Below are positions 1-64,000 of a stretch of DNA of 64,000 nt, in pieces. Origin of the DNA: Deltaproteobacteria bacterium. Lineage in GTDB: Bacteria; Myxococcota; Kuafuiibacteriia; Kuafuiibacteriales; Kuafuiibacteriaceae. The position numbers and the translations under genes are program-made. The notes under the pieces are model-generated. The model searched no databases. It was given only the letters and a program-made list of their open reading frames with translations, and was not told where the DNA came from. Each line of letters begins with the position of its first letter. Within the stretch, counting starts at the first letter, position 1. Where the stretch lies: assembly GCA_040218735.1 (NCBI GenBank), contig JAVJQW010000019.1:32001-96000 (forward strand), read 5' to 3'.

Positions 1-1
1 G

Positions 2-97
2 GGTGAGCTCGGCGGCATGGCGTTCGGCCCGGACGGGAAGCTCTACCTCGGGCTCGTCAACTCGGGCGACGTCTACCGCATCGACCCCAAGCAATAG
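2..97 (+). CDS. 3' end of a beta-propeller protein (SMP-30/NHL-like), truncated by window edge
   Basis: Frame 2 reads GELGGMAFGPDGKLYLGLVNSGDVYRIDPKQ*, a typical propeller blade. Confidence 0.6.
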   Translation, partial: GELGGMAFGPDGKLYLGLVNSGDVYRIDPKQ

Positions 98-155
98 CCC
101 CTACCCGCCTCGAAACCTTGACTCCCCTCGCCCGAGCCTCTTTGTAGGGCGGGCG

Positions 156-827
156 ATGGGGGAGCGTAAGGCCGCCGCGTTCTTCGACATGGACGGGACC
201 CTGGTGAGCACGAACCTCGTGCACTCCTACCTGTTCATGGCGGCCCACGAGCCGTCGATCGCCGGCAGCGTCGTCAGCACCGCGAAGGGGCTCGCCAAGA
301 TCCCCGCGTTCTTCGCCGTCGACCAGTTCAGCCGCCTCGCGTTCAACGACCTCCTCTTCGCGGGGTACGCCGGCTCCTACGAGGACCGGCTGATCGACTA
401 CGCCGAAGACCACTTCGAGAAGGTGCTCAAGCCGAACATCTTCCCCGGGTCCTACGACCTCGTCGCGAACGGGAAGAAGAAGGGCCTTCGGCAGGTCATC
501 GTGTCCGGCAGCCTCGACTTCATGGTCGCGCCGCTCGCCCGGCACCTCGGCATCGACGACATCATCACGAACCGCCTGGAGATGAAGAACGGCGTGGCGA
601 CGGGGAAGCTCCTCAAGCCGATCGTCGCGGGCGCCAACAAGGCGCGCATCATCCAGGAGTACGCCCGCGACTACGACATCGACCTGCTCGACAGCTACGG
701 CTTCTCCGACAGCTATTCGGACTATTCGATGCTGGCCGTCGTCGGCCGCCCGGCCGCGGTGAATCCGGACCGCCGTCTGCGCCGCTCCGCCAAGGAGCTG
801 AACTGGCCGATCCTCGACGTGCGCTGA
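156..827 (+). CDS. HAD-IB family hydrolase/phosphatase (SerB-like)
   Basis: AAFFDMDGTL motif I, IVSGS motif II, GANK, GFSDSYSD motif IV, AVNPD; ATG at 156. Confidence 0.9.
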   Translation: MGERKAAAFFDMDGTLVSTNLVHSYLFMAAHEPSIAGSVVSTAKGLAKIPAFFAVDQFSRLAFNDLLFAGYAGSYEDRLIDYAEDHFEKVLKPNIFPGSYDLVANGKKKGLRQVIVSGSLDFMVAPLARHLGIDDIITNRLEMKNGVATGKLLKPIVAGANKARIIQEYARDYDIDLLDSYGFSDSYSDYSMLAVVGRPAAVNPDRRLRRSAKELNWPILDVR

Positions 828-847
828 CTTGTGTTAGTGATCGAGGG

Positions 848-1717
848 ATGTGCCGGCTGTTCGGCTTTCGGAGCGTCATCCCGAGCATGGTCCACCGCTC
901 GCTGATCGACGCGGACAACGCGCTCGGCGTGCAGAGCGAGAACCACCCCGACGGCTGGGGCGTCGCCTACTACATCGACAACGCGCCGCACGTGATGAAG
1001 AGCGTGTCGACGGCGCTGACCGATCAGCTGTTTCAGCGGGTGAGCGGCATCGTGTCGTCGGAGACCGTCGTCGCGCACGTGCGCAAGGCGACGCAGGGTG
1101 ACCTGTCCGTCCTCAACGCGCACCCGTTCCAGTACGGGCGCTGGGTGTTCGCGCACAACGGCGACATCCCGGAGTTCGGCGAGGTGCGCAAGACACTGCT
1201 GAACGAGGTCGCGCCGCGCCTGCGCCGCTTCGTCCTCGGCGACACCGACAGCGAAGTCATCTTCTTCATGTTCCTCTCCGAGCTGCAGCGGCACGGCGCG
1301 CTCGCCAACAACCACGGCACCGACGAGGTCTTCGCCGCGCTCAGCACGACGGTCGAGCGCGTGCGCGAGATCTGCGACACGAAGCAGCGCGGACACACCT
1401 CGCTGCTCACGCTCCTCGCGACGAACGGCGCGACGCTCGCGGCGACGCGCGGCGGTAAGGAGCTGTACTGGTCGTCGTACAAGACGCGCTGCGCGGACCG
1501 CGACACGTGCCCATCGCTATCCGACGAGTGTGAAGCGCCGACGCTCACCGGATTCGTGAACCACCTGATCCTCTCGAGTGAGCCGCTCGGCGGTGAAAAC
1601 GTCTGGCACGAGCTCGACGACGGCGGGCTCATCGGCGTCGACTGGCGGATGCGGTTGGTTCACCGCGGGCTCGACGAGTCGCGCTCCCTCCCGATCGTCC
1701 ACGACGCGGCGAGCTGA
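848..1717 (+). CDS. Class II (Ntn) glutamine amidotransferase, YafJ/EgtC-like
   Basis: N-terminal MCRLFG (catalytic Cys2), DGWG, AHVRKAT, HPF, AHNG, GDTDSE. Confidence 0.9.
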   Translation: MCRLFGFRSVIPSMVHRSLIDADNALGVQSENHPDGWGVAYYIDNAPHVMKSVSTALTDQLFQRVSGIVSSETVVAHVRKATQGDLSVLNAHPFQYGRWVFAHNGDIPEFGEVRKTLLNEVAPRLRRFVLGDTDSEVIFFMFLSELQRHGALANNHGTDEVFAALSTTVERVREICDTKQRGHTSLLTLLATNGATLAATRGGKELYWSSYKTRCADRDTCPSLSDECEAPTLTGFVNHLILSSEPLGGENVWHELDDGGLIGVDWRMRLVHRGLDESRSLPIVHDAAS

Positions 1718-1722
1718 ATCGA

Positions 1723-2751
1723 ATGGTCACCATCGCCGTCGACGCCATGGGAGGCGACAACGCCCCCGACGCGATCGTGCGCGGAGCCGCCGAGGCTTCG
1801 CTGGCGATCGACGGCGAGGTGTTGCTCGTCGGCGACGAAGCGAAGATCGCTCCGCTCCTGGAGAACGCGAAACACGATCCGGAGCGCATCCGCATCCACC
1901 ACGCCCCGCAGGCGATACCGATGGACTGCAAACCGCGGGCGGCGCTCGACGCGATGCCGGAGTCGTCGCTGTGCGTGGCGACGAAGCTCGTCGCCGCGGA
2001 GGGTCACGCGGACGCGCTGGTCAGCGCCGGCAACACCGGCGCGGTGATCCTCGCGTGCGCCGACGCGTTCGAGTGCATCCCGGGCGTACGCCGTACGGCG
2101 CTGGCGGCGGTGATCCCGACGGAGCGCCGACGCGGCAAGAAGCAGGACCCCTTCACGTTGCTGCTCGACGCGGGCGCGACGCTGCGGGTGTCGGCGGAGG
2201 ACCTCGTCGGCTTCGCGTTGATGGGCGCGGCGTACGCTTCGATCGTCTCGAAGAACGACCGCCCGCGCGTCGCGCTGCTGTCGAACGGCACCGAGCCGAC
2301 GAAGGGCACGCCGGAGATCGTCGAGGCGCACCAGCTGCTGCTGACGGCGGACGGGATCGACTTCGTCGGCAACCTCGAGGGCATCGACATCCCGCGCGGC
2401 AAAGCCGACGTCATCGTGTGCGACGGCTTCACCGGGAACATCACGCTGAAGATGCTCGAGGGCGTCTCCCAGACCGTGAAGAACCTCGCGCGCTACGCGT
2501 ACCGGCGGAAGGTGTCGTGGAAGCTCGCGATGTGGCTGCTGTCGAGCGGCATCAAGCGCATCAAGGAAGTCACCGACTGGCAGCAGTACGGCGGCGCGCC
2601 GATCCTCGGGTTCGATCGGCTCTGCATCAAGGCGCACGGCCGCAGCGGTCCGCGCGCGATCCGCAACGCGATCAAGGTGGCGGAGCGCTGCGTGAATCAG
2701 GACCTGGCGGGGCGGATCGAGAAGTACGTCGCGTCGGTCGACCGAAGCTGA
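1723..2751 (+). CDS. plsX: Phosphate acyltransferase PlsX
   Basis: IAVDAMGGDNAP, SAGNTGA, LLDAGA, DVIVCDGFTGNI.LK..EG, YGGAPILG, KAHGRS. Confidence 0.9.
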   Translation: MVTIAVDAMGGDNAPDAIVRGAAEASLAIDGEVLLVGDEAKIAPLLENAKHDPERIRIHHAPQAIPMDCKPRAALDAMPESSLCVATKLVAAEGHADALVSAGNTGAVILACADAFECIPGVRRTALAAVIPTERRRGKKQDPFTLLLDAGATLRVSAEDLVGFALMGAAYASIVSKNDRPRVALLSNGTEPTKGTPEIVEAHQLLLTADGIDFVGNLEGIDIPRGKADVIVCDGFTGNITLKMLEGVSQTVKNLARYAYRRKVSWKLAMWLLSSGIKRIKEVTDWQQYGGAPILGFDRLCIKAHGRSGPRAIRNAIKVAERCVNQDLAGRIEKYVASVDRS

Positions 2752-3162
2752 CTACGCGAGCGCGGTCTTCGCGACCGTGCCTTCGGTCGGTGCATTCGCG
2801 GCGTCGAGTCGGCGGGAGGCCGGACGCAAGATGTAGGACGCGACGGCGACGGACAGCACGACGAGCGGCGCGAGCGAGTCGGCGACGGGATCGCCGGAGG
2901 CGAGGTGCGAGACGAACGCGCCGGTGAGCAGGAATCCGATCCCGGCGTACGCCCACTCCTTGATGCGCGCGAAGCCCGGGACGAGGAGAGCGACCGCAGC
3001 GCCGACCTTCCAGATGCCGAGGAGCGGGAGGATGTAGGCGGGGTAGCCGAGGCGGGCCATGTTCTGCTGCATCTCTTCGCTCCCGCTGAGCTGACCGACA
3101 CCGCCGCCGAGCAGCGCGAGCGCGACCAGGACCGTGAGCACCCAATAGATCTTCTTGTTCAT
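2752..3162 (-). CDS. DoxX-like membrane protein
   Basis: Four hydrophobic segments; LGYP.Y, KEWAYAG motifs; divergent from LysR. Confidence 0.85.
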   Translation of the reverse strand: MNKKIYWVLTVLVALALLGGGVGQLSGSEEMQQNMARLGYPAYILPLLGIWKVGAAVALLVPGFARIKEWAYAGIGFLLTGAFVSHLASGDPVADSLAPLVVLSVAVASYILRPASRRLDAANAPTEGTVAKTALA

Positions 3163-3237
3163 GGCACCACCCTAAGAATCGACTCATAAGTGGACAAGAC
3201 GTCGACTTCGGGCACCACCTGAACGAAAATCGAGCAG

Positions 3238-4143
3238 ATGATTGCGGATGCGCTGCGGGAGTTCGTCACCATCGTGGAGCAGGGCTCCGTGTCGAAGGCG
3301 GCCCGATCGCTGGAGCTTCCGCGGGCGACGCTCTCCCGCCACCTCGCGGCGATGGAGGACGACCTCGGCGTGACCCTCCTGCACCGGCAGACGCGCCGCC
3401 TCACGCTGACCGCGGCCGGCGAGACGTTGTACCGGCGCGCGCTCAAGCTCGTCGCCGATGCGCAGGCGTTGGAGGTCGCGGTGCGGGAGCTCGACGGGGT
3501 GCCGCGCGGCGTGCTGCGGGTCTCCCTGCCGCCCGCGATCGGAGCCCGCGGCGGTGAGCTGCTGGGGCGCTACCTCGACAAGTACCCTCAGGTGTCGATC
3601 GACGTGGTCTCGACCGCGCGACACGTGGACCTCGTCGGCGAGGGGATCGACGTCGCGCTGCGCGGCGGGCTCGTCCGCGATCCGTCGTTGATGGTGCGGC
3701 AGCTGATGCCATCACGCATTCGCCTCGTGGCGGCGCCCGCGTTGCTGGAGGTGACCGGCCCGATCGAATCGGTGGAGGACCTCGCGCGGCTCCCGTGCGT
3801 GCGGATGTACGAAGGGGGCTGGCGGCCGATCGATCACTACCCGCTCACGGCCGGCGGCGCGGTGCAGGTCGACGGGCGGCTTCGCTGCAACGACGTGGTG
3901 CTCGCGCGTTCGTTTGTGTTGGAGGGGCGCGCGGCGGCGTTGCTCCCGGACGAGTTCACCGTGCACGACCTCGAGCGCGGGGCGATGGTCGAAGTGCTCC
4001 CCGAAGTGATCGGCGCTCGGGGCGCCGTGTCGGTGGTGTGGCCGCAGCAAGACCACCTCGACCCGAAGGTACGTGCGTTCATCGACGAGGCGGTCGCGTA
4101 CTTCGCCGAGTGGAAGTCGGGCGACCTGATGCGTCACCAGTAG
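3238..4143 (+). CDS. LysR family transcriptional regulator
   Basis: N-terminal HTH (GSVSKAARSL..TLSRHL..MEDDLGVTLLHRQTRRL.LT.AG); C-terminal PKVRAFID. Confidence 0.95.
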   Translation: MIADALREFVTIVEQGSVSKAARSLELPRATLSRHLAAMEDDLGVTLLHRQTRRLTLTAAGETLYRRALKLVADAQALEVAVRELDGVPRGVLRVSLPPAIGARGGELLGRYLDKYPQVSIDVVSTARHVDLVGEGIDVALRGGLVRDPSLMVRQLMPSRIRLVAAPALLEVTGPIESVEDLARLPCVRMYEGGWRPIDHYPLTAGGAVQVDGRLRCNDVVLARSFVLEGRAAALLPDEFTVHDLERGAMVEVLPEVIGARGAVSVVWPQQDHLDPKVRAFIDEAVAYFAEWKSGDLMRHQ

Positions 4144-4808
4144 AGCTGCCAGACGCCGTCGTCGAGGACGCCGTGGCCCTGGAACGTGACGCGCTCCTCG
4201 CCCGGTTCGAGCGGGCGGTCGGCGGCGATCTGGTGGAGGTGCGCGCCGTCGTGCACGAACAGATCGCCGAGCGCGTAGGGGTGGTAGGTCGCGTCGGCTT
4301 CGGTGGGGCGGTGGTCCTCGCCGTGGAGGATCGGCCAAGTGTAGAGGCCGGCGCCGGCGGCGGGGATCGCGATCGGGACGGTGAAGGAGAAGCGGCGCGA
4401 CGGGTCCGCGTTCGGGGAGACGTTCCAGTCGAGGTGCTCGTGCTGGAGGTCGTAGTGCAACTTGGGTTGCAAGTCACCGAGGCGGTCGTGGTGTTGGAAC
4501 AGGTGGAAGCCGGGCGGCGCGTAGACGTTGGTAATGGCGGCCGGAGCTCCGAGCGCGCCTTCGACGGCGATGACGAGGCGGTCGTAGAGCCAGCCGAGCT
4601 CCCGGTGCAACGCGCGTCGCGCGCGGGTCGCGCGAGTGTAGTACTGGCGGACGCCGTCGGTGGGGATGTCGAGGTAGGCCGCGGCGCCGATCGTGAAGGA
4701 CGGCAGCTCGGGGTGACGCGGGATCCAGTAGCGCTTCAACGCGTCGACGGCGGCGCGCGCGCGGGTGCAGTCGGCGGCGTCGAGGAATCGGTGCGCGGTG
4801 GGCTGCAT
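4134..4808 (-). CDS. Putative 2-oxoglutarate/Fe(II)-dependent oxygenase-like protein
   Basis: HYD (HxD) ... HLHQI ... RVTFQGH arrangement of a jelly-roll dioxygenase. Confidence 0.55.
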   Translation of the reverse strand: MQPTAHRFLDAADCTRARAAVDALKRYWIPRHPELPSFTIGAAAYLDIPTDGVRQYYTRATRARRALHRELGWLYDRLVIAVEGALGAPAAITNVYAPPGFHLFQHHDRLGDLQPKLHYDLQHEHLDWNVSPNADPSRRFSFTVPIAIPAAGAGLYTWPILHGEDHRPTEADATYHPYALGDLFVHDGAHLHQIAADRPLEPGEERVTFQGHGVLDDGVWQLYW

Positions 4809-4819
4809 GAGGAGCGATC

Positions 4820-5557
4820 TTGTCCGACGCGGCGTTTTCGGTCGAGCCGCGGTACCCTTCGGTGATGGACGATCTGACGCGCGATCGACTCGAAGAGCTC
4901 CTGGACCGGCGAGGCACGTTCTTCGAGGCGCGCTGGCGAGGCGTCGACTTCCTCGTGCTCGACACGCTCGCTTTCGGCGCGGGCGAGAAACGGTGGGACG
5001 AGGAGATCGGCTACCTGCTCGTCGACCTTCCGCGCCCGAACCCGTGTGATCTCCTCCTCGACTCGCGGCGCGAGGCGGACGACGGAGCGGGAGACGATCT
5101 ACATCGTTACTTCACGTGGTCGGCGACGAACGACCAGCTCGTGACGTCGCAGATCTGCGGCGCGCTCCTCGACGTGATGCTGTCGCTGCGCGAGCGCTAC
5201 AAGCGCGTCACCGTCACGGACGACTGGGTGGGCTTCGGGCCGATCGCCCGTGCGCCGTCGGAGTTGGTGGACGACCTCGACCGCGTCGTACAGCTCGCGC
5301 TCGCGTCGCGCGGCGAGGACTTCGACGCCGGCCCGCCCGGATGGGAGACGAAGGGGAGCTTCCCGACCCGGCGCCGATCCGCCGAGGCGCAGTTCGTCGC
5401 ACCGCCGGTGGGGTGGTCCACGGACAGCGCACCGGACGGCCCGAACGCCGAACCGGCGGAGGGCGCCGAGCTCCCGTTCTGTTACTTCTGCGGCGCCGCG
5501 ATGGAGCGCGTCGCACGCGTGTGCCCGGAGTGCGGCGCGGACCTCAGCGACGACTGA
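4820..5557 (+). CDS. Hypothetical protein with C-terminal zinc ribbon
   Basis: CYFCG...CPECG at C-terminus; start uncertain (ATG at 4865 also possible). Confidence 0.65.
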   Translation: MSDAAFSVEPRYPSVMDDLTRDRLEELLDRRGTFFEARWRGVDFLVLDTLAFGAGEKRWDEEIGYLLVDLPRPNPCDLLLDSRREADDGAGDDLHRYFTWSATNDQLVTSQICGALLDVMLSLRERYKRVTVTDDWVGFGPIARAPSELVDDLDRVVQLALASRGEDFDAGPPGWETKGSFPTRRRSAEAQFVAPPVGWSTDSAPDGPNAEPAEGAELPFCYFCGAAMERVARVCPECGADLSDD

Positions 5558-5592
5558 ACACACTCCGCGCCGAGCAGTGGTATCTTCGCGGC

Positions 5593-6618
5593 GTGGGCAA
5601 ACGCGCTTGGGGCTCCGCTGGCGTGGTGTTCGCGCTGCTCGCGACCGCGGCGGCCCGCGCGGAGGAGCCCGGGGCCCCCGAGCTCACCCCGACCGCCGCG
5701 AGCCTCGACGTCCTGATCCCCATCATCACGCACGTCGGCACGTTCGTGGAGTATCGGCGGGTGATGGTTGCGCGGGGTCGGCCGCCCTTGATCCCAATCG
5801 TGACGCCGCACGGGACGCTGGTGCACCCTACCGGTACCGGTACCGGTCCGGGTCCCGACGGCGGCGCCGCGATTGAGGCACGAGGGGTGGGCGCCGCTTC
5901 CGTTTCCGCGTCCGTTTCCGCTTCCGCTTCCGAGTCCGCTTCCGAGTCCGTCACCAGCTTCGGTTCCGGCTCCGCGTCCGCCTCGGAATCCGGCTCTGTC
6001 CCCCCGCCGCGTAGCGCGGATCGCGGAGCTTCGTCGAAGGGCGAGGGTAGCGTCGCCGGCTCCGCCGCGACCGCGGGCGCGAAGGTCGCCGCCCCGACGG
6101 CGCGGCCCCGCTCCGCGCTCTCCCTCGCGCTCCACTACGAGGCCGGCTACTTCGGCCCCGCCGACGTGAACGCCGAGCTCACGGCCCGGGCGGGCGTCGA
6201 GCGTAACTTCGTCCTCTTCGGGGGCCTCGGCCTCGGGCTCGAGGTTCGTCCGCACCCTTGGGTCGGGCTGTCGGCGACGACGAGTTACCTCCTCGCGCCG
6301 CCGGAGACGATCAACCTCGAGGTCCACTATCTGCACGCGTTCGCGGGCACGGTCGCGGCGCGGCTCTACGTCCCCACGGTCGACGCGCTCGACATCGCGA
6401 TGGGCGTCGAGGGCTCGATCCACTGGGCCGGCTACCAGGACACCAGCGCCGTAGGCCCCGGGTTCGTGTGGCGCTTCGGCGTCCAGCTCCTCGACCCGGA
6501 CCTCCCCGCCGTGCTCGCCACGATCTACGTCCGCCGCGCCAAGCTCCGCGACGACGACGGCTTCGAGCTCGACCTCTCCGGGATCGGCGCGATGGCCGAC
6601 TTCTCGTTCGACCTATAA
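5593..6618 (+). CDS. Putative outer-membrane beta-barrel protein with low-complexity linker
   Basis: Signal peptide (..ATAAARA-EEP), TG/SA/SE-rich linker, alternating beta-strands, C-terminal DFSFDL; TATCTT 6 nt before GTG. Confidence 0.6.
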   Translation: MGKRAWGSAGVVFALLATAAARAEEPGAPELTPTAASLDVLIPIITHVGTFVEYRRVMVARGRPPLIPIVTPHGTLVHPTGTGTGPGPDGGAAIEARGVGAASVSASVSASASESASESVTSFGSGSASASESGSVPPPRSADRGASSKGEGSVAGSAATAGAKVAAPTARPRSALSLALHYEAGYFGPADVNAELTARAGVERNFVLFGGLGLGLEVRPHPWVGLSATTSYLLAPPETINLEVHYLHAFAGTVAARLYVPTVDALDIAMGVEGSIHWAGYQDTSAVGPGFVWRFGVQLLDPDLPAVLATIYVRRAKLRDDDGFELDLSGIGAMADFSFDL

Positions 6619-6867
6619 CGCGTCGGTCGACGCGAGCAGCTCGGGACGGAAGTCCCCACGCACCCGCACCAGCGGGGCGAACCGCGTCTTCCGTCGCACC
6701 CGCACCAGCGTCGCGCTCGGTTTGACGAGCTCCCCGGACAGCCGCACCTCCGAGAACTCGATGACCGTCTTCTTCTTGAAGGCCTCCTGAGGCGCCTCCT
6801 CCTCCGCGAACGCGACGCCGGGGACCGTGAGCATCAGGGTCAGCAACCCCGTGAACCATCTGTTCAT
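6613..6867 (-). CDS. cglF: Adventurous gliding motility protein CglF/GltF-like
   Basis: Signal peptide then KKKTVIEFSEV.LSGELVKP...RRKTRF..LVRVR.DF.PEL..S.D.L, matching remembered CglF consensus. Confidence 0.75.
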   Translation of the reverse strand: MNRWFTGLLTLMLTVPGVAFAEEEAPQEAFKKKTVIEFSEVRLSGELVKPSATLVRVRRKTRFAPLVRVRGDFRPELLASTDAL

Positions 6868-6887
6868 GTTCCTTCGGTGCTTCGAAG

Positions 6888-7904
6888 GTGGCGAAGCCTT
6901 ACAGAATGAAGTTGACTACGGCTCCGGTGGCCAAGAAATCGGATGTCATCTGGAACGAGCTCAGCCTCGTTCTGCAGGCGGGCAAGCCCAAGGAGATCGC
7001 CCGCCACCTGCACCTGCTCTCGAAGCAGCAGCTGCACCCGCTCTTCCGCGCCGCCCTCGACGCGCAGATCCTCTGGAACGAAGGCGCGATCGCGCAGGCC
7101 TGCGAGGAGCTCGAGAACGCGCAGAAGACCCGCAAGCTCGGGCCGCACGAGATCCTGATGCTCGGCCTCATCCTCTACGAGAAAGAGGAGTTCGACGAGG
7201 CCGAGAAGCAGCTCGACTTCGCGTTCGAGAAGGGCGTCCTCGACAGTCGCCTCGTCCTCGCGCGCGCCGGGGTCCAGATCGCGAAAGAGAAGTACACCGT
7301 CGCGCGGAAGATCCTCCACACGTCGCTCAAGGCCGAGATGAACCAGTGGCGCGCGTGGCTGCTGCTCGGCGAGGTGGAGATCCTCCGCAAGGATCTCCGC
7401 GCCGCCGCCGACGCTTTCCTCGCCGTCACGCGCCTCGCCCCGAACTTCGAGCCCGGCTGGACCCACGCCGCCGGCGTGCTCGTCGACCTCGGCTACCCCG
7501 AGCGCGCCGCCGAGCTGCTCCGCCGCATCTGCAGCGTGCGTCCGAGCTTCGTCGCCGCGCAGCTCGCCTTCGCGCAGGTGCTCCAGAACCTCGGGCAGTT
7601 CAAAGAGGCCCTCCACTGTCTCCGCACCGTCGGCCGCTACGCGATGGAGCCGACGATGCTCATGGAGATCGCGGAGATGATGTTCAAGCTGCAGGAGTAC
7701 CAGGACTGCGCGAACATCCTGAACCGCGCGCAAGAGCAGGCGCAGCACCTCCCCAAGCTCTGGTTCCTCCGCGGCGAGCTCGCCAACGCCGCCGGACTCG
7801 AAGGTCGCGCCAACGCGATCCAACACTACCGAGAAGCCCTGCTCCGCGACCGCGAGTTCAAACCCGCACGCGAGCGCCTCGACGCCCTCCTCGCCCAGAT
7901 CTGA
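6888..7904 (+). CDS. Tetratricopeptide repeat protein
   Basis: Repeated helical TPR patterns (AWLLLGEV, LAFAQVLQNLGQFKEA, LWFLRGEL); start may be ATG 6906. Confidence 0.8.
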   Translation: MAKPYRMKLTTAPVAKKSDVIWNELSLVLQAGKPKEIARHLHLLSKQQLHPLFRAALDAQILWNEGAIAQACEELENAQKTRKLGPHEILMLGLILYEKEEFDEAEKQLDFAFEKGVLDSRLVLARAGVQIAKEKYTVARKILHTSLKAEMNQWRAWLLLGEVEILRKDLRAAADAFLAVTRLAPNFEPGWTHAAGVLVDLGYPERAAELLRRICSVRPSFVAAQLAFAQVLQNLGQFKEALHCLRTVGRYAMEPTMLMEIAEMMFKLQEYQDCANILNRAQEQAQHLPKLWFLRGELANAAGLEGRANAIQHYREALLRDREFKPARERLDALLAQI

Positions 7905-7978
7905 AGCGGGCCTGACGCAACGCGACGTCGACAATAGGTGTAGCGACCGGCTCGCCGGGCCCGTAGGCTCCGCGCCGC

Positions 7979-9994
7979 ATGGGCCGCCGCCGCAAGTACG
8001 CCAGCGCATCCCCCCCCGCGCCGATCGACCTCAACCCGATCTCCGAGCCCGTCCTCGACTTCCCCGACCGCGACCTCGCGGACATGACGCCCGACGACTA
8101 CGCCCGCCTCGGCTTCATCTGCGGGCTCGAGGTGCACCAGCAGCTCCTCACGCAGCGCAAGCTCTTCTGCCGCTGCCCCGCCGGCGTGCGCACGCGCGAG
8201 GTCGACGCCGAGGTCCTCCGCCACATGCGCCCCACCCTCTCCGAGCTCGGCGAGTACGACGGCTGCGCGCTGATGGAGTTCAAGACGAAGAAGGAGATCC
8301 TGTATCTCCTCGCGCACGGCCTCGTCTGCACCTACGAGATGGACGACACGCCGCCGTTCGAGATCGACCCGCTCGCCGTGAAGCGCGCGCTCGAGGTCTC
8401 GGCGATGTTCGACATGAACCTCGTCTCCGAGCTGCAGGTCATGCGGAAGCAATACCTCGACGGCTCGATCCCCACCGGCTTCCAACGCACCGCGATGGTC
8501 GCGCTCGGCGGACAGATCCCCATGCGCGAGAGTGAGCTCGGTCCGGACCGTGTGCTCCGCATCCGCCAACTCACGCTCGAAGAAGACAGCTGCCGCGAAG
8601 TCCGCGACCACGGCCACAACATCATCTTCCGCACTGACCGCCTCGGCACGCCGCTCATCGAGACCGTCACGGAGCCGGACCTCGTCACGCCCCACGACGT
8701 CGCGGTCGGCGGGCGCCTAATCGCCTCCGTCGCGCGCGCGTCGAACAAGGTACGACGCGGGCCGGGCGCCGCGCGTCAGGACGTGAACGTCTCGATCGCC
8801 GGCAGCCGCCGCGTCGAGATCAAGGGCGTCCCGAACCACCGCATCCTCCCGCGCCTCGTGCACAACGAAGCGTTCCGGCACCTCAACCTGCTGCGCATCC
8901 GCGACCTGATGCACAAACGCGAGCTCGCGGAGAGGGACTTCCAGATCGACGACAGCGAAGACGCGTGGACGTCGAGCCTCGTCGTCGACGCGCGGCGACT
9001 GCTCCGCGGCTCCGCGTTCCTCCCGATCGTGGAGGCGCGCGCGCAGGGCGAGATGGTCTGCGCCGTTCGCATCCCGCGCTGCGCGGGCCTGCTCGCGCAC
9101 CGCACCCAACCCGGGCACGTCTTCCTGCAGGAGCTGTCGGAGCGCGTGCGGGTGATCGCCTGCCTGACGCCGCCGTTCATGATCTCGTCGGACACCCACG
9201 CGGACGCGCTGTCGAGCGTGGTGTGGCAGCAGCTCCGCTCCGCGACCGGCGCGACGCGCGACGACGCGATCGTCGTGGTGTGGGGCCCCGAGGACGACGT
9301 CGACACCGCCGCGCGCGAGATCCTGACCCGCGCCGCCGACGCGACCGTCGGCGTCCCCTCCGAGACACGCCAGGCCCACGGCGACGCCTCGACCGGCTTC
9401 GAGCGCATCCTCCCCGGCCCCGAGCGCATGTACCCGGACACCGACACGCCGCCCCTCCCGATCCCCGACGTGTGGCTCGAGGACAACGCGGCACACATGG
9501 CGCCGCGTCCGTGGGAGCGCGAGGACCGCTACCTCGCGGACGGCGTCACACCGGCGCTCGCAAGGCAGCTTGCATCTTCGGTGCACGCGCCCACCTACGA
9601 AGCGCTCGCGCCGAAGACGAAGGACGCCGCGGTGCGTGTCGCCGCGATCCTCGTCGGGCGGCTGCGGCGGTTGAACACGATCGAACCGGAGCGCGTCGCG
9701 CCGCTGGTTCGTGCGGTGGAGGCGGGGACGCTGCTCCCCGAAGCGCTCGACCTCGCGTTCCTCCGCGTGCGGGACGGCGAGAAGGCCGAGACGGTGCTGC
9801 GTGACTTCGAGGTCGCGCGTGATCCCGACGCGCGCCTGTCGGAGGCCGTGGCGAAGGTCGAAGCCGCGAAGAAGGCCGTCCTCACGAAGGACGTCGAAGC
9901 GCGTTGCCGGTGGGCGATGGGCTTGGTGATGCCGGACCTGATCGGGCGCGTCGCGCGCACGACGGTCGAGGCGCGCGTGCGGGAGGTCCTGTGA
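7979..9994 (+). CDS. gatE: Glu-tRNA(Gln) amidotransferase subunit E (archaeal type)
   Basis: GLEVHQQL, KLFCRCP, RPTLSELGEYD, MRKQYLDGS.PTGFQRT, LEED, DRLG.PLIE, RQDVNVSI, VEIKGV, AspRS-like insertion (CAVRIP..AGLL....QPG), GVP.ETR, PG.ERMYPDTD. Confidence 0.92.
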   Translation: MGRRRKYASASPPAPIDLNPISEPVLDFPDRDLADMTPDDYARLGFICGLEVHQQLLTQRKLFCRCPAGVRTREVDAEVLRHMRPTLSELGEYDGCALMEFKTKKEILYLLAHGLVCTYEMDDTPPFEIDPLAVKRALEVSAMFDMNLVSELQVMRKQYLDGSIPTGFQRTAMVALGGQIPMRESELGPDRVLRIRQLTLEEDSCREVRDHGHNIIFRTDRLGTPLIETVTEPDLVTPHDVAVGGRLIASVARASNKVRRGPGAARQDVNVSIAGSRRVEIKGVPNHRILPRLVHNEAFRHLNLLRIRDLMHKRELAERDFQIDDSEDAWTSSLVVDARRLLRGSAFLPIVEARAQGEMVCAVRIPRCAGLLAHRTQPGHVFLQELSERVRVIACLTPPFMISSDTHADALSSVVWQQLRSATGATRDDAIVVVWGPEDDVDTAAREILTRAADATVGVPSETRQAHGDASTGFERILPGPERMYPDTDTPPLPIPDVWLEDNAAHMAPRPWEREDRYLADGVTPALARQLASSVHAPTYEALAPKTKDAAVRVAAILVGRLRRLNTIEPERVAPLVRAVEAGTLLPEALDLAFLRVRDGEKAETVLRDFEVARDPDARLSEAVAKVEAAKKAVLTKDVEARCRWAMGLVMPDLIGRVARTTVEARVREVL

Positions 9995-11385
9995 GCGATC
10001 CGAAAGAAGACTTCAAGGGCTACCGCGATCCGACGCGGAGCGTGATGCAGAAGTTCGGCGTGACTGTCTGGAGCCAGGTCGTCGCGAAGACGACGCGAGG
10101 GACCTTCGAAGGTCTCGTGCTCCCGCGCTCGGAGACGTCGGACGCCGACCACCTCGTGCTGAAGATGTGGACCGGCTACAACATCGGGATCCGCCACGAC
10201 ACGATCGAGTCGCTCGACAAACGCGGGTACAAGAAGGCCGAGTACAAGATCCCGGAGGAGGAGTTCCCGAAGGATCCCGAGAAGCCGCGCGTGATGTTGT
10301 TCGGCACCGGCGGCACGATCGCTTCGCGCCTCGACTACCGCACCGGCGCCGTCATCCCCGCGTTCAGCCCCGGCGAGCTCTACGGCTCGGTCCCCGAGCT
10401 CGCGGACGTCTGCAACCTCGATACGGAGAAGCTGTTCGGCGTCTTCTCGGAGAACATGGGCGCCGAGCAGTACCGCGTGCTGGCGGCGCGATGCGGCGAG
10501 GCGATCGAAGCCGGCTACGACGGCATCGTCATCGGCCATGGCACCGACACGATGCACCACACGGCGGCGGCGCTGACGTACATGGTGCAGGACACGCCCA
10601 TCCCGATCGTGATGGTCGGGAGTCAGCGTTCGTCGGACCGGCCGTCGTCGGACGCCGCGCGCAACCTGATCGCGGCGGCGAACGCGGCGGCGCACGGGAA
10701 GATCGCCGAGGTGATGGTCTGTATGTTCGGGCCGACCTCGGATCAGTACAACCTGCTCCACCGCGGCCCGCGCGTGCGCAAGATGCACAGCTCCTACCGG
10801 AGCACGTTCCGCACGCTCGGTGATCTACCGCTGGCGATGATCGAGGACGGGAAGCTCACGCCGATCAAGAAGGAGTTCCGTCAGCGCGATCCGCTGCGCA
10901 AGGCGAAGGTGACGCCGGTCTTCGAGGAGCGCGTCACGATCCTCTACTACTACCCGAACATGCAGCCCGACGTGATCGATGCGCTGGTCGACTGCGGCTA
11001 CAAGGGCATCGTCATCGCGGGCACCGGCCTCGGCCACGTGAACCGCCTCGTGTACCCCGCGCTCGAACGCGCGCGCGACAAGGGCGTGCAGGTGTACATG
11101 ACGCTGCAGACGCTGTGGGGCTTCGTGCAAATGCACGTCTACGAGACGGGCCGCGAGATCCTGCAGCTCGGCGTCGTCCCGCTCGCGAACATGCTGCCGG
11201 AGGTCGGGTACATCAAACTCGGCTGGGCGCTCGGCCGGCACCCCGACGATCCGGAAGCCGTGCGGGCGCTGATGCAGACCCCGATCGGCGACGACATGAC
11301 GGAGCGCGAGCCCTTCGGCGGCTACCTGGTGTTCCAGGGCGGCGTCCCGGAGATCACGGGGTTCGTGAAGAAGATCCTGTCGTAA
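9991..11385 (+). CDS. gatD: Glu-tRNA(Gln) amidotransferase subunit D (archaeal type)
   Basis: GatD-type N-terminal domain (FEGLVLPR.E......VLKM.TGYNIGI), GTGGTIASRLDYRTGAV, HGTDTM, GSQRSSDRPSSD, RKMHSS, GTGLGH; GTG overlaps gatE TGA, GGAGG upstream. Confidence 0.92.
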   Translation: MSDPKEDFKGYRDPTRSVMQKFGVTVWSQVVAKTTRGTFEGLVLPRSETSDADHLVLKMWTGYNIGIRHDTIESLDKRGYKKAEYKIPEEEFPKDPEKPRVMLFGTGGTIASRLDYRTGAVIPAFSPGELYGSVPELADVCNLDTEKLFGVFSENMGAEQYRVLAARCGEAIEAGYDGIVIGHGTDTMHHTAAALTYMVQDTPIPIVMVGSQRSSDRPSSDAARNLIAAANAAAHGKIAEVMVCMFGPTSDQYNLLHRGPRVRKMHSSYRSTFRTLGDLPLAMIEDGKLTPIKKEFRQRDPLRKAKVTPVFEERVTILYYYPNMQPDVIDALVDCGYKGIVIAGTGLGHVNRLVYPALERARDKGVQVYMTLQTLWGFVQMHVYETGREILQLGVVPLANMLPEVGYIKLGWALGRHPDDPEAVRALMQTPIGDDMTEREPFGGYLVFQGGVPEITGFVKKILS

Positions 11386-11448
11386 TCTTACACGCCCGCG
11401 TAATCCAACGGAGCACAACGCTGGGATGCGGCGACCGATAAGACCGGT

Positions 11449-12936
11449 ATGACGCGGCAGGTACCATTGGGCAGCCCCGTGCTGTTCCAGAAGCCGGGCG
11501 TCGAGCGCTTCGACGCCGACGGCGACCAGCACGTCTCGACGGACGAGCTCGACCTCGCCGAGAAGGCGGCGCGCGGGGCCCTCTCGGGGCTTCGGCTCGA
11601 GAACGCACTGCGCCAGCTCGACGAGCTGCGCGACAAAGTCGATGCGCAGGGCACCCCGGGCACGCCGCTGCCCGCGGACGCGGTTCCGACACCCGAGATC
11701 GTCGAAGGCGTAGAGCTGCTCGCCGGGCCGCTCGGGATCCTCGTCCCGCTCGAGCTGCACGTACGGCCCGAGGTGGTCCTCGCGACCTCCAACGCACAGC
11801 GAACCTCGGCGCGTCTCGAGCTGCACTTCCCGCTCGAAGATCTCGGGTTGCCGGACGACGACGCGAAGATCCTCCTCGAAGGCAGCGGTGCATGGGGCGC
11901 CGGCCCGAGCACACGCGTCGACGACGACGCATCGGTGAAGCTCACGCTGCACACGCGCGACGACGGAGGAATCGTGGCTTCGCTCGAAGCCGACCGCGTG
12001 CTCATCGCGAGCCTCGGCAAGCTGCAGTTCGTCTACGAGACCGAAGGCGGGACGGACCGCGCCCTCCGCGTGACCCCCGAAGAGGTTCGGCTCGACGACT
12101 CGGCGGGTCACCGCGTGGACCTTCGCGATCGAATCGAGCGATCCCAAAGCCAGCTCGCGAAACTCGAGGATCGCGTCGCGCGGCTGCGCGACCCGGCGAT
12201 CGACACCGACGTGGAGGCCTACTACGTGGAGCTCACCGCGGAGCAACGGACGCTGAGCGGGCGGGTAGCGACGCTCGAGGGCGAGCTCACCCGGGTGAAG
12301 ACCGCGTACGCCGAAGCACAGGGCGCGGCGATCGAACGTCTGGACGCGGGCGACCTCCCGGCGGCGTTGATGTCGCGCGTCGGCGCGGATCTATTGCCGC
12401 CGGCGTGCCTGGATGATCTGAACGTCATCACCGCGGCCGACGCGACGCGCGCGGAGGCGGAGGAGCGTGCGACGCTCTTGAAGCAGATGCTCGACGTGCT
12501 CAGCGCCGCGCCACCCGATCAAACCGAAGAGATGGCGCGCGAGCTGCGGGAGGTCGAGGCGAAGGCGGCGGACGCTGCGGCGACCGCGGCGGCGCGCTGG
12601 GCGCAGGTGAAGGGGGCGATCACCGACCTCGCGGGCACGCCCGAGGTCGACGACTTCCTCGTGCGCATCGAAGGCTACGGGCGGGATCGTCCGCTCGCGA
12701 CGCTCCGGTCGGAGCGGAGCGCGATCGAGTCGGACCACGCCAACGTTTCTCGCGAGCTGCGTGAGGTCGAAGCAGACCTGGGGAATCGCGACGTTACGAT
12801 CGAAGCCATCGCGCAGCGAACCGCCGACAAGTGCGCGGAGGTTTCGGATCGCATCGTCGCGCTCCAAGCGGAGCTCGACAGCGGCGCGACCCGAATCGTG
12901 ACACGCCGGTTCGACGCCGACGGCCAGCCGGTCTGA
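11449..12936 (+). CDS. Hypothetical protein with long coiled coil
   Basis: Host-like codon pattern; heptad-rich C-terminal half; no family recognised. Confidence 0.7.
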   Translation: MTRQVPLGSPVLFQKPGVERFDADGDQHVSTDELDLAEKAARGALSGLRLENALRQLDELRDKVDAQGTPGTPLPADAVPTPEIVEGVELLAGPLGILVPLELHVRPEVVLATSNAQRTSARLELHFPLEDLGLPDDDAKILLEGSGAWGAGPSTRVDDDASVKLTLHTRDDGGIVASLEADRVLIASLGKLQFVYETEGGTDRALRVTPEEVRLDDSAGHRVDLRDRIERSQSQLAKLEDRVARLRDPAIDTDVEAYYVELTAEQRTLSGRVATLEGELTRVKTAYAEAQGAAIERLDAGDLPAALMSRVGADLLPPACLDDLNVITAADATRAEAEERATLLKQMLDVLSAAPPDQTEEMARELREVEAKAADAAATAAARWAQVKGAITDLAGTPEVDDFLVRIEGYGRDRPLATLRSERSAIESDHANVSRELREVEADLGNRDVTIEAIAQRTADKCAEVSDRIVALQAELDSGATRIVTRRFDADGQPV

Positions 12937-12942
12937 GCTCGG

Positions 12943-14670
12943 TCAGAGTGTCTCGAGGAACGTGACGAGATCGTCGCGCTGAGCTGCGTCGAGCCCTTCG
13001 ACGTCGCCGTGCTCGCGGCCGCCGCACGTCCAGTCGAAGCGTTGGTGCAGCGTCGCCGCGCAGCCGTCGTGCATGTAGGGCGCGCGAGAGCGTACGCCGC
13101 GGAGGCTCGGCACTTGGAACGCCGCGCCGGTGCCGACGTGGACCGTCTCGTTGTTCGTGAGCGCGTCGCCGCTGTGGCAGTCGCCGCATCGTGCCTGCTG
13201 GAAGACGGCGCGACCGCGATCGATCGCGGCGTGGTCGGTCGGGCGTCGAGTCTCGAGCGGCGCGAGCGTTTCGAGCCATCGTTCGAGGAGCTCCGTGTCG
13301 ATGCCCTCCACGGGACCGCTGCCCATGCGGCCCACCATCACGACCGACATGATGTGGCCGAGGTCTTCCATGTCGCCGTCCCAGTGGAACGGTTCGGTGC
13401 CCGCGAGGCCGCGTACGGTCTGCGTGCGTCGCAGGCCGATGTCGGCGAAGTTCCAAGTGTGTCCGTCGTCCCGGCCTTCGGGGTGGCAGTGCGCACAGGC
13501 GACGCCTCCGCTCTGCGCGCGATGGAACATGTCGTGGCCCGTGTCGCGAACGTTCGCGCCGGCGAGGTCGACGTGTCGGTCGCCGATCGAGAGCTGCGGC
13601 GGCTCGCGAGAGAACGCGATCAGCTTGCCGGTCTTCCCCATCTCGACGGCGACCGCCTGACCGCCTTCGCGACCGGTCTCGGGGTCGATCATGAACGGGC
13701 GTTGCAACACGCTGCCGCGGGCGAACTCGAACTCGATCAGCGTCGACGTGCTTCGGTGAGCCCCGGGTGCGGCGAGGAACGCCCAGCCCTCTTGGGGTCG
13801 CAGGACGAAGTCGACGGCCAGCCCGTCGGTCGAGCCGGACGTCACGTACGTGAGGTCGGGCGCGAACTGCGTGATGTTCGTCGTGACCAGCGGCGCGAAC
13901 CCGCCGCCCCCGTACGGGGAGCCGCGCTGCGGCCCTGGAGCGGGCTCAGTTTCGACGACGGCGGTCGTGGCCATCTGGTGGAGCACGAGGACGCCGCCTT
14001 CGGGTGCGGCGCGCATGCGCCAGGCGGTGCTCGCCTCGAAGTCCCGGTGGAACAAGGTGCGCACCGGCCGAACGCGCCCGACGGGTGCGTCGCTCTCCAG
14101 CCGTAGCAGCTCGGCGCGGCGGAAGGTCGACACCCACGTGCGTCCGCCTTCGACGACGATGTCGCGCAGGTCGTCGGCGACGTAGACCGAAGTCGTCGGA
14201 CGTTCGCCGCGCGGATCGATGCGGAACATCTCGCCGCCGACGCAGACCACGAGCACGAGCACGCGGTCGGGATCGAATGCGATCCCGCGCGGCGCCGGGC
14301 AGACGTCGAGGCGTTCGACGAGGCGCTCTTCGATCGGATCGATCGCGGCGACCGCGCCCGCCGAACGCAAGACCACGAAGAGCGAGCCGTCGGGGAGGAA
14401 GAGCGCGCGACCGGGGTCGTCGCCTTGCGTCAGCGCGATCGTGCGCGGCGGACGCGTTTCACCGAGCGAGACGATGTGGACGACGTCGCGATCGCTGTCC
14501 GCGACGGCGACGAGCCCGCGTGCTTCGTCGAGCGCCATCGTGCCGCCGGAGATCGGTTTGGGGATCGGATCCGCCTTCACACGCTGGCCGAAGGACCCTG
14601 TGCCCAGGTCGTCCGAGCACGCCCACGGGGCGCAGCACATCGCCGCGGTGATGATCGAAAGTCGTCGCAC
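12943..14670 (-). CDS. YVTN/YncE beta-propeller plus di-haem cytochrome c (CcP/MauG-like) lipoprotein
   Basis: WAC lipobox-like, propeller repeats, CAHCH and CGDCH, PFHWDG, VPSLRGV...APYMHDG; GGAGG before GTG at 14670. Confidence 0.85.
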   Translation of the reverse strand: MRRLSIITAAMCCAPWACSDDLGTGSFGQRVKADPIPKPISGGTMALDEARGLVAVADSDRDVVHIVSLGETRPPRTIALTQGDDPGRALFLPDGSLFVVLRSAGAVAAIDPIEERLVERLDVCPAPRGIAFDPDRVLVLVVCVGGEMFRIDPRGERPTTSVYVADDLRDIVVEGGRTWVSTFRRAELLRLESDAPVGRVRPVRTLFHRDFEASTAWRMRAAPEGGVLVLHQMATTAVVETEPAPGPQRGSPYGGGGFAPLVTTNITQFAPDLTYVTSGSTDGLAVDFVLRPQEGWAFLAAPGAHRSTSTLIEFEFARGSVLQRPFMIDPETGREGGQAVAVEMGKTGKLIAFSREPPQLSIGDRHVDLAGANVRDTGHDMFHRAQSGGVACAHCHPEGRDDGHTWNFADIGLRRTQTVRGLAGTEPFHWDGDMEDLGHIMSVVMVGRMGSGPVEGIDTELLERWLETLAPLETRRPTDHAAIDRGRAVFQQARCGDCHSGDALTNNETVHVGTGAAFQVPSLRGVRSRAPYMHDGCAATLHQRFDWTCGGREHGDVEGLDAAQRDDLVTFLETL

Positions 14671-14767
14671 ACATACCTCCCCGCGCTTCGGCCCGATCGG
14701 GTTCGACCCGACCGGCACCGGCACGCAGGAGATACGTTGCCGCCTCGCCCGAAAACTTCCGTTCTTT

Positions 14768-16099
14768 CTAGCGGACCTCGACGACGCGCTGCGCGGTGCC
14801 GACGTGCACGCCGTCGTCGACCGTCACCTCGACCACGTAGGTTCCGGCTTCGCGCGGGCGCCAGCTCACCGCGCGGCGGGCGGTCTCGGGGCCGACGCGT
14901 TCGCCGTCGACGCGGAAGCGGTGCCCGACGATCGCCGAGTCGAGGTCGTGCGCGACGGTGAGTTGGATCTCCTCTTCGGCGCGAACGACGTCCGGCACCT
15001 CGAGGGCGACGTCGACCGCCTGCGGGGCGGGCGCTTCGATCGCACAACCGTGCATCGCGAACTCGTGCTCGTACTGCACGGCGAGGTTCGCGTGGTCCGG
15101 CGTGAACGCGACACTCACGGGGAGCGCCGGGCCCGGCACGTGCGCGCGCTCCGACATCGGGCGCGGTGGCAACGCGATGATCTCCTCACCGCGGGCCTCG
15201 ACGATGAGCTCCCCGTCGGCGCGCAGGTACGCGAACATCGAACCGTCGGGCGACCACGCGACGGGCGTGACCTGCACGAGCGGCGCATAGATGTTCTCGT
15301 TGACTTGCACGACGAGTCCGCCGCGCTGCGGCTCGAGCTCGGAGAAGTCGTTCGAGTCGAGGAGGAAGATTCGACCTTCGTCGGTGGTGACGGCGAGGCG
15401 CGTCGCGTCGGGGGACAGCACCACGTTGACGAGCAGCTCGTTGTTCGAAACGAGCTGCGGGGAGCGCCGGGACGCGCCGGTCTCGACGTCGACGACGACG
15501 ATCTCCTGCGGCGCGGTGATGAACACCGAGGTGTCGGAGACGACGTCGAGGTGGGCGCTGTACAGGCCTTCCTCGGCGAAGAGCCGCGTGACCTCGCCGC
15601 GCTCGTTCCAGCGTTCGACGACGGTCTCGCCGTAGCCGCGGAGCGTGATGACGTAGCGGCCGTCCGGCGTGAGCGCGACGTCGCGCACGCCGTCTTCGCC
15701 GAGCGTCGCGATCGTGTCGCCGGTGGCGAAGTCGAAGAGCGTGGGGATCTCGTTCGCCACGCGCACGGCGCGCGTGCGGTCGCGGTCGACGCTCACGATC
15801 TCGGCACCGTCCACGATGACGACCTGCCCGTCGTGCGCGCGGAGGAACGCGGTCGTACCGAAGTAGATCGCGCGGCCGCGCGCGACGAGGCCTTGGCTAT
15901 CGACGAACCACGGCGTGCGCGGGTCGAGGCCGTAGGTGCCGAGCACCTGGTTCGCCCACTGCTCTGTGCCGCCGCACTCCTCGAGGCGCGACGTCGTGGT
16001 CTCGACCTCGGGCGGCGGCGTCTTCTCGGGACCCAGCTCCATGGTCGCGGGCTCCGCGCAGGCGACGGTGAGGAGCAGGGCGAGCAGACGGCGATCCAT
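14768..16099 (-). CDS. WD40-like beta-propeller lipoprotein with C-terminal Ig/PKD-like domain
   Basis: LLTVAC lipobox, VALTPDG/VVLSPDA/VAWSPDG repeats, GTYVVEVTVDDG. Confidence 0.75.
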   Translation of the reverse strand: MDRRLLALLLTVACAEPATMELGPEKTPPPEVETTTSRLEECGGTEQWANQVLGTYGLDPRTPWFVDSQGLVARGRAIYFGTTAFLRAHDGQVVIVDGAEIVSVDRDRTRAVRVANEIPTLFDFATGDTIATLGEDGVRDVALTPDGRYVITLRGYGETVVERWNERGEVTRLFAEEGLYSAHLDVVSDTSVFITAPQEIVVVDVETGASRRSPQLVSNNELLVNVVLSPDATRLAVTTDEGRIFLLDSNDFSELEPQRGGLVVQVNENIYAPLVQVTPVAWSPDGSMFAYLRADGELIVEARGEEIIALPPRPMSERAHVPGPALPVSVAFTPDHANLAVQYEHEFAMHGCAIEAPAPQAVDVALEVPDVVRAEEEIQLTVAHDLDSAIVGHRFRVDGERVGPETARRAVSWRPREAGTYVVEVTVDDGVHVGTAQRVVEVR

Positions 16100-16185
16100 G
16101 CTGACGATGGTCGCCGAATCCGTCCCTCGCGACAAACCGAACGTTCCGTATTCGATTGTATCGCTGGGCCGTTCAATTTGCGACG

Positions 16186-17007
16186 ATGACGGCTGTGGAG
16201 ATCCAACGCATCGCGGCGTTCGCGGACGCGACCCACGCCGGCAACCCCGCGGGCGTGTGCCTGCTCGACGATTGGTCGCCCTGGCCCGACGACGCCGTGC
16301 TGCTGCGGATCGCGGCGGCGGTCGGGCTCTCCGAGACGGCGTTCCTGCGCGGGCGGGCTCTGCGTTGGTTCACGCCGGCGGTCGAGATGCCGCTGTGCGG
16401 CCACGCGACCCTCGCGACGGCGTTCGTCCTCGGCGAAGCGCACGTCGCGTTCGAGACCCGCGAGGCGGGCGTGCTCACGGCGGACATCGACGGCGCCGAC
16501 GTCACGATGGACTTCCCGGCCCACCCGCCCACGCCTCGTGCGATCGACGACGCGATGATCGCCGCGCTCGGCGCGCGACCGGACGCGGCGTTCGACGGCT
16601 TCAAAGGCCTCGTACGCTTCGGCAGCGAAGCGGAGGTCGCCGCACTCGAGCCCGATTTCGAACGCATGGCGGCGCTCGACGTGAACGGCGTCATCGCCAC
16701 GGCGCCGGGGCGCGACGTGGACTTCGTCTCCCGCTTCTTCGCCCCGAAGCTCGGCGTTCCCGAGGACCCGGTGACGGGATCGGCGCACACCGTGCTCGCG
16801 CCGTACTGGGCCCAGGCGCTCGGCCGCGACGACGTGGTCGGCCGGCAGATCCCGCGCGACCCACCGCCCGAGGGCGGCCTCGCGTGGGAGGACGTGGCGC
16901 CGATGAGCGCGCGCCCGGGCGGCGTGGTCCGGTGCACGGTGCGGGGGGAGCGCGTCGTGATGCGCGGGAGCGCGCGGAGGACCGGGAGAGGGCGCGTGGT
17001 GGGCTGA
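16186..17007 (+). CDS. PhzF family epimerase/isomerase
   Basis: AF....GNPAGV, SETAF, LRWFTP..E.PLCGHATLA, SRFFAP..G..EDPVTGSAH. Confidence 0.92.
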   Translation: MTAVEIQRIAAFADATHAGNPAGVCLLDDWSPWPDDAVLLRIAAAVGLSETAFLRGRALRWFTPAVEMPLCGHATLATAFVLGEAHVAFETREAGVLTADIDGADVTMDFPAHPPTPRAIDDAMIAALGARPDAAFDGFKGLVRFGSEAEVAALEPDFERMAALDVNGVIATAPGRDVDFVSRFFAPKLGVPEDPVTGSAHTVLAPYWAQALGRDDVVGRQIPRDPPPEGGLAWEDVAPMSARPGGVVRCTVRGERVVMRGSARRTGRGRVVG

Positions 17008-17021
17008 GCGCGGGGGCGGGC

Positions 17022-17344
17022 GGGCTCGTTGGGGTCGACAGGAGGCGGGGAGGTTGGGAGGGCCATGCGCCGAGACCGAATCCGAATCCGAGTCCGAATC
17101 CGATTCCGATTCCACGCCCGCGTTTCGTGCGGAGCACGGCGCGCCGGAATCGGGACCGGGACCGGAACCGGGACCGGGACCGGGTGGGGGGGCCGAAACC
17201 AACGGCGAGCATCGTGAACGACCACGAGGCGTCGGACTCGGCGCATGGCCCTCCCGGCCTCCCCGCCTCCTGTTGATCCCCAACGAGCCCCGCGCCGGAT
17301 TCGGGACCGGAACCGGGACCGGGACCGGGACCGGGTGGGGGGCC
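17022..17344. repeat. Composite palindromic element: ~53-bp inverted arms around hexamer microsatellites, plus a directly repeated (ACCGGG)n block
   Basis: 17022-17074 and 17237-17290 are near-exact reverse complements; (TCCGAW)n at ~17076-17113; 17140-17194 repeated at 17291-17344. Confidence 0.9.
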
Positions 17345-17420
17345 TGACAGATCGGCGCACCGCGGAGCCTCACCCCGACAATTCGGCAGCCCTCGACCCG
17401 GACCACGCCAGCGCGGCGCG

Positions 17421-17436
17421 TGGCCTGGCCCGTGCA
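17421..17436 (+). promoter_or_regulatory. Possible sigma54 (-24/-12) promoter
   Basis: TGGCCTGGCCCGTGCA = GG-N10-GC, 14 nt before the glycosyltransferase ATG. Confidence 0.4.
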
Positions 17437-17450
17437 ATCGGCTCCCCACG

Positions 17451-18578
17451 ATGCTCACCGCCCTCTTCGTCGTCAGCTGCATCTCCTTTGCGCTCGCGCT
17501 CGGCTGCCACGCCGCGCGCGTCCGCATGCCCGTGCTCGAAGAGCTCCGTCCGCCCGACCCCGACGTGTGGCCCACGGTCTCCGTCGTCATCGCGGCGCGC
17601 GACGAGATCGATGGCATCGAAGCCGCCATCCAGTCGCGCCTCGCCGACGACTACCCCGCGCTCAGAATCATCATCGTCGACGACCGATCCACCGACGGCA
17701 CGAGCGCCGTCGCGGATCGACTCGCCGAGGATCCGCGGGTCACCGCGGTGCACGTCGACGCGCTCCCCGACGGTTGGCTCGGGAAGGTGCACGCGATGCA
17801 CCGCGGGATCGAGGCGGCGCGCGGAGAGTGGATCCTGCTCTCCGACGCCGACGTGCACCTCGAACCCGGGGCGCTCCGCACGGTCGTCGCGCACGCGGAG
17901 GCCAACGGCATCGACCACGTCGGCGTGCTCCCGACGGTGTGGCCGAAGGGGGTCGTGTTCGACGCGGTGCTCGCCGCGTTCGTTCGGCTCATGTCGGTGG
18001 CGACGCTCGTGACGCCGATCGGCGTTGGCGCGTTCAACCTCGTGCGGCGGCGCGCGTACGACGCGTCGCCCGGGATGCCCGCGCTGCGGATGGAGGTGGG
18101 CGACGACGTGGAGCTCGCGCGCCTCCTCGTGCGATCCGGCGCGAAGAGCGTCGGGCTCAACGGGCGTCGCGTCGTGCACCTGGAGTTCTATCGATCGCTG
18201 CGCTCGATGGCGAAACACATGGAGAAGGTCGCCGGGATCCAAGGGGGGCACCCGCTGGGGCTCGTCGTGGCTTCCTGCGTGTTCGCGCTCGTGGAGATCG
18301 CGCCGTTCGTCGGCGCGCTGTTCGAACCGTGGCGCGTCCCCTCGCTCGCGATCGGCGCGTTCGTGCTGCTCACCTCGGTCGTCATGAACCGCGCGTTCGC
18401 GCAGCCCGGTCCGGCCGCGCTGCTGTCACCGTTCGGCGCGCTGATCGGCGCCGCGTTCCTCGCGCGCGCCGGCTTGCTCGCGCTGTGGCGCGGCGGCATC
18501 GAGTGGCGCGGGACGTTCTACCCGCAGTCCACCCTTCAACGCGCGGCGACACACCAACGACGCACCCGCGACGCGTAG
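17451..18578 (+). CDS. Family 2 glycosyltransferase (HpnB/CrtQ-like, membrane)
   Basis: VSVVIAARDE, VDDRSTDGT, GWLGK, SDAD, GAFNLVRR, DD, C-terminal TMs and IEWRG. Confidence 0.9.
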   Translation: MLTALFVVSCISFALALGCHAARVRMPVLEELRPPDPDVWPTVSVVIAARDEIDGIEAAIQSRLADDYPALRIIIVDDRSTDGTSAVADRLAEDPRVTAVHVDALPDGWLGKVHAMHRGIEAARGEWILLSDADVHLEPGALRTVVAHAEANGIDHVGVLPTVWPKGVVFDAVLAAFVRLMSVATLVTPIGVGAFNLVRRRAYDASPGMPALRMEVGDDVELARLLVRSGAKSVGLNGRRVVHLEFYRSLRSMAKHMEKVAGIQGGHPLGLVVASCVFALVEIAPFVGALFEPWRVPSLAIGAFVLLTSVVMNRAFAQPGPAALLSPFGALIGAAFLARAGLLALWRGGIEWRGTFYPQSTLQRAATHQRRTRDA

Positions 18579-19789
18579 GACGCCGCCGGCGAACGCGGCG
18601 CGAGGCGCTCCACGCGAGAGAGATCCGCGAGCGCATCCCGACAACGCTCCGCCTCGACGCGCAACGCACCGCGGAGCGCGATGACGTCGGGATCGTCGAT
18701 CGCGATCCGATCGAGCTGCGCGAGCATCGAACGCCGATCCGTGAGCGCGAGGATCCGACGCACCTCCGCCGTGAGCTCCCGCTCCGCGAGCCGCTGCGTC
18801 CCGAGCTCCACGAGCTCCCGCACCGCGCGCGGCCGGTACGCGGGCAACGTTCGACGCAGGCCCTTCGGACGCGAACGCCGCGAATCACGGAACGAAGGCG
18901 CGACCGCCGCGGGCGGCGACACCGCCGACTCCGAGCCACCGGAAGCCAACGCACCCGAAGCGGACTCCGAGCCGCCGAAAGCCAACGCACCCGAAGCGGA
19001 CTCCGAGCCACCGACGGCAACCGCACGCGACACCGACTCCGAGCCACCGGAAGCCAACGCACCCGAAGCGGACTCCGAGCCGCCGGACACGACCGCACGC
19101 GACGCCGACTCCGAGCTACCGGAAGCCACCGCAGCCGACGCCAACTCCGAGCCACCTGAAGCCAACGCACCCGAAGCGAACTCCGCGCCACCGACGGCAA
19201 CCGCACCCGAAGCGGACTCCGAGCCACCGACCACAACCGCACCCGACACCGACTCCACGCCGCCGGACGCAACCGCGCCCGACGCGGCTCCCGAACCTTC
19301 GTCCCCGGCCGCACCGGACGCGGCCGTCGGAACCTCGAACGCGGCCCCTTCGGACGGCGACGCGGCACTCGCGTCGAGCACGTGGCCGGGCCGCGACGAC
19401 TCGGCACCGCGTCGGCTCCCCGACGCCCGTGGGGGCACCGCCTCGCGTGCGCGTCGCGAGCGACCCGCCCCTTCGATCTCCGCTCCGCGCGACGACGGCT
19501 CTTCGGGTCCCGCCGCCCGCGCGATCTCCACCGCACCATCAACGGCCGGGCCGAGGGTCGGCGAGTGGGCCGGGACCGTTCGAACCGCGACGGGCTTCGG
19601 CGTACGCACCGACGTCCGCGACTGCACCAAGACCACGCCGCCTGCGATGACCATCGCAACCGCGAAGACCCACCGTCGCTGCGCGCCCCGGGCCTCGGGC
19701 GGCCCGCGACGCTCGATGCGCGCGAGCGCCTCCGGCGTCACCGGCTCGGACCGTCGCGCCGACTCGAACAACCGCTCCATCGGTGTCAT
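18536..19789 (-). CDS. Putative anti-sigma factor: single TM, long repeat linker, TPR-like end
   Basis: ATG overlaps ECF sigma TGA; TM WVFAVAMVIAGGVVLV; helical C-terminus. Confidence 0.65.
   Translation of the reverse strand: MTPMERLFESARRSEPVTPEALARIERRGPPEARGAQRRWVFAVAMVIAGGVVLVQSRTSVRTPKPVAVRTVPAHSPTLGPAVDGAVEIARAAGPEEPSSRGAEIEGAGRSRRAREAVPPRASGSRRGAESSRPGHVLDASAASPSEGAAFEVPTAASGAAGDEGSGAASGAVASGGVESVSGAVVVGGSESASGAVAVGGAEFASGALASGGSELASAAVASGSSESASRAVVSGGSESASGALASGGSESVSRAVAVGGSESASGALAFGGSESASGALASGGSESAVSPPAAVAPSFRDSRRSRPKGLRRTLPAYRPRAVRELVELGTQRLAERELTAEVRRILALTDRRSMLAQLDRIAIDDPDVIALRGALRVEAERCRDALADLSRVERLAPRSPAASYASRVRRWCVAAR
18926..19285 (-). repeat. Coding minisatellite, 10 x 36 bp (ASGALASGGSES)
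   Basis: Ten contiguous 36-bp units, in frame within the anti-sigma-like CDS. Confidence 0.9.
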
Positions 19790-20355
19790 CGCTCCGCCTC
19801 CAGCACCCGGGCGAGCTTCTTCTTCGCGCGGTGCAATCGCACCCAAACGACGTTCGGCTCCACCTCCAACAGCGCCGCGATCTCCGGCCCGGTGAGCCCT
19901 TCGATCTCGTGCAGGATCACCACGGTGCGCAGCCGCTCACTCAGGCGATCCAGCGCCCGGTACAACCGCGCCACGTCCTGCCTCCGCGCCGCGACGACCT
20001 CGGGATCGTCGCGCTCGTCCGCGAAGTCGAGCCCCTCGTCGGAGCGCCACCACCGCCCCCACCGCGCACGACGGCGCTCCCGGCGGACGACGTTCTCCGT
20101 GATGCGGAAGAGCCAGGTGGTGATCGGCGCGTCGCCCCGGAAGTCGGCGAGCCGCGGCCGCACCACGACGAAGACCTCGTGCACCAGGTCCTCGACGTCG
20201 AGCTCCGGACCGGCGAGGCGCCCCGCCCACCGCGCGACGTCGGCGGCGTGCGCGCGGTACAGGTCTTCGAGCGCCCACGCGACGGGCGCCTCCCGGGCTC
20301 GGGGGACAGCTGCGTCCACGAGGGCTCGTGCGTCGACCCCGCCCGAACCTTTCAC
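19786..20355 (-). CDS. ECF RNA polymerase sigma factor
   Basis: EDLVHEVF, F.GDA...TWLFRI, region 4 LHEIEGLTGPEIA.LL......VWVRLHRAKK; start GTG 20355 or 20319. Confidence 0.92.
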   Translation of the reverse strand: MKGSGGVDARALVDAAVPRAREAPVAWALEDLYRAHAADVARWAGRLAGPELDVEDLVHEVFVVVRPRLADFRGDAPITTWLFRITENVVRRERRRARWGRWWRSDEGLDFADERDDPEVVAARRQDVARLYRALDRLSERLRTVVILHEIEGLTGPEIAALLEVEPNVVWVRLHRAKKKLARVLEAER

Positions 20356-20393
20356 GCTTTTTTCAGGGTGGCCGATCCGGGCCGCGGAGCCAA

Positions 20394-20912
20394 TCAGTCC
20401 TGCGAGCGCTGCGCCCAGGTGAAGTAGAAGTTCGACACCAGGTTCCAGGCCATCGCGACGCCGATGCCCACCAGCTGCGCCGGGTACTTCCAGATGCCAA
20501 CGTCGTCGAGCTCGAACATCCGCACGAACATGGCGGAGAGGGCCACGAACGCCGCGAGCTGGATCACCAGCCCCACCAGGCTCACCACGTTGTAACGCAC
20601 CATCCGCGCGAGGAAGCCGGCGCTCGCCTGGGCGTTGCGGTCGGAGAACGTCCACGCGTTGTTGAGCAGGAAGTTCCAGATGATGCTCACCTCGATCGCG
20701 AGCGCCGAGCTGAGCGTGCTCTTCACCCCGAACACGGCGAGCGGTTGTTTCAACGCGGCCGCGACGCGCTCGTCGACGTGCAGGACGTCCGCGAACAACC
20801 ACAGCATCCCGAGGTTGATGAACACCCCGGAGAATCCAACCGCCGCGAAGCGCCACAGGCGCGGCGACTTCAGTCGCTGGATGAAGTTCGCGAGCAAGGC
20901 CGCCCCCCGCAT
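20394..20912 (-). CDS. GtrA family protein
   Basis: RFAAVG.SG..IN, SIIWNFLLNNAWTF, WNLVSN..FTW. Confidence 0.88.
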   Translation of the reverse strand: MRGAALLANFIQRLKSPRLWRFAAVGFSGVFINLGMLWLFADVLHVDERVAAALKQPLAVFGVKSTLSSALAIEVSIIWNFLLNNAWTFSDRNAQASAGFLARMVRYNVVSLVGLVIQLAAFVALSAMFVRMFELDDVGIWKYPAQLVGIGVAMAWNLVSNFYFTWAQRSQD

Positions 20913-20978
20913 AGGTCGGTTCGCGCTCGCGCGCCAGTCCCACGACGGGCCGCGCGGTGATACCTTCGGAGCCGCCCC

Positions 20979-22361
20979 GTGAAGATCCTGTTTTCCGCCA
21001 AGACCTGGTTCTTCCTCTGCGCGCTGTTCATCTTCTACGCGACGACGATCCCTTGGGACATCGCCCACGCCCCCACCCTCGAAGGGATCTCCTGGATTCC
21101 CGGGTGGGATGCGAAGCGGGATCGCATCTGGTCGATCCCCGACATGGTGCAAAACGTCGTGCTGTTCGGCCCGTTCGGTTTCTTCGGCTTCGTCGGCCTC
21201 GGGTTCATCCGTCGGCGCGGCGCGATCGTCGGCGCGGTGGCGATGGGTTTCCTGGGGCTCGCGTTGTCCCTCTCCGTCGAAGCGCTCCAGACGATGAGCG
21301 CCACCCGCTCACCCTCCACGACGGACCTCCTCACCAACTTCCTGGGCGCGCTCGGCGGCGGCATCGCTGCGGCGATCTACGTCGTCCACCTCGAAGCGCG
21401 CCTCGTCCGCGCGCTCCGCGAGACGGCGCGCGAACGACCGGGCCTGTTGATCCTCCTCGCGTACTTCGCGGCCATTACCCTCGGCTCGCTCGCGCCGTTC
21501 ATCCCCACCCTCGACCTGTCTACGGTGTGGGAGAACGTGAAGGCCTTTCGTGCCGATCCGTGGGGCGCCAAACCGTTCGGCGCGCTCATCACCGATGGCC
21601 TCCTCTTCGGCGCGCTCGCGTACCTCACCGCGAAGGAGCTGCCCCCTTACCTGTCGAGCAAACGTTGGATGTTCAAGTCGCAGCCGATCGCGCCCGCGAG
21701 CGCCGCGATCTTTGCGTTTGTCCTCGTCTCCGCCCTCGCCCTCGCGCTCGAAGCCGCGCAGATGATCATCATCGGCCACAGCCCGGGCCTGCAGGACGCG
21801 GTCGTCGGGATGCTGCTCGCGGGCGTCGGCGCCGGGCTCGCCGCGGGCCTCCCCGGCGGGATTCGCCCCGCCACGGAGCTCGGCGAGCTCACGCGTCGGA
21901 CGCCGTGGTTGGTGCTCGCGTTTGCGATCCTCGCGCCCACGACGCGTGCGATGTCGCCGTTCATCTTCCAGACGGTCGGGCAGGGCCTGGAGGAGATCAC
22001 CGTGTGGCAGTGGGTGCCGTTCTGGGCGCTCTTTCAGAACATCAACGTGTCCACGTTCCGGAACGTCTTCGAAGCCGCCGCCTTCTACCTCCCCCTCGGC
22101 TACGCCGTGCACGCGCTCGGCCGTCGCCCGCGCGTGGGGTTCGTGGTGTGCCTCGTGCTCGGCGAGGCGCTCGAGCTGCTGCAGATCCCCGTGGTCGGCC
22201 GGGTCTTCGACATCACCGAAGGGCTCTACGCGGGCTTGATGGGACTCGTCGGGGCGTGGATCCTCACGTCACTGTCGACCCCCGACGCCCCGACGAGACC
22301 GGCGATGAACATCGACGACGCCAAGACGATCCCGCTGCAGGCCCCCCCGATCGCGCGATGA
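20979..22361 (+). CDS. VanZ-like multi-pass membrane protein (repeated VanZ domains)
   Basis: D.VQNVVLF.PFG, SLSVEALQ, DLLTN..G; later LELLQ....GRVFDITE. Confidence 0.8.
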   Translation: MKILFSAKTWFFLCALFIFYATTIPWDIAHAPTLEGISWIPGWDAKRDRIWSIPDMVQNVVLFGPFGFFGFVGLGFIRRRGAIVGAVAMGFLGLALSLSVEALQTMSATRSPSTTDLLTNFLGALGGGIAAAIYVVHLEARLVRALRETARERPGLLILLAYFAAITLGSLAPFIPTLDLSTVWENVKAFRADPWGAKPFGALITDGLLFGALAYLTAKELPPYLSSKRWMFKSQPIAPASAAIFAFVLVSALALALEAAQMIIIGHSPGLQDAVVGMLLAGVGAGLAAGLPGGIRPATELGELTRRTPWLVLAFAILAPTTRAMSPFIFQTVGQGLEEITVWQWVPFWALFQNINVSTFRNVFEAAAFYLPLGYAVHALGRRPRVGFVVCLVLGEALELLQIPVVGRVFDITEGLYAGLMGLVGAWILTSLSTPDAPTRPAMNIDDAKTIPLQAPPIAR

Positions 22362-23989
22362 CCGACGTCGACGACACGCAGACCCGCCAGGGCATCGGGC
22401 CCGGCTCCGTGGTCGACGGCCGCTACCGCGTCGTCGAGCGCCTCGGCGAGGGGGGCGTCGGCTCCGTCTTCGTCGTGGAGCACGAGCGCATGGCGAAGCG
22501 GATGGCGATGAAGATCCTCCGCCCCGAGCTCTCCGCGATCACCGAAGTCCAGGAGCGGTTCGAACGCGAAGCCCGCTCCGCGTCGCGCCTCGACGATCCG
22601 CGCATCGTCCGCGCCACCGACTTCGGCCGCGACGCCGGCGGACAGCTCTACTTCGTGATGGAGCTGGTCGACGGCAAGCCGTTGTCCGAAGCGCTGCGCG
22701 CGTCGATACCAAAAGACGAGGTGCTCGATGTCATCGACGACCTCCTCGGCGCGGTCGGCCACGCGCACGACTGCGACGTCATCCACCGCGACCTCAAACC
22801 CGACAACGTCATGGTCGTCGCGCCGGGCGGTCCGGTGCGCGTAAAGGTGCTCGACTTCGGCCTCGCGAAGATCACCGAGACCGGCGCCGACCAGACGCTC
22901 ACGCAGGCGGGCGCCGTGTTCGGGACGCCGCGTTACATGTCGCCCGAGCAGGCGGCGGCCGAGCCGGCGGATCATCGCGCGGATCTCTATGCGGTGGGCG
23001 TGATCCTCTACGAGGCGCTCGCGGGCCGCCCGCCGTTCACGGGCGCGAGCGCGATCGACGTGCTGCGCTCGCACATCACGCAGCCACCGCCGGCGATCGA
23101 CGATCTCCCCGCACCGCTGTCCGCGGTCGTGGAGCGCGCGCTCGCGAAGCGGCCCGGCGAACGGTTCCAGTCCGCGGCGGCCTTCGCCGAAGCGCTGCGC
23201 GCGGCGCGCGACACGAAGGCGGTCGCGCCCGCGCCCAAGACGAAGTCGATGCGCGCACCGGCGCCGCGTGAGCAGAGCCACGCCGTGGAGCCGAAGCAAC
23301 GTCACCCGTTGTTACTCGCTGGCATCGCGCTGTTCGGCGTGTTGGTCGCCGCGATGTTGATGATGGGCGGCGGCCCCGAGACGGTCGAGGCGGCGCTCGA
23401 CCGCGGCGACATCGCGGAGGCGCGCAAGGCCGCCGACCGCCTGGCCGCGGAGCACCCGAACGATCCCACGACGTACCTCGCGCTCGGCCACGTCGCACTC
23501 GCGGAGAAGGCGCCGAACCAGGCGCGCGACGCGTTTGCGAAGGCGCTCGACCTCGACCAGGAGATCGCGAGTGAGATCCGCTTCGCGACGACGATGATGA
23601 AGCTCGTCGAAACGGACACACCGCCGTCGAGCGACGTCGTGAAAGACATCGCCGCGACCGGCGGCCTCGGCTCGGTCCCGTTCCTCGCGGAGGTGTTCGC
23701 CAAGAGCCCGTCGGCGTCGGTGCGCCGCCGCGCCTACGCGGGCCTCGAACGCCTCGAGTCCGCCGCGCAGGCCCCGAAGCGCATCGCCACGCTGATCGAC
23801 GACCTCGCGAAGGTCCCCACCCGAAGCTGCGAAGTCCGCCGCTGGTACGTGCGGCGCCTCCTCGACATCGAGGACCCGAAGGTCGACGAAGCGATCGAAA
23901 GGGAGCGCAACCGCAGCGGCGCGCTCCCGTTCATCCCGGTGAACGGCTGCATGGAAAAAGAGCTCCGCGCCGGCGTCAAGAAAGAGTAG
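22358..23989 (+). CDS. Membrane Ser/Thr protein kinase with TPR-like C-terminus
   Basis: LGEGGVG, AMK, HRDLKPDN, DFG, GTPRYMSPEQ, TM; ATG overlaps upstream TGA. Confidence 0.93.
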   Translation: MTDVDDTQTRQGIGPGSVVDGRYRVVERLGEGGVGSVFVVEHERMAKRMAMKILRPELSAITEVQERFEREARSASRLDDPRIVRATDFGRDAGGQLYFVMELVDGKPLSEALRASIPKDEVLDVIDDLLGAVGHAHDCDVIHRDLKPDNVMVVAPGGPVRVKVLDFGLAKITETGADQTLTQAGAVFGTPRYMSPEQAAAEPADHRADLYAVGVILYEALAGRPPFTGASAIDVLRSHITQPPPAIDDLPAPLSAVVERALAKRPGERFQSAAAFAEALRAARDTKAVAPAPKTKSMRAPAPREQSHAVEPKQRHPLLLAGIALFGVLVAAMLMMGGGPETVEAALDRGDIAEARKAADRLAAEHPNDPTTYLALGHVALAEKAPNQARDAFAKALDLDQEIASEIRFATTMMKLVETDTPPSSDVVKDIAATGGLGSVPFLAEVFAKSPSASVRRRAYAGLERLESAAQAPKRIATLIDDLAKVPTRSCEVRRWYVRRLLDIEDPKVDEAIERERNRSGALPFIPVNGCMEKELRAGVKKE

Positions 23990-24127
23990 AGCCCGCAGCC
24001 GGCATTCACACTCCGCCGCCGCGGCAAAGTCGGAGCGCCTCTTCCTGCGAGCTGCAACCTGCCGCCTGCAGGCCCCGGCGGTAGCCCCTCGCCGACGCCG
24101 GGCGCGACCATCGCGCTGCGCCCGAAG

Positions 24128-24928
24128 CTACACGTCAGGCTTCTTCGCCCGCATCCCGATCCAGCCTTCGCCGTTGATCCACGGCGTCCGCTTCACCAGC
24201 GGGTGCAGCGCCGGGTCCGTGCGCAGCGGCTCCACCAACCCGGCGCGCTGCAACCAGGCATGCACCTCCGGCTCGCGGTACTGGTAGCGGTACGGCGTGT
24301 ACATCGCGTCGAGCACTTCGTAGCGGCGCAGCGGCGGGAAGCGCAGCAGGTCGAGCACCTTTCGCGTCGTCGTCTCGGGGATGATCTTGCGAAACGCACG
24401 AGCGCCCGGGATCAGGAATCCACTGAGTAGACCGCCCGCGCCGTACAGCCCGATCCACACGATGCCCCCCGGCTTGAGGATGCGGATCAGCTCGCGGAAG
24501 CCGCCCTCGGGATCCTCCGTGTGGTGCAGGACGCCGGCGGAGTAGACGACGTCGAACGTCGCGTCCTCGTACGGCAGCTCCAACACACTCGCGTGGCGCA
24601 GCTCCATCCGCTCCGCACGGTCCGGCGCGAAGCGCTCGACGAGCCTGCGCGTGTGCCCCAGCGCCTGCTCCGACAGGTCGACCCCGACCACGCGGCTCGC
24701 GCCTTCCAGCAACGACGTGTAGACCAACGCGCCGCCGCCGCACCCGGCGTCGAGGACGGCGGCGTCCTTCATGAAGCGGCCGACGGGCTCGGAGAGCTTG
24801 TAGTAGTCGAACCACATCCACTTGGCGAAGCGCTCGTATTCCTCGTCGGTAAAGAGCTCCCAAAGACCCCCGTACAGCTTCTGCGCGGCGTCTTCGTTTT
24901 CGGTCAGATTCAAGGTCGAGTCGGTCAC
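24128..24928 (-). CDS. Class I SAM-dependent methyltransferase
   Basis: VLDAGCGGG, GVDLS, FDVVYSAGVLHH, LKPGG. Confidence 0.92.
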   Translation of the reverse strand: MTDSTLNLTENEDAAQKLYGGLWELFTDEEYERFAKWMWFDYYKLSEPVGRFMKDAAVLDAGCGGGALVYTSLLEGASRVVGVDLSEQALGHTRRLVERFAPDRAERMELRHASVLELPYEDATFDVVYSAGVLHHTEDPEGGFRELIRILKPGGIVWIGLYGAGGLLSGFLIPGARAFRKIIPETTTRKVLDLLRFPPLRRYEVLDAMYTPYRYQYREPEVHAWLQRAGLVEPLRTDPALHPLVKRTPWINGEGWIGMRAKKPDV

Positions 24929-25029
24929 GAGAGCGGGAAGCCTAACCCGAGAATGGGGGACGGTCCCATGTGCGACCGAATTCTACGGGTGTTCATTCGA
25001 ACGCGATTTGTGAAAGACTAGGCCCGCCG

Positions 25030-26136
25030 ATGGTCGCGCCCAACCCGGCAATCGACGCGGTCCAACCTCAGCCCTGGGGCCGGAACTTCCTCGCGCGCCC
25101 CATCCCGCTCGCGCTCATCTTCGGCGCGTTCTTCTTCATGACGATTCCGCTGATCGTCCTGGAATCTGCGGGCGCGTTCGAAGGCTGGCGCCTCTCCCCC
25201 ACGTTCCTGTTCGTGGCGGTCTTCGGGATGAGCCACTTCCTCATCACGTTCCCGATCTACCTCAACAAGACGAACATCGAGCACTTCGTCAGCCGGCCGC
25301 GCTACTTCGTCCTGCACTTCGTGGTGCCCGTCGCGCTGATCGGCGTCATCGCGCTCGGCTACTACCTACAGACCTGGAACCGCGGTTACAGCGCCGTCGC
25401 CATCTTCGGGTTCTGGCTCTTCCTCGGGCTACGCGGGCTCGACTTCTACCACGTCGTCCGCCAGAGCTTCGGCGTCCTCGAGCTCACGAAGGGTCAAGCG
25501 AAGCTGAAGATCCCACCGCACACCAAGGTCATGGCGAAGGCCCTCTTCATGACGTTCTTCTGCCTGCAGATGCACACGTTCATGAACGGCAAGACGTTCA
25601 CGGCCGAACCGCTCTCCGTCGGGCTGTGCGTCCTCGCCGGCGCCCTCTTCCTCGGGCTCCTCGCCTACTACGTTCGAAACCTCCTGGCGGTCGACGCGGA
25701 GGACCGAAGCTACGCGCTGATCCCGATCGCGTACCTCGTCTGCCAAGGCAGCTGCGCCGCGCTCGCGGTGTGGCGCACCGAGTTCTACCTGGCCGCGCTC
25801 GGGATGCATTACATGGAGTACCACATCCTCATGCAGCCCCGCGTCTTCGCGCACCTCCGCGAAGACGAGTCCGTCGGCGATCGTCTGATGGGGATGTTCA
25901 AGCGCAACCAGTGGGTCTTCTACGTCGGCCTGATCGCGCTGAGCCTGTTCATCTACTGCGGCCCCCGCGTCGCGAACGGCTTCGAGCATCCGCTCGGCGG
26001 CAGCGGCTGGATCTACTGGGTCTTCGTCATCCAATCGATCATCGGCTCACTCCACTTCTACGTGGATTCACTGCTGTGGCGCTTCTCGAACCCCTTCTAC
26101 CGAAAGACGCTCGGCCCCCTCTACTTCACGGGATGA
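25030..26136 (+). CDS. Polytopic membrane protein with four His motifs
   Basis: Many TMs; MSHF, FYHVVRQSFGV, MHYMEY, LHFYVDSLLWR. Confidence 0.75.
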   Translation: MVAPNPAIDAVQPQPWGRNFLARPIPLALIFGAFFFMTIPLIVLESAGAFEGWRLSPTFLFVAVFGMSHFLITFPIYLNKTNIEHFVSRPRYFVLHFVVPVALIGVIALGYYLQTWNRGYSAVAIFGFWLFLGLRGLDFYHVVRQSFGVLELTKGQAKLKIPPHTKVMAKALFMTFFCLQMHTFMNGKTFTAEPLSVGLCVLAGALFLGLLAYYVRNLLAVDAEDRSYALIPIAYLVCQGSCAALAVWRTEFYLAALGMHYMEYHILMQPRVFAHLREDESVGDRLMGMFKRNQWVFYVGLIALSLFIYCGPRVANGFEHPLGGSGWIYWVFVIQSIIGSLHFYVDSLLWRFSNPFYRKTLGPLYFTG

Positions 26137-26200
26137 GACACACCTTTCGGGCCGTGTCATACAAGTTGATCGCTCGCGATCGGATCATTACGCTGCTGTC

Positions 26201-27379
26201 GTGCAGAGCAACGTTTGGTTGAGGTCGCGCGCCTACGACCTGTTCTTCCTCCACGCCGGCCTGTGGACGATGTTGATCGTGATTCCCCTCGCGGGGAACG
26301 ACGTCCTCAAACCGTTCCACTTCACGCTCGGCGTGCTCTTCTGGATCGGCCACCGCCTCGCGACCGCGTACCTCGCGTTCTGCCAGCAGGCGTATCAGGA
26401 GCTGCTCGTCGAACAACGCACACGCTTCGTCACGGTGCCGCTCGTGTTCACCGTCGTCGTGTTCGTGATGCTCCTGATCCCGGAGTCGATCCTCCCGATC
26501 CCGCTGTTGTACCGCGTGCTCCCGCTCGCCGTGCTCGACTTCGCCTGGGAGTTCTATCACTTCACGATGCAGCACTACGGCGTCGTGTCCGTGTACCGCA
26601 TTCGCGCGCAGCAAGATCCCGGCGCCGTCCAGGAGAAACGCCTCGAGAAGATCTTCTGCATGACCGTGTTCGGCGGCGGCATCCCCGCGGCCGTCGTCTA
26701 CCACTCGCTCGTCACGCTCTCCGCGAACAACGCCGACTTCATCGTCCCCGGCTGGGCCATCCAGACGTTCCGCTTCCTCGCGATCGCGTTTGCGCTCGGC
26801 TTCACCGCGCGCATGGTGATCAAGGAGCTGTCGATCGCCAACACGTCGATGCCGAAGATCATGTACATGATCGCCGTCGGCGTCCCGGTGTCGCTCGCGC
26901 TCATCCTCGACAGCATGGCGCCCGCGCTCCTCGTGCTCGCCATCCAGCACTGGCTCGTCGCGGTCGGCATCAGCGCGCACATGGCGTCGGGCACCGGCCC
27001 GGTCCGCAAGGCGCCGAACGCCTGGTACCGCTTCTGGGGCTTCGTGAACCGCACGCCGTTCCGCGTGCTCGTGGTGATGTGCATCTTCTCCGCGGTGCTC
27101 GCGCCGGTCATGGAGTTCTCGGACGTCGAGCGCCGACTCGCCGTGAAGACATGGCGCGGCATGTTCTCGCCGACGATGACCGAGCGCTCGTACGTGTACT
27201 GGGGCGAGATGTACCTCGACTGGTTCTCGGGCCTCGGCGAGCACACCGTCCTGATGTTCTTCGTCGCCGCGGGCTTCTCGTTCGGCTTCGTCCACTACCT
27301 GATGGACCGCGCGATCTTCCGCTTCTCGAACGCCGCCACGCGCCGGAGCAGCCTCCCCCTCCTCCTCGGCCGCGGCTGA
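26201..27379 (+). CDS. Polytopic membrane protein with four His motifs (paralog of upstream gene)
   Basis: IGHRLAT, FYHFTMQHYGV, IQHWL, VHYLMDRAIFRFSN. Confidence 0.75.
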   Translation: MQSNVWLRSRAYDLFFLHAGLWTMLIVIPLAGNDVLKPFHFTLGVLFWIGHRLATAYLAFCQQAYQELLVEQRTRFVTVPLVFTVVVFVMLLIPESILPIPLLYRVLPLAVLDFAWEFYHFTMQHYGVVSVYRIRAQQDPGAVQEKRLEKIFCMTVFGGGIPAAVVYHSLVTLSANNADFIVPGWAIQTFRFLAIAFALGFTARMVIKELSIANTSMPKIMYMIAVGVPVSLALILDSMAPALLVLAIQHWLVAVGISAHMASGTGPVRKAPNAWYRFWGFVNRTPFRVLVVMCIFSAVLAPVMEFSDVERRLAVKTWRGMFSPTMTERSYVYWGEMYLDWFSGLGEHTVLMFFVAAGFSFGFVHYLMDRAIFRFSNAATRRSSLPLLLGRG

Positions 27380-27846
27380 TGCCGCGCATGTTCCCGCTCC
27401 CTGGTGGCGTCCGACGCGACGCCGCCGTCGACGCGTGGTTCACGCCCCGCGGCGAGCTCGGCGCGATCGCGCGGCGCTGGTTCGAGGTCATGCGCGCGCA
27501 GGGCGACGACGTCGTGGAGCTGCTTCACGACGACCAACCCACCGCCTGCGTCGGCGACGCACCGTTCGCCTACGTGAACACGTTCAAGGCCCATGTGAAC
27601 GTCGGTTTCTTCCGCGGCACTGAGCTTTCAGATCCGGCCGGGCTCCTGGAGGGGACCGGTAAGTTCATGCGGCACGTGAAGTTGCGCCCCGAGCGCCCGA
27701 TCGACGAGGGCGCGCTGGACCACCCGGCCGGCGACGCGGCTGCGCCGCGCCCCCTGGGCACCTCGCTCGCTTCCTCCCTCACGGGAGAGCGCGAGCTCGA
27801 GCACCTCATCGCCGAGGCGTACGCCGAGCTGCGCGCCGCGCTCTGA
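27379..27846 (+). CDS. DUF1801/YdhG-like protein
   Basis: FAYVN.FKAHVNVGFF.G.EL.DP.GLLEGTGK.MRHVKL; ATG overlaps upstream TGA. Confidence 0.85.
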   Translation: MPRMFPLPGGVRRDAAVDAWFTPRGELGAIARRWFEVMRAQGDDVVELLHDDQPTACVGDAPFAYVNTFKAHVNVGFFRGTELSDPAGLLEGTGKFMRHVKLRPERPIDEGALDHPAGDAAAPRPLGTSLASSLTGERELEHLIAEAYAELRAAL

Positions 27847-27896
27847 CGGTCAGACGCTCGTACCCGCGCTCGATCTCAAGTAGTGTCGCAGGGTCC

Positions 27897-28946
27897 GTGA
27901 GCGGCGACGGGTACAAGGGCGCGCGGCCGACCGGTTCCATCCTCGGTGACGACACCCCGGACGCGTGGGCCGAGGACTCCAACCCCGAAGCCCACACCGA
28001 GTTCGAGTTCTCCCCACCGACGCCGCAACGCGCGAAGCGCCCCGACCCCGAGCCTCCCCCGCCCGAGCCCAAACCCAAGGCGCCGCCGAGCGAGGTCGAA
28101 GCGCTCCTCGACCAGGTGATCGACGAGGCGGTTCCGCCGCCCGAGACCGACGAGGTCCCACTCCCCGACGCATACTCGACGGAGGAGATGCCCGAGCTGT
28201 CGCGCCCCCCCACCTTCGCGCCGAAGCTCGCGCCCCCGGACGACAACCTCGCGACCAACCGCGTCGAGATCCCCAAGACACTCTCGCAGCGACCGAAGGT
28301 CCCGGTCGGTCGCGACACCCAGACCGAGATGTTCGACGGCGAGGCCGCGTCGCTGCAGCGCGCGATCGACGCGTCGTTCGGCGACAAGAAGCCGGGCGTC
28401 CGCATTCCCGAGGAGCTCACGCCGGAGGTACGCGCGGTGTCGAAGGTGCTGATGGGCCGCACGGGTCCGGGCGCTGACGCCGACGTTCCCGCGAAACCCA
28501 CGCCCACCGCGAAGAAGGCCCCGACGATGCCCTCGCTGACCGACGACCTGGTCCTCGGCGACGACGCGGGCACGCCCGTGCCGGCGACCCAATCGATCCT
28601 GGCCAACGCGCCGCCGCCGAAGCCGCCGCCCCGTCCGGTCGCGCCCGTGAGCTCACCCTCCGGCGCCGAGCTCGACGCCGTGGCGGATGCGTTCGACCTG
28701 GAGCCGAGCGAACCGTCCCACCCCGCCGCGGACGCGTCGTCGGGGTTGGAGCTCGCCTACGATCCGCAACGTCCGGCGCCGAAGTTCAGCCCGTCGCGCG
28801 GAGCGAGTGCGCCATCGCGGCCTTCGAACGCCGCGCTGAAGACACTCGACGCCGTCGAGCCGACGGCGATGGCCACCACGACGAAGATCCTCATCGCGTT
28901 TGCGGTGGTGCTGGTCGCGGTCGCGGTCGTCGCGTTCCTCAGGTAG
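27897..28946 (+). CDS. Proline-rich hypothetical protein with C-terminal TM anchor
   Basis: P/E/D-rich disordered body, terminal ILIAFAVVLVAVAVVAFLR. Confidence 0.7.
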   Translation: MSGDGYKGARPTGSILGDDTPDAWAEDSNPEAHTEFEFSPPTPQRAKRPDPEPPPPEPKPKAPPSEVEALLDQVIDEAVPPPETDEVPLPDAYSTEEMPELSRPPTFAPKLAPPDDNLATNRVEIPKTLSQRPKVPVGRDTQTEMFDGEAASLQRAIDASFGDKKPGVRIPEELTPEVRAVSKVLMGRTGPGADADVPAKPTPTAKKAPTMPSLTDDLVLGDDAGTPVPATQSILANAPPPKPPPRPVAPVSSPSGAELDAVADAFDLEPSEPSHPAADASSGLELAYDPQRPAPKFSPSRGASAPSRPSNAALKTLDAVEPTAMATTTKILIAFAVVLVAVAVVAFLR

Positions 28947-29559
28947 TCGGCGCGACCGGGAGGTGCGCGCGTTCGTTGAACGTCCGCAGGTGCCACCCGA
29001 GCTCGTAGAGCTCGAAGCGGTGAATCGCGCAGTTGTCGGGACGCATCCTCAGCGGGACGCCGCGTGGGATGCCGAGGACGTAGCGCGTGAACCAGCTGAT
29101 CAGGCCGCCGTGGGTGACGGCGAGGATCGTGTGGTCGGGGTAGCGCACGGCGATGTCGTCGGTGACATCGCGAGCGCGTTTGACGAGGTCGTCGCGGCTC
29201 TCGCCGCCGCCCGGCATCGGGAAGTCCGGCTGGCCGCTCTGGAGCGCGGCCTTCACGTCCGGGTGGGCTTCGCGGATCTCCTCCCAGGTGCGGCCCTCGA
29301 GTTTACCGAACGACATCTCGCGCAGGCGCGGATCGAGGATCGGCTCGACGGCGTGCGGGACGGCGATGATCCGAGCGGTCGCGACCGCGCGCGTGAGATC
29401 GCTCGAATAGATCGCGTGAATCGGCTCGTCGGCGAGCGCCTCCGCGACCGTCTTGGCCTGGAGGATGCCGTGCGCGGTGAGCTCGCTGTTCGACTGGCCC
29501 TGGATGCGAAGCTCGCGGTTCCATTCGCTCTCGCCGTGCCGGACGAGGATCAACTTCAC
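28939..29559 (-). CDS. Histidine phosphatase (phosphoglycerate mutase family)
   Basis: LVRHGES.WN, SSDL.RA..TA, LRE..FG..EG, GES, VTHGG; GTG overlaps upstream TGA. Confidence 0.93.
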   Translation of the reverse strand: MKLILVRHGESEWNRELRIQGQSNSELTAHGILQAKTVAEALADEPIHAIYSSDLTRAVATARIIAVPHAVEPILDPRLREMSFGKLEGRTWEEIREAHPDVKAALQSGQPDFPMPGGGESRDDLVKRARDVTDDIAVRYPDHTILAVTHGGLISWFTRYVLGIPRGVPLRMRPDNCAIHRFELYELGWHLRTFNERAHLPVAPTT

Positions 29560-30152
29560 GGCGCGGCCTCGGGGACCCCGAGGGCGACGAGGTCCTCGAT
29601 TAGCGTCGGCGTGTCGACGCGGAGCACGCCGCGCATCCCGACGGCTTCGGCGCCCTTCACGTTGTCGGGGCGATCGTCGACGAAGATGCAGTCCTCGGCG
29701 GGCACGCCGAGCGCGTCGACGACGTACTGGTACGCCTCGGGGACCGGCTTCCTGAAACCCATGTGGCAGGAGACGAAGGTCCAGCCGACGTAGCGCGACA
29801 CCTTCAGCTTGTCTTCGATCAGGCGGTACCAGACGGGGTAGTTGGAGAGCGTGTGTTGCGCGTAGCCCGCAGCGTCGAGGCGGCGGACGAGATCTTCCAT
29901 GCCGTCGAGCCAGTCGTAGTGCGCGGTCATCGCGGCCTTGAGGCCGTCGACGTCCCAGGCGCGACGGTCGGTGAAGAAGCGCTCGGCGTGGGTCGCTTCG
30001 TCGATGAAGCCGCGCTCGAAGTCGACCCACGAGCGCCGGTCCTTCACGGCGTAGAGCTGTTCGAGGGTGAGGCCGAAGAACTGGGGGACGGTCTCGAAGA
30101 ACGGTTCGGAGACGAGCGTCCCCATCACGTCGAACAGGAGTACCGGGGCCAC
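29556..30152 (-). CDS. HAD-IA family phosphatase
   Basis: LFDVMGTL, LSN, KP...Y, FVDDR..NV.GA...GM. Confidence 0.9.
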   Translation of the reverse strand: MAPVLLFDVMGTLVSEPFFETVPQFFGLTLEQLYAVKDRRSWVDFERGFIDEATHAERFFTDRRAWDVDGLKAAMTAHYDWLDGMEDLVRRLDAAGYAQHTLSNYPVWYRLIEDKLKVSRYVGWTFVSCHMGFRKPVPEAYQYVVDALGVPAEDCIFVDDRPDNVKGAEAVGMRGVLRVDTPTLIEDLVALGVPEAAP

Positions 30153-30250
30153 CGCACCCTTGATTACGGCGCCCCTCGCGCGTTCGCAACCGTTCGGTCA
30201 CACGATCGCGTGAGCGGGCGCCGTGTTCAGGCTGGGCGACGGGCCTCAGC

Positions 30251-31855
30251 CTAGTCTCGCGGCCAGGGGTCTTCCTCCACGGGGGCCTGCCGGTCGATGG
30301 CGCCGTTGGCGATCATGACGTCGGCGAGTTGCTCGAGGAGCGCGATGTCGAGCTGCATGTCGACGTCGCCTTCGCCGTCGTTCACGCCGTCTTCGTAGTC
30401 CGCGACGGCGGCGATCAGACGACGGAGGAGATCCACGCCGTCCGCGCCTTGGCCGCGGTGGAACAGGTCCGTCGCTCCGCGCATCCCGACGAGGATGTTC
30501 AACATGACGAACGACTTCGTGACGATGTCGTTGTCGAAGAAGCCCTCGCGCAGGAGGACATCGGCCGGGTGCGGGTAAGCCACCTTGAGGGACTGCGTCA
30601 CACGCTCGGTCTGGCCGGGCACGCGGTACGACAGCGCGATGCCCGCGACGTCGGTGTCCCCGTCCTGCGCGACGTCGTCGTTCGGCATCAGCTCGAGGAG
30701 CAGCGCGGAGCCACCGCCGCGGCGGCCGTTCCCCTCGGTGACGTCGTCGTGCGACGTGCGGTGCGCGAGGAAGACACTCGGGATCGAGAGGCGACCACTC
30801 GTGAGGTCGTGCTCGAAGAGCGAGGAGCCGTACGCGTTGCGGAAACGGTAGTCGGCGCCGGCTTCGACTTCGATCTCGAGATCGAACGCGACCGGCACGG
30901 TGAAGTAAGCGAGCTCCTCGGTGAAGACCTCCTCCACCGCCGACGCGTCCTCGACGAAGTACGCGTTGCCGTCGCCCTGCAGGGAGAGGTCGCGCATGAG
31001 CGCGTAGTTGAACGAGGTGCCGAGGCCGATCGTGGTGAGGCCCACGCCGTCGGAGTTGTAGGCGCGGCTGTTCTCGAGGATCTGAGCGGGGCCGGTGACG
31101 CCCGCGGTCGGCTGGCCGTCGGAGAGGAGGATGACGCGGTTCTGCAGGCCGATGTCGTAGTTTTGGAGGACCTGCTGGTAGCCGAGCTCGAGGCCGCCCC
31201 ACAGGTTGGTCGATCCGCCGGGGACGAGGCCGTCGACGACTTCGCGGAGTCGGTTGCGCGCGCCGCGCACCTCGGCCATCTCGAAGCGAACCTCGGCGTC
31301 GCCGGAGTACGCGACGATGGCGATGCGGTCGTCGTCGTAGAGCTCGTTGACCATCTGCATCAGGCCGCTCTTCACGAAGTCCATCTTCCCCTCGGAGGAC
31401 ATCGAGCCGGACACGTCGACGACGATCGCGAGGTTGAGGGGCGGGCGGTTGTTCGGGTCGACGGCGAGCGGCGAGTTCAGACCGACCTGCAGCAGCGTGC
31501 AGTTGTTCCCGTTGATGAGGTTGGCCATGACGCCGAGCATCGCTTGGCCGCAGACACGCTCACCGCACTCCGGCTCGGGGAGGGGCGTGTGGTGCTCGGC
31601 GAAGAAGCCGGCGTCGTCGACGTCGTCGGGGCGCGGCACCTGGTTCGCGTCGAGGAGGCGGCGGAAGTAGCCGAAGTCCTGCGCGCCGCCGAGGTTCACG
31701 TTGGTGTTGTTGCCGGCGTTGGGGTTGTTGGGGTTGCCGCCCGTGTTGTCGGGGGCGGCGATCGAGGTGTCGTCGTAGGCGCCCAGGCCCCCGCAGGCGG
31801 AGGCGAAGACGAAGAAGAGGGACGGTGCAAATCGAGTGGCGACTTTGAATTTCAT
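30251..31855 (-). CDS. VWA domain lipoprotein (YfbK-like)
   Basis: ASAC lipobox, MIDAS VVDVSGSM, GGSTN, LLSDG, TIGLG. Confidence 0.9.
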   Translation of the reverse strand: MKFKVATRFAPSLFFVFASACGGLGAYDDTSIAAPDNTGGNPNNPNAGNNTNVNLGGAQDFGYFRRLLDANQVPRPDDVDDAGFFAEHHTPLPEPECGERVCGQAMLGVMANLINGNNCTLLQVGLNSPLAVDPNNRPPLNLAIVVDVSGSMSSEGKMDFVKSGLMQMVNELYDDDRIAIVAYSGDAEVRFEMAEVRGARNRLREVVDGLVPGGSTNLWGGLELGYQQVLQNYDIGLQNRVILLSDGQPTAGVTGPAQILENSRAYNSDGVGLTTIGLGTSFNYALMRDLSLQGDGNAYFVEDASAVEEVFTEELAYFTVPVAFDLEIEVEAGADYRFRNAYGSSLFEHDLTSGRLSIPSVFLAHRTSHDDVTEGNGRRGGGSALLLELMPNDDVAQDGDTDVAGIALSYRVPGQTERVTQSLKVAYPHPADVLLREGFFDNDIVTKSFVMLNILVGMRGATDLFHRGQGADGVDLLRRLIAAVADYEDGVNDGEGDVDMQLDIALLEQLADVMIANGAIDRQAPVEEDPWPRD

Positions 31856-31879
31856 TCGGTGACCTCGGCGCGCCCTAAC

Positions 31880-31896
31880 CGCAAGGCACGTGCCAG
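31880..31896 (-). promoter_or_regulatory. sigma54 (-24/-12) promoter of the VWA gene
   Basis: Minus strand CTGGCACGTGCCTTGCG = TGGCAC-N5-TTGC, ~25 nt before ATG with a GAGGT SD in between. Confidence 0.75.
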
Positions 31897-32022
31897 AAAA
31901 CTGAGGCGCCACGAAATCCTTTGCAGTTCGACGACTTGGGCGCGTGCGCGCGGCCACGACGGCGACACGGGTGTCATGCCGCTGCAAGCGCCGTCACCTT
32001 CGGCTAGGGTGCGCGTGCTTCG

Positions 32023-32514
32023 ATGCCTCGAAGATCGCGACGAACATTCGGCGGCTACGCGCTCCGCGACATCGCTGTCGCGCTCGCGATCGCGTGTACC
32101 GGCTGCGGCGGCCTCACGCGGGGGATGATTCGAACGTCGCCGCCCGCCAAGAACCTCGAACGCCTCGACCACGAGCGCAGCTGGGTCCGCGAGGACGCCG
32201 CCACCGCGCTCGGCGCGGCGCGCGCCGCGGAAGCCGTCGGCCCCCTCGAGCAGCTCGTCACGCGCCGCGACGAACGCGACTACGTCCGCGCCGCCGCCGC
32301 GCGCGCGCTGGGAGAGATCGGTGCGGCGTCCTCCCTCGGGGTGCTCGCGGGAGTCGCGACCGAACGGGGCGCGCCGCCCGCGCTGCAGATCGCGGTGATC
32401 GAAGCGGTGTGCCGGTACGGCAAGACCGACGAGACCGCCGCGCAGGCGATCGCGCCGCTCGCGCAGCACGAGGATCTGCTCGTCTCCGCTTCGGCCCAGC
32501 GAGGTTGCCGGTGA
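32023..32514 (+). CDS. HEAT-repeat lipoprotein
   Basis: CTGC lipobox-like; VREDAATALG, VRAAAARALGEIG; start uncertain. Confidence 0.7.
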   Translation: MPRRSRRTFGGYALRDIAVALAIACTGCGGLTRGMIRTSPPAKNLERLDHERSWVREDAATALGAARAAEAVGPLEQLVTRRDERDYVRAAAARALGEIGAASSLGVLAGVATERGAPPALQIAVIEAVCRYGKTDETAAQAIAPLAQHEDLLVSASAQRGCR

Positions 32515-33662
32515 GGCGTACGTTCCCCCGGCAAGCTCGATCCTTCGTGACGCCTCGGACGGTGGGCGCCGTAGCGCTCACCGCGGCGCTCGCGCTCGGA
32601 TGTATCACCACGCCCCCGGACGTCTACGATCTGATGGACGCCCCCGACGAGCCCTCGCGGCTCGACGCTTCCGCCGAAGCCGCGCAGCTCCTCACGCGGC
32701 GCGGCCCGATCGCGATCCGGCTCGCCGCCGCGCGCACCCTGGGTCGCCTGCGGGTCGTCGACGCGACCGTGATCGGCGCGCTCCGTTCGACGCTCCTGGC
32801 GCGCGACGTCCCCGAGCTCCGCGCCTACGCCGCTTGGGCGCTCGGCGAGCTACGCTCGGACGCATCGCTCGCCGCGCTGCAAGACGGCTTGCGCGTGCAG
32901 CTCGAGCCGATCGTCGCCGAGCACGTCATGGAGGCGCTCGCCAAACACTACGCGGTGATGACGAAGGACCGCGAGACCCTCGTGGAGGTCGTCGAGGCGC
33001 TCGTCTACTTCGCGGGCAACCACGGGCAAGCGCTGCCGTCGAGCTACGATCTCCTCAGCGCCAACACCCGCACGGTCACGGTGAACGTCGAAGTGCTGCG
33101 GCGGACGGTGGACCGCGCCGTCGACCAGGAGAAGCAGGGGAAGAAGCTCAGCGCGGAGGAGCGCGCGGCGACGTACAGCGCGGCGTACGAGCTGCTGACC
33201 CGACTGAGTGACAACCGCCCCGAGATCGTCGCGGGGCCCGCCGAGTGGGCGACGCGGGTGGATGCTTCGGTTGACGTGAGCGTCGATGCGATCGCCACCG
33301 GTGACCCGCAGACGGCGCTCGTCATCCTCTACTACCTCGGCCGCCTCGCTGAGGTCCCGGAGATCGCGCGTCCCTCCGCGAAGCGCCTCCCGACTCCGCT
33401 GCTCGGCGCCGGCCGCGAGATGCGTCGCGACACGCCGCGCGGCCCGACGGATCCCGTTGCGCTCTCGCACCGGATCGTGACGACGTGGGCGGTCGCTCGG
33501 ATGCAGGTGCACGCGCTCGGACCGCGTCGCGCGCTGCTCCTCGACGTGCTCTCGAAGGAGATCGAGCCGCAGGTGCTGCGACTCCTCGCGGACATGTCGC
33601 GACGCAACGGCGACTTCGATCAGCTGCAGAAGATCCTCGGCGTCACCGGAGCGGACGGATGA
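32511..33662 (+). CDS. HEAT-repeat lipoprotein
   Basis: LALGC lipobox; IRLAAARTLGRL, LRAYAAWALGEL; GTG overlaps upstream TGA. Confidence 0.75.
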   Translation: MRRTFPRQARSFVTPRTVGAVALTAALALGCITTPPDVYDLMDAPDEPSRLDASAEAAQLLTRRGPIAIRLAAARTLGRLRVVDATVIGALRSTLLARDVPELRAYAAWALGELRSDASLAALQDGLRVQLEPIVAEHVMEALAKHYAVMTKDRETLVEVVEALVYFAGNHGQALPSSYDLLSANTRTVTVNVEVLRRTVDRAVDQEKQGKKLSAEERAATYSAAYELLTRLSDNRPEIVAGPAEWATRVDASVDVSVDAIATGDPQTALVILYYLGRLAEVPEIARPSAKRLPTPLLGAGREMRRDTPRGPTDPVALSHRIVTTWAVARMQVHALGPRRALLLDVLSKEIEPQVLRLLADMSRRNGDFDQLQKILGVTGADG

Positions 33663-35098
33663 AGCGGCTCCTCCCGATCCTGCTGGCGCTGGGCTGTACC
33701 GGCCTCGAAGCACCGAGGCTCCCGCCGACGGTCGACGTCAGCGGCGTGTTCCGGAGCGGACGCGGCCCCGTCGATCTGCGCGACGTCGAGCTGAGCGCGC
33801 TGTACCTCGTCCCGCGCGAGGTCCGCGAGGGTCGGCCGTACACGATCCACGTCGAGGATCGAAACCTCGCGCTCGTCGACTTCGTCGGCGTGCTCGCGAA
33901 GGACGGCGCGCTCTACGTGAACGACGTGCTCCACGAGCGGCTCCCGCCGGTCTATCAGTACGACAAGATCTCGCCGCGGCAGATTCGGTTCTCTTCGAAG
34001 CAGGGATCGTTCGTCGGACCCCAGCAGCTCTTCGTCCCCGACCCGAACGTCCTCGCGGCGCTCGACACCGGCTACGAGATCGAAGTGCGCGTGAACGACG
34101 TCGCGGACCGCTTCGTCTTCCGCCCGCTCTACGACGCCGCGCTCTACCGACCCTACGACCGCGCCGGGAACACCGGCCCCGCGGGGCGCGCGGGCGTGAG
34201 CGGCAAAGACGGGCCCGACGGCTCCAACGGATCGGACGGCAGCGACGGCGAAGACGGGAGCGACGGCGGCGACGGCACCGACGGCGAAGACGGCTCCGAC
34301 GGCAGCAGCGGCGACATCGGTAAGAACGGACGACGCGGCGCCCCCGGCGGCGTGGGTGATCCGGGCCCGGAGCTCCTGCTGACGTTCCGCCCGATCTACT
34401 CGAAGTTCTACCCGGACGAGGAGCTGGTGTTCCTGCACGTCGAGGCGCGCTACCGACACGCGCGCCAGTCGAAGCCGTACAAGGTCGAGAACCACCGCTA
34501 CGTCTTCCACGCCGGCGACAAGTTCCGCATCACCACGCGCGGCGGCGACGGCGGCCAAGGCGGCGCGGGCGGCAACGGCGGCGCGGGCGGCGACGGCGGA
34601 AGCGGCGGCGACGGCGGTGATGGCGGCGACGGCGGCGACGGCGCGTCGAGCACCTCCGGCCCCGGCGGCAACGGCGGCAACGGTGGTGACGGCGGAGACG
34701 GTGGCGACGGCGGCAACGGCAGCGTCGGCGGCCGCGGCGCCCCCGGCGGACGTGGCGGAGACGGCGGAGACGGCGGCGCGATCACCGCGCGCTTCTTCGG
34801 CAACGACGCCTTCACGCGACGCGTCCGCGCCTCGATCCAGCTCGTCAGCGCCGCCGGCGTCGGCGGCAGCGGCGGACGCGGCGGCAGCGGCGGACGCGCC
34901 GGCTACCGCGGCAACGGCGGCGACAAAGGCGAAGGCGGAGACGGCGGCCAGGGCGGCTCCGGCACGCCCCGCGGCCAGAACGGCCGCGACGGCAACAACG
35001 GCTTCGACGGCGCCGACGGCGAGATCGGCTCAGCCGGCCGCGCCGCACCCCCCGGGCAACCGGGCGCGAACGGCCGGCGCAGTCGCACGGCCTGGTAG
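33659..35098 (+). CDS. Glycine-rich/collagen-like lipoprotein
   Basis: MKRLLPILLALGC; G-X-Y and GG-X tracts separated by short beta segments. Confidence 0.8.
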   Translation: MKRLLPILLALGCTGLEAPRLPPTVDVSGVFRSGRGPVDLRDVELSALYLVPREVREGRPYTIHVEDRNLALVDFVGVLAKDGALYVNDVLHERLPPVYQYDKISPRQIRFSSKQGSFVGPQQLFVPDPNVLAALDTGYEIEVRVNDVADRFVFRPLYDAALYRPYDRAGNTGPAGRAGVSGKDGPDGSNGSDGSDGEDGSDGGDGTDGEDGSDGSSGDIGKNGRRGAPGGVGDPGPELLLTFRPIYSKFYPDEELVFLHVEARYRHARQSKPYKVENHRYVFHAGDKFRITTRGGDGGQGGAGGNGGAGGDGGSGGDGGDGGDGGDGASSTSGPGGNGGNGGDGGDGGDGGNGSVGGRGAPGGRGGDGGDGGAITARFFGNDAFTRRVRASIQLVSAAGVGGSGGRGGSGGRAGYRGNGGDKGEGGDGGQGGSGTPRGQNGRDGNNGFDGADGEIGSAGRAAPPGQPGANGRRSRTAW

Positions 35099-35258
35099 CG
35101 GCACCGCCATCTTGCACGCCGCGGTCGAGCGCGGCGCCGCGAAGAACGGCACCTTCGACCACGCGCCCACGCCGTCGGGGTTGAGCGGGGAGACGGGAGT
35201 ACGCCTCCGGCGACGACGACCGCGCCGCACCGACGCGGTCGCCAGCGCAAGCGATCGA

Positions 35259-37202
35259 TCAAGGCACCCCGATCACCACGTACCCGATCTGCTCCGTCGT
35301 GTGCCCGACCTCGGCGTCCCCCGACGCCTCCTCCTCGACCTTCACCTGCACGCTCGACGTCCCGAGGTTTCGGTAGCGCACCGCGGCGGGGTCGCTGCCG
35401 TCGAACGTCTGCATGGCGGCGAAGAACGACGGCGTGTTCACGCTGTTCGCGAAGCTCACCGTCGACCAGGCGTCGGTCACCGAGTTCCCCGTGCGCCCGA
35501 CCACGACGCGACGCCCCGCGACCGTCGTCGTCCCGCGCTGGATCGCGATCCAGTGCACCGACTCCGTCGTGTGGGTGCCGTCGTTGCCCTCTTCCTCCTG
35601 CAGCCGCATCTGGAACGACGTCGCGGAGACGTTGCGGATGCGCACCGTCACCGCCTGTCCGCCGTTGCGCGAAGCGACCTGCGCCAACACAACCGGCGCC
35701 GACGGGAACGACTGCGACAGGTTCACCGTCACCCAGTCGTGGTCCAAGTTCCGCGAGCCCGCCTGCGCCGCGAGCGTTCCGATCTGCCGATTGCCCGAAC
35801 CCATCGCCCACCAACCGACGCTCTCCGAGACGTGCCCACCGTCGAGGTAGTCCCACTCCTCGAGCTGATACGAGAAGCTCGACGCGCTCACGCTCTGCAC
35901 GCGCATCACCGCGGGCTGGCTGCCACCGAACGACGGTGGTCCCATCACCACGATCGGGTTCGCAGGCGCGCCGGTCATCGACTGCGTGTAGAAGGTCGCG
36001 CCGTCGGCCTGGCTGCGCGTCGCCGTCCCGTACACAAACGGCACCGCCGACGGGCGGAACGCCGCGACGATCGCGGCCGTGTTGTTGATCGTACGGAAGT
36101 TCTCCCGCTGGTTCGCGATGCCCGTTGCGAGCCCCTGGTGCGACACGTTCGGGTTCGAGAAGTACGGCGCACGCGCGCAGCCGCCGGTGCACTGGTTCGA
36201 GTACGACATCACCGTGCGGTACGCCCCCGAGTGGAAGTGCCCGAACGCGTACGGGTACGACGCCGACGACGGCGATGTACCGTTCGCCGGGTCGTGCTCA
36301 CACCCCTGGTTGTGACCGAACTCGTGCGCGAAGGACAGGTTGCCGACCGCGCAGCTGCGCGTCGTCACCTGGAACCCGAACGGCGCGAAGCTCGCCCCCG
36401 GCGTCCGCTGCACGTAGCCGATACCGCAAGCTCCGTTGCTCTCCACGATCATCGACACGAGGTCGGCGCCGTGGGTGTTGCGGAGGTTCTGCACCGTCGA
36501 GTTGTTGCGGAGGTTGTTGAGGTCCGTGCTCGAGTTGTTGCTGTCGTTGATCCCGATCTGCTGCACGTGGACGAGGTTCAAACGCACGTCGACGCCGCTG
36601 TTCGCGTACGCGGTGTTCGTGATGTCGACCGCCGCCTGGATCGTCGATTGGATCTGCGCCGTACCACCCGCGCCGTCACGGGCCTGCGGCGTGTAGACGA
36701 CCATGACGTCGATATCCACGACGTCGCCCGCCACCGCCGCGGTCTGCGCCGCCTGCGCCTTCCCGCCAACCGAAGGCGCATCCTCCTGCGCACACTCCGG
36801 GTACATCGCCGGATCGATCATCGCGAGGCGCGGACCGCCGGGGCCCGGGAGCACCTCGTACTGCACCCACGGCGTGTAGATCAGCCCGGAGATCGCGCCG
36901 TCGTGCTGCGTGAGGAGGACGTCCCAGCCGCCGTGGATTCGCCCTCGCCACGTGAAGCCGGCCTTGCGCGTGTCGATACGCTCGAGCTTCGCGGTGAACA
37001 CGCCGTCCGGGAGCACCAGCTCGACCGCGCCGGCGTCGGCGAGCGCGCGCAGGTCGATCTCCAACCGGTGCTCGTCCACGGACGCGATGCCCACGTTCTC
37101 CTCGAACAACTCCGCGGCGCGGATCGTCGTGGGCGCCGCGTCGGCGTTCGCCGCGACGAACGTCAATGCAAGCCAGCTTGCCAAACCTGTCGTGTGCTTC
37201 AT
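35259..37202 (-). CDS. Secreted M12/reprolysin-like zinc metalloprotease with C-terminal beta-rich repeats
   Basis: Signal peptide, IDVMVVYT, HEFGHNQGCEHD, TVMSY Met-turn, FSNP; three F...P.V...EEE....H..E repeats. Confidence 0.9.
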   Translation of the reverse strand: MKHTTGLASWLALTFVAANADAAPTTIRAAELFEENVGIASVDEHRLEIDLRALADAGAVELVLPDGVFTAKLERIDTRKAGFTWRGRIHGGWDVLLTQHDGAISGLIYTPWVQYEVLPGPGGPRLAMIDPAMYPECAQEDAPSVGGKAQAAQTAAVAGDVVDIDVMVVYTPQARDGAGGTAQIQSTIQAAVDITNTAYANSGVDVRLNLVHVQQIGINDSNNSSTDLNNLRNNSTVQNLRNTHGADLVSMIVESNGACGIGYVQRTPGASFAPFGFQVTTRSCAVGNLSFAHEFGHNQGCEHDPANGTSPSSASYPYAFGHFHSGAYRTVMSYSNQCTGGCARAPYFSNPNVSHQGLATGIANQRENFRTINNTAAIVAAFRPSAVPFVYGTATRSQADGATFYTQSMTGAPANPIVVMGPPSFGGSQPAVMRVQSVSASSFSYQLEEWDYLDGGHVSESVGWWAMGSGNRQIGTLAAQAGSRNLDHDWVTVNLSQSFPSAPVVLAQVASRNGGQAVTVRIRNVSATSFQMRLQEEEGNDGTHTTESVHWIAIQRGTTTVAGRRVVVGRTGNSVTDAWSTVSFANSVNTPSFFAAMQTFDGSDPAAVRYRNLGTSSVQVKVEEEASGDAEVGHTTEQIGYVVIGVP

Positions 37203-37286
37203 GGCGCGCATCCTCGCGGCGCACCGGAGGACGCGCACTCGGGCGTTCCACTGAAAACGTTCGTCAGGTTGTGTCAGATGTCCGCG

Positions 37287-39242
37287 TCACGGCGATAACG
37301 TACCGGCCAGCTCGAACGTTGCCGCGTCGCGTCCGACGTGCACGCCGTAGTCGATCGCTTCCACGATCCAACCATCGTCGTAATACGCGAGGTGTCGATC
37401 TTCCACGCGCAAGCGAACCTGCGCCATCTCCCCCGGTTCGAGCTCGACCCGAGCAAATCCCGCGAGCAAACGCTCCGGTCGCTCGACCGACGACCCCTCG
37501 AAGGACACGTAGAGCTGCGCCGTCTCGATGCCCGCGCGCTCGCCGGTGTTCGTCACGTCGAACGAAACCTCGCGACCCTCGATGCGGAGGTTCGTGTACG
37601 CAAACGTCGTGTAGCCGAGCCCGAAGCCGAGCGGGAAGTGCGCCTCGATGCCTTGGCGATCCAGGTGACGCTGACCGTGGAAGAGATCGTACGTCACCTC
37701 GTCCGCCGCCGGATCGAACGGCACCAGGTCCTCCGCCCGCACCGGGACCACGGTCGGCAGCCGACCCGACGGATTCACGTCGCCGAGCAACACGTCGGCG
37801 ATCGCGTGGCCGCCCTCCATGCCCGGGTACCAAGCCATCAACACCGCAGCGACGTCGTCGATCCACTCCAGCGTGATCGCGCTGCCCCCCTCCAACACGA
37901 CGATCGTCGGCACCACCGCCGCCGTCGCACGCACCAGCTCGACGTCCGCCGGATCCAACGCGAGCGACGTCCGATCCCCGCCGCGGTTGGGCGGGATCAG
38001 CTCCCCCTCGTCCTCCGCGTCGAGCCCGACGACGACCACCGCCACGTCGAACCCGGCCGCCGCCGAAGCGGTCGTCACGAGCGTCACGTCCGCGCGCGCC
38101 GCGAGGCCCTCGTAGGGCGTCGTGACCGAGGTCGGGAACACCGCGCTCGAACCGTTGTCGCCGAGGTTCTCGACGTCGGCCAACGCACCGAGCATCGCGA
38201 TCCGTTCGTTACCCGCGAGCGGGAGCACCTCGTTCTTCAAGAGCACGATCGACTTGTTCGCCGCCTCGCGCGCGAGCGCACGGTGCGCCTCCGACTCGAC
38301 GACACGAACATCGACCGGCGCTGGCGAGCTCAACGCGAACTCGGCGTGTTTGCGGAGGATGCGTCGCACCGAAGCGTCGATCGTCGCCTCCTTCACGAAG
38401 CCCCGACGCACCGCCGTCCGCAGGTCGTCGCCGAAGAACGTCGCGAACGGCATCTCGATGTCGAGCCCCGCGTTCGCCGACTCGATCGTGCTGTGCGTGC
38501 CGAGCACCCAGTCCGACTCGACCCACCCGTCAAAGCCCCACTCCCCCTTGAGGATCGTCGAGAGCAGCGCTTCGTTCTCCGAGCAGTAGGCGCCGTTCAC
38601 CTTGTTGTACGCGCTCATCACCGACGCGACGTCCGCCTCCACCACCCGCCGAAACGCCGGGAGGTACACCTCGCGGAGCGCGCGGTCGTCCACGCGCACG
38701 TCGACCTCGAAGCGGTTGTTCTCGATGCTGTTGAGCGCGAAGTGTTTGACGCTCGCGAGCACGTGCCGCTGCGCGCCTTCGACGAACGCGACGCCGAGCG
38801 CACCGAGGTGCTCCGGGTCCTCGCCGTACGTCTCCTGCGCGCGTCCCCACCCCGGGTGGCGCAGCACGTTCACGACCGGCGCGAGGATCACGTTCGCGCC
38901 CTTCGCGCGCGCTTCGAGCCCGATCGCCTCGCCGACGCGACGTTCGAGCTCCACGTCCCACGTCGCGCCGCGTGCCATCCCCACCGGAAACGCAGTGGCG
39001 TAGGTGGAGCGCACGCCGCGCGGGCCGTCGACCATTCTGTACGGCACGATGCCGAGGCGCTCGTTGCCGCCGGCGTCGTAGATGCCTTCGTTGGACGCGA
39101 GGGACGCGCCGCCCTTCATCGCGATCTTCTCTTCGAGCGTCAGCGCCGCGAGCCAGGCGTCGACCTGCGCTTCGACCGGGTCGACCTCGACCGCTTCGGC
39201 GCCGCAGCCGGCGAGGAGGAGGAGTGCGAGGGCCCAGCGCAT
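37287..39242 (-). CDS. GH3 beta-glucosidase (lipoprotein)
   Basis: LLAGC; DGPRGVR, GRAQETYGEDP, KHF, MSAYN, SDW nucleophile, GLD.EMP, Fn3-like end. Confidence 0.95.
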   Translation of the reverse strand: MRWALALLLLAGCGAEAVEVDPVEAQVDAWLAALTLEEKIAMKGGASLASNEGIYDAGGNERLGIVPYRMVDGPRGVRSTYATAFPVGMARGATWDVELERRVGEAIGLEARAKGANVILAPVVNVLRHPGWGRAQETYGEDPEHLGALGVAFVEGAQRHVLASVKHFALNSIENNRFEVDVRVDDRALREVYLPAFRRVVEADVASVMSAYNKVNGAYCSENEALLSTILKGEWGFDGWVESDWVLGTHSTIESANAGLDIEMPFATFFGDDLRTAVRRGFVKEATIDASVRRILRKHAEFALSSPAPVDVRVVESEAHRALAREAANKSIVLLKNEVLPLAGNERIAMLGALADVENLGDNGSSAVFPTSVTTPYEGLAARADVTLVTTASAAAGFDVAVVVVGLDAEDEGELIPPNRGGDRTSLALDPADVELVRATAAVVPTIVVLEGGSAITLEWIDDVAAVLMAWYPGMEGGHAIADVLLGDVNPSGRLPTVVPVRAEDLVPFDPAADEVTYDLFHGQRHLDRQGIEAHFPLGFGLGYTTFAYTNLRIEGREVSFDVTNTGERAGIETAQLYVSFEGSSVERPERLLAGFARVELEPGEMAQVRLRVEDRHLAYYDDGWIVEAIDYGVHVGRDAATFELAGTLSP

Positions 39243-39411
39243 CGCCGGCCGCACCGTCGCCGACCGGGCTACTCCAGGCAAGGCAGACCCGCTGACCTCG
39301 CTGGCGCGGGACGACGGAGGGGCCGCAGCCCGGTGCGCGTGACCGCTGTCATTCGCCCCCGCCGACCACCGCGCCTGGCGACTCGGAGTCGGGTGCGGTA
39401 CGGCTAGGGAG

Positions 39412-40515
39412 ATGCGCCTGTCAGTCGTGGTGCTGCTCCTCTCAACGGCCTGTGCGACCACCACGTCCGCGGACGTGCGGCGAATGCAACGCGCCGGCGA
39501 CGTGGACGGCCTCGTCACCGCCTGGGACGAAGCCGCGCGCGACAGCATCCGCGTGAGTGTGCTCGACGCGCTCTCGGACCACGCCGTCGATCCACGTGCG
39601 CGTTCGATCGTCTTGTCGACGGCCGAGCGCCACCCGAGCGAGCCGGTGCGCGTCGCCGCCGTGCGCGGCCTGACGCGCATCGACGGCGACGACGCCACAC
39701 GCACCCTCGTCGCGGGACTCGGCGATCCGTGGCCTTCCGTGCGTGACCTCTCGCGCGCGACGCTGGAGTCGAAGGGCGAGGCCCCCCTCCCGAACCTCGA
39801 AGAAGCCGCCGCGGCGCACTCGAACCACCTCGTTCGTGCGTCGTCGCTGCAGCTGCTGGTGCGCGCCGCGACGAAGTGGCCGGCGCGCCGCGCCAACGTG
39901 GAGAAGCTCCTCGTCGATCGCGTGCGCACCGACGATGCACCGAAGGTGCGCGTCGCCGCGGTGCGAGGGCTCGGGGTGCTCGCGGTGAAGCCTGCGCAGA
40001 CGCTCCTCGAGAACGTGAAGCGCACGGACGACGATCAGCTCGTGCGCGTCGCCGCCGACAAGGCGTTGAAGCGGCTCGGCGCGACGACGATCGAGGAACG
40101 TGTCGTCGTCGCGGTGCTCCCGATTCAGAACGACGCCAACCAGGACGCCGAGCTGTCGCGGCTCGGTGAGCAGCTCCGTACTTATGTCGCGGCGCGACTG
40201 TCGGGCGCTAAGGTCTGCGACGTCGTCGACCGCGACAAACTCGACCGCGCGCTCGAGGAGATGCGGAAGGTCGGCAAGGCGATCTACGACGGTGACGCCC
40301 CGAACGCACCGGAGATCGGCAACTTCAAGCTCGCGAACCAGCTCGTGTTCGGCGCGGTCCAGCGCCAGGGCGGGCAGTTCACGATCGTGCTCAACCGCAT
40401 GGACGTCGCGACGCTCGCGCTCGTCCCCGGCGCGTCGGCGACGGCGACCGGCTACCGCGCGGACCTCGAACAGCTGAAGGTCGAGGTCACGGAGCGCTTC
40501 CTCGCGCGGTTCTGA
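39412..40515 (+). CDS. HEAT-repeat lipoprotein with C-terminal CsgG/FlgO/TolB-N-like domain
   Basis: STAC lipobox; HEAT repeats; VAVLP...VVDR..L...LEE...IG....A..LVFG. Confidence 0.8.
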   Translation: MRLSVVVLLLSTACATTTSADVRRMQRAGDVDGLVTAWDEAARDSIRVSVLDALSDHAVDPRARSIVLSTAERHPSEPVRVAAVRGLTRIDGDDATRTLVAGLGDPWPSVRDLSRATLESKGEAPLPNLEEAAAAHSNHLVRASSLQLLVRAATKWPARRANVEKLLVDRVRTDDAPKVRVAAVRGLGVLAVKPAQTLLENVKRTDDDQLVRVAADKALKRLGATTIEERVVVAVLPIQNDANQDAELSRLGEQLRTYVAARLSGAKVCDVVDRDKLDRALEEMRKVGKAIYDGDAPNAPEIGNFKLANQLVFGAVQRQGGQFTIVLNRMDVATLALVPGASATATGYRADLEQLKVEVTERFLARF

Positions 40516-41066
40516 TGAAACGGCTCGCGTTCATCCTGCTGCTGTGGCCCGCGGTCGCCTCCGCCGACCCGATCTTCGATCGCGTCGTCGCTGAGGGCAC
40601 CGACGCATTCCCCACCGAGCTCGGCTCGAAGTGGACCGCCCCGAACGTGCCGCAGGCGCTCGCGAAGACCCTCGTCGACACACGCCTCCTCGAGACGCTC
40701 CACCGCTTCGACGCCGCACCGAAACACGACGACGGCGCCATCGACGTGAAGCGCTTCGAGCGCATCGGGGTGTTGGATCAAGGAGGCCGCCACTACACCT
40801 TCGCCTACGCGGGCGGTCGCTTGAGTGTATTGCTCGCGCGCATCGCCGTCCCGGTGATCCCGGACCGCGGCGAAGGCTGGTCGAAGGACCGCCTCGCGCG
40901 CCGCCGCACCGAGCTCGCTTCGCTCGCGAGGTATCGACTGCAACCGCTGAAGAAGGATCGCTACGGCAACGTCTTCCGCTGGGGCGGCGTCGCCAAGCGC
41001 GGACGCGTGTTCGTCGAGTACCGCCCGGAGCGCGACGAGCTGCTGGTGCTCTACGTCGCGCGCTGA
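40515..41066 (+). CDS. Exported hypothetical protein
   Basis: Signal peptide MKRLAFILLLWPAVASA; coupled to upstream stop. Confidence 0.7.
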   Translation: MKRLAFILLLWPAVASADPIFDRVVAEGTDAFPTELGSKWTAPNVPQALAKTLVDTRLLETLHRFDAAPKHDDGAIDVKRFERIGVLDQGGRHYTFAYAGGRLSVLLARIAVPVIPDRGEGWSKDRLARRRTELASLARYRLQPLKKDRYGNVFRWGGVAKRGRVFVEYRPERDELLVLYVAR

Positions 41067-41080
41067 GCGAAGGCCTGCAT

Positions 41081-41191
41081 CCTGAGAAATGAACAGGGAG
41101 ACGGTGAGGGCGGGAGATGCCGTGCACTCGCCGACGACCGCGAGTGCACGGCATCTCCCGCCCTCACCGTCTCCCTGTTGATATTTTCAGG
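41081..41191. repeat. Perfect 40-bp inverted repeat (8-nt loop) between convergent genes
   Basis: 41092-41131 is the exact reverse complement of 41140-41179; imperfect pairing extends to 41081/41191; may also act as a bidirectional terminator. Confidence 0.95.
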
Positions 41192-41206
41192 TGGGCACGG
41201 CGACCG

Positions 41207-41884
41207 CTAGCGCAGAGGCTTGGCGACCAAGCACAGCTCCGGCCCGAGGACCGGCTCCCCCGGCGTGGGCTCGTTCCAGCACACGTACAGCGCCGCGGCG
41301 TCCACGGTCGTGTGCGTTCCGAGCGCGAGGTCGAGGCGGCCGTCGCGTAGCAGGTCGGTGGCCGTTACGGACGAGCCGCGCAGCAGGCGACTGAGATCGA
41401 TCGGCAGCGCGCCCTTGCGCTCGCGGCAGCACACGTCGAGGGCGCGCCCGAAGAGATCGTTCGTGGGCCGCAGGTCCTCGCGCACGAAGCGTGGGTCGAC
41501 TGCGGCGTCGCCGCCCGACACGATCCCCTCCAACCAGATCGCCTCCGAGCCGAAGCGCTGCGTCACGCCGCGGACCTCCGCGCCGAAGACGAGCTGCGCC
41601 GTGGTCACCTCGCCGGGGACGCGGTCCACGACGAACGACATGCGCACGCCGTTCGGCTCACCGGGCTGCGCGACGAACGGCCCCTGGTGGCCCTCGTACC
41701 AACGCGACAGGCTGCCGACCAACAGCAGCAACACGATCCCGGGCACCGTCATCGCCGCCCAGACGCGCTTCGCGCGCTCCGATTCGATCGTCAGCGCGAG
41801 GAACGCGACACAGAGGTAGGCGGTGGCGACGACGACCAGCCGAGCGGCGAGGAGAGGGCGTCGAGCGAAGAACAGCCACCGCAT
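41207..41884 (-). CDS. Hypothetical membrane protein
   Basis: Two N-terminal TMs then soluble domain; co-oriented with upstream activator. Confidence 0.55.
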   Translation of the reverse strand: MRWLFFARRPLLAARLVVVATAYLCVAFLALTIESERAKRVWAAMTVPGIVLLLLVGSLSRWYEGHQGPFVAQPGEPNGVRMSFVVDRVPGEVTTAQLVFGAEVRGVTQRFGSEAIWLEGIVSGGDAAVDPRFVREDLRPTNDLFGRALDVCCRERKGALPIDLSRLLRGSSVTATDLLRDGRLDLALGTHTTVDAAALYVCWNEPTPGEPVLGPELCLVAKPLR

Positions 41885-41931
41885 CGATTTTCAATGTAGC
41901 GGTTCGGGCCGAGGAAGGGAACGCGAGGGCC

Positions 41932-43329
41932 TCAATCGGCCTCGTCCTCCGCATTCTTGGCGCGCGCCAGGATGCGGTGCAGCACGTTGCGGTGCACCTG
42001 CGCCTGCTCCGCGGCCTTGGTGATGTTCCCGCCCGCGAGCTCCACGACGTACTGCGCGTAGGCCAGCTCGAACGCCTCCAACGCCTGCTTCCGGGCTTCC
42101 TTGTACGGCAGCCCGAAGAATCCGCCGACCAACACGCCGCTCGCGCCGTCCTTCGCGTTGCGGATCGTGGTCGCCTTCTGCTTCGCCTTCAGGCGCAGCG
42201 CGAGGGACAGCCCCTCGCTCGACAGGGACGCCGCCTGGTCGATCACGTTGCGCAGCTCGCGAACGTTGCCCGGCCAGTCGTACGAAGTGAGCGCCGCGAT
42301 GATCTCCGGGGTGAGCTCGAGGTCGCTGTTGTCCTCGTGCTCCTGTTTGTGACGCTCGAGGAAGCGGCGCGCGAGCACCGGGATGTCCTCGCGACGCTCG
42401 CGCAGCGAGGGGAGGTTCACGCGGATCACCGCGAGGCGGAAATAGAGGTCGCTGCGGAAGCGCTTCTGCTGCACCTCCTCCTCCAACGAACGGTTCGTCG
42501 CGGCGATGACGCGTACGTCCACCGGCACGAACTCGTTCGCGCCGACGCGTTTGATTCGGCGCGTCTCCAACACGCGGAGCAAGCGAGGTTGCAGCGCCGG
42601 CGGGAGCTCGCCGAGCTCGTCGAGGAAGATCGTGCCGCCGGTCGCCGCCTCGAACGCACCCACGCGATCCGTGACCGCGTTCGTGTACGCGCCCTTCACG
42701 TGCCCGAACAGCTCCGACTCGATCAGGTTCGACGGGATCGATGCGCAGTCGACCACCACGAACGGCTCGTCCTTGCGCGCACACGCCTCGTGGATCGCCT
42801 CCGCGACCATCTCCTTGCCGGTCCCCGTCTCGCCGCAGATCAGGACCGTCGCGTCCGTGCGCGCGGCGCGCTCGAGGACCGCGAACACCTCGCGCATCTT
42901 GCGGCTCTTGCCGATGAGCCGCCCGAACGACGTCTCCTCGGACGGCGGGATCGGATCCACCTTCTCGGGCGCGACGAGCTGCAGCTCCGTCTCGCCGAGC
43001 TTGAACACCGCGCCCGGGCCGAGGTCGAGCTGGTCGAAGCGGCTGCCTTCGTAGAAGGACCCGTTCGTCGAGCCCAGATCCCGCGCCGTGACGTACCCGC
43101 CGCGGTTGATCAGCTCGATGTGTTTCCGGGACACCGACGCGTCCGGGATTCGCAGCGTGGTCTCGAACCCCGCGCCGATGACGAAGGGCTCCTTGCCGAG
43201 GAGGACCGCTTCGCTCCCCTTCAGATCCCCGCTGAGGATCCGGATGATGAGCACACCCTCGGACCCGTCGATGGAGCCCGAATCACCGCCGATGATTCGG
43301 GTGAGGCGTGTTCCGTCACCCTCGGTCAT
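41932..43329 (-). CDS. FHA-domain sigma54-dependent enhancer-binding protein
   Basis: FHA (VSRKH, DLGSTNG), GETGTGKE, ESELFGH, FLDELGEL, RVIAATN, FR.DLYFRL, WPGNVREL, Fis-type HTH. Confidence 0.95.
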   Translation of the reverse strand: MTEGDGTRLTRIIGGDSGSIDGSEGVLIIRILSGDLKGSEAVLLGKEPFVIGAGFETTLRIPDASVSRKHIELINRGGYVTARDLGSTNGSFYEGSRFDQLDLGPGAVFKLGETELQLVAPEKVDPIPPSEETSFGRLIGKSRKMREVFAVLERAARTDATVLICGETGTGKEMVAEAIHEACARKDEPFVVVDCASIPSNLIESELFGHVKGAYTNAVTDRVGAFEAATGGTIFLDELGELPPALQPRLLRVLETRRIKRVGANEFVPVDVRVIAATNRSLEEEVQQKRFRSDLYFRLAVIRVNLPSLRERREDIPVLARRFLERHKQEHEDNSDLELTPEIIAALTSYDWPGNVRELRNVIDQAASLSSEGLSLALRLKAKQKATTIRNAKDGASGVLVGGFFGLPYKEARKQALEAFELAYAQYVVELAGGNITKAAEQAQVHRNVLHRILARAKNAEDEAD

Positions 43330-43420
43330 GCGGTCCCGGAATCTCGCAGCGTTCGCGCTTTCCGGCAAGGCTCCGGCAGGTTTGACGCAGCGCGAGCCTG
43401 ACTGCTACTCGCCGTCTCCT

Positions 43421-45043
43421 ATGAAGCGCTGGGGCTGGTTCCTCCTCGCCGCGACGATGCTCGCGGGCTGCGATGGCTGCAAGAAGACCGAGCGGGCTTC
43501 CCCGCTCGCGTTCATCGGCAAGGACGCCGACGCGGTCCTCGAGATCCAGGACATCGGCGCGCTGTCGAAGCTGCCGGCCTACGTCGAGCAGCACCTCGGC
43601 AAGGTGATCAACAAGGCGCAGGTCGACTCGCTGCGCCAAGAGCTCGAGCTCACGATCGGCTTCGACCCGACCACCCCCGAAGGCCTCGCCCAAGCGGGCC
43701 TCCCCAAGACCGGCGTCGTCGCGGCCGCGCTCGATGCGGACGGCAGCGGCGCGCTGTGGCTGATCCCCGTCGCCGACGCGAAGAAGCTCATGCCGCTCCT
43801 CACGCGCCAGGTGAAGGCGCGGTCGGGCGCGGACAAGGAGAAGAAGTCGAAGGTCGGCGCGGTGGAGATCACGACGCTCACCAACGAGTTCGGCCCGGAC
43901 GTCGTCGAACGCGCCGCCTACGCCGTCGACCGCGGGCACGTCCTGCTCGCGTTCGGTCGCGAGGCCACGAAGCACATCACGGAGGCGCTCGGCCGAAAGC
44001 CCGCCGACTCGATCGTCGAGCACGCCGAGTACAAGGCGCTCACCGCCGCGCTCGGATCGAAGTACCACGCCCGCGTCATCGCGCCGGCCGGCGGCGCCGC
44101 GCTCAACGGCGTGCTGAAGTTCGCCTCGCGCATGGCGCCGGAGCTGTCCGGGATGCCCGTGCCGATGGAAGGTGAGATCCGCGGCGCGGGGTGGAACTTC
44201 TCGCTCGACCCCGACGCGCTGCGCGTCACCGGCCGCGTTCGCCTGAGCGATGCCGGGCTCGCCGCCGCGAAGAAGGTGTTCACGCCGAAGACCGCCGTCG
44301 GTCCGGGCGTCGTCTCACTCGACCTCCCGGACACGGTCATCCACGCGCAGGTCGCGGTGGACCCGGCCGCGCTGATCTCCACGCTCGCGCCGAAGGGCAC
44401 GCCCGCGCGCGCGAAGCTCGACGCGACGTTCGGGCGGGTGAAGAACGACGTGAAGATCGACGTCGAACAAGAGCTGGTCCCGATGTTGTCGGGGCACGGC
44501 GCGTTGGCACTCGGCGTGGGCAACCTGGAAGGCAAGTCGTTCAAGCAGATCGTGGGCAACCCGCGGGGCTTCCTGTGGACGGCGTTTGCGCTCGGTTCGG
44601 ACGCGCCGAAGGACATCGTCACCATGGAGAAGCGCCTCGACGAAGGCCTGCAGCTCCGCGGCCTCGACGTCGCGCCGCGCAAGTTCAACAACATCGAGCT
44701 TCGCTCCGTGAAACCGAAGATGGGCGACGTCGCGCTGGTCGAGACGTTTGCGCTCCCGAAGGCGTGGGTGTTCGCCAACGAGCCGGCGATCGCTGACCGC
44801 ATCATCCTGAACGGCGGCGGCAAGGATCAGCTCGCGGGCAAGAACGGGGCGGTCGTGGAGCTGCGCCTGAAGACGCTCGCGTCGCAGGTCGCGAAGTTCG
44901 ATCAGAACTCGCTGCCGCTGTTGTGGCGCGGCATGGTCTCGAAGGGTCTCGATCTCGTGAAGCTCTTCGACCGCGCCGAGGCCAGGGCGGTGCTCGTCGA
45001 GGACGGCTTCGACGTGAGCGGCGGCCTGGTCTTCGCGAAGTGA
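43421..45043 (+). CDS. Uncharacterised lipoprotein
   Basis: MLAGC lipobox; first gene of coupled operon with ABC transporter. Confidence 0.8.
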   Translation: MKRWGWFLLAATMLAGCDGCKKTERASPLAFIGKDADAVLEIQDIGALSKLPAYVEQHLGKVINKAQVDSLRQELELTIGFDPTTPEGLAQAGLPKTGVVAAALDADGSGALWLIPVADAKKLMPLLTRQVKARSGADKEKKSKVGAVEITTLTNEFGPDVVERAAYAVDRGHVLLAFGREATKHITEALGRKPADSIVEHAEYKALTAALGSKYHARVIAPAGGAALNGVLKFASRMAPELSGMPVPMEGEIRGAGWNFSLDPDALRVTGRVRLSDAGLAAAKKVFTPKTAVGPGVVSLDLPDTVIHAQVAVDPAALISTLAPKGTPARAKLDATFGRVKNDVKIDVEQELVPMLSGHGALALGVGNLEGKSFKQIVGNPRGFLWTAFALGSDAPKDIVTMEKRLDEGLQLRGLDVAPRKFNNIELRSVKPKMGDVALVETFALPKAWVFANEPAIADRIILNGGGKDQLAGKNGAVVELRLKTLASQVAKFDQNSLPLLWRGMVSKGLDLVKLFDRAEARAVLVEDGFDVSGGLVFAK

Positions 45044-45729
45044 GCGCGGTCGTCGCCCTGTCGGGCGTCGCCCGTTCGTTCGAAGAGGGCGGACGCCGCC
45101 GCGACGTGCTCGCGGGGATCGATCTCGAAGTGAACGCGGGCGAGATGGTCGCCCTCGTCGGTCCGAGCGGCTGCGGCAAGACGACGCTTCTTTCGATCGT
45201 CGGCGCGCTCGACGCGGGCTTCGCGGGGCGCGCGGAGCTGCTCGGTCGGGACCTCGCGAAGCTCGACGACGACACCCGCAGCGGCCTCCGCGCCGCGCAG
45301 CTCGGCTTCGTGTTCCAGGCGTTCTGCCTACTCGACCACCTGACGGTGCGTCAGAACGTCGAGGTGCCGCTGTGGCTGCTCGACGACGGCCCCGACGCGG
45401 AGGCGTCGGCGAGACGGGCGTCCGAGATGCTCGAGCGCGTCGGCCTCGGCGGGCGCGAAGCCGAGTCGGTGATGCAGCTGTCCGGCGGCGAACGCCAGCG
45501 CGTGGCGATCGCGCGCGCGATGATCAACCGACCGAAGCTCCTGCTCGCCGACGAGCCGACCGGGAACCTCGACCCGAAGACCGGCGCGCGGATCTTCGAG
45601 CTGTTCGACGCGATCCGCGGCGAGGAGGGATGCGCGGTGCTCGTCGCGACCCACGACGCGGCGCTCGCGGAGCGGGCGGATCGGGTGGTGCGGTTGGACG
45701 GGGGTCGGGTGGAGGGCTCCCCGCCATGA
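45040..45729 (+). CDS. ABC transporter ATP-binding protein (LolD/MacB type)
   Basis: GPSGCGKTT, GFVFQ, LSGGERQR, ADEPTGNLD, ATHD. Confidence 0.95.
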   Translation: MSAVVALSGVARSFEEGGRRRDVLAGIDLEVNAGEMVALVGPSGCGKTTLLSIVGALDAGFAGRAELLGRDLAKLDDDTRSGLRAAQLGFVFQAFCLLDHLTVRQNVEVPLWLLDDGPDAEASARRASEMLERVGLGGREAESVMQLSGGERQRVAIARAMINRPKLLLADEPTGNLDPKTGARIFELFDAIRGEEGCAVLVATHDAALAERADRVVRLDGGRVEGSPP

Positions 45730-46994
45730 GGCTCGGCGCCCTGATCCGCAGCGACCTCGCGCGCAGCAAGCGCCGGCTCCTCGTCGTCGTCTCCGCCGTC
45801 GCGTCCGGCATCACCGTCCTCGTGCTCCTGGCGAGCATCGCGCTCGGCCTCTACGAAGGTGTCGTCGAGCCGCTCCTCCCACGCCTCCCGCTCGACGTGC
45901 TCGAAGTGAAGCCGCGCACCGTCGGCGTCGGGTTCCTCGCGTTCGAAGGGGGCGGCAAGCTCGACGCCGCCGCGGTGAAGAGCCTCGAGCGCATCGAAGG
46001 CGTCGAGGCCGTGCACGGCGTACTCGGCGCCGCGTTCCCGATGCGCGCGGAGGGCGGCGAAGGGTTCATCGGCCACCGAATGCGCACCGACGTCTTCGCG
46101 ACCGGCGTGCCGCCGACCCTCGTCGCGGGCGACGTCGCCGAAGGTTACACGTTCGAAGACGAAGCGGAGGGCAAGGTGCCGGTGCTCGTCGCGCGGCGGC
46201 TGCTCGATCTCTACAACACGACCGTCGCCCCCTCGATCGAGAAGCCGCGCCTCACGGAGGAGGCGGTGGTCGGGTTCGAGTTCCTGCTCGTGCTCGGGCA
46301 ATCGTACGCGAGCGGCACGCCGAACCCGGCGAAGGTCGAGCGGCGCACCGCGCAGATCGTCGGGTTCTCGGATCGCGCGAACCTCGTCGGCATCACCGTG
46401 CCCGCGCCGACGCTCGAACGGTGGAACCAACGGATCGCCGCCAAGCCCTCGCCCGTGACCGGCGCGTACGTGAAGACGTCCGGGCCCGGTCAGGTCGGCG
46501 CCGTGACGAAGGCGATCGAACGTGCGGGGCTCGCGGTGGACGACACCCCCAAGATCATCGGCGCGGCGCTCGCGGTGATCGGCGCGCTGGGCGGGTTGTT
46601 CGCGGGGGCGCTGTTGCTCCTGTCCGCGTTCGGGATCGCGCAGACGTTCTTCCTCCTGATCGCGGAGCGTCGACAGGAGCTGGCGATCCTGCGCGCGGTC
46701 GGCGCGCGGCGGAGGGATCTGTCGCGGCTGGTGTGGATCGAGGCGACGCTCGTCGGCGTCGCCGGCGGGCTGGTCGGGGTCGTCCTCGGCGCCGCCCTCG
46801 CGCTCGGCCTCGACGCGCTCATCATCGCGACCCTCCCCGACATCCCGTTCAAGCCGGCGCACGTCGTTGCGCTGTCGCCCACGCTCCTGCTCTCGGCGGC
46901 GCTGCTCGGGCCCGTCGCCGCGTGGATCGGCGCGGCCGTCCCCGCCGCCTCCGCAGCCCGGGCGAACCCCGCCTCCGCGCTGCGATCCGCGTGA
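45726..46994 (+). CDS. ABC transporter permease (MacB/FtsX type)
   Basis: TM1, periplasmic domain, ERRQELAILRAVGA, NPA.ALR. Confidence 0.9.
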   Translation: MRLGALIRSDLARSKRRLLVVVSAVASGITVLVLLASIALGLYEGVVEPLLPRLPLDVLEVKPRTVGVGFLAFEGGGKLDAAAVKSLERIEGVEAVHGVLGAAFPMRAEGGEGFIGHRMRTDVFATGVPPTLVAGDVAEGYTFEDEAEGKVPVLVARRLLDLYNTTVAPSIEKPRLTEEAVVGFEFLLVLGQSYASGTPNPAKVERRTAQIVGFSDRANLVGITVPAPTLERWNQRIAAKPSPVTGAYVKTSGPGQVGAVTKAIERAGLAVDDTPKIIGAALAVIGALGGLFAGALLLLSAFGIAQTFFLLIAERRQELAILRAVGARRRDLSRLVWIEATLVGVAGGLVGVVLGAALALGLDALIIATLPDIPFKPAHVVALSPTLLLSAALLGPVAAWIGAAVPAASAARANPASALRSA

Positions 46995-47056
46995 TCCGAA
47001 TCCTTACCCGGCGCCCGTAATTGTGGTGTGGCCGCGGGCTCTTCATCCTGGGGAGG

Positions 47057-47851
47057 ATGTCGAACGCCGCCGAGACCATCGCCCTCCCCAGCCCCGTCAC
47101 GCCGGAGGAGACGCTCCCGCAGTCGCTCGTGGGCTCCTCGGGCGCGCACGCCGTCTATCGCGGTGGACCGAGCGGCGACGTCACGCGGTACGGCTCGCCC
47201 CGGCCGTCGCCGGTGCACGTCCACGGCGCGTCGGATTGGCCGGACGAGGCGCCGACCGTCGGCATCGCGGGCGGCGCGCCCCGCAACGTGCGGGGGTTCG
47301 GCGTGAAACGACCCTCCGGGCCCCGCGCCCTCGTCCGCGAGCGCGCCGACACCCGACCGCCCGCGCCAAGTGCAGACGGCCGGCTCCCCCGCGCGCGCCC
47401 CGACGCGATCCGCCCCGCCCCCTTCGATTCGAGCGCACGCGTACGCCCCGGGCGGGTCGGCGCGTCGGTCGGGCCCGCGGCGGCGCTGGGTCCGGTGCCG
47501 GTGCGACCGCTGCGGATCGACGACCCCGCCGAGGCGCGACCCGCTCGCGCCGTCTCGCCGTTCCGGCCGGAGCCCCTGGCCGCCGTGCACCCCGGCGAGC
47601 GCACGCACGACATCGAAGACACCACGCCCTCGCGCCAAGTTCGGGCCTACGTGCCGGCCGAGCAGCACTCCTCGCAGCTCCGCCTGAAGAAGCCGTCCCC
47701 GAAGGCCCTCGCGTCGCGGCAGCCCACGGTGCAGTACATGCCGGAGCCCGAGACCCACGCCCTGGGCATCGGCGCGACCTCGCTCTTCCTCACCGCGGCC
47801 CTCCTCGCGGGCTGCGCGGCGGGCATGGCCGCTTTCCAGCTATTGATCTGA
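47057..47851 (+). CDS. Proline-rich hypothetical protein with C-terminal TM
   Basis: GGAGG directly before ATG; disordered body, hydrophobic tail. Confidence 0.6.
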   Translation: MSNAAETIALPSPVTPEETLPQSLVGSSGAHAVYRGGPSGDVTRYGSPRPSPVHVHGASDWPDEAPTVGIAGGAPRNVRGFGVKRPSGPRALVRERADTRPPAPSADGRLPRARPDAIRPAPFDSSARVRPGRVGASVGPAAALGPVPVRPLRIDDPAEARPARAVSPFRPEPLAAVHPGERTHDIEDTTPSRQVRAYVPAEQHSSQLRLKKPSPKALASRQPTVQYMPEPETHALGIGATSLFLTAALLAGCAAGMAAFQLLI

Positions 47852-47873
47852 TCCCAAGCTATACTCCCGGCCG

Positions 47874-50069
47874 GTGGGCGTCTTCCCCGAGCCGCGCCCC
47901 GAGAAGTTCGGGCGCTACATCCTCCTCGACCGCATCAACGTCGGTGGTATGGCGGAGGTGTTCCGCGGCAAGAGCTCCGGCGTCGAGGGGTTCGAACGGC
48001 TCGTCGCGCTGAAGCGCATCCTCCCGAACATCGCCGCCGACCAGGACTTCATCGACATGTTCGTCGACGAAGCCAAGCTCGCGGTGCAGCTTCAGCACGC
48101 GAACATCGCGCAGGTCTACGACCTCGGGAAGCAGGACGAGACCTACTACATCGCGATGGAGTACATCTCCGGCGTCGACCTGAGGTCGATGTGGGATCGC
48201 GCGCGCAACCGCAACCGGCTGCTCCCGATCGCGATGTCCTGCCACATCATGCAGAAGGTCTGCGAGGGGCTCGACGCCGCCCACCGCAAGAAGGACCAAG
48301 AAGGCAACGACATCAGCCTCGTCCACCGCGACGTGTCGCCGCAGAACGTCCTCGTGTCGTTCGAAGGTGAGGCGAAGGTGATCGACTTCGGCATCGCGCG
48401 CGCGGCGAACAAGGTGTCGAAGACGCAGGCCGGCGTGCTGAAGGGCAAGTTCGGTTACATGTCACCCGAGCAGGTGCGCGGCATCGAGCTCGACAACCGC
48501 TCTGACATCTTCGCGTGCGGTGTGGTGCTCTACGAGCTGCTCGTCGGCGACCGGCTGTTCCTCGGCGAGTCGGACTTCTCGACGCTCGAGAAGGTCCGCA
48601 ACGTGGAGCTCGTCCCGCCGACGCGCCTCAACAAGAACCTGTCGCCGCACCTCGAGCGCATCGTGATGAAGGCGCTCGCGAAGAACCGCGAGGATCGTTA
48701 CCGCTGGGCGAGTGAGATGGCGGAGGACCTCCAGCGCTATCTGTTCGCGACGAACCAACCCTTCGCGCGGACGGATCTGCAGCGCTACATGCAGCAGCAC
48801 TTCAAGGAGGAGATGGAGAAGGAGCGTCAGCGGCTGGACCGCTACAAGACGATCCACTACGCCGACTTCGACGAGCCCGCTCCGAGCCCCGCGCCGCGCG
48901 CGATGTCGGGGCGCGCGGACATCCCGACCGAGGTGTCGACCGGCCTGCAGGAGCAGGTGATGCAGCCGCAGGCGCGCTTCCCGTCGGCGCTGAACGCGGC
49001 GCCGATGAACCTGCAGCAGCCGTCGATGGACCAGCTGCCGCGTCAACCCAGCTTGCAGATGCCGCCTCCGCCGCAGGCCCCGCAGAAGGGCGGGTTGCCG
49101 ACGTGGGCGGCGGTGCTGATCGGCGCGCTGTCGGTGTTGTTGCTGGTAGCGATCGTCGGGATCGTCTACCTCAACGTCGCGAAGCCCAAGCCGGGCGCGG
49201 TGACGATCGAGTCCACCCCCGCGAACGCGGAGGTGCTGCTGAACGGCAAGGTCGTCGCGAACAAGACGCCGCTCACGCTCGACAACCTGGAGCCCTCGAC
49301 CTACGTGCTGACGGTGCAGGCCGAGGGTTACGAGACGGTGATTCGGCCGGTCACGATCGAGGACGGCGAAGCGCGCATCGAGACGATCGAGCTCAAAAAG
49401 GAGGTCGGCTCTTCGAGTGTCATCCTGCGCACCAAGCCGCCGGGGCTGAAGGTGATTGTGGACGGTCGCGATACGAAGCAGCAGACGCCCGCCACCGTCA
49501 CGGGGCTGTCCGCCGGCAAACACCAGTTCATCCTGCAGCGCGACGACGGCACGATCGTGCACCGCGTCCGGATGGATCTCGCGGAGGGCGCGGCGGAGGT
49601 GATGGAGGTCGACACGCGGAACCTCCAGCCGCTCCTCGACGTCGCGTCGGTGCCCTCGGGCGCGGCACTGCGCGTGGACGGGAAGCTGAAGGGCACGACG
49701 CCGGTGACGGTCGCGGGCCTACGCCCGGGGCGCGCGCGCATCCAGCTCGAGCACGAGGGGTGCGCCAAACACGAGCAGACGATCGAGCTCGAGCGCGCGA
49801 CGGTGGTGCCGCTGGAGATCACGCTGTCGTGCGGCGGCAAGACGTTCGACGAAGGGGGCTCGGCGGACGGGCGCATGGACGTCACGGCGACGGTGGTCGC
49901 GGACGTGTTCGTCGACGGCGTGCGCGTCGGCCGCACGCCCGTCATGGGCGTCGCGGTACCGCGGGGTCGACGGAAGTTGAAGCTGGTGCCGGTCGGCGCG
50001 CAGAAGCCGCCGTACGTGACCGAGGTCGTCGTCGGCGAGGGCGTCCGCAGCTTCCACCACCAGTTCTAG
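47874..50069 (+). CDS. Membrane Ser/Thr protein kinase with PEGA domains
   Basis: FGRY.L, GGMAEV, HRDVSPQN, DFG, KGKFGYMSPEQ, TM, repeated S.P..A.V..DG...G.TP. Confidence 0.95.
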   Translation: MGVFPEPRPEKFGRYILLDRINVGGMAEVFRGKSSGVEGFERLVALKRILPNIAADQDFIDMFVDEAKLAVQLQHANIAQVYDLGKQDETYYIAMEYISGVDLRSMWDRARNRNRLLPIAMSCHIMQKVCEGLDAAHRKKDQEGNDISLVHRDVSPQNVLVSFEGEAKVIDFGIARAANKVSKTQAGVLKGKFGYMSPEQVRGIELDNRSDIFACGVVLYELLVGDRLFLGESDFSTLEKVRNVELVPPTRLNKNLSPHLERIVMKALAKNREDRYRWASEMAEDLQRYLFATNQPFARTDLQRYMQQHFKEEMEKERQRLDRYKTIHYADFDEPAPSPAPRAMSGRADIPTEVSTGLQEQVMQPQARFPSALNAAPMNLQQPSMDQLPRQPSLQMPPPPQAPQKGGLPTWAAVLIGALSVLLLVAIVGIVYLNVAKPKPGAVTIESTPANAEVLLNGKVVANKTPLTLDNLEPSTYVLTVQAEGYETVIRPVTIEDGEARIETIELKKEVGSSSVILRTKPPGLKVIVDGRDTKQQTPATVTGLSAGKHQFILQRDDGTIVHRVRMDLAEGAAEVMEVDTRNLQPLLDVASVPSGAALRVDGKLKGTTPVTVAGLRPGRARIQLEHEGCAKHEQTIELERATVVPLEITLSCGGKTFDEGGSADGRMDVTATVVADVFVDGVRVGRTPVMGVAVPRGRRKLKLVPVGAQKPPYVTEVVVGEGVRSFHHQF

Positions 50070-50111
50070 TGCCAGCCGTTCCGAAGTCCGTTCCGAGTCG
50101 GAATGCTGGCA

Positions 50112-50996
50112 CTACGCTCCCGCTTCGAGCTTCGCGCGGTACGTCTTCTCTTCCTCGCCGAGGTCTTCGATGACGCTCGTGAGGTGATTGGCGATCGCGC
50201 GGTACGTCTTCGCGGTCGCGGGGGCGTCGAGGAGCTCGCCGAAGTCGACGGGCGCGCCGTAGACGACCACGACCGGGGTCCCCTTCTTCGTGAAGTTGCC
50301 CTTGATCTGCTTGTAGAGATCGTTACCCAGCCCGTTGATGAAGATCGGGATCACCTTGGGGCGCGCGAGGTGAATCAGGCGGCCGATCCCCGCCTGTGCG
50401 GGGAGGAGTTTGTAGGGATCGTCACGCATGTTGCGGCGGCCCTCGGGGTGGATGCCGGCGCCGCGGCGGTCGAGCTTCAGCGCGCGCGAAAGCTCGGTCA
50501 TGGCGACATGATTCAGGCTAATGCGTTTCTTGTCGCGGAAGATGGGCGGGTACATCGAGAACCAGCTCATGATGCCGTTCACGAAGAGGCCGAGCGGGTT
50601 GTCGTAGAAGAAGCTCGAGCGCACGGGGAACAGGAGGCGCTGCCTGAAGCCGTGGCGGTAGAGGATCATGTTCACGACGAACATGTCGAAGAACGAGCGG
50701 TGATTGCACGCGAGGACGACGCTCTGGCCCTCGCCGATGTCCGTGACGCGCTCGATTCCGACGGCGTGACGGATGTGTTTCGTGCAGTGGTGCACCCAGA
50801 AGACGCCCGGCACGCGCTGTCCCCACAGCAGGAACGCGTTGAGCCACTTCAGCTCGAACGTCTTGCGGACGAACCCGATGTTGAAGCGTTCGAGCCAGGA
50901 GAGGCGATCCTTCACGTCGGCGAACGACTCGGCGCGCGCGGGTCGGCGTGCGTCCTCTTCGGGGCTCGGGGCGTTCTCTGCGATCGGGGTGCCCAC
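50112..50996 (-). CDS. Lysophospholipid acyltransferase (PlsC family)
   Basis: NHRSFFD (HX4D), HPEGRR, VIPIFI; start uncertain. Confidence 0.88.
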   Translation of the reverse strand: MGTPIAENAPSPEEDARRPARAESFADVKDRLSWLERFNIGFVRKTFELKWLNAFLLWGQRVPGVFWVHHCTKHIRHAVGIERVTDIGEGQSVVLACNHRSFFDMFVVNMILYRHGFRQRLLFPVRSSFFYDNPLGLFVNGIMSWFSMYPPIFRDKKRISLNHVAMTELSRALKLDRRGAGIHPEGRRNMRDDPYKLLPAQAGIGRLIHLARPKVIPIFINGLGNDLYKQIKGNFTKKGTPVVVVYGAPVDFGELLDAPATAKTYRAIANHLTSVIEDLGEEEKTYRAKLEAGA

Positions 50997-51108
50997 GGCG
51001 ATGCCCCACACAATCAAAACGGAGCGATCCGCTCAACCGATGAATGCCCGGACGCGATGGAGCGTCCCAGCGCTTGACACCTCATCCATCTGGGAGTTTG
51101 TAACCGCC

Positions 51109-51786
51109 ATGCGAAAGACCACTCTGCTTCTCTGTTCGGCCGCTTTCCTCTTCACCGCTTCTTCGGCGCACGCCGGCATCAAGGGCTCGGTGAGCTACAA
51201 GGGCAAGGCGACCGCCAAGGCCATCGACATGAGCTCCGACCCGAAGTGCAAGAAGCTCTCGCCGGACGCGAAGTCGAACGACCTCGTCGTCAACGGCGGC
51301 AAGGTCCAGGACGTGTTCGTCTACGTGAAGAACCCGCCGAAGGGGAAGTACAAGGCCCCGAAGACGAAGGCCAAGCTCGACCAGAAGGGCTGCCGCTACA
51401 TCCCGAAGGTGCTCGGGGTGATGAAGAAGCAGAACATCGAGATCATCAACAGCGACCCGACGCTCCACAACGTGCACGCGTTCGCGAAGCGCGGTGAGTT
51501 CAACCAGGCCATGCCGAAGCAGGGTCAGAAGATCACCAAGAAGTTCAAGAAGGCGCAGGTGATGGTGCCGATCAAGTGCGACGTCCACTCGTGGATGGAG
51601 GCGTACATCGGCGTCATGGAGCACCCCTTCTTCGCGACCAGCGGCTCGGACGGCTCGTTCGAGATCCCCGGCGACGGCCTGAAGGACGGCGAGTACGAGG
51701 TCGTCTTCTGGCACAAGACGCTCGGTGAGAAGACCGCCAAGGTGAAGGTCGCGGGCGGCAACGGCGCGCTCGACTTCGGCTACTGA
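51109..51786 (+). CDS. Exported cupredoxin-like protein with carboxypeptidase-regulatory-like beta domain
   Basis: Signal peptide; DQKGC.Y.P, NSD..LHNVH, CDVHSWM type-1 copper ligands. Confidence 0.8.
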   Translation: MRKTTLLLCSAAFLFTASSAHAGIKGSVSYKGKATAKAIDMSSDPKCKKLSPDAKSNDLVVNGGKVQDVFVYVKNPPKGKYKAPKTKAKLDQKGCRYIPKVLGVMKKQNIEIINSDPTLHNVHAFAKRGEFNQAMPKQGQKITKKFKKAQVMVPIKCDVHSWMEAYIGVMEHPFFATSGSDGSFEIPGDGLKDGEYEVVFWHKTLGEKTAKVKVAGGNGALDFGY

Positions 51787-51795
51787 GCCATCGCC

Positions 51796-52491
51796 ATGGC
51801 TTCGGACACGGTGACCGTCGATCCTCCTCGCGAGTCCGCGGTGCAGTCGCGGATTGCGGCGATCGTCGGTTCACCGTGGTCCTGGCTCGCCTTCTTCGCG
51901 ATCGCGTTCGGCTTCCACATCGGCCGCGCGATGCTCGCGGACCCGCCGCGGGACCCGCCGCCCGTCCTCTACACGATGCCCGAGTTCCAGCTGACGGATC
52001 AGTTCGGGCGGGAGTTCGGATCGCGTGAGCTCGTCGGCAAGATCTGGGTCGCGAACTTCATCTTCACGCACTGCCCGACGCGCTGTAACGACCTCACGGA
52101 GTCGATGAAGAAGGTGCAGAAGCGCCTCAAGTACATGCGCGACGGCGTCTACCTCACGTCGTTCTCCGTCGATCCCGAGCACGACACACCGGAGCGGCTG
52201 CTCGCCTACGCCAAGAAACACGAGGCGAAGCAGTCGACTTGGCGCTTCCTCACGGGAGAGCTCGGCGCCGTTCAGGCGGCGGTCGTCGACGGCTTCAAGC
52301 AGCCGATCGCCCCCGGCGAGCCGCTCCCTGCGGACGACGAGATGCCGGTCGGGGACCGGCTCATGAACATCACCCACGGCACTCGTTTTGTGCTCGTGGA
52401 CCGCCAGCATCGCATCCGTGGGTACTACGAGACCGACGAAGCGAGCCTGGACGACCTCCTCGGCGACATCGCCCTCGTCGGCCTCGAATAA
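51796..52491 (+). CDS. SCO1/SenC copper chaperone
   Basis: N-terminal TM, FTHCPTRC, SVDPEHDTPE, ITH. Confidence 0.93.
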   Translation: MASDTVTVDPPRESAVQSRIAAIVGSPWSWLAFFAIAFGFHIGRAMLADPPRDPPPVLYTMPEFQLTDQFGREFGSRELVGKIWVANFIFTHCPTRCNDLTESMKKVQKRLKYMRDGVYLTSFSVDPEHDTPERLLAYAKKHEAKQSTWRFLTGELGAVQAAVVDGFKQPIAPGEPLPADDEMPVGDRLMNITHGTRFVLVDRQHRIRGYYETDEASLDDLLGDIALVGLE

Positions 52492-52583
52492 CCCTGGGAC
52501 ACCCGACCCCTCCGGAGGCCTCGGGTCCGCCATTGGTCCGCTGTTCGCGCGACCCGGTTCTGCGGGATCGTGGCGGCGCCGTG

Positions 52584-53237
52584 GTGCGTGTGCTGGTGGG
52601 CAAGACGATCGTGGAGCAGGACGGCCCTGCGCTCGAACGCCTGCGCGCCGACTATGCGCGCGTCGTGATGGACGTGGGCACCGGCGACGGGCGCTTCGTG
52701 CTGCGCGGAGCGCGCGACGACTCGGATGCGCTACACATCGGGATCGACGCGGTGGGCGACAACATGGTCGCGACCGCTCAGAAGGCGAGGAAAAAGCCGG
52801 GCAAGGGCGGCGCGCCGAACGCCATGTTCGTGGTGTCGGCGATCGAGCAGCTGCCGGAGGTCTTCGACGGTTGGGCGGACGCGCTCCACGTCGGCTACCC
52901 GTGGGGCTCGTTGCTGCGCGCGTTCGTCGCACCCGACCGGGACGTGCTCGACCGCATCGTGCGCCTCGCCAAACCGGGGGGCGCGATCTTCGTGCGCCTC
53001 AACCAGAGTGTCTTCGACGACGCCGAGTACATGACGCGGCTCGAGCTGCCTCCGTTCGACCCGTCGCGGCTGGGTGAAGCGCTCGTGGACGTGGGCTTCG
53101 AGGTGCAGAGCGCCGAGGTCCTCGCGGGGGACTCCGGGGAGCGGACGACGTGGGAGCGACGGCTGGTCGCGGGGAGTCACCGGAGGACTTACGCGATCAA
53201 GGGTGTGCGGGCCGAGGCGCGATCGACCGCCGTCTGA
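52584..53237 (+). CDS. 16S rRNA (adenine1408-N1)-methyltransferase, KamB/NpmA/Kmr-like
   Basis: VLVGK start, DVGTGDG, GID, KKPGKGG.PN..F...AIEQLP, YPWGSLL, TTWERRL, collinear with remembered KamB/NpmA sequences. Confidence 0.85.
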   Translation: MRVLVGKTIVEQDGPALERLRADYARVVMDVGTGDGRFVLRGARDDSDALHIGIDAVGDNMVATAQKARKKPGKGGAPNAMFVVSAIEQLPEVFDGWADALHVGYPWGSLLRAFVAPDRDVLDRIVRLAKPGGAIFVRLNQSVFDDAEYMTRLELPPFDPSRLGEALVDVGFEVQSAEVLAGDSGERTTWERRLVAGSHRRTYAIKGVRAEARSTAV

Positions 53238-53548
53238 GCTCACAGGAGACGGGAGTCTGAGTGTTCGGGCTGAGGCGCGATCTACCGGCGTCTGAGCTCA
53301 CAGGAGACGGGAGTCTGAGTGTTCGGGCTGAGGCGCGATCTACCGCCGTTTGATTTCATACGAGACGGGAGTCTGGTTGTGCGGGCCGAGGCGCGATCTA
53401 CCAGCGTTCGATTTCACACGAGACCGGAGTCCGCGTGTGCGGGCTGAGACGCGATCCACCGCCGTTTGATTTCACATGAGACGGGAGTCTGGGTTGTGCG
53501 GGCTGAGGCGCGATCGACCGCCGTCTGAATTTTCACAGGAGACGGGAG
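53203..53548. repeat. Tandem array, 6 x ~58 bp, no spacers
   Basis: Units start 53203, 53261, 53319, 53377, 53435, 53494; consensus GTGTGCGGGCTGAGGCGCGATCTACCGCCGTYTGAKYTCACAGGAGACGGGAGTCTGR. Confidence 0.95.
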
Positions 53549-53648
53549 CTCGGGAGGTTTGGGGGGGGCGCCGGCGCTTCGATCCGGTGCTTCGAAATTC
53601 GTTGGGCCAACGCGTTCTCGCGCGTTCGTTCCCGGTGGGGCGTGCTGA

Positions 53649-53686
53649 GGCATCTTTTGTCCTCACCGTCTCCTTGTGAATTTCAA
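53649..53686. repeat. Inverted partner arm of the palindromic repeat family
   Basis: GGCATCTTTTGTCCTCACCGTCTCCTTGTGAATTTCA resembles 41150-41189 and is complementary to the TGA..TCACAGGAGACGG part of the array units. Confidence 0.75.
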
Positions 53687-53714
53687 CGAACGGGCTGGGC
53701 GTTCGCGGCTGGGG

Positions 53715-54530
53715 TCAGAGGCTCACCGGAGGCAACGTCCCGTCGGGCGTGTCCGAGCCGCTGCTCGCGAGGACGACGCCGCCCACCACCGCCCCCGCCA
53801 CAACGACGGCGGCCGCGGTCCAGAACCACCAACGCGTGTAGATCGGCGGGTCCTCGGGCGTGGGTTTCGGGCGCGTGACGACCGCGGGTGCCGCGGTGCG
53901 TGCGACGACGACGGAGAGCGGCGCGGTCGCGTCGGCGACGGTGACGAGCGCGGCGTCTTCGCTGCGACCGACGAGGTAGTAGTCGAGGCGCAGCTGCGAC
54001 AGGCTCGGCACCTCGACCACGGCCGCCGCGCGATCTTCGCGACGGGTCATCGTGTGCCGTTCGAACGGCTCGTCACCCGCCCGCGCGTAGAGCTCGACCG
54101 CGACGAGGGCGTCGCGCGGGTCTTCGATGCGGGCGGAGACGACGACGCGACGCCCCTCGGGGATCGCGGTGACGTCGACGAGGCGCGGCGCGACCTTGGC
54201 CTGCGCGCGCTCGAAAACGGCGCGGATCTTCGGGGAGAGGCGGACGTCGAGGGTGTAGCTCGGGTCGATGGCGAGCAGCGCTTCGAACGCAGCCTCCGCG
54301 CTCTGCGGTTTGTCGCGCGCGACGTACGCGACACCGAGGAGCCGATACGCCTCGACACGATCCGCTTCGCCGAGGTCACGATCCTCGAGGGCGCGCTCGA
54401 GGAGCGTGATCCCCGCCTTGTACCGGAGCTCCTCGCGGATGAGGCGGTCGGCCTGGTCGATGCGCGCATCGGCCGCGAGCGCCGGGGCGGCCGCGAAGAC
54501 GCAGAGCACGAAGACCAACCGAGGGAGCAC
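53715..54530 (-). CDS. Exported TPR-like protein with C-terminal membrane anchor
   Basis: Signal peptide; AYRLLGVAY...AF..LLAIDP.Y.L....SPKI...F; PIYTRWWFWTAAAVVV, common in myxobacteria. Confidence 0.75.
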   Translation of the reverse strand: MLPRLVFVLCVFAAAPALAADARIDQADRLIREELRYKAGITLLERALEDRDLGEADRVEAYRLLGVAYVARDKPQSAEAAFEALLAIDPSYTLDVRLSPKIRAVFERAQAKVAPRLVDVTAIPEGRRVVVSARIEDPRDALVAVELYARAGDEPFERHTMTRREDRAAAVVEVPSLSQLRLDYYLVGRSEDAALVTVADATAPLSVVVARTAAPAVVTRPKPTPEDPPIYTRWWFWTAAAVVVAGAVVGGVVLASSGSDTPDGTLPPVSL

Positions 54531-54642
54531 CGAAGCGACCGTAGGGCCGGCCGAGGCCCGGGACAAGCGCCGTGCGTGGAGGTGGGCGACGGCGCACGCT
54601 GCCGATATCAACCTCACCCCGAGGCCTTATACTCGGCGACGC

Positions 54643-56490
54643 GTGGGCCGCGGGATACCGTTCGGGGAGTACCGGCTCCTCCGCCGACTGGGTTCGGGGG
54701 GGATGGCCGAGGTGTTCCTCGCGAAGCGCGAGGGCCCGGGCGGGTTCGCGAAGCAGCTCGTCATCAAGCGCATCCTCCCGCACCTCGCAGCGTCGGAGCG
54801 CTTCACCTCGATGTTCCTGCGCGAGGCGCGGCTGGCCGCGTTGGTCGACCACCCGAACCTCGTGCACGTGTCGAGCTTCGGGGAGATCGACGGCGAGTAC
54901 TACCTCGCGATGGAGTACGTCGACGGCTTCACGCTGGCCGACCTCCTCCAGCGCACCGCCGTCCTCTCACCCGGCGTGTCCACGCGCATCGCGGTCGACG
55001 TGCTCGACGCGCTGTTTGCGATCCACACCGCGAAGAGCGACGAGGGTGAACCGCTCCAGCTCGTGCATCGCGACGTCACCCCGCGCAACGTGATGATCAC
55101 GCGTGCGGGCGCGGTGAAGCTGCTCGACTTCGGCATCGCGGTGAGCGCGGAAGACGAAGGCCTGTCGTCGATGGGGACGCGCCAGTACATGGCGCCCGAG
55201 CAGTACGACGGCGTCGGGATCGATCACCGCGCCGATCTCTTCGGCGTAGGCGTGCTCCTCTACCTCACGATCTGCGGGGGGCTCCCGTTCCCGGGGCGCC
55301 CGCTCGAGCGCGCGAAGCGCCACCGCCGGATCCCGGAGGGCGTGTGGAAGGTCGTGAAGACCGCGTTGGAGCTCCACGCAGCGGATCGGCCGCCCGACGC
55401 CCGCGCGATGCAAAAGCCGCTGGAGCTGTTCATGGCGTCGCGCGGGGTCGAGGGGACACGCGCGCACCTCGCGGAGATCGCGGGGTCGCTCGCGCCGTCA
55501 CCGGCCGTGCGCGTGCTCTCGCGCATCACGCAGATCGGGCCGTTCACTCGGCGCACGGGAACGGTGGACGAGAGCGCCGTGGTCACGACGGGTCCGCGCT
55601 ACGCGCGGGTGGTCGGCGCCGGGATGCTCGCGGGGCTCCTCGGCGTCGGGACGTTCGTGCTCGCGGGCGGCGCGGATCGGTGGCTCGACGATTCGAGGGG
55701 GGAGGCCGTCGCGTTGGCGAGCGTCGGCGAGGGACTGGATGGCGAAGGCAACGACGCCCGGTCGGGTCAGGGCGGCTCAGGGAACGGTAGAGCGGGCGCC
55801 GCGATTCGAGGGGCCCGCGGTGTTTTGGGCGGGTCGACGGGCGAAGAGCGACTGCGCGACGACGCGAGGCCGGGCGCGCGCGAGGCGCTCCGCGGGCCAG
55901 CGACGGTGCGCGGCGATCGCCTGACCGAAGATGCCGAGCGCACACGCGATGCGGCGAGGACCAACGCCGCCACCGAGGAGGATGGCCGGAGACCACGCGA
56001 TCCGACGAGCACCGCGGACGATTCCGCGAACCGCGCGGAGGCCGACGACGCGACCGCGCGCTCGGCGGGCGACGCGACCGCCACGGGCGGAGACGACGAC
56101 GCGCGCGCGGACACCACCGACGAGGGGCGCGACGACCCGACGAAGGCCCGCGCGACGGAGACGACCCGCGGTCGAGATCCAAGCGAACCGGCGACGACCT
56201 CGAGGTCCGAGCGCACCGCAAAGAAATCCGAACGCACCGAGGCCCCCTCCCGGCGCGCCGCAAAGAAATCCGCGCGCAAGAAGGGCACCGGCCAGCTCAC
56301 GATCGACACGACGCCGTGGACCGTCGTCTACCTCGGCGACAAGAAGCTCGGCATGACACCGCTCCAAGGCGTGAAGCTCCCCAGCGGAAAGCACCGCCTC
56401 CGCCTCGCCAACCCGAACAGCGGCGCGGAAGCCTCCATCGTCGTCACAATCCGCGCCGGCCGCACGACCCGCATCCGCCGCACGCTGTGA
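54643..56490 (+). CDS. Membrane Ser/Thr protein kinase with C-terminal PEGA-like domain
   Basis: LGSGGMAEV, HRDVTPRN, DFG, GT..YMAPEQ, TM, acidic linker, PWTVVY.G..LG.TP. Confidence 0.93.
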   Translation: MGRGIPFGEYRLLRRLGSGGMAEVFLAKREGPGGFAKQLVIKRILPHLAASERFTSMFLREARLAALVDHPNLVHVSSFGEIDGEYYLAMEYVDGFTLADLLQRTAVLSPGVSTRIAVDVLDALFAIHTAKSDEGEPLQLVHRDVTPRNVMITRAGAVKLLDFGIAVSAEDEGLSSMGTRQYMAPEQYDGVGIDHRADLFGVGVLLYLTICGGLPFPGRPLERAKRHRRIPEGVWKVVKTALELHAADRPPDARAMQKPLELFMASRGVEGTRAHLAEIAGSLAPSPAVRVLSRITQIGPFTRRTGTVDESAVVTTGPRYARVVGAGMLAGLLGVGTFVLAGGADRWLDDSRGEAVALASVGEGLDGEGNDARSGQGGSGNGRAGAAIRGARGVLGGSTGEERLRDDARPGAREALRGPATVRGDRLTEDAERTRDAARTNAATEEDGRRPRDPTSTADDSANRAEADDATARSAGDATATGGDDDARADTTDEGRDDPTKARATETTRGRDPSEPATTSRSERTAKKSERTEAPSRRAAKKSARKKGTGQLTIDTTPWTVVYLGDKKLGMTPLQGVKLPSGKHRLRLANPNSGAEASIVVTIRAGRTTRIRRTL

Positions 56491-56690
56491 TCCCCTGGGG
56501 AGCCCGTCCGCCGATCGTGAAGTCCGCTGCGCAAACGCCAACGAAATCCGTAAGCGCCCGATCTCGCTCTGAATGATCCCCAACGAATTCCGCCCGACCG
56601 AGTGACCTGCCAAGTCGACTTCACAAGTCCGCGTCCCGTCGCGGCGCGCTCACCCGCAAAAACATCAACCACCTCCGCGCGCGGCCGCCT

Positions 56691-56706
56691 TGGCCGGCGT
56701 CTTGCT
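56691..56706 (+). promoter_or_regulatory. Probable sigma54 promoter
   Basis: TGGCCGGCGTCTTGCT = GG-N10-GC, 13 nt before ATG 56720, after a ~200-bp intergenic region. Confidence 0.6.
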
Positions 56707-56719
56707 TTTACCTCCACGC

Positions 56720-57727
56720 ATGAAGAAAGCCCTCCTGCTCCCGAGTCTCCTGTTCGTCGCGTGTGTCCCCGGTCCAGGACCCGACGCCGAGCTCGAGGTC
56801 GCCACGGTCACCGACAACCTCAGTATCATCGACGACGACGGCGACGGCGTCCCGGACTGCATCGACGTCGATGGCGACGGCACCTGCACCGCCGCCGACC
56901 GCGCGCTGCCCGGCATCCCCGGCAACGGCTGCCGCCCGACGCGCCTCGACATCGACGGCGACGGTCAGTTCGACGGCATCGACACCGACTGCGACGGCGT
57001 GCTCGACGTGACGTGGAACTTCTGTCGCCCCGCTCCGATCGACAGCGACGGCGACGGTGTCCCCGACGGCATCGACACCAACTGCGACGGCACCGTCGAC
57101 ATCCCGATCGGTGGCTGTCGTCCCGCGCGCCTCGACACGGACGGCGACGGCGTCCCCGACGGCATCGACACCGACTGTGACGGCGTCATCGACGTCCCGC
57201 TCAACGGAGGCGGCGGCGGCACGCCGGGCTGCACGCCGACCCCGATCGACAGCGACGGCGACGGCGTCCCCGACGGCATCGACACCGACTGCGACGGCGT
57301 CATCGACATCGGGCGCCCCTCCACCGGCGGCTGCGTGCCCACCCCCATCGACGATGACGGCGACGGCATCCCCGACGGCATCGACACCGACTGTGACGGC
57401 GTCATCGACGTCGGTCGCCCCGGCGGCGGCGGCGGCGCCTGCATCCCGCAGCCGATCGACACGGACGGCGACGGGCGCCCCGACGGGCTCGACACCGACT
57501 GCGACGGTGTCATCGACATCTCCACCTGCCGCCCGCAGGCGGTCGACGATGACGGCGACGGCATCCCGGACGGGATCGACAACGACTGCGACGGGACGAT
57601 CGACGTGCCCTTCACGCCGCCGAGCGGTGGCGGCCAGTGCGTGCCCCAGGTCCTCGACACCGACGGCGACGGGCGCCCCGACTGCCTCGACGTCGACTGC
57701 GACGGCGTCGGTGACATCTGCCGCTGA
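56720..57727 (+). CDS. Asp/Cys-rich repeat lipoprotein (putative Ca-binding, thrombospondin type-3-like)
   Basis: FVAC lipobox; nine D.DGDG..D..D.(D/N)(C/G)DG units. Confidence 0.8.
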   Translation: MKKALLLPSLLFVACVPGPGPDAELEVATVTDNLSIIDDDGDGVPDCIDVDGDGTCTAADRALPGIPGNGCRPTRLDIDGDGQFDGIDTDCDGVLDVTWNFCRPAPIDSDGDGVPDGIDTNCDGTVDIPIGGCRPARLDTDGDGVPDGIDTDCDGVIDVPLNGGGGGTPGCTPTPIDSDGDGVPDGIDTDCDGVIDIGRPSTGGCVPTPIDDDGDGIPDGIDTDCDGVIDVGRPGGGGGACIPQPIDTDGDGRPDGLDTDCDGVIDISTCRPQAVDDDGDGIPDGIDNDCDGTIDVPFTPPSGGGQCVPQVLDTDGDGRPDCLDVDCDGVGDICR

Positions 57728-57768
57728 GGCCCCGGCGGCAGGGACGTCGGCCGTGGTAGCTTCGCGCC

Positions 57769-59997
57769 ATGGCCGACGTCTTCAAGCCCAACGCCTGCAT
57801 CCTCTGCGAGTGCAACTGCGGAATCGAGGTTCAGCTCGGCGGTGAGGACAACCGTCACCTCGTCAAGATCCGCGGCGACCGCGCCCACCCCAGCTCCCAG
57901 GGCTACGCCTGCGAGAAGGCCCAACGCCTCGACCACTACCAGAACGGCCGCGACCGCATCCTCCTCCCGCAGCGACGCCGCCCCGACGGAACCTTCGAGA
58001 CGATCGACTGGGACACCGCGATCCGCGAGGTCGCCGAACGCCTGACGCGGCTCCGCGACGAACACGGCGGAACCTCGATCTTCTATTACGGCGGCGGCGG
58101 CCAAGGGAACCACCTCCCCGGCGCCTACTCCGTGTCGACGCGACGTGTCCTGGGCTCGCGCTACCGCTCGAGCGCCCTCGCCCAGGAGAAGACGGGTGAG
58201 TTCTGGGTCAACGACCGCATGCTCGGAACCTACGTCCGCGGTGACTTCGAGCACTGCGAAGTCGCATTCTTCCTCGGCAAGAACCCGTGGTTCTCACACT
58301 CCATCCCGCGCGCCCGCGTCACCCTCCGTGAGATCGCGAAGGACCCGCAGCGCAAACTCATCGTGGTCGACCCGCGCCGCACCAAGACCGCGGAGCTCGC
58401 GGACATTCACGTGCAGGTCCGACCGGGCACCGACGCCTGGTTCATGTCCGCGCTCGTCGCCGTCCTCTTCGAGGAGGACCTCGTCGACGCCGACTTCTGC
58501 GACGCCAACACCGCCGGGCTCGAAGACGTCCGCGCCCGCTTCACGAACGTCCCGATCGCAGAGTACTGCGCCCACGCCGGCGTCGACGAAGCGCAGGTCC
58601 GCGAGGTCGCGCGGGTCATCGGCGGCGCGTCGAGCGTCGCGAGCTTCGAAGACCTCGGTGTGCAGATGAATCACCACTCCACGCTGGTGAGTTACCTGCA
58701 CAAACTCACGTGGCTACTCACCGGCAACTTCGGCAAGGCGGGCACGCAGTTCATCCCCACGCCGATCGTCAACATCGCCGACGGCAAGACCAAACGTGAC
58801 AGCCCGGTCACCGGTTCGCGCATCGTCGGGGGCCTCGTCCCCTGCAACGCGATCGCCGACGAGATCCTCACCGACCACCCCGACCGGTTCCGCGCGATGA
58901 TCGTCGAAGCCGCGAACCCCGCGCACTCGCTCGCCGACGCCCCCCGCATGCGTGAAGCGCTCGGCGCGCTCGATACCCTCGTCGTCATCGACGTCGCCAT
59001 GACCGAGACCGCGCGCCTCGCGGACTATGTGCTCCCCGCCTCGACCCAGTTCGAGAAGGCGGAGGCGACGTTCTTCAACATCGACTTCCCGAAGAACTTC
59101 TTCCACCTCCGCCCGCCGCTGTTCGCGGCGCCGGAGGGTCCGCTCCCCGAAGCCGAGATCCACGCGCGCCTCGTGGAAGCGATTCAGACCTTCGACGACG
59201 AACCGTTCGCGAGCCTGAGGGCCGCGGCCGACGAAGGTCTCGAGGCCTACGCCGCGAAGTTCATGGAGACCGTCGCCTTCGACGGCAAGCTGAACGTCAT
59301 CGCCCCCTACGTCCTCTACCGGACGCTCGGACCGTCCCTCGGCGAGCTCGCGGAGGGGGCCGTGCTGTGGGGCCTCGCGCTCCAGGTCGCGGCGAAGTAT
59401 CCGGCGTCGCTCGCGCGCGCCGGCTTCGAAGGCTCCCCGGTCGACGCCGCCAACGCGATGTTCCGCGCGATCGTCGAACGCCCCTCCGGGACGATCTTCG
59501 CCGTCGACGACTGGAGTGAAGTGTTGAAGCGCGTCGGCACCCCCGATCGCAAGATTCAGCTCGCGCTCGACGATCTCCTCGACGAGCTCGGCAAACTCAC
59601 CGACGGCCCGGCGGCGCCCGACCCCGAGTTCCCGTTCACGCTCTCCGCGGGTGAGCGCCGTGCGTTCACGGCCAACACGATCGTCCGCGACCCCGCGTGG
59701 CGGAAGAAGGACGCCGCCGGCGCCCTCCGCGTGCACCCCGACGACGCCGCCGAGCTCGGCGTGGGCGAAGGCGACCGCATCTGGATCCAGACACACCGCG
59801 GTCGCGTCGAGGTCGGCGTGACCCTCGACGACGCCATGTCGCGCCGGCACGTCTCCCTCCCCAACGGGATGGGTCTCGCCGGCGACGACGCGAGCTCCGG
59901 CGGCATCCCCACCAACGAGCTCACGACGACGGCGCACAAGGATCCGTTCGTCGGCACCCCCTGGCACAAGGCCGTGCCCGCCCGGTTGGAGCGCTGA
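57769..59997 (+). CDS. Molybdopterin (bis-MGD) oxidoreductase with N-terminal 4Fe-4S cluster
   Basis: CILCECNC...C, VVDPRRT.TA..AD, RPGTD, TETA.LADYVLPA, HPDDA..LG; no Tat signal. Confidence 0.92.
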   Translation: MADVFKPNACILCECNCGIEVQLGGEDNRHLVKIRGDRAHPSSQGYACEKAQRLDHYQNGRDRILLPQRRRPDGTFETIDWDTAIREVAERLTRLRDEHGGTSIFYYGGGGQGNHLPGAYSVSTRRVLGSRYRSSALAQEKTGEFWVNDRMLGTYVRGDFEHCEVAFFLGKNPWFSHSIPRARVTLREIAKDPQRKLIVVDPRRTKTAELADIHVQVRPGTDAWFMSALVAVLFEEDLVDADFCDANTAGLEDVRARFTNVPIAEYCAHAGVDEAQVREVARVIGGASSVASFEDLGVQMNHHSTLVSYLHKLTWLLTGNFGKAGTQFIPTPIVNIADGKTKRDSPVTGSRIVGGLVPCNAIADEILTDHPDRFRAMIVEAANPAHSLADAPRMREALGALDTLVVIDVAMTETARLADYVLPASTQFEKAEATFFNIDFPKNFFHLRPPLFAAPEGPLPEAEIHARLVEAIQTFDDEPFASLRAAADEGLEAYAAKFMETVAFDGKLNVIAPYVLYRTLGPSLGELAEGAVLWGLALQVAAKYPASLARAGFEGSPVDAANAMFRAIVERPSGTIFAVDDWSEVLKRVGTPDRKIQLALDDLLDELGKLTDGPAAPDPEFPFTLSAGERRAFTANTIVRDPAWRKKDAAGALRVHPDDAAELGVGEGDRIWIQTHRGRVEVGVTLDDAMSRRHVSLPNGMGLAGDDASSGGIPTNELTTTAHKDPFVGTPWHKAVPARLER

Positions 59998-61701
59998 TCA
60001 GGGCTGCCGAAAGACGTAGGTCTTGATGCTGCTGGCGTCGTTGAAGTCGCCAGGGTTCGCGCCGTTCGAATGCCACGGGCGCTCCGCGCCGCAGATGATC
60101 AGATCGTCCTTACCGTCGCGGTTGAGATCCGCGATGACGTTGCCGCACTCCGCGATCGGATTCGGCATCGGGATCGCGTCCGTCACCCATTCGAAGTCAC
60201 CGTTGCCCAGGTTCCGGAACAAGAAGTTCTGGAAGATGTACTCCGCGAAACGATCCTCGAGCCAGCGCCGGTGCCCCTGGACGACGACCTCCGGCCACCC
60301 GTCGCCGTTCAGGTCACCCACGGCGATCGAAGGGAGGTCCACGTTTCCGACGCCGCTGTTCGTGAAGTCACCGCCGAGGTTTCCGGGCAACCCACCCGCG
60401 CCGATGTGAACGTTCTCCCAGGTGACGTAATCCAGCCCCGTGCCGGTGACGTTTCGGAGGATCGCCACGGAGTAGTGCGTGCTCCCGGGGTATTGCGGAC
60501 CGACGCGACCCGAGAACCCACCCGAGCCCGCGGACACGATATCGTTGAACCCATCGTTGTCGAGGTCGCCTATCCAGTACTGGAGGTTGTCGCCCCCGTT
60601 GCAGAAGTTCCCAGTGCGATTCGGGTTGGGCGCGGTGTTGATGTCGTCGCGCCCGTAATTGCGAAGTGAGTAGTTCGGAATCACCGTCCAGTAGTCACGC
60701 CCGAACGTCCCGCCGTTGTTCTTGTGAATCTGGCCGTACAGCTCGTTGCCGCAGAAGTAGTCGCCGAAGGGCACCGCCGCGTTTCCGCCGATCGCGATCT
60801 CCGGGTACCCATCTCCGTCGAGGTCACCCGCGGCGATCGTTCCGCCGTAGACGATCTGATGCGGGAAGCCTGTCTGCATCTTCGCGAACCCCGCGCCGTT
60901 CCAGCGGTACCAGAGCCCGGACCCCGCGCCGCCGAAGCTGTCGGCATAACCGTCGGCGTTGAAGACGATGTCGTCGGTGCCGTCCTGGTCGATGTCCGCG
61001 ATCGCCATACCGATCGAGTTGGAATGCACGCCGAAGCCGGGTTCGAGCGCGGCCGTCGTGAAGTTGCCGTTGCCGTCGCCGAAGTAGGCGAGGGTGTCGC
61101 GCTCGACGCTGATCTGCACCACGAAGTCGCGGTGCCCATCGCCGTTCACGTCGCCGGTCACGACCGACGCTTCACACACGCCCTGGTTGGGCCAGGTCTG
61201 CGCGAGGACGAACGACGTCGGGCCGCCCATCGTCGACACGTTCTCGTAGTAGCGCCCCTCCATCGAGCCGCTGCAGTTGATGCCGTCGGAGTGGCCGGCG
61301 TCCCAGAATCCGAACATCACGACGTCGTTGTCGCCGTCCTCGTCGAAGTCTTCGACGCCGATGCCGCCGAGGTACATGCCCGGGATGCCCGGGTCCTCGC
61401 GGATCAGCCCGAACGGACCGGGGTCGGCGGGGCCGAGGTCGGGCCGCGGCCCGCCGTCGCGCGGGGGCCTGCGGCCCGCGTCGCGGAAGCCGGCGTCGAC
61501 GCCGCCCGCCGGACCGGCGTCGCGCACGGCGTTCGGTCCGCCGTCGCGCACCGCATTCGGACCGCCGTCGCGGGGCGCCGCGTCCTCGCCGCCACCGTCA
61601 CCCGGGACCTGCCCCGGGATGTTTCGCTCGAAGCGTGACTCGCCGTCGGGGACACACGCTGCGGCGCAGAGCACGAGCAAGGCAGGCGCACGCAGGTCCA
61701 T
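59998..61701 (-). CDS. FG-GAP/VCBS repeat lipoprotein
   Basis: AAAC lipobox; RDGG/DAG linker; multiple GD.NGDG..D repeats. Confidence 0.88.
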   Translation of the reverse strand: MDLRAPALLVLCAAACVPDGESRFERNIPGQVPGDGGGEDAAPRDGGPNAVRDGGPNAVRDAGPAGGVDAGFRDAGRRPPRDGGPRPDLGPADPGPFGLIREDPGIPGMYLGGIGVEDFDEDGDNDVVMFGFWDAGHSDGINCSGSMEGRYYENVSTMGGPTSFVLAQTWPNQGVCEASVVTGDVNGDGHRDFVVQISVERDTLAYFGDGNGNFTTAALEPGFGVHSNSIGMAIADIDQDGTDDIVFNADGYADSFGGAGSGLWYRWNGAGFAKMQTGFPHQIVYGGTIAAGDLDGDGYPEIAIGGNAAVPFGDYFCGNELYGQIHKNNGGTFGRDYWTVIPNYSLRNYGRDDINTAPNPNRTGNFCNGGDNLQYWIGDLDNDGFNDIVSAGSGGFSGRVGPQYPGSTHYSVAILRNVTGTGLDYVTWENVHIGAGGLPGNLGGDFTNSGVGNVDLPSIAVGDLNGDGWPEVVVQGHRRWLEDRFAEYIFQNFLFRNLGNGDFEWVTDAIPMPNPIAECGNVIADLNRDGKDDLIICGAERPWHSNGANPGDFNDASSIKTYVFRQP

Positions 61702-61787
61702 CCCATAGGAATGATAGAACCGGGGGATCTGTGACGACAAAGCCCGACTTCGTCGCCGACGCACCGCGACATCCTACCCTTCCCGGA

Positions 61788-61811
61788 AATTAGTTGCGTT
61801 CGCAACCAATT
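61788..61811. promoter_or_regulatory. Palindromic operator, likely MarR site
   Basis: AATTAGTTGCGTTCGCAACCAATT, AT-rich inverted repeat 17 nt upstream of the MarR-family gene. Confidence 0.7.
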
Positions 61812-61828
61812 GGAGTCAGCGTCGCGGC

Positions 61829-62275
61829 GTGAACGCCCAAGACCTACGGGCCGGGGTGCAGGGGTTCGTCCGCCGCTTCGGACTCCTCGCCCCGGATCGA
61901 ACGCCCTGCGGGGAGGCGCTGCCCCCCGCGACCGCCCACGCGCTGCTGTTCCTGCTCGACGCGCCCGCGCCCACGCAGCAGGACCTCGTCGAAGCGCTCG
62001 GCCTCGACAAGAGCAACGTCGCGCGGCTCTGCCAGCGCCTCGAGCGCGCAGGGCACGTGACCCGGCTCGTCGACGCCGAGGACCGCCGGGCGCGGCGCGT
62101 TCGGCTGACGGCGAAGGGCCACCGCCTCGCGTCGCGGGTCGATGCGTCGAGCCGCGCGCGCTTCGACGCGGTGTTCGCGGCGCTGTCCGTCCGTGACCGC
62201 TCCGTCGTCGTGGACGCGCTCGCGCGACTGACGGCGGCGATCGACGTCGTCGCCGACGAGCGGGTGAGCGCATGA
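61829..62275 (+). CDS. MarR family transcriptional regulator
   Basis: TQQDL...LGLDKSNVARL..RLE..G.V.R.....DRR...V.LT.KG. Confidence 0.92.
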   Translation: MNAQDLRAGVQGFVRRFGLLAPDRTPCGEALPPATAHALLFLLDAPAPTQQDLVEALGLDKSNVARLCQRLERAGHVTRLVDAEDRRARRVRLTAKGHRLASRVDASSRARFDAVFAALSVRDRSVVVDALARLTAAIDVVADERVSA

Positions 62276-62850
62276 GCTGCCGACGCAGAATCCTCGTTAC
62301 TTGCGAAGCCACAGGCTTGGTCCGCGTCGCCGGGGCGTTGTTCGCGGCCGCGCTCCTCGCGGGGTGTCCGGCGGCGAAGACGGTCGAGGCGCAGCCGGCG
62401 GCGCCGACGTCCGCGCCCGCCTCGCAGCCCGCCTCGCCGCACGCCGAGCTCACGCAAATGGACGGGCGCATCGTGGTCCCGATGCCGCCGCGCATGGCAA
62501 ATCATCACCGGCAGCAGATGCGGTCGCACCTGGAGGTCGTGCAGCAGATCGTCGCTGCGCTCGCGACCGACGACTTCGCCCAGGTCCGCAAGGCGGCCGA
62601 GCCGATCGCGGCGTCGGCGTCGAACGATCACCAGTGCGAGATGATGGGACGCGGCGCGGAGGGCTTCACGGAGCAGGCGCTTCGTTTTCACGAGACGGCG
62701 AACGGGATCCTCGGGGCGGCCGACAAGAAAGACCGCGCCGGCGTGCTCACCGCGCTGTCCGAGACCGTCGCAGTGTGCACCGGGTGCCACGCGGCGTTCC
62801 AGCAGGAGATCGTGACCTGGGATGATTGGAAAGCGCGCACGGCGAAGTGA
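62272..62850 (+). CDS. Class II (c'-like) cytochrome c lipoprotein
   Basis: LLAGC lipobox, helical body, C-terminal CTGCH; coupled to the MarR-family gene. Confidence 0.8.
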   Translation: MSCRRRILVTCEATGLVRVAGALFAAALLAGCPAAKTVEAQPAAPTSAPASQPASPHAELTQMDGRIVVPMPPRMANHHRQQMRSHLEVVQQIVAALATDDFAQVRKAAEPIAASASNDHQCEMMGRGAEGFTEQALRFHETANGILGAADKKDRAGVLTALSETVAVCTGCHAAFQQEIVTWDDWKARTAK

Positions 62851-62898
62851 CCCGCGCACGGGTTGTCATCCGCCCTCGTCCCCGGGGAAGCTGGAGCC

Positions 62899-63303
62899 GT
62901 GAAAGGTATTCTGCGCTGCCTCGTGGTCGCGGCGTTCGCGCTGGTCGCGGGCTGCGGCGACGGCCCCGACACCACCGGCGCGGGGATGCTCCCGGTGCGC
63001 TTCGTCGTCGACCCGCAGGACTACAAGTTCGGCCCGGTCGACGTCGGCACGGTCGCCACCGCGACGATCACCCTGACCAACCTCACGAACCGCTCGGCCC
63101 GAGTCGCGCTCGGCGACACCACCTCGGACGTGTTCACGTTCGAGCTCGAATCGATGGACGTCCTCCCGAGCGAGGTCAAGAACCTCCGCGTCACGTTCGA
63201 ACCGAACGGCACGGGCGCCTTCGAACACGACCTCGACGTGCACCTCAGCCTGACGACCGGCGAGGCGACCATCGCCGTACGCATCGAAGGGCGCGGACTC
63301 TAA
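62899..63303 (+). CDS. Lipoprotein with ASH/choice-of-anchor-D Ig-like domain
   Basis: VAGC lipobox; FG.V.VG......ITLTN, V.P......VTF.P...G. Confidence 0.75.
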   Translation: MKGILRCLVVAAFALVAGCGDGPDTTGAGMLPVRFVVDPQDYKFGPVDVGTVATATITLTNLTNRSARVALGDTTSDVFTFELESMDVLPSEVKNLRVTFEPNGTGAFEHDLDVHLSLTTGEATIAVRIEGRGL

Positions 63304-63360
63304 CGGAATAGCCGGCAAGGGAGTGGCCAGGTCACTCACGCAGCGAGAGACCGTCAGGAC

Positions 63361-64000
63361 CTAGCCCTCCCCGTACGGGTCGTTCGTCGCGGCGAGGTGT
63401 TCATCGAGCCGACCGCGTAGCCGGGCGAGGACGGGCGCGAGCGCATCGTCGTCGACGCGGTTGTCCTGCTCGTTCGGATCCACTTCGAGATCGTAGAGCT
63501 CTTCGGGCGCCCGCGGCGCCCGCCACGGGTGGTCCTCGGCGAGCTCGAGCGCCTGCACCCAGTCTTGCCCGCCGCCCTCCAGCGGAACGGGAAGATCGTT
63601 GTCGTTGCGGATGTAGCGGTACCGTCTATCGCGCACGCTGCGCATCGGGAACGCCGGGCCGGTGTGCGCCGTCATCTCGCCGAACACGACGTCGCTCGCC
63701 GCGAAGTCATCGCCGGCGAGCAGGGGGGCGAGCGAACGCCCCTGCACCGACGCCGGGATCTCGACGCCGGCGAGGTCGAGCAGCGTGGGCATGAGGTCGA
63801 CGGACGAGACGAGCTGGGCGCTGCGCCGGCTCTCGAGCGCCGCCGGCCAGTGGAAGAAGAACGGCGTGCCCGTGCCGCGATCGTAGAGCGTCAGTTTGTT
63901 GTGCGGGAACGGGCTTCCGTTGTCGCTGATGAACGCGATGAGCGTGTCGTCGAGCAGGCCGTCCGCTTCGAGCGCGGCCACGACCTCGCCGATCATCACG
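63361..64000 (-). CDS. Sulfatase, C-terminal part (truncated by window edge)
   Basis: T...FISDNG.PF...K.TLY..G...P, VDLMPTLL, RYRYI.N, ELYDL..DP.E..N. Confidence 0.9.
   Translation of the reverse strand, partial: VMIGEVVAALEADGLLDDTLIAFISDNGSPFPHNKLTLYDRGTGTPFFFHWPAALESRRSAQLVSSVDLMPTLLDLAGVEIPASVQGRSLAPLLAGDDFAASDVVFGEMTAHTGPAFPMRSVRDRRYRYIRNDNDLPVPLEGGGQDWVQALELAEDHPWRAPRAPEELYDLEVDPNEQDNRVDDDALAPVLARLRGRLDEHLAATNDPYGEG

Follow-up and report, generated by a model that had tools for sequence, protein, structure and literature searches.

The closest described relative of the gene pair reported here is archaeal GatDE, the Glu-tRNA(Gln) amidotransferase, which builds glutamine on the tRNA itself; it is an enzyme with the same two subunits, likewise encoded by a gene pair, that has been visualized from M. 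thermautotrophicus in complex with tRNA(Gln) (PDB 2D6F) and from P. abyssi (PDB 1ZQ1). Archaeal GatDE reads the A1-U72 pair of tRNA(Gln), and its GatD subunit is inactive unless charged tRNA is present, according to a review. Reviews of 2008, 2009 and 2022 describe GatDE as restricted to archaea, reviews hold that no archaeon has a GlnRS, and reviews have built arguments on the archaea-only distribution, both on the last common ancestor and on how GatDE co-evolved with archaeal tRNA(Gln). Two further systems share parts with GatDE. GatCAB (S. aureus, PDB 3IP4) contains GatB, a GatE paralog whose cradle core and chemistry are the same, and type I L-asparaginase (AnsA) resembles the core of GatD.

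The pair analyzed here lies in a 64,000-nucleotide stretch of myxobacterial DNA, referred to below as the window. It differs from archaeal GatDE in residing in a bacterial host, in coexisting with GlnRS, and in facing a host tRNA(Gln) that begins with U1-A72 rather than A1-U72; like GatCAB, it would meet U1-A72 tRNAs in a bacterium. The initial annotation knew of no characterized bacterial GatDE, and our literature search likewise found no paper and no enzyme assay on one.

The gatE–gatD pair and its subunits

The gatE gene (positions 7979–9994, + strand) encodes a 671-aa tRNA-binding kinase/transamidase subunit, an assignment based on TIGR00134, PDB alignment, and AF2/Foldseek, and gatD (9991–11385, + strand) encodes a 464-aa asparaginase-type amidase subunit, assigned from TIGR02153 and Pfam. 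The gatD start is an in-frame GTG at 9991 inside a longer ORF (9904–11385, +), and the gatE stop codon, TGA, occupies 9992–9994, giving a GTGA overlap at 9991–9994 (+ strand). A Shine-Dalgarno-like GGGAGG (9981–9986, + strand), read from the sequence as was the overlap, ends 4 bases 5′ of the gatD start. Neither the gatE ORF (7979–9994, +) nor the longer gatD ORF contains an internal stop or frameshift; the pair is intact and overlapping, as originally described. The overlap suggests that translation of gatE and gatD is coupled. The same order, with gatE immediately 5′ of gatD on one strand, is seen in most of the 80 bacterial loci with enough upstream sequence; at one locus (L075) a single open frame holds both the gatE and gatD parts, and there is also a representative of 943 aa. 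A scan of the window locus found no promoter-like site, and terminator-like sites occur in it at the frequency expected by chance.

In terms of family, GatE matches TIGR00134 with 376.8 bits (cut-off 319.55) and NF003107 with 433.9 bits, a score under that model's cut-off of 456, whereas the GatB models score 101–116 bits against cut-offs of 315–338 (best, 115.7 bits versus 338; TIGR00133, 101.3 bits versus 314.8). The protein aligns with PDB chains 1zq1_C and 2d6f_C over residues 40–658 of 671 (E ~1e-79). Its AF2 model (pLDDT 86.9) has 1zq1_C as top Foldseek match (5.9e-43), followed by GatB structures as the next-best fold matches (E ~1e-21). The subunit resembles archaeal GatE in its cradle core, in its helical region and, in part, in its tail region. 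Unlike the solved GatEs, the window protein has ~39 extra N-terminal residues, with the model being of high confidence from about residue 21. The AspRS-like insertion that had been read from the sequence is borne out in three ways: the Pfam GatB_N match spans residues 47–500 although the profile has only 277 positions, the alignment to 1zq1 and 2d6f continues across the insertion, and the AF2 model also has weak AspRS matches, such as 1c0a at 2.8e-3. His53, Glu201, and Glu228 correspond in the alignment to the Mg-binding residues His15, Glu157, and Glu184 of M. thermautotrophicus and are unchanged in all 38 bacterial GatEs compared. Cys64, Cys66, and Cys117 were considered as a bacterial-specific feature and set aside, as the M. 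thermautotrophicus GatE has a CxC as well.

Two regions distinguish GatE from GatB at the level of tRNA recognition. Where GatB has a 3-10 turn, adjacent to the tRNA's first base pair, archaeal GatE has a short basic loop (KRGLG), and the loop of the window GatE, KVRRGPG, aligns with it without gaps; the 3-10 turn insertion is absent at the KVRRGxG loop in 38/38 bacterial GatEs. In the tail, the window GatE lacks the Lys-rich motif and keeps a partial GXXAXG (CRWAMG, in which the first Gly is lost and the Ala and second Gly are kept), RWAMG standing where archaeal GatE has GMGAMG. The host's own GatB, in contrast, displays both GatB features, NMEE at the 3-10 turn and a Lys-rich tail motif, KGKAKP. 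The tail of GatE aligns up to residue 658 of 671, with Pfam GatB_Yqey not reported at E <= 0.001. The recognition elements of the window protein thus appear to be of the GatE rather than the GatB type, a point we count in favor of the reading given below.

GatD, taken from GTG 9991, matches TIGR02153 with 472.1 bits (cut-off 324) and NF003217 with 466.5 bits (cut-off 310), and Pfam identifies GatD_N (43 bits versus 25.7), Asparaginase, and Asparaginase_C. The architecture is that of archaeal GatD, an N-terminal domain and a type I asparaginase fold with Thr/Thr-Lys-Asp residues, and the partner of GatE is accordingly of the asparaginase type and not, as in GatCAB, the amidase-type GatA together with GatC. 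The core also matches the AnsA model asnASE_I (348 bits); unlike AnsA, the window protein scores higher on the GatD equivalog, carries GatD_N, and is probably coupled in translation to gatE, and the ordinary asparaginases of its relatives reach only ~200 bits on the GatD model. The catalytic motifs named in the initial annotation, GTGGT (105–109), HGTDT (183–187), and KMH (264–266), are invariant in 13/13 aligned bacterial GatDs, as are the asparaginase-type catalytic residues Thr106/Thr109, Thr185-Asp186, and Lys264. The roles of such residues (Thr nucleophile, Thr-Lys-Asp triad) are taken from review text, and their one-to-one assignment to residues of the window protein is presumed.

A bacterial GatD clade and its carriers

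The window GatD sits in a single, purely bacterial clade, with 65–93% identity, within which at least 593 stretches from species-representative genomes were confirmed and which spans more than 15 phyla as counted from 80 listed loci. GatDE is hence not found only in archaea, the distribution on which its status as an archaeal signature depends. In the GatD tree, 40 bacterial rows form one clade apart from six named archaeal GatDs with an SH-aLRT of 100. The nearest relatives of the window protein are from other bacteria; the named archaeal relatives that were looked up (P0126, P0132, and P0133) are just 44–45% identical, and the best-scoring named archaeal sequence, a GatD from Sigynarchaeota, stands at 45%. 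P0125/P0188, which as a group lie closest to the main bacterial rows, were considered as a pointer to an archaeal donor and rejected; the nearest named relatives of P0125 are bacterial, so no archaeal donor lineage can be named. The cross-domain acquisition that was first proposed is not supported as a lone import into this organism; the pair is one member of a large all-bacterial clade over many phyla, and the gatDE of this lineage was most likely obtained from other bacteria. Among the 80 listed carriers, one record title, that of Labilibaculum sp. K2S (locus L100), denotes an isolate and not a metagenome-assembled genome; GlnRS, AsnB, and AsnA are present in this carrier and GatB is absent. 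Within the clade the two subunits diverge to different degrees: alignment columns across phyla are on average 74% identical in GatD and 54% in GatE, and identity to the window proteins is 60–80% for GatD and 39–60% for GatE, the GatE tail and insertion domains diverging strongly.

Of 30 named carriers, 27 also have GlnRS, as do 9/10 Myxococcota carriers; as GlnRS is also present in 34/51 non-carriers, this co-occurrence alone is weak evidence. The pair is also linked to Glx-tRNA genes. The glnS gene directly adjoins gatDE in 5 of 80 loci and in two orders, downstream at L027, L031, and L055 and upstream at L028 and L033, with gltX present too at L027; in another genome (G053) a divergent glnS lies ~0.4 kb from gatE. 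All-against-all ORF clustering found no other conserved neighbor, each family being confined to at most 6 of 81 loci, and as a search for partner genes it returned only gatE, gatD, and their shadow frames. An ORF of 495 aa downstream of the window pair was likewise rejected as a partner (weak PolyA_pol match, E 0.007; no usable Atlas relative; absent beside gatD elsewhere).

Substrate and role of bacterial GatDE

The window genes probably encode a working GatDE-type Glu-tRNA(Gln) amidotransferase beside GlnRS, with the alpha2-beta2 complex, the chemistry, and the substrate predicted by analogy with the archaeal enzyme. By that analogy, GatE would bind the mischarged aminoacyl-tRNA and phosphorylate its side-chain carboxyl with Mg-ATP, GatD, an asparaginase-like amidase, would free ammonia from Gln or Asn, and GatE would then amidate the activated intermediate. 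An old, purely bacterial GatDE branch has probably moved between bacterial phyla, the myxobacterial genus receiving the pair from other bacteria and then adapting it to host codon usage. With Glu-tRNA(Gln) as the likeliest substrate, GatDE would provide a second route, or a clean-up route, to Gln-tRNA(Gln), and Asp-tRNA(Asn) would fall to the host GatCAB, mirroring the archaeal division of labor. Amidation of a different substrate, raised in the initial annotation, is not favored by the sequence features tested.

The genome survey weighs on this reading from the other side. The host contains GlnRS (723 bits), AsnRS (634 bits), GatA (591 bits), GatB (521 bits; C8:317056-318480), and at least seven copies of AsnB, so the host has no need of GatDE. 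Of the 40 carriers looked at, hardly any has GatDE as its sole apparent route, in keeping with an auxiliary or different role.

The tRNA genes present a second difficulty. Both host tRNA(Gln) genes (CUG and UUG) have U1-A72, as had been claimed for bacterial tRNA(Gln), and so does the tRNA(Gln) (UUG) of the carrier G047, such that none of these three genes has the A1-U72 identity element of the archaeal enzyme; a BLAST comparison of the host tRNA(Gln) with five carriers gave one match. An unusual tRNA as the partner of GatDE is not supported, as no A1-U72 tRNA(Gln) is found among 79 ARAGORN calls on the whole genome and contig C41 contains no tRNA gene. Odd ARAGORN calls (an 85-nt "Glu" and two "???") resemble GC-rich false positives. 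If GatDE acts on tRNA(Gln) in these bacteria, recognition must differ from that of the archaeal enzyme or tolerate either A-U orientation. We also inspected the equivalent of T. thermophilus Arg358 in 27 GluRS sequences from genomes with different amidotransferase/GlnRS sets as an indicator of GluRS discrimination. It is Arg in 26 of the 27, including GlnRS-less genomes with GatB only; as a non-discriminating enzyme is required there, the position says nothing on discrimination.

A bolder form of the favored reading, which we put forward tentatively as one of several possibilities, is that the clade represents a genuine second bacterial Glu-tRNA(Gln) amidotransferase, in which first-base-pair recognition would have been re-tuned from A1-U72 to U1-A72 with the GatE-type loop kept. 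Through it, hundreds of species that have GlnRS could obtain Gln-tRNA(Gln) independently of GlnRS, for instance with Asn as donor when free glutamine is scarce, and in lineages that lost GatCAB and asparagine synthetase it may make Asn-tRNA(Asn) too. Were this so, the standing of GatDE as an archaeal signature would need revision, as would evolutionary scenarios that rest on it. A large conserved bacterial clade, in genomes with GlnRS and U1-A72 tRNA(Gln), in itself contradicts the archaea-only premise, offers a clean experimental system for first-base-pair recognition by GatE, and invites one to ask why two or three parallel routes to Gln-tRNA(Gln) are retained in bacteria.

Carriers that lack GatB may point to another substrate. 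GatB is absent from 15/30 named carriers and from 5/10 Myxococcota carriers, including all those of one family (f3; GatB in 0/6 genomes, GatD in 5/6), and bacterial GatDE could act on Asp-tRNA(Asn), alone or besides Glu-tRNA(Gln), having taken the place of GatCAB where a lineage lost the latter. According to the literature, U1-A72 is generally common to bacterial tRNA(Asn) and tRNA(Gln). Four of 19 GatB-less carriers (G031, G047, G085, and G088) show neither AsnB nor AsnA, and a comparison inside one genus sets G047, with GatDE and neither synthetase, against G021, with both synthetases and no GatDE. We nevertheless consider this alternative unlikely. AsnB or AsnA is present in the other 15 of the 19, AsnRS in 9/10 Myxococcota carriers, and incompleteness of metagenome-assembled genomes can imitate gene loss. 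The GatE tail retains in part, without GatB's Lys-rich motif, the GatE-type motif that the literature ties to rejection of Asp-tRNA(Asn), and the linked genes are glnS and gltX and not aspS or asnS. The asparagine-synthesis rationale, which holds in the four carriers named above, fails for the host genome, where GatCAB, AsnRS, and the AsnB copies remove the need for an Asp-tRNA(Asn) route.

The redundancy of GatDE with host GlnRS, AsnRS, and GatCAB and the strong divergence of the GatE tail and insertion could also be explained by a role outside general translation, either amidation of charged tRNA for non-ribosomal use or a regulated glutaminase/asparaginase, in which case the name GatDE would reflect ancestry only. 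This is less probable still: GatE shows no change at its kinase/transamidase residues, glnS and gltX are the only recurring neighbors, with no biosynthetic or other partner conserved, and archaeal GatD does not act without charged tRNA.

Provenance of the gatDE DNA

The source contig is 440,849 bp long, belongs to a genome of 11.6 Mb that is 96.5% complete, and bears the host glnS as well as gatDE. The GC3 values of the pair, 0.93 and 0.88, compare with 0.84–0.91 in neighboring genes, in line with the host-like codon style noted by eye, and a Pfam scan of 10 flanking ORFs identified no mobility domain, in agreement with the earlier view that no mobility gene is adjacent. Compared with a same-genus ortholog (93% identical), gatD has dN = 0.049 and dS = 0.36; with a dN/dS of 0.14, the gene is under purifying selection. 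The pair is a complete GatDE operon carried by a bacterial genome.

The locus was independently verified in other metagenomes, using runs with a listed share of at least 0.5. A 10,884-nt contig from a different study (run X3) covers positions 5831–13500 of the window with 99 differences and 1 gap and crosses both flanks of the pair. RNA-derived matches are short contigs of a related strain from one metatranscriptome library (X21), possibly containing DNA, and for that reason they were not taken as a sign of transcription of the window genes. Archaeal contamination, an assembly chimera with archaeal DNA, or a decaying recent import, which the archaea-only description of the family and the 70-contig assembly with 4.65% estimated contamination might suggest, is refuted by the contig from the other study, the linked glnS, the host-like GC3, the same-genus ortholog with its low dN/dS, the all-bacterial nearest relatives, and the uninterrupted reading frames, leaving it a negligible likelihood. 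Pieces from two further runs (X2 and X4) also bridge both junctions of the gatDE locus.

Identity and conservation of the gatE–gatD pair

The initial annotation described an intact gatE–gatD operon with a GTGA overlap and a Shine–Dalgarno sequence, and both frames are indeed open on the forward strand: gatE runs from 7979 to 9994 (671 amino acids) and gatD, the second open frame, from a GTG at 9991 to 11385 (464 amino acids counted from the GTG). This GTG overlaps the gatE stop codon, TGA (9992–9994, forward strand), and is preceded by GGGAGG (9981–9986, forward strand), as read from the sequence. GatE passes the NCBI equivalog model TIGR00134 (376.8 bits; cut-off, 319.55) and scores 433.9 bits against a second GatE model, NF003107, under its cut-off of 456, whereas it falls far under the cut-offs of all GatB models (top score, 115.7 against 338). 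GatD clears both GatD equivalogs (472.1 against 324 and 466.5 against 310 bits) and contains the Pfam domains GatD_N, Asparaginase, and Asparaginase_C.

Residues 40–658 of GatE align to the solved archaeal GatEs of P. abyssi (1zq1_C) and M. thermautotrophicus (2d6f_C, with tRNA(Gln)) with E of about 1e-79. Foldseek, run on an AlphaFold2 model built from 38 bacterial GatEs (mean pLDDT 86.9, pTM 0.85), returns these same chains as top matches (5.9e-43 and 1.9e-41), then GatB chains at about 1e-21, as well as weak AspRS matches consistent with the AspRS-like insertion recognized initially. Residues 1–39 lie ahead of where both solved archaeal GatEs begin; this extension of about 39 amino acids is modeled with pLDDT above 90 from about residue 21 and carries an NP..P.LDF-like motif common to the closest bacterial GatEs.

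According to a passage of PMC2330236, kinase and transamidase activity of M. thermautotrophicus GatE require the Mg ligands His15, Glu157, and Glu184; these align on His53, Glu201, and Glu228 of the window GatE, which do not vary across the 38 bacterial GatEs. The catalytic motifs ascribed to GatD are likewise kept, with GTGGT (residues 105–109), HGTDT (183–187), and Lys264 invariant in all 13 aligned bacterial GatDs. Comparison of gatD with its same-genus ortholog (93% identical protein) gives dN = 0.049 and dS = 0.36 (ratio 0.14). In the metatranscriptome library X21, the only contigs on both genes are short and belong to a related strain, and these do not show transcription.

Distribution and phylogeny

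Passages of the literature call GatDE "an archaeal signature protein" (PMC2330236) and state that it "occurs exclusively in archaea" (PMC2811023). A search of open full-text literature found no paper on GatDE in bacteria, in line with the earlier remark that no bacterial example has been characterized. The bacterial clade described here contradicts the textbook statement and is directly testable.

In a word-based protein search, the best 120 of 8000 scored matches are 73–100% identical to the window GatD, the named ones being GatDs of Acidobacteriota, Gemmatimonadota, and Myxococcota or "Deltaproteobacteria" MAGs. Scanning a single genome for each species yielded at least 600 pattern matches, with at least 593 confirmed by tblastn. 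The best 80 of these (at least 593) confirmed stretches are 65–93% identical and belong, by record title, to Gemmatimonadota, Eisenbacteria, Planctomycetota, Acidobacteriota (including records titled Aminicenantes), Myxococcota, Krumholzibacteriota, Calditrichota, Zixibacteria, Ignavibacteriota, Bacteroidota (including the isolate Labilibaculum sp. K2S), Fibrobacterota, Cloacimonadota, Lentisphaerota, Spirochaetota, and records labeled Clostridia. In almost all loci with enough upstream DNA, gatE lies directly upstream of gatD on the same strand. GatD is over cut-off in 10 of 61 genomes of the phylum Myxococcota and, within the window's own family, in its own genus only (2 of 20 genomes).

Searching the 50%-identity representatives exhaustively reveals a gap: two full-length proteins, one of 943 amino acids, are 56–57% identical to the window GatD and a handful of fragments shorter than 370 amino acids are 55–71% identical, whereas all other full-length representatives are at most 46% identical. 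The next matches past the gap include proteins from Sigynarchaeota (P0126, a GatD), Nitrososphaerota (P0132), and Thermococcus (P0133); the closest named relatives of representative P0125 are bacterial (Bipolaricaulota, GN15, and Zixibacteria). The C-terminal half of the 943-residue representative (P0124) matches GatD, and in an Aminicenantes locus (L075:7381-10377) GatE-like and GatD-like parts share a single stop-free frame; both may be natural GatE–GatD fusions, or else sequencing frameshifts.

In a FastTree phylogeny of 159 rows (120 of 150 representatives, 30 of 78 locus GatDs, 7 Myxococcota loci, and 2 asparaginases), all 38 bacterial rows form one clade (support 93), and together with P0125 and a further representative, P0188, a group of 40 (support 100). 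An IQ-TREE quick search (LG+G4, 78 rows) places a branch with SH-aLRT of 100 between six named archaeal GatDs and 40 rows labeled bacterial, namely the window GatD, 29 locus GatDs, 7 Myxococcota loci, and 3 named bacterial proteins. In both trees the phyla are scrambled within the bacterial clade, and the window GatD groups in a subclade of 11 rows (support 100) together with Eisenbacteria, Planctomycetota, Acidobacteriota, Gemmatimonadota, Krumholzibacteriota, and two "Myxococcales" MAGs; the remaining Myxococcota families occupy a separate subclade. The GC3 values of gatE (0.93) and gatD (0.88) are similar to those of flanking genes, which bears out the host-like codon style noted by eye. 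This genus appears to have acquired the pair from a bacterial donor, and not by the cross-domain route first proposed, at a time remote enough for its codon usage to become that of the host. The clade as a whole would trace to one ancient split or transfer, of either direction given that the trees are not reliably rooted.

Glutamine and asparagine routes in the host and other carriers

The host genome encodes GlnRS (723 bits), AsnRS (634 bits), GatA (591 bits), GatB (521 bits), one complete GluRS and, in addition, a GluQRS-like fragment, and no fewer than seven asparagine synthetases of the AsnB family that pass the cut-off. ARAGORN makes 79 tRNA calls, none on contig C41; tRNA(Gln) is encoded twice, by a CUG gene on C54 and a UUG gene on C58, and both have the U1-A72 pair that the initial annotation gave for bacterial tRNA(Gln), which speaks against its suggestion that GatDE serves an unusual tRNA. 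Since GlnRS, AsnRS, GatA/GatB, and AsnB are all present, GatDE is unneeded for any known essential step in this host; the window pair is a genuine and conserved bacterial representative of the GatDE family in a genome without obvious need of it. The AsnB homologs, full-length and on contigs C9, C24, C6, C8, C67, C23, and C52, are more numerous than usual and may in part serve other amidations. A tRNA-Sec call suggests selenocysteine use, and three further calls of atypical length (an 85-nt "Glu" and two of undetermined type) resemble false positives from GC-rich DNA (the four sites are G000:C39:357204-357300, C39:136670-136754, C1:30301-30396, and C52:102760-102854).

Among ten Myxococcota carriers, GlnRS is over cut-off in nine (all but a 75%-complete MAG), AsnRS in nine, and GatB in five; one family, f3, has GatD in five of six genomes and GatB in none. 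For 30 named carriers from other phyla the counts are 27 for GlnRS and 15 for GatB, with AsnB matches in 26 (25 over cut-off) and AsnA matches in 3. Because GlnRS is also common in non-carriers (34/51), and kin are not independent, its co-occurrence with GatDE is suggestive, not strong. Gene order is more specific: glnS adjoins gatDE in 5 of 80 loci in two different orders, downstream in three Gemmatimonadota loci (one with gltX on the other side) and upstream in one Planctomycetota locus and one titled "delta proteobacterium." In a myxococcotal genome (G053), glnS is divergent, about 0.4 kb from gatE and 2.2 kb from gatD. No other gene family is common to more than 6 of 81 loci. In several Myxococcota lacking GatB, a GatB-tail (YqeY-like) match shares a long open frame with GlnRS (for example, G028:C96:4113-6290, G059:C161:901-3144, and G023:C79:11842-13986), which looks like the GlnRS–YqeY fusion reportedly found in Deinococcus. 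Beside the window pair, a 495-residue ORF with host-like GC3 (11449–12936, forward strand) begins 64 bases past gatD; it has a weak PolyA_pol head-domain match only (E = 0.007), no usable Atlas relative, and no counterpart next to gatD in the same-genus genome or the other loci.

Substrate and alternative readings

According to passages of PMC2811023 (NAR 2009), bacterial GatB reads U1-A72 using a 3-10 turn, in place of which GatE carries a short, conserved, basic loop; the GatE tail GXXAXG replaces a Lys-rich GatB motif and is implicated in rejecting Asp-tRNA(Asn). The loop of the bacterial GatEs, KVRRGxG, is free of inserted residues in all 38; the Lys-rich motif is absent, and part of the tail motif survives (RWAMG), whereas the host's own GatB has NMEE and KGKAKP. 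Judged by these motifs, the bacterial GatEs retain the GatE and not the GatB state, which would favor Glu-tRNA(Gln) over Asp-tRNA(Asn). The archaeal identity pair, A1-U72 in a passage of PMC2330236, is absent from the host tRNA(Gln); therefore, recognition must accept an A-U pair in either orientation or have changed unseen. The window pair differs from archaeal GatDE in its bacterial clade, the U1-A72 tRNA(Gln) of its host, its coexistence with GlnRS, the partly changed GatE tail, and the N-terminal extension. We consider it probable that the pair works as a Glu-tRNA(Gln) amidotransferase alongside GlnRS.

An asparagine or dual role for bacterial GatDE is unlikely. Four of 19 GatB-less carriers (G031, G047, G085, and G088) lack both AsnB and AsnA, and the contrast within one genus is striking, G047 having GatDE without either synthetase and G021 having both without GatDE; however, the other 15 have AsnB or AsnA, so this is no general pattern, the window's genome falls outside it, and the loop and tail favor Glu-tRNA(Gln). 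More doubtful still is a non-translational role. Chimera and contamination fail as explanations and deserve almost no credence, because an independent contig crosses both flanks and the gatE/gatD junction, host glnS lies 280 kb away on the same 440,849-bp contig, and GC3 matches the surroundings. The stretch occurs in metagenome runs from several studies: in a comparison with 5500–13500, a 10,884-nt contig from run X3, whose study differs from the probable source study, covers 5831–13500 (99 differences and one inserted base over that span), and shorter X2 and X4 pieces bridge the upstream, gatE/gatD, and downstream junctions. With about 1.3% substitutions over 7.7 kb, the X3 contig represents a close strain and not the same assembly; its one extra C falls at 7910, in the gap between a TPR gene and gatE.
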